A stretch of 377 bases of DNA from Escherichia coli (GTDB lineage: Bacteria > Pseudomonadota > Gammaproteobacteria > Enterobacterales > Enterobacteriaceae). The notes below the pieces were generated by a model. It was not told where the DNA came from. It saw only the letters and a program-made list of their open reading frames with translations, and did no database searches. Within the stretch, counting starts at the first letter, position 1; the number at the start of each line of letters is the position of its first letter. This document shows positions 1-377 of the stretch, one piece after another. The stretch lies in NCBI RefSeq assembly GCF_003334385.1, contig NZ_QOWN01000187.1; one strand, written 5' to 3'. The translations under genes were made by a program, and so were the position numbers.

Positions 1-377
1 CACGATACCATTGCCAGAGTTGTATCCTGTATCAGTCCTGCAAAATTTCACGAGTGCTTTATTAACTGGATGCGTGATTGTCATTCTTCAGATGATAAAG
101 ACGTCATTGCAATTGATGGAAAAACGCTCCGGCATTCTTATGACAAGAGTCGCCGCAAGGGAGCGATTCATGTCATTAGTGCGTTCTCAACAATGCACAG
201 CCTGGTCATCGGACAGATCAGGACGGATGAGAAACCTAATGAGATCACAGCTATCCCTGAACTTCTTAACATGTTGGATATTAAAGGGAAAATCATCACG
301 ACTGATGCGATGGGTTGCCAGAAAGATATTGCAGAGAAGATACAAAAACAGGGAGGTGATTATTTATTCGCTGTAAA
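1..377 (+). CDS. ISAs1-family DDE transposase (H-repeat-associated protein), internal fragment; 5' and 3' ends lie outside the window
   Basis: Frame +1 (codons at 1-3, 4-6, ...) is open across all 125 complete codons. The translation contains blocks I recognise from E. coli H-repeat/ISAs1 transposases (yhhI/ydcC/ybfD group): [85 protein letters not shown]. The composition is that of a real protein, unlike the R/S/L-rich frame +2 translation. Recognition is from memory, not a database search. No gene symbol is given because several near-identical paralogs exist and 125 residues cannot distinguish them. Confidence 0.88.
1..377 (+). mobile_element. Interior of an ISAs1-family insertion sequence (H-repeat element); terminal inverted repeats and target-site duplications are not in the window
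   Basis: The window is wholly occupied by the transposase ORF. ISAs1-family elements are known to be single-ORF IS elements of roughly 1.2-1.5 kb, so the ends should lie several hundred bp beyond each side. Hand-counted GC is 160/377 (about 42%). Confidence 0.8.

Follow-up and report, generated by a model that had tools for sequence, protein, structure and literature searches.

The window, i.e., the whole stretch of 377 nt of Escherichia coli DNA that was analysed (42% G+C), is, with a probability of about 95%, an internal segment of an ISEc1 (H-repeat) transposase gene that is read in frame +1, and the ORF that had been called in its frame +2 is a shadow ORF. The fragment of the ISAs1-family coding sequence occupies the window from end to end (1..377, plus strand) and comprises codons 71–195 of a 378-aa protein, together with two bases of codon 196. 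Two domains are recognised in its translation, namely the C-terminal end of the N-terminal domain DDE_Tnp_1_assoc (PF13808; 1..72 of the plus strand, residues 1–24 of frame +1, model positions 65–88 of 88, E 2.1e-4) and the N-terminal half of the catalytic domain DDE_Tnp_1 (PF01609; 94..375 of the plus strand, residues 32–125, model positions 3–106 of 200, E 3.2e-15). Their order, PF13808 and then PF01609, is that of the ISAs1 family transposases, and both domains are those which an earlier note on this DNA, made from the letters alone, had expected a Pfam search to find in frame +1.

The assignment to the family is carried by the NCBIfam equivalog model NF033564 (ISAs1 family transposase), with which the frame +1 fragment aligns end to end at model positions 43–167 of 314 (E 5.7e-53; 180.1 bits, the curated cut-off being 70), and by the nucleotide identity of 99.7% between the window and a coding sequence annotated as "ISAs1-like element ISEc1 family transposase" in the nearest copy (L001 3791–4927). 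The window aligns to L001 4001–4377, at an offset of 210 nt from the start of that coding sequence (0 modulo 3), and, therefore, frame +1 of the window is the annotated frame, entered at codon 71 of the 378-aa protein. Frame +1 was also matched by PHROG 16731 (E 8.4e-61) and weakly by the IS4 model of NCBIfam (E 0.012), and neither frame +1 nor frame +2 had a match among the defence systems of PADLOC. The earlier proposal of an ISAs1-family DDE transposase in frame +1 is borne out by the score of the equivalog model and by the in-frame identity to the ISEc1 coding sequence; the insertion-sequence gene of which the locus represents a fragment has long been known and is nearly ubiquitous in E. 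coli, and as such the finding is already known.

The ORF lister presents a different picture of the same bases, with a plus-strand ORF of 121 aa in frame +2 (11..376, TTG start) as the sole ORF of at least 60 aa, as had been said before, and with three minus-strand ORFs of 27–52 aa. Frame +1 is free of stops across all 125 codons of the window, in agreement with the earlier reading; the chance of such a frame is about 2.7e-4 at the base composition of the window. Frame +2 has one stop only, the terminal one at 374–376, and frame +3 has 15. It had been supposed that the track missed frame +1 because of the missing stop and of a single internal ATG at 70–72, of which the first part stands and the second does not: there are four ATG codons in frame +1 (nt 70, 193, 271 and 310) and one TTG (274), all of them being internal Met or Leu codons of the transposase. 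The actual cause is that the lister, by its own description, omits ORFs running off either end of the source, and frame +1, having no stop, is such an ORF. Leucine, arginine and serine abound in the frame +2 peptide (14.5%, 12.1% and 11.3%, respectively), as was noticed at first sight. The Rfam scan of the window (E <= 1) gave no match, and the tandem-repeat scan found none.

The two frames differ in the pattern of substitutions, which was examined by comparing the window with copies of 96.6, 96.8, 93.9 and 79% identity, with dN/dS calculated by the Nei-Gojobori method. In comparison with the intact copy of an Enterobacter plasmid (L006, 79%), the substitutions are distributed as 13, 11 and 55 over the first, second and third codon positions of frame +1; dN/dS was 0.05–0.2 for frame +1 and 1.5–2.6 for frame +2, so that purifying selection was not detected on frame +2 by this measure. 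In the same intact Enterobacter copy, frame +2 is interrupted by six stops and frame +1 by none.

A genuine overlapping (overprinted) gene in frame +2 was, nevertheless, considered, since the 121 aa read from the TTG lie within a stop-free run that exceeds the expectation. In the full coding sequence, the open run of frame +2 extends over 136 codons (nt 176–586; L001 3966–4376; positions 2–376 in the window), and under a null model of synonymous-codon permutation, with the protein kept, the mean longest run was 54 +/- 16 codons, with P(>=137) of about 5e-4 for frame +2 and, when any one of the five alternative frames is allowed to count, of about 0.04. Thus, the run is not a typical chance ORF, though nothing indicates selection on frame +2. 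The longest frame +2 runs in the intact ISAs1 genes of Enterobacter, Chondrinema and Photobacterium are 43, 41 and 70 codons, respectively, and the long run is confined to the ISEc1/ISEc5 lineage of E. coli; it is read as a lineage-specific accident, by which a real gene has one of its other frames open over this stretch.

The frame +2 peptide also has database matches, which may seem to favour such a gene, and the prediction that there would be none was wrong as worded, though right in its point. In a collection of 5.8 billion proteins, 140 matches were found at E <= 1e-3, mostly of 194 aa and with PF13808, whose source names, among the matches listed, are E. coli or Shigella only. Eleven of them were read: in some, the ISAs1 frame +1 N-terminus passes into a frame +2 tail, with the junction differing from entry to entry; others are mosaics that change frame more than once; two (P0002 of 134 aa and P0003 of 129 aa) are frame +2 ORFs by themselves, called on contigs of about 1 kb; and one (P0013) is a fusion to an unrelated N-terminus. 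No homologue of frame +2 independent of this DNA family was met among the 140 matches, as judged by their E. coli or Shigella names and by the sequences read, which are chimeras or mis-calls from the same DNA; what the matches document is a mis-call and not a conserved protein. The searches with profile models point the same way, as Pfam, NCBIfam and PADLOC gave nothing for the peptide, permissive thresholds included, and PHROGs a single non-significant match (E 0.71). With dN/dS of 1.5–2.6, a frame closed in the diverged copies and other ISAs1 genes lacking a comparable run, the overlapping gene was rejected and can be regarded as extraordinarily improbable; the view of the earlier note that frame +2 is a shadow ORF has withstood the comparison, and the conserved frame +2 hit that would have spoken against it did not appear.

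The uniform length of the chimeric entries deserves a separate consideration, because a -1 frameshift anywhere in codons ~59–195 of the gene leads to a product of 194 aa, and many such chimeras are found in the public protein sets. The constancy is explained by the single frame +2 stop, at which any -1 shift upstream of it ends. One may suppose from this, and from the unusual length of the frame +2 run, that ribosomes undergo a programmed -1 frameshift here, in the manner of IS1 and IS3, which would give a 194-aa protein with the N-terminal domain PF13808 alone, regulating transposition. However, the junctions lie after residues 65, 83, 111 and about 120 in different database entries, i.e., at four places and not at one conserved slippery site, and, therefore, the chimeras are to be ascribed to independent frameshifts (mutations) or to assembly errors; besides, neither the intact Enterobacter copy nor other ISAs1 genes keep frame +2 open. 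No frameshifting is known to us for the ISAs1 family. Programmed frameshifting of the IS1/IS3 type was rejected, as no single conserved site joins the two frames, and it is held to be very improbable. Truncated inhibitor proteins damp transposition in Tn5, IS1 and IS911, and, by analogy, the 136-codon run might conceivably be tolerated or even favoured if -1 shifts, ribosomal or mutational, yielded a stable 194-aa N-terminal-domain protein with a damping effect on transposition, to which we likewise give very little credence. The preferred reading of frame +2 remains that of a shadow of the transposase gene.

The catalytic residues of the transposase were sought in an alignment of the 378-aa protein with ISAs1 transposases of 40–51% identity from Bacteroidota, Cyanobacteriota and Gammaproteobacteria (Vibrionaceae, Yersinia), seven sequences in all. 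The aspartate D172 (motif DAMGCQ) and the glutamate E306 (HWxIEN) are invariant in the alignment, D172 being present in 7/7 sequences from three phyla, and D109 (IDGK) is conserved in 5/5 of the aligned sequences that cover its column. The window contains the GAT codons of both aspartates on the plus strand, at 115..117 for Asp109, the putative first catalytic Asp of the DDE triad, and at 304..306 for Asp172, the putative second one, the roles being assigned from the alignment; E306 lies downstream of the window and was read from the 99.7%-identical relative. Together, D109, D172 and E306 probably constitute the catalytic DDE triad.

The structure predicted from the shallow alignment of seven sequences is of low confidence (mean pLDDT 60.6). 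In this low-confidence model, D109 follows the strand 105–108, D172 follows the strand 168–171, and the secondary structure elements are ordered b1-b2-b3-a1-b4-a2-b5, the order that an RNase-H-like core should have; between D172 and the Glu helix, the model places a beta-rich insertion, and E306 sits on a long helix. When the low-confidence full-length model was compared with solved structures, the Tn5 transposase (4dm0_A, E 1.2e-3, probability 1.00) came out as the best match and the Tn5 inhibitor as the fourth, all other entries being noise. The match to the Tn5 fold and the RNase-H-like order of the model lend some weak support to a DDE fold. The search of solved structures by sequence revealed no detectable similarity, with only a chance match to CheY (E 1.1).

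The window encodes the end of the DDE_Tnp_1_assoc domain and the first half of the RNase-H-like DDE catalytic domain, with D109 and D172. A mechanism may be proposed by analogy with the DDE transposases of the Tn5/IS4 type, in which the protein would bind the 11-bp terminal repeats of the element, and the metal-binding acidic triad would cleave and transfer the element ends. The gene product is most likely a Tn5/IS4-like DDE transposase that would act on the 11-bp termini.

These termini were mapped by aligning four copies of the element, from an Rhs locus, from K-12 yhhI (at rhsB) and ydcC (at pptA), and from an IncFII Enterobacter plasmid. These contexts are unrelated, and the copies are homologous from CAGGGAAAGA to TCTTGCCCTG, which gives an element of 1,291 bp (that of Enterobacter measures 1,294 bp), with the coordinates L001 3647–4937, L002 1147–2437, L003 1147–2437 and L006 1144–2437. 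The window corresponds to nt 355–731 of the 1,291-bp element, and a single ORF of 378 codons is contained in the element in the four related copies compared. The terminal inverted repeats are of 11 bp and imperfect (10/11 positions matching). The repeat finder, with its minimum length of 12 nt, reported no terminal inverted repeats, because these are of only 11 nt with one mismatch and fall under that minimum. Despite the well-kept 11-bp termini, target-site duplications, i.e., flanking direct repeats, were not evident at the four copies compared. The protein may be an active transposase, as its membership in the family suggests. According to a genome paper, H-rpt is counted among the insertion sequences, though its transposition has not been observed (PMC3032704).

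The distribution of the element was surveyed in complete genomes of E. coli, of which 5,311/5,426 (98%) contain related copies, almost all of them chromosomal, at a median of 4 places per genome (range 1 to 10); in 4,976 records, the best place is 95–99% identical to the window. The named genes yhhI, ydcC and ybfD are copies slightly further from the window than the best matches of 99.7%. The nearest copy (L001) lies between RHS-repeat genes, with an Hcp gene on its upstream side and the gene of "RHS element protein dsORF-h1" just downstream, and its neighbourhood of RHS-repeat genes and dsORF-h1 is the classical setting of an H-repeat. In E. coli, the element is often situated within Rhs elements. 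The K-12 yhhI adjoins rhsB, and ydcC (beside pptA) and the plasmid copies are not located at RHS genes.

Such a wide occurrence, together with the residence of copies at the named chromosomal loci, the strong purifying selection (dN/dS 0.05–0.07), the lack of evident target-site duplications at the four copies and the reported absence of observed transposition of H-rpt (PMC3032704), could be taken as signs that the H-repeat protein is a domesticated DDE protein retained by the host for a cellular role, e.g., in rearrangement of the Rhs loci. It is, however, an unlikely explanation, as the terminal inverted repeats and the precise length of 1,291 bp are kept in surroundings that are unrelated, plasmids and O-antigen clusters among them, which is what past mobility predicts, and as genomes differ in their number of copies, between 1 and 10 places. 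A transposase gene of an insertion sequence is retained as the preferred description of frame +1.

The state of this particular copy is a separate question, on which a single base bears. At base 235, the window has C and its best E. coli match has T, and this is the sole mismatch between them; the resulting codon CCT (235..237, plus strand) encodes Pro in place of Ser at position 149, within the invariant motif KSNEI. S149 is invariant in the alignment of the seven ISAs1 transposases, and a Ser codon stands here in every other copy examined. The 44-mer with C235 was absent from the species-representative genomes and metagenome contigs searched. A sequencing error or a rare polymorphism could account for C235, or else it may mark an inactive copy. 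It can be argued that frame +1 is the ancestral coding frame and that this copy is an inactive or decaying pseudogene, for the private S149P falls into an invariant motif, the exact variant was not found in the genome and metagenome collections searched, and many copies of the ISEc1 family are annotated as frameshifted or truncated pseudogenes, with the copies L005 and L007–L009, which have indels and stops in all frames, being decayed. On the other hand, frame +1 of the window is fully open and is one base from an intact annotated coding sequence, and one base may just as well have been misread in sequencing or represent a polymorphism that is tolerated. The pseudogene is, on balance, a rather doubtful alternative, albeit one to be kept in mind, and the window is preferably treated as a segment of an open transposase gene.

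Several observations on the surroundings of other copies were made in passing. In L003, a frameshifted ISAs1 pseudogene (61–1187) is located directly upstream of the intact ydcC copy (1291–2427), and, therefore, two H-repeat elements stand in tandem in that E. coli chromosome. The decayed H-repeat copy of L005 (1204–2465, 86% identity, several stops) is unannotated and lies between cpsG and perB, next to gndA, in an O-antigen gene cluster of a 438-kb record labelled as plasmid; several other matching "plasmid" records are of 4.8–4.9 Mb and are evidently chromosomes. In the phage collection, the whole window was matched at 95.5% by a 1,547-bp record named "Escherichia phage ECO95 1-6-1" (OR845860.1, H81), and a copy of 74% identity was found in the Salmonella houtenae whole-genome shotgun contig AGRM01000002.1 (L014), where it is split into short "hypothetical protein" calls. 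The intact ISAs1 element of 79% identity in the IncFII Enterobacter conjugative plasmid (L006 1291–2427) lies beside a gene with the ImpA domain of type VI secretion (1–953), a setting that recalls the chromosomal copies of E. coli with their T6SS/Rhs surroundings.

The value of the case is practical and is not that of a discovery, as nothing in it alters the knowledge of ISAs1/H-repeat elements. If a list drops the ORFs running off the window ends, the real gene may be missing from it and a shadow ORF may be left as the sole candidate, and the main use of the result is as a warning on the ORF tracks of short windows. The concern of the earlier note that an annotation built on the track would mis-call this locus has proved justified by the frame +2 "proteins" of public collections, which already include stand-alone entries of 129–138 aa, along with many chimeras of 194 aa.

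In comparison with the known systems, the window is closest to the ISEc1/H-repeat group (yhhI, ydcC, ybfD and relatives), with which it shares 96.6–99.7% nucleotide identity over its whole length and the same reading frame, and from which it differs by the one base that turns S149 into P, found in no other copy examined. The termini of the element in this group are CAGGGAAAGAT and CAGGGCAAGAT, and the ends of a complete ISEc1 copy are written as CAGGGAAAGAT...ATCTTGCCCTG. Within the wider ISAs1 family, whose founder is ISAs1 of Aeromonas salmonicida, the window passes the NCBIfam model, though only as a fragment (model positions 43–167 of 314), and the ISEc1 protein has in common with the members from other phyla the motif HWxIEN and motif residues amounting to 21 protein letters, not shown here; for the E. 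coli subgroup, transposition has reportedly not been observed (PMC3032704). With the DDE transposases of the Tn5/IS4 type, the ISEc1 protein shares the Pfam catalytic domain DDE_Tnp_1 and, in the low-confidence model, the beta-rich insertion between the second Asp and the Glu helix, whereas its N-terminal domain (PF13808) is a different one.

Follow-up and report, generated by a model that had tools for sequence, protein, structure and literature searches.

Does a 377-nucleotide piece of Escherichia coli DNA carry the first two catalytic residues of a DDE transposase and, if so, can such a piece reveal whether the copy from which it comes is intact or decayed? The stretch that raises these questions, referred to below as the window, comprises all 377 nucleotides analysed, and neither the start codon nor the stop codon of the transposase gene is inside it. 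What it encodes, which of its acidic residues are candidates for catalysis, what its nearest relatives look like beyond its borders and how the element is placed in E. coli genomes are taken in turn.

Identity of the window

As judged from its sequence, the window lies inside the transposase gene of ISEc1, the H-repeat, which belongs to the ISAs1 family. A sequence-only reading of the window had seen a single frame free of stops and frameshifts, and translation bears this out: frame 1 runs without a stop through the full 377 nt, 125 codons, and its product corresponds to residues 71-195 of the 378-amino acid ISEc1 transposase. The 125-residue translation scores 180.1 bits (E 5.7e-53) against the NCBIfam equivalog model NF033564, 'ISAs1 family transposase', for which the curated cut-off is 70 bits, with window residues 1-125 falling on profile positions 43-167 of 314. 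At the level of Pfam domains, window residues 1-24 match the last 24 positions of PF13808 (DDE_Tnp_1_assoc; E 2e-4), and residues 32-125 match positions 3-106 of the 200 in PF01609 (DDE_Tnp_1; E 3.2e-15). In a full-length relative that differs by 1 nt, PF13808 is complete (residues 8-94, E 7.6e-34) and PF01609 extends over residues 102-343 (model 3-200, E 4.8e-30). The ISAs1 domain order, PF13808 followed by PF01609, is thus present in the full-length relative and, as partial domains, in the window. The window is divided as follows.

Positions 1-377, plus strand: fragment of the ISEc1 / H-repeat transposase gene, codons 71-195, frame 1
Positions 1-72, plus strand: C-terminal end of the PF13808 domain (model 65-88), from Pfam matches of the fragment and of the full-length relative
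Positions 94-375, plus strand: N-terminal half of the PF01609 catalytic domain (model 3-106 of 200), from Pfam

The sequence is a common one. Of 5426 complete E. coli genomes searched by megablast, 5311 match it, with a median of 4 matching places each; the best matches reach 99.7% identity and bear the annotation 'ISAs1-like element ISEc1 family transposase'. WP_000420722.1, which bears that name, agrees with the window at 376 of 377 nt and 124 of 125 amino acids. Megablast gave no 100% match to the whole window in complete E. coli genomes or plasmids, and a protein search found no protein identical to the 125-residue fragment, with partial proteins only among the matches listed. ISEc1 or the H-repeat and the ISAs1 family have long been catalogued and are named automatically by the NCBI pipeline; to this extent the observation is already known.

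Members of the ISAs1 family include ISAs1 itself from Aeromonas salmonicida, IS1358 from Vibrio cholerae, IS1548 from Streptococcus agalactiae and ISPmar4 from Paracoccus. The element in the window has in common with the family the PF13808 plus PF01609 architecture and the signatures IDGK, KSNEITAIP, DAMGCQ and HWxIENxLHWxLD, although homologues from sources other than E. coli share only 35-54% identity with the ISEc1 protein. Studies with trap plasmids in Paracoccus list other elements of the family among the transposable elements that they identified (PMC3281130).

The catalytic aspartates and the predicted fold

Two aspartates had been proposed from the sequence as the first two residues of a DDE triad, one in VIAIDGKT and the other in KIITTDAMG. 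Their coordinates and contexts are exact: GAT at nt 115-117 is window residue 39, D109 in ISEc1 numbering, and GAT at nt 304-306 is window residue 102, D172. Their conservation was assessed in an alignment of the ISEc1 protein with 125 full-length homologues at 35-54% identity (n=126), the homologues being drawn from 13,173 matches at E ≤ 1e-10 among 1.84 billion cluster representatives. At each of the two positions 125 sequences have D and one has E. G110 and K111, directly after D109, are invariant, and A173, which follows D172, is present in 125. The glutamate that would complete the triad, E306, is invariant (126 of 126) in the motif H-W-x-I/V-E-N-x-L-H-W-x-L-D; in ISEc1 numbering its position is 111 codons beyond the end of the window, and it is present in the nearest relatives. 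Conservation by itself is not decisive because acidic residues are conserved at D72, E151, D314, E319 and D320 as well, and the evidence that decides the catalytic assignment is a structural model.

The model was made with AlphaFold2 for the full-length relative that differs by 1 nt, was built on the homologue alignment and had its secondary structure assigned by DSSP; its mean pLDDT is 95.1 and its pTM 0.92. The order of its elements is β1 (residues 105-113), β2 (126-133), β3 (138-145), α1 (148-161), β4 (168-171), α2 (178-186) and β5 (190-195), followed by a β-rich insertion (221-286) and then helices 292-302 and 304-316. As modelled, this is the order of the RNase H-like DDE topology. The window ends before the β-rich insertion domain and the E306 helix, and the predicted elements and acidic residues within it are as follows, the secondary structure in each case being that given by AlphaFold2 and DSSP.

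Positions 103-129, plus strand: predicted β1 of the RNase H-like core (residues 105-113)
Positions 115-117, plus strand: D109 (GAT, window residue 39), putative first DDE carboxylate, from conservation and its place in predicted β1
Positions 166-225, plus strand: predicted β2-β3 hairpin (residues 126-133 and 138-145)
Positions 232-273, plus strand: predicted α1 (residues 148-161), with the family signature K-S-N-E-I-T-A-I-P known from the alignment
Positions 241-243, plus strand: E151 (GAG), an invariant acidic residue at the N-terminus of predicted α1, outside the canonical DDE triad, from the alignment and the model
Positions 292-303, plus strand: predicted β4 (residues 168-171, K-IITT)
Positions 304-306, plus strand: D172 (GAT, window residue 102), putative second DDE carboxylate, from conservation and its place directly after predicted β4
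Positions 322-375, plus strand: predicted α2 (178-186) and β5 (190-195)

The model puts D109 inside β1, D172 immediately behind the last residue of β4 and E306 at the start of the helix that comes after the insertion domain. The arrangement that marks a DDE enzyme, with a first aspartate on β1 and a second directly after β4, both conserved, is therefore the one predicted here. With a probability of about 90%, D109 and D172 are the first two catalytic DDE residues of the ISEc1 transposase, and the proposal made from sequence emerges well supported by conservation and predicted fold. A literature search found no published DDE positions specific to ISAs1 or ISEc1. What conservation and the predicted fold provide is a documented assignment of the triad to D109, D172 and E306 (ISEc1 numbering).

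The same model bears on a very unlikely alternative, namely that the catalytic carboxylates are other acidic residues, D72 and E151, or that the site is a four-carboxylate D-E-D-D one in the manner of RNase H with E151 as a participant. E151 is present in all 126 sequences and is more conserved than D109 or D172, and D72 is conserved in 118. The N-terminus of α1, where E151 is placed, corresponds in the topology of the fold to the site of catalytic E48 in RNase HI of E. coli. However, the model places D72 away from the RNase H-like core, in a helix (71-79) that belongs to the PF13808 domain at the N-terminus, whereas D109 on β1 and D172 after β4 have the canonical positions, and no DDE transposase or integrase is known whose catalysis depends on the α1 residue. 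If E151 did have an extra role, this would extend the assignment of D109 and D172 and would not replace it.

The comparison with a characterised enzyme was made with the transposase of Tn5 (IS50), a member of the IS4 family for which structures 1MUH, 1MM8 and 4DM0 are available and in which D97, D188 and E326 are catalytic; the Tn5 sequence used was confirmed at 100% identity on plasmids. Searches of PDB sequences for a characterised relative with phmmer and hmmsearch returned chance matches only, for example to CheY and YenC2. With hhalign the ISAs1 alignment was matched to Tn5 at a probability below 1%, both when Tn5 was used alone and when it was represented by a 67-member Tn5-clade profile. 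When core sub-alignments were compared with Tn5 in the same way, the N-terminal part failed, and the C-terminal part put W303-x-I-E306 on Tn5 W323-x-I-E326 with an E-value of 0.079, which is not significant. An alignment to PF01609 had been suggested in the sequence-only reading as the check on which columns hold the catalytic residues. It gives the domain match, and the offsets of the second aspartate and the glutamate agree between the Tn5 and ISEc1 proteins; the first aspartate is left uncovered, as the PF01609 envelope on Tn5 is 125-358 and, because of where it starts, there is no Pfam bridge to D97.

The differences between the two proteins are considerable. Sequence identity is only 9-11%, the two aspartates are 63 residues apart in ISEc1 and 91 in Tn5, the N-terminal DNA-binding domain is PF13808 in one and PF14706 in the other, and ISEc1 is without the dimerisation domain of Tn5. 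The surroundings of E306 are R300-x-H302-W303-x-I/V-E306, with L313 and D314 where Tn5 has K333, so that the Y-R-E-K signature of Tn5 is replaced in ISEc1 by R-x-H-W-x-I-E ... D314. Membership of the IS4 family was considered and rejected, given that hhalign probability and the absence of the signature Y-(2)-R-(3)-E-(6)-K. On the evidence of the model, the ISEc1 protein is Tn5-like by fold and is outside the IS4 family proper.

The chemistry of the DDE superfamily is textbook material. By extension from the DDE/RNase H superfamily, D109 and D172 together with E306 would hold two Mg2+ ions, which would activate water for the nicks at the transposon ends, and the exposed 3′-OH would then be activated for strand transfer. 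The predicted β-rich insertion between β5 and the helix bearing the glutamate is Tn5-like and may signify a cut-and-paste pathway via a DNA hairpin. As modelled, the ISEc1 protein is a DDE transposase by homology of fold, and it is from this that we infer its chemistry and pathway.

Intact and decayed copies

Four E. coli copies match the window at every position but nt 235. All of them keep D109, D172 and E306, and their full-length genes are as follows.

L001 and L012: intact 378-amino acid ORFs, identical to each other
L010: intact ORF with W311R; 122 of 126 homologues have W here
L011 (strain PigCaeca_1): a stop, Q18*, that precedes the window by 53 codons; a ybfL-type pseudogene at an RhsC-like locus

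The sequence-only reading had concluded, from the open window and its two aspartates, that the copy is at least locally compatible with an active transposase rather than a decayed pseudogene. That the copy is not decayed cannot be concluded from the window: L011 has the same window except for nt 235 and has a stop upstream of it. A 377-nt open window cannot distinguish an intact from a pseudogenised H-repeat because near-identical copies include both.

The window has one difference of its own, which was overlooked in its first reading.

Positions 235-237, plus strand: CCT, encoding Pro, for the TCT of Ser149; the sole difference from the nearest copies

At nt 235 the window has C and all of the 99.7%-identical copies have T, with S149P as the consequence in the window. 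Position 149 is Ser in 113 of the 126 aligned sequences and Pro in none, with T, E, A, G, K and I also occurring, and it is between near-invariant K148 and N150/E151 in the first turn of predicted α1 (KSNEITAIP). A 41-nt megablast probe, for which seeding is possible only across nt 235, detected one other copy with C235 among the 5426 E. coli genomes; this more diverged copy, L002 (strain JX2), has an internal stop and a pseudogene annotation. A search of genome-contig and metagenome-contig collections for an exact 64-nt pattern that takes in nt 235 found 0 matches. T235C could be a sequencing error. The region of the fold at the start of α1 is occupied by E92 in HIV integrase and by E48 in RNase HI, and by analogy with such RNase H-fold enzymes the start of α1, including S149, would border the active or metal site. 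S149P can accordingly be flagged as one private substitution beside the active-site region.

That the copy in the window is a dead H-repeat, a pseudogene or a catalytically impaired gene, by virtue of a lesion outside the window or of S149P inside it, is a substantial possibility judged to fall somewhat short of an even chance. Of the four copies with the same window except for nt 235, L011 has Q18* and L010 has W311R at its W-conserved position, and C235 was detected in just one further E. coli copy, which is annotated as a pseudogene. Proline is never found at position 149, between its near-invariant neighbours, some copies have a degenerate right inverted repeat, and H-repeat transposition has not been observed, according to one genome paper (PMC3032704). 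Against this, L001 and L012, 99.7% identical in the window, are intact 378-amino acid ORFs, the low dN/dS among copies shows that the frame has been maintained, and position 149 accepts six other residues in homologues. A helix can, in addition, usually accommodate proline in its first turn.

Among four E. coli copies (L001 3791-4927 versus L002, L010 and L011) dN/dS is 0.06-0.11, and the transposase frame has therefore been under purifying selection; the range includes two same-locus copies beside yafV, with a dS of 0.135. Four N-terminal changes, Q18*, R20W, D28G and C35F, are common to L002 and L011. Sequence comparison suggests gene conversion between H-repeat copies.

A different and unlikely reading of the persistence of the protein is that it is a host-retained DDE enzyme at Rhs/T6SS loci and not a selfish transposase, perhaps one that shuffles Rhs toxin tips, with a fourth catalytic carboxylate at E151 as a variant of the same idea. 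It is put forward because the ORF is in 98% of E. coli, dN/dS is about 0.1 with same-locus copies included, and the element has reportedly never been seen transposing. If the enzyme were host-retained, or if E151 were catalytic, the neighbouring S149P would be functionally meaningful.

In ISEc1 a second frame, +1, overlaps the transposase frame and has 136 codons free of stops (window nt 2-376); the +1 ORF has 134 codons (window nt 11-376) with an ATG start in L001 (3972-4376). It is extremely unlikely that this ORF is a real overlapping gene, with local conservation due to it instead of to the transposase frame. In shuffles of synonymous codons the +1 frame averages 54-55 codons (SD 16-17), and 136 codons were reached in 0 of 5000 shuffles in one run and in 3 of 1000 (P=0.003) in another, so the opening is unusual. 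But in 6 homologues with 42-54% protein identity the longest +1 ORFs, of 37-184 codons, are elsewhere and are within what the shuffles lead one to expect. Furthermore, between two E. coli copies 16 nt differences cause 14 amino acid changes in the +1 frame and 3 in the transposase frame, and the +1 product is therefore unconstrained. The ORF was rejected as a gene on these two grounds, its lack of conservation in the 6 diverged homologues and its lack of constraint, and the opening is most likely due to chance.

Element ends and genomic setting

The best match to the window is the 378-codon ORF for WP_000420722.1, which has an Hcp gene, an Rhs core fragment and a small ORF on its upstream side and 'RHS element protein dsORF-h1' on its downstream side. 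This locus is a classical H-repeat of Rhs elements, and the nearest ISEc1 / H-repeat copies in general are downstream of Rhs core or tip genes and adjoin Hcp or T6SS genes. The K-12 paralogues of the H-repeat ORF are yhhI, ydcC, ybfL and ybfD.

In the 4 copies compared the element is 1290-1291 bp long. Its left end, CAGGGAAAGA, is 143-144 nt before the ATG and its right end, TCTTTCCCTG, comes directly after the stop codon. Over their first 10 bp the inverted repeats (CAGGG...) are perfect in L011 and match at 9 of 10 positions in L001, and they are degenerate (CGGGG...) in L010 and L002. No direct repeat indicative of target-site duplication was found in the 12-nt flanks of L001. In the two copies beside yafV the right repeat is TAATACCCCG (L010 3428-3437) and TCTTACCCCG (L002 2214-2223), instead of TCTTTCCCTG; these yafV-adjoining copies are probably immobile even with an open ORF.

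At the RhsC-like locus of L011 (2091-2160 and 3428-3460) a full ybfL-type H-repeat starts exactly where an upstream ybfQ fragment breaks off, and the junction is at the position equivalent to window nt 27 (in the stretch that corresponds to window nt 1-27). The right end of the ybfL-type copy abuts a third copy, ybfD, which apparently is without about its first 23 nt. This nesting or tandem arrangement of H-repeats may reflect earlier insertion or recombination at the locus. The G+C content of the ISEc1 gene (L001 3791-4927) is about 41%, the E. coli average being about 51%, and such a low value is in keeping with the AT-rich portion of Rhs elements that was acquired horizontally.

Follow-up and report, generated by a model that had tools for sequence, protein, structure and literature searches.

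What can a contig of 377 nucleotides, filled from end to end by part of an insertion-sequence transposase, tell about the neighbourhood it came from, and why does it begin and end where it does? The window, by which we mean the whole 377-nt stretch of DNA analysed here, is the complete contig QOWN01000187.1 (range 1–377, sequences identical) of the short-read draft Escherichia coli assembly GCA_003334385.1, and an exact look-up of the 125-aa translation gave this contig as the single record. A literature search with the assembly accessions yielded no paper. The product of the contig is named in GenBank as 'ISAs1 family transposase, partial [Escherichia coli]' (RCQ53241.1 / WP_114424664.1). The coding content of the window is as follows.

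1–377, plus strand: internal fragment of the ISEc1/H-repeat transposase, codons 71–195 of 378, corresponding to nt 355–731 of the 1,291-bp element.
1–72, plus strand: C-terminal tail of the DDE_Tnp_1_assoc domain (window residues 1–24; Pfam PF13808, E = 2e-4, model positions 65–88 of 88).
94–375, plus strand: first half of the DDE catalytic domain (window residues 32–125; Pfam PF01609 DDE_Tnp_1, E = 3e-15, model positions 3–106 of 200).

Frame +1 is stop-free across all 125 codons of the window, and the resulting 125-aa fragment scores 180.1 bits against the NCBIfam model NF033564 'ISAs1 family transposase' (cut-off 70; profile positions 43–167 of 314), on which the closest full-length copy reaches 416 bits. 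By megablast, the best 48 records are genes annotated as 'ISAs1-like element ISEc1 family transposase', each with 99.7% identity and 1 mismatch; at locus L002 the alignment (99.7%) spans positions 8001–8377, inside a CDS at 7791–8927. The open frame, the Pfam domains, the family score and the near-identity to ISEc1 genes bear out the sequence-only reading, which had taken the window for an IS fragment and placed it in the ISAs1/H-repeat family. The translation of the window belongs to a protein cluster (90% identity, 858 members) whose listed members are mostly similar partial fragments from contigs of 200–700 nt. Two aspartate motifs lie in the window, IAIDGKT (Asp at nt 115–117) and ITTDAMGCQ (Asp at nt 304–306), and both are kept in a Salmonella relative (76% nucleotide identity) and in yncI (73%). 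They presumably hold the putative first two DDE acidic residues, in which case the Glu would fall downstream of the window. Against the five closest divergent copies, frame +1 shows 9–13 synonymous and 1–6 non-synonymous codon changes, a synonymous excess that is expected of constrained coding sequence; against ybfD, the most divergent copy, the counts are 9 and 10, respectively. A search of both strands of the window against Rfam returned no RNA family, and no internal repeats were found within it. The window is an ISEc1 (H-repeat, ISAs1 family) transposase fragment of an already known kind, annotated before this work, and there is nothing new in its sequence. The earlier remark that nothing in it is novel agrees with this, given the existing GenBank annotation and the presence of ISEc1 in 5311 of 5426 complete E. 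coli genomes, at a median of 4 places per genome (megablast).

As the window is the entire 377-nt contig, it carries no context of its own, a point that the sequence-only reading had also made; the ~2 kb on either side that this reading proposed to obtain does not exist in the record, and in such a whole-contig window of a multi-copy IS the ends are not biological boundaries. Their positions can be read from the differences between ISEc1 copies. The first difference between the window and the yhhI-type copy is at nt 78 (78 − 77 = 1), and the last one between the window and the ybfL-type copy is at nt 300 (300 + 77 = 377). The two terminal segments defined in this way are listed here.

1–77, no strand assigned: left graph-junction 77-mer, common to the yhhI-type ISEc1 copy; the left break needs yhhI.
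301–377, no strand assigned: right graph-junction 77-mer, common to the ybfL-type ISEc1 copy; the right break needs ybfL.

We simulated de Bruijn graphs from the K-12 copies yhhI, ydcC and ybfQ/ybfL/ybfD, which served as stand-ins for the source strain's own ISEc1 copies, together with the closest full-length copy bearing the window. With k = 77 the graph contained a unitig identical to the window, exactly nt 1–377, and graphs built with k = 55, 99 and 127 did not reproduce the window as a unitig. Elsewhere in the element, the k = 77 graph gave one unitig of 245 nt (window-relative positions 607–851) and otherwise fragments that were mostly under 200 nt. The flank-bearing contigs in this simulation would end ~200 nt inside the left end and ~90 nt short of the stop codon and would hold only ~18 and ~29 transposase residues. 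Because both the difference positions shifted by 77 nt and the k = 77 simulation reproduce the window, we infer that the assembler broke a multi-copy repeat at the two contig ends, the value k = 77 itself being taken from the fit. The source genome would carry several ISEc1 copies that are 94–97% identical to one another. In the k = 77 graph, the path of the window copy would merge with the yhhI-type path over nt 1–77 and with the ybfL-type path over nt 301–377, which would leave the assembler with nothing but the copy-specific part between these junction k-mers to report as a contig. The 245-nt unitig predicted by the simulation constitutes the entire contig in at least 20 draft assemblies (e.g., JAPMFO010000536.1, locus L015). 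IS scraps of this type are systematic products of short-read assembly. The biological importance of the window is small, with ISEc1 residing in nearly every E. coli genome and the fragment already deposited in GenBank; the useful result is procedural.

The boundaries of the element itself were set by aligning copies with different flanks and recording where similarity begins and stops; an inverted-repeat scan of L002 failed to single out the IS ends. The element measures 1,291 bp at three loci (L002, 7647–8937; L007, yhhI, 7235–8525; L006, ydcC, 7673–8963) and is bounded by imperfect terminal inverted repeats, with the left repeat reading CAGGGAAAGA... and the right repeat, as reverse complement, CAGGGCAAGAT.... 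Target-site direct repeats were not visible within 15 nt on either side of five related full copies. In K-12, the ybfQ remnant (L005 656–682, equal to window positions 1–27) stops exactly at window nt 27; the next H-repeat, ybfL, starts directly behind it with its left inverted repeat, and ybfD begins ~24 nt inside a left end. Together, ybfQ, ybfL and ybfD make up the known triple H-repeat of RhsC.

The composition of the window bears on whether its surroundings should be regarded as mobile. The window contains 118 A, 99 T, 87 G and 73 C, so that the hand-counted GC content of about 42% given in the sequence-only reading was exact (160/377, 42.4%); by codon position in frame +1 the values are 47.6, 36.5 and 43.2%. 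In a 50-kb sample stretch of K-12, windows of 377 nt had a mean GC content of 49.1% (sd 6.1) and 15.9% of them lay at or below 42.4%. With about one in six K-12 sample windows being as AT-rich, the GC content is not a strong outlier. The full element has a GC content of 40.1% and its CDS one of 41.4%; beside it in L002, the Rhs core reaches 63.6% and the region of the tip and small ORF 40.7%. The low GC of the window is a property of the element and is common to the AT-rich tip part of Rhs loci, and it speaks for an old foreign origin and not for surroundings that are mobile at present. The earlier step from low GC to a horizontally mobile context is weak, since the element is itself ~40% GC, near-universal and chromosomal (22,090 chromosomal vs. 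21 plasmid places in complete E. coli genomes, by megablast) and its transposition has not been observed, according to a genome paper (PMC3032704).

The statement that H-repeats occur beside Rhs elements and at O-antigen clusters agrees with the literature, which backs the Rhs association (PMC3032704) and describes H-repeat remnants at O-antigen cluster junctions in Salmonella, documented for group D2 (PMC3715488). For the window, context was approached by proxy through 6 of the 48 one-mismatch copies. All six were either Rhs-linked or located in the aspV island beside yafV, and a Rhs gene was found within a few kb in four of them. Two copies lie between two Rhs cores downstream of hcp/vgrG, in the gene order Rhs core, small ORF WP_001077738.1, ISEc1, dsORF-h1, second Rhs core. 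Another two sit at the edge of the aspV-tRNA island and directly adjoin the core gene yafV, which is downstream in both; upstream there is a truncated Rhs gene in one and IS1 in the other. The last two occupy the ybfL slot of the RhsC locus and are pseudogenes. A setting in an O-antigen or surface-polysaccharide cluster was not seen in any of the six inspected closest copies. The Rhs association suggested for the window stands by proxy, in that the inspected closest-allele copies are Rhs-linked, whereas the flanks of the window copy itself are absent from the record.

The one-mismatch allele occurs in at least three arrangements, and these are unequally represented: the left junction of the aspV island is found in ~52 records at 99% identity or more, and is possessed by 133 genomes, whereas the RhsC junction with a window-type allele reaches this identity in 2 records. 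Judging from the closest alleles only, the T6SS/Rhs island at aspV is the most likely home of the window copy. There, in the aspV-tRNA island, the copy would be an intact element of 1,291 bp whose terminal inverted repeats are imperfect; a Rhs tip and small ORF would lie upstream of it, and either yafV or dsORF-h1 with a second Rhs core would come next downstream. The copies in the ybfL slot at L003 (7829–8001) and L010 are mosaic, of ybfL type until ~107 nt before the window and identical to the aspV-island allele after that point, a pattern that indicates that H-repeat copies at separate loci have undergone gene conversion. Placement in the aspV island is weakened by this process, because gene conversion moves the allele from one locus to another.

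In the ISEc1 copies that abut yafV, the right terminal repeat is degenerate, with TAGTAATACCCCG or TAGTCTTACCCCG replacing TAATCTTGCCCTG, and the transposase ORF is intact. The positions of these ends are given below.

L009 and L011, ~5925–5937, and L008, ~8718–8730: degenerate right ends of the yafV-abutting copies.

The degeneracy of the right repeat suggests that the yafV-abutting copies are fixed at their sites. Salmonella enterica subsp. houtenae ATCC BAA-1581 (L012, 5700–6700) has a degraded relative of the ISAs1 family with 76% identity to the window, flanked by a vgrG-linked gene set and an RHS-core gene. Its position between the two extends the association of H-repeats, Rhs elements and T6SS genes to Salmonella. 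The L012 record is a bacterial WGS contig, though it is filed in a phage collection.

One base of the window is private to it.

235, plus strand: private substitution C (T in the closest copies), changing Ser149 to Pro inside a conserved 12-residue motif.

C235 is the sole mismatch of the window to the copies at L001, L002 and L003, and Ser149 is retained in both the Salmonella houtenae (76% nucleotide identity) and the yncI (73%) relatives. An exact match to the 131 nt around C235 was found neither in GTDB representative genomes nor in JGI metagenomes. A 55-nt query seeding on C235 recovered the base in 4 of the 5426 complete E. coli genomes, all on another sequence background, and C235 on the background of the window was absent from all 5426. 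The base would be either a real strain variant, possibly one that inactivates the transposase, or a consensus error. Since the exact C235 sequence is contained in no complete genome or scanned collection, the window copy could belong to a lineage with a different arrangement.

Considering these observations jointly, we hold it very probable that the window is a whole-contig scrap of ISEc1 (residues 71–195) split off at k = 77, with a low GC content that is the element's own, and that it likely represents an aspV-island copy. The closest competitor differs from this only in the locus. It places the copy in RhsC, within the ybfL slot of the ybfQ/ybfL/ybfD triple H-repeat, as a pseudogene and not in the aspV island, and PigCaeca_1 and LR-06 do carry the one-mismatch allele in that slot, with an internal stop upstream of the window. 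These are, however, two records against ~50 for the aspV-island junction, and in the k = 77 simulation the right break of the contig arises only with another allele present, of ybfL type and different at nt 300, which is the normal occupant of the slot; we therefore regard an origin from RhsC as unlikely. The isolated-remnant explanation, by which the window would be a genuine transposase relic lacking IS ends and degraded like ybfQ or yncI, draws on the existence of truncated H-repeats, as seen in ybfQ (ending at window nt 27), ybfD and yncI. It is the least probable of the placements weighed here, as the reading frame is intact and one base away from full-length intact copies, and both contig ends lie exactly 77 nt beyond the outermost sites that tell the copies apart, which is what a graph break, and not a biological truncation, would produce.

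A recent transposition or horizontal insertion would put the window copy among accessory genes at a new location, for instance on a plasmid, at a novel Rhs tip or in an O-antigen or capsule cluster. Such settings have precedents in the H-repeat remnants at Salmonella O-antigen cluster junctions (PMC3715488) and in the few plasmid copies of ISEc1 (21 places; 22 plasmid records), and the exact window allele was not found in the scanned collections or complete genomes. Yet the plasmid copies are at most 97.1% identical to the window and thus more distant than chromosomal ones, ISEc1 transposition has not been observed (PMC3032704), and the window is one base from an allele residing at fixed Rhs-linked sites, which leaves a new context less likely still than the RhsC locus. 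A narrower version, in which the C235 copy is an ISEc1 insertion at a site unseen in complete genomes (e.g., a new Rhs toxin/immunity tip or a surface-polysaccharide cluster), appears more improbable again; if true, it would be rare evidence of recent ISEc1 movement. Two specific sources were rejected. For plasmids, the best match was 97.1% and several of the 'plasmid' records were chromosome-sized; for phages, the collection yielded only a 1.5-kb unannotated record and the Salmonella WGS contig.

A second long reading frame crosses the window.

11–376, plus strand (L002 7967–8376): ORF of 136 codons in frame +2, which overlaps that of the transposase.

Frame +2 is stop-free over these 136 codons in all ten ISEc1 copies examined, where ~3.5–5 stops would be expected, and codon and synonymous shuffles put the probability of such openness at ~0.0005–0.0013. 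In the Salmonella relative (76%) and in yncI (73%) it is broken by stops. Most substitutions among ISEc1 copies are non-synonymous when read in this frame, and the frame +2 protein is not conserved. The stops in relatives and the non-synonymous changes speak against the ORF as a gene, and we judge it a non-functional by-product; a real overlapping gene is less likely than the insertion of the C235 copy at a new site.

Our preferred reading, that of a k = 77 scrap from a multi-copy ISEc1, can be set beside the systems it resembles. ISEc1, the H-repeat (H-rpt) of E. coli Rhs elements, was described in the 1990s, and the prototype of its family is ISAs1 of Aeromonas salmonicida. By the ISfinder convention, isoforms share ~95% or more nucleotide identity, and at this level the window belongs with ISEc1, being 96.6% identical to yhhI, 96.3% to ydcC and 99.7% to PGAP-annotated ISEc1 copies. 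Among the remaining K-12 copies, the identity is 96.0% for ybfL and 93.9% for ybfD. The ISEc1 copies of 48 other complete genomes match the window at 99.7% and share its frame and motifs; the window departs from them in the one private base C235 (Ser149Pro) and represents 29% of the element. With respect to the ISAs1 family as a whole, the window passes the equivalog cut-off of NF033564, its DDE_Tnp_1 domain is preceded by DDE_Tnp_1_assoc as in other members, and nothing visible in the window sets it apart from the family. Finally, in its extent the window does not differ from the repeat-collapse scraps of short-read assemblies: its left end lies k nt before the first site that distinguishes the copies, and its right end k nt past the last one.

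What the first reader, a model, noticed from the sequence alone, without database searches (positions are those of the whole stretch)
2..376. Alternate frame +2 is stop-free for about 370 nt inside the transposase gene
Frame +2 is open from nt 2 to the TAA at 374-376, 124 sense codons in an AT-leaning sequence. For random sequence of this composition that would be uncommon (rough estimate: well under 1%), though off-frame stop frequency in real genes depends strongly on codon usage. The peptide's R/S/L bias argues it is not a real product. I flag it only because long embedded overlapping frames are occasionally functional in mobile elements.
Basis: seen in the sequence. Interest (0 to 1): 0.12.

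Follow-up and report, generated by a model that had tools for sequence, protein, structure and literature searches.

The report
Chance open frame inside transposase gene
The long stop-free second reading frame is really there, but it is an unselected by-product of codon choice in one young E. coli lineage of a well-known insertion-sequence transposase gene, so it is ordinary.

Summary
The window is codons 71-195 of the 378-aa transposase of ISEc1, the 1,291-bp "H-repeat" of E. coli Rhs elements (ISAs1 family). Frame +2 is open exactly as described. In the full gene it runs 136 codons, with a possible 134-aa ATG-started ORF. Nulls that keep the transposase protein put a run this long at 0.14-0.4% per gene, which is unusual but expected somewhere in a genome-wide scan.

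- **Close copies are interrupted.** E. coli and E. albertii copies at 94-95% amino-acid (~96% nucleotide) identity carry 1-2 internal +2 stops. One stop allele is in 412 of 5,426 complete E. coli genomes. Every homolog at 87% identity or less has 2-21 stops.
- **Synonymous variation is not suppressed.** dS is 0.115-0.172 in the overlap and 0.062-0.146 elsewhere.

Within the clade, pN/pS is 0.17 for frame 1 and 4.55 for frame +2. Stop-creating substitutions occur at the neutral rate, 3 observed against 2.85 expected. The +2 peptide matches no protein family. Its database "homologs" are E. coli/Shigella frameshifted transposase fragments.

Verdict: a fortuitous shadow ORF that persists by recent common descent, not a gene. 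Interest is low.

The parts
1..377 (+). Internal segment of the ISEc1 (H-repeat, ISAs1-family) transposase CDS in frame +1: codons 71-195 plus 2 nt of codon 196. It covers the end of the DDE_Tnp_1_assoc domain and the first half of the DDE_Tnp_1 domain.
   Evidence: NCBIfam NF033564 180.1 bits, cutoff 70. Pfam PF01609 and PF13808. Annotated 'ISAs1-like element ISEc1 family transposase' in E. coli genomes, with 22,111 matching places in 5,311 of 5,426 genomes.
2..373 (+). Stop-free stretch of frame +2, 124 sense codons inside the window. This is the 3' 124 codons of a 136-codon stop-to-stop run. It is a fortuitous shadow ORF, not a gene.
   Evidence: Translation. Extent in the full gene. Not conserved. 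pN/pS 4.55. Stops arise at the neutral rate. No family match.
374..376 (+). TAA that ends frame +2, formed across frame-1 codons V195 (GTA) and K196 (AAA).
160..172 (+). GGAG (160-163) lying 6 nt upstream of an in-frame +2 ATG (170-172). This is the only start codon of the first 13 in the +2 ORF with a Shine-Dalgarno-like 4-mer at canonical spacing, and it would give a 68-aa product. The GGAG is part of frame-1 codons K123-G124-A125.
   Evidence: There is no evidence of use. L091-type copies have a +2 stop downstream of it, at codon 162.
120..124 (+). A5 run (GGAAAAACG, frame-1 codons G110-K111-T112). This is the commonest junction at which frameshifted database proteins switch from frame 1 into frame +2.
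   Evidence: Among the best 120 of the 143 hits that were mapped, 17 clusters have their frame-1 to frame-2 junction at codon 111.
235..235 (+). C where the closest E. coli copy has T. This changes Ser149 to Pro in frame 1 (synonymous in frame +2) at a residue invariant across 18 homologs down to 66% identity.
   Evidence: the single difference from L001; S149 invariant; a 33-mer carrying this allele has no match in 5,426 complete E. coli genomes.

Best explanation
The window is an ordinary internal piece of the single-ORF transposase gene of ISEc1, the 1,291-bp 'H-repeat' found in E. coli Rhs elements (ISAs1 family). The long open +2 frame is a passive by-product and is neither selected nor used.

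A +2 stop can form only where a frame-1 codon ending in TA or TG (Leu, Ile, Val or Met) is followed by a codon starting with A or G. This stretch has 21 such contexts. They are mostly Ile and Val, and in this lineage they are written ATT/ATC/GTC/GTT rather than ATA/GTA/GTG, so only the last context (GTA|AAA) makes a stop.

All copies with the open frame belong to one young clade, about 96% or more identical in DNA, so they share it by descent. It persists because only 2 of 133 possible frame-1-synonymous transitions would create a +2 stop. Most routes need a transversion to ATA or GTA.

Shown here: lack of conservation, normal synonymous variation, pN/pS above 1 in frame +2, and stops arising at the neutral rate. 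Inferred: that the original loss of stops in the clade's ancestor was chance rather than selection.
For: **Conservation of the open frame**
- Among 97 mapped homologous copies, frame +2 is open only in E. coli ISEc1-clade copies. L091 (E. coli, 95% aa) has stops at codons 93 and 162. L003 (E. albertii, 94%) has one at 125.
- All homologs at 87% identity or less (Entomohabitans, Salmonella, Citrobacter, E. fergusonii, Serratia, Dickeya, Raoultella, Vibrio, Halomonas and others) have 2-21 internal stops, with medians of 6-10.
- Five intact, annotated E. coli transposase copies about 96-97% identical in DNA carry a +2 TGA, created by TGG to TTG. The exact 33-mer with that allele occurs in 412 of 5,426 complete E. 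coli genomes.

**Substitution pattern**
- Within the clade, dS is 0.115-0.172 in the overlap and 0.062-0.146 in the rest of the gene. Beyond the clade, both parts are saturated.
- Of 57 variable sites in 17 clade copies, 32 lie at frame-1 third positions, which are +2 second positions.
- pN/pS is 0.17 for frame 1, 4.55 for frame 2 and 0.73 for frame 3.
- Three stop-creating variants were observed against 2.85 expected if frame +2 is unconstrained.

**Mechanics of the run**
- There are 21 at-risk contexts with 1 stop in the region, against 36 with 17 stops elsewhere. Ile ATA use is 1/17 in the region and 5/20 elsewhere.
- Only 2/133 synonymous transitions can create a stop.

**The peptide**
- The +2 peptide has no Pfam, NCBIfam, PHROG, PADLOC or PDB match.
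- All 143 database hits are from E. coli/Shigella. The 120 mapped are mostly 194-aa chimeras of frame 1 then frame 2 from frameshifted copies, plus fragments called on short contigs.
- It is basic (pI 11.5) and R/S/L-rich at 36.6%.
Against: - The run is nominally improbable under nulls that preserve the transposase protein (P about 0.001-0.004). It is also longer than any +2 run in 63 diverged homologs, whose maximum is 110.
- The contrast of at-risk sites inside and outside the region gives Fisher P = 0.0009, but the region was defined post hoc by the absence of stops.
- One internal +2 ATG has an SD-like GGAG at good spacing.
- Only 17 clade copies, out of about 22,000 places in E. coli genomes, were examined base by base. 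Events were counted as variable sites against a consensus, not on a tree, and gene conversion among copies was ignored.
- Translation itself could not be tested.
Confidence: 0.92

Rival explanations
1. A young, lineage-specific overprinted gene. The ISEc1 clade recently acquired a translated same-strand overlapping ORF. It would be 134 aa from the ATG 28 nt upstream of the window, or 68 aa from the SD-preceded ATG at window 170. It would be too young to show conservation.
For: The run is unusual under codon-aware nulls. It is present in most sampled clade copies, including K-12 yhhI, ydcC, ybfD and ybfL. There is an SD-like GGAG 6 nt before the ATG at window 170. Out-of-frame internal initiation exists in E. 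coli in general (abstract of 10.1101/520783).
Against: pN/pS in frame +2 is 4.55. Stop-creating variants are not depleted, 3 observed against 2.85 expected. A stop allele sits in intact transposase copies in 412 genomes. None of the first 12 start codons of the +2 ORF has an SD-like motif. No protein-family or structure match was found. Neither yhhI, ydcC nor ybfD is mentioned in the two E. coli alternative-ORF papers checked.
Confidence: 0.03
2. A frameshift outlet. The open +2 frame would let a +1 ribosomal or transcriptional frameshift, or a 1-nt deletion mutant, yield a uniform 194-aa protein. That protein would be the N-terminal DNA-binding domain plus a basic +2 tail, acting as a truncated transposition regulator like InsA/OrfA of IS1/IS3.
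For: Databases contain many 194-aa chimeras carrying PF13808 (the N-terminal domain) fused to the +2 tail. Junctions lie anywhere from codon 59 to 149, with a hot spot at the A5 run of codon 111. The open frame begins near the middle of the N-terminal domain.
Against: Those chimeras come from genomic frameshifts in pseudogenised copies or assembly errors, not from recoding. Their junctions are scattered. The catalytic DDE domain is contiguous with the N-terminus in frame 1. IS1/IS3-type elements shift by -1, which here leads into frame +3, not +2 (sequence). A truncated regulator needs no long tail. The +2 frame is closed in all other family members.
Confidence: 0.02
3. Nucleotide-level selection unrelated to a second protein. 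Avoidance of rare ATA/GTA/CTA codons in the catalytic-core part of the gene, or an mRNA-level constraint, would remove +2 stops as a side effect.
For: ATA is 1/17 Ile codons in the region against 5/20 elsewhere. At at-risk sites, Ile and Val use only T- or C-ending codons.
Against: Synonymous sites in the region vary at least as much as elsewhere. Homologs at 81-87% identity freely use TA/TG-ending codons at the same sites, giving stops at 77, 128, 129, 135, 143, 158, 168 and 169. There is no Rfam match. The region/rest contrast is post hoc.
Confidence: 0.04

Closest known systems
ISEc1 / 'H-repeat' (H-rpt) of E. coli Rhs elements, ISAs1 family (genes yhhI, ydcC, ybfD, ybfL in K-12)
   Same: The window is 96-99.7% identical to these genes. 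The element has the same 378-aa single ORF and the same 1,291-bp unit. The closest copy (L001) also lies inside an Rhs element.
   Different: Nothing of substance. The window's copy has one private change, S149P, at an invariant serine.
Shadow ORFs: long stop-free alternative frames inside real genes, a known by-product of codon and amino-acid usage (own knowledge)
   Same: It lies on the same strand and out of frame. It shows no conservation, and its variation pattern is dictated by the host frame. Other family members show similar runs in frame +3, 144 codons in L016 and 125 in L009, both GC-rich.
   Different: It is longer than usual for a 41.5% G+C gene, at P about 0.1-0.4%.
Two-frame transposase genes with programmed -1 frameshifting (IS1 insA/insB', IS3-family orfA/orfB) (own knowledge)
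   Same: A second same-strand frame overlaps a transposase gene in a mobile element.
   Different: In those elements the second frame encodes the catalytic domain. It is reached by a -1 shift at a conserved slippery motif and is conserved across the family. Here the DDE domain is in frame 1, frame +2 corresponds to a +1 shift, and it is closed in all relatives outside one E. coli clade.
Out-of-frame internal translation starts mapped in E. coli by retapamulin ribosome profiling (10.1101/520783)
   Same: It is an ORF nested inside an annotated E. coli gene in another frame.
   Different: Those are defined by experimental initiation peaks. None is reported for yhhI, ydcC or ybfD in the main text, and the supplementary tables were not available.

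Membership tests
ISAs1-family insertion sequence (ISEc1 / H-repeat) | Transposase matches the curated ISAs1 family model above its cutoff | tested here: met
   NF033564 transpos_ISAs1 (equivalog) scores 180.1 bits against a cutoff of 70 on the 125-aa window fragment alone, aligned to profile positions 43-167 of 314.
ISAs1-family insertion sequence (ISEc1 / H-repeat) | Domain architecture of DDE_Tnp_1_assoc (N-terminal) followed by the DDE_Tnp_1 catalytic domain | tested here: met
   PF13808 covers residues 1-24 of the fragment and PF01609 covers residues 32-125. Full-length homologs carry both domains.
ISAs1-family insertion sequence (ISEc1 / H-repeat) | Single uninterrupted transposase ORF with no frameshift | tested here: met
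   A 378-aa ORF at L001 2791-3927 with frame 1 stop-free.
ISAs1-family insertion sequence (ISEc1 / H-repeat) | Discrete element of about 1.2-1.5 kb bounded by short terminal inverted repeats | tested here: met
   Copies in five to six different chromosomal contexts share L001 2647-3937, which is 1,291 bp. The ends read CAGGGAAAGA and, reverse-complemented, CAGGGCAAGA, 9 of 10 matching (sequence). The automatic repeat finder did not report this short imperfect pair.
ISAs1-family insertion sequence (ISEc1 / H-repeat) | Invariant acidic residues of the DDE catalytic triad | tested here: inconclusive
   D109 and D172 (window codons) and E319/D320 are invariant in 18 homologs down to 66% identity. 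Which of them are catalytic was not established here.
ISAs1-family insertion sequence (ISEc1 / H-repeat) | Target-site duplications and demonstrated transposition | not tested
Functional same-strand overlapping (overprinted) gene | Overlapping frame stays open in diverged homologs | tested here: not met
   Open only in the E. coli ISEc1 clade. There are 1-2 stops in copies at 94-95% aa identity and 2-21 stops in all homologs at 87% or less.
Functional same-strand overlapping (overprinted) gene | Suppressed synonymous variation of the host frame across the overlap | tested here: not met
   dS is 0.115-0.172 in the region and 0.062-0.146 in the rest within the clade. Both are saturated at greater depth.
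Functional same-strand overlapping (overprinted) gene | Purifying selection on the overlapping frame's protein | tested here: not met
   pN/pS is 4.55 in frame +2 and 0.17 in frame +1. 32 of 57 variable sites hit +2 second codon positions.
Functional same-strand overlapping (overprinted) gene | Depletion of nonsense variants in the overlapping frame | tested here: not met
   3 observed against 2.85 expected. One stop allele is in 412 of 5,426 genomes.
Functional same-strand overlapping (overprinted) gene | Start codon with a ribosome-binding site | tested here: inconclusive
   None of the first 12 candidate starts has an SD-like 4-mer. The ATG at window 170 has GGAG 6 nt upstream.
Functional same-strand overlapping (overprinted) gene | Direct evidence of translation | not testable with these tools
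   No expression data are available. Literature checks found no mention.
Programmed-frameshift transposase (IS1 / IS3 type) | Second frame entered by a -1 shift and encoding the catalytic domain | tested here: not met
   Frame +2 is a +1 shift from frame 1. The DDE domain is encoded in frame 1, contiguous with the N-terminus.

The most novel reading that the evidence does not exclude
The ISEc1 clade of E. coli has very recently overprinted a small basic protein on its transposase gene. This would be 68 aa from the SD-preceded ATG at window 170, or 134 aa from the upstream ATG. Alternatively, the clade exploits the open frame to make a 194-aa truncated N-terminal-domain regulator after +1 slippage. 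Either would be too young for comparative signals to have accumulated.
Probability: 0.03. Interest if true: 0.35.

Novelty: not a real feature. Interest (0 to 1): 0.05.

Why it matters
It matters little. The result removes a candidate overlapping gene and shows that the window holds only a well-known transposase gene.

Two practical points follow:
- A stop-free alternative frame that looks improbable (P about 0.001-0.004 even under protein-preserving nulls) can be pure descent plus codon choice. Openness within a clade of near-identical IS copies carries almost no information.
- Because frame +2 stays open to codon 195, any 1-nt deletion between codons 59 and 194 produces a uniform 194-aa chimera. 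Annotation pipelines record these as 'H repeat-associated protein' or 'DDE_Tnp_1-associated family protein', which pollutes protein databases.

Tried and rejected
- **Synonymous constraint at depth.** Beyond the E. coli clade, dS is saturated (above 1.5 or undefined) both inside and outside the overlap. It cannot be measured there, so I used stop counts instead.
- **Family and structure searches with the +2 peptide.** NCBIfam, PHROGs, PADLOC, Pfam and PDB sequences all returned nothing.
- **Large protein-database search with the +2 peptide.** It returned only ISEc1-derived frameshift chimeras and fragments.
- **Literature.** No paper links yhhI, ydcC or ybfD to overlapping or out-of-frame translation. 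The retapamulin Ribo-seq preprint and the PIRT-Seq paper do not mention these genes. The supplements of the former are not held, and those of the latter have no hit.
- **RNA families.** Rfam on the window at E <= 1 gave no match.
- **Promoter and terminator scan.** Three promoter-like sites were found against 4.0 expected from shuffles, which is uninformative.
- **Automatic inverted-repeat search.** It did not find the IS ends. I defined them by comparing copies in different contexts.
- **Minus strand.** The longest ORF overlapping the window is 68 aa in the full-gene context (L001) and 52 aa within the window itself, so there is nothing of note.
- **Structure prediction of the +2 peptide.** I considered it and did not run it. 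A single-sequence model of an unconserved peptide would not be informative.

Full report
**1. The observation**

The window's frame +1 translates without stops into [10 protein letters not shown]...GGDYLFAV. Frame +2 is open from nt 2 to TAA at 374-376, 124 sense codons. Frame +3 is full of stops. No minus-strand ORF in the window exceeds 52 aa. The coordinates and the description in the finding are correct.

**2. What the sequence is**

- The frame-1 fragment matches the curated ISAs1-family transposase model NF033564 at 180 bits against a cutoff of 70.
- Pfam finds DDE_Tnp_1_assoc followed by DDE_Tnp_1.
- Megablast finds the window in 5,311 of 5,426 complete E. coli genomes, at 22,111 places with a median of 4 per genome. 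These are annotated 'ISAs1-like element ISEc1 family transposase', under the gene names yhhI, ydcC and ybfD.
- The best match is 99.7%, in strain 300709. There the gene sits inside an Rhs element, between an RHS core fragment and 'RHS element protein dsORF-h1'.
- The window is codons 71-195 of a 378-aa ORF.
- Copies in different chromosomal contexts share exactly L001 2647-3937, which is 1,291 bp. The ends are CAGGGAAAGA and, reverse-complemented, CAGGGCAAGA (sequence).
- This is the classical H-repeat of Rhs elements. That name comes from my own knowledge and from the annotations 'H repeat-associated putative transposase'.

**3. Full extent and statistics of the +2 run**

In the full gene the run goes from the TGA at CDS nt 173 to the TAA at nt 584, 136 codons. 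The first ATG gives a 134-aa ORF. The rest of frame +2 has 16 further stops, 18 in all counting the two that bound the run.

| Null model | Probability |
|---|---|
| i.i.d. sequence, 124 codons open | 2.9e-4 |
| Synonymous-codon permutation, run >= 136 anywhere in the gene | 0.0014 |
| Resampling from the gene's own codon usage | 0.0016 |
| Shuffling codon order | 0.0035 |

The run is nominally unusual. At this level, though, a scan over thousands of genes and several frames should meet dozens of such cases (inference).

Mechanically, a +2 stop needs a frame-1 codon ending in TA or TG followed by a codon starting with A or G. The region has 21 such contexts, 14 of them Ile and 5 Val, and only the last is realised as a stop. 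The rest of the gene has 36 contexts and 17 stops, and many of those contexts are Leu or Met.

**4. Comparative test 1: is the frame open in relatives?**

I collected 97 copies. They came from one scan of species-representative genomes, contigs encoding ten chosen homologs at 67-95% identity, and E. coli copies. More E. coli copies were added later. For each copy I mapped the stretch homologous to codons 59-195 and read it in frame +2.

| Amino-acid identity to the query | Internal +2 stops |
|---|---|
| ISEc1-clade copies at 97% or more, plus one at 91% (which differs downstream) | 0 |
| L091 (E. coli, 95%) | 2, at codons 93 and 162 |
| L003 (E. albertii, 94%) | 1, at codon 125 |
| 80-90% | 6 |
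| 70-80% | 10-14 |
| 55-70% | 5-9 |
| 40-55% | 2-21 |

Five intact, annotated E. coli transposase genes that are about 96-97% identical in DNA over the region carry a +2 TGA. The exact 33-mer with that allele (frame-1 W93L, TGG to TTG) is present in 412 of 5,426 complete E. coli genomes, under genes annotated as ISAs1 family transposases. Among 63 distinct homologs below 90% identity, the longest +2 run has median 51 and maximum 110.

**5. Comparative test 2: substitution pattern**

- Within the clade, Nei-Gojobori dS against L001 is 0.115-0.172 inside the overlap and 0.062-0.146 outside. dN is about 0.003-0.02 in both. Synonymous variation is therefore not suppressed.
- Of 57 variable sites among 17 clade copies, 32 are frame-1 third positions. 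These are second positions of +2 codons, so each change there alters the +2 peptide.
- Pooled pN/pS is 0.17 for frame 1, 4.55 for frame 2 and 0.73 for frame 3.
- I classed the observed variants as synonymous or non-synonymous and as transition or transversion, then applied the fraction of possible changes in each class that would create a +2 stop. That predicts 2.85 stop-creating variants, and 3 are seen.
- Only 2 of 133 possible frame-1-synonymous transitions create a +2 stop. The other 22 routes are transversions, mostly to ATA or GTA. This explains why the frame has lasted across a clade with pS of about 0.1.

**6. The +2 peptide**

It has pI 11.5, is 36.6% R+S+L and 3.7% D+E. It has no match in NCBIfam, PHROGs, PADLOC, Pfam or PDB sequences.

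A search of 5.8 billion proteins gives 143 hits, all from E. coli or Shigella. I mapped the best 120 to both frames. Most are chimeras that start in transposase frame 1 and switch to frame +2. They are typically exactly 194 aa, because any 1-nt deletion between codons 59 and 194 then reads through to the TAA at codon 195. Junctions are scattered from codon 59 to 149, with a hot spot at codon 111, an A5 run. The remainder are fragments called on short contigs. No independent protein family exists.

**7. Start signals and expression**

None of the first 12 ATG/GTG/TTG codons of the ORF has an SD-like 4-mer upstream. The ATG at window 170 has GGAG 6 nt upstream and would give 68 aa. L091-type copies have a stop inside that stretch. 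The promoter-like site count is below the shuffle expectation, and there is no Rfam match. I found no literature linking these genes to out-of-frame translation. Translation itself cannot be tested here.

**8. Conclusion**

The best explanation is a fortuitous shadow ORF inside a known ISAs1-family transposase gene. It is shared by descent in a young clade and decays at the neutral rate.

Residual alternatives together deserve a few percent:
- a very young overprinted gene;
- a +1 frameshift outlet that produces a truncated regulator;
- codon-level selection with stop loss as a side effect.

**Caveats**

- Only 17 clade copies were examined base by base.
- Variants were counted against a consensus rather than on a tree.
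- Gene conversion among copies was ignored.

Noticed in passing
window 235: The window differs from its closest E. coli match by one base (C for T). This changes Ser149, invariant in 18 homologs down to 66% identity, to Pro. A 33-mer with this allele has no match in 5,426 complete E. coli genomes. The source copy is therefore either from outside that set, inactivated, or carries an error.
   Followed up: partly
window 120-124 (A5 run, codon 111); proteins P0122-P0231: Protein databases hold many 194-aa 'H repeat-associated' or 'DDE_Tnp_1-associated' proteins that are frame-1 to frame-2 chimeras from frameshifted ISEc1 copies. The uniform length follows from the open +2 frame. Junctions cluster at the A5 run (17 clusters) and near codons 121-123 and 142-144.
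   Followed up: yes
window 160-172: GGAG lies 6 nt upstream of an in-frame +2 ATG, which could start a 68-aa ORF. In most other clade copies the motif reads GGGGAG. There is no evidence of use.
   Followed up: partly
L001 2958-2965 (36-43 nt upstream of the window): A T6 run (GAT TTT TTG AAG) sits exactly where the +2 open stretch begins. Its TGA is the upstream +2 stop. T TTT TTG has the form of a -1 slippery heptamer, but a -1 shift would enter frame +3, which stops within a few codons. Conservation in homologs was not checked.
   Followed up: no
L095 and L096 691-1827; L093 1-588 and 692-1827; L099 10587-12953: Several E. coli loci carry two ISAs1 copies in tandem (yncI pseudogene plus ydcC). 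In L095 and L096 the transposase frame has an internal stop and is annotated as a pseudogene, yet frame +2 is still open. Openness therefore tracks descent, not function.
   Followed up: partly
L016 and L009 (Franzmannia, Zobellella homologs): GC-rich family members have long stop-free runs in frame +3 (144 and 125 codons) but not in frame +2. Long alternative-frame runs arise independently in this family with base composition.
   Followed up: partly
L001 1-6377; L084, L086; L087, L088: Genomic neighbourhoods vary. The closest copy lies inside an Rhs element, flanked by an RHS core fragment and dsORF-h1. The Citrobacter and Salmonella homologs also sit next to SUKH/RHS genes. The Serratia and Dickeya homologs sit beside sugar-nucleotide and glycosyltransferase genes.
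   Followed up: no
proteins P0007, P0094, P0145, P0182, P0192: Some Shigella sonnei records name ISAs1 transposase fragments 'receptor', which looks like an annotation error that has propagated in NCBI nr.
   Followed up: no
L007 1501-3110: The Cedecea locus matched over 1,610 nt, longer than one gene. It includes a second weak segment (33% identity, 6 frame-1 stops) at 2707-3111, possibly a degenerate adjacent copy.
   Followed up: no
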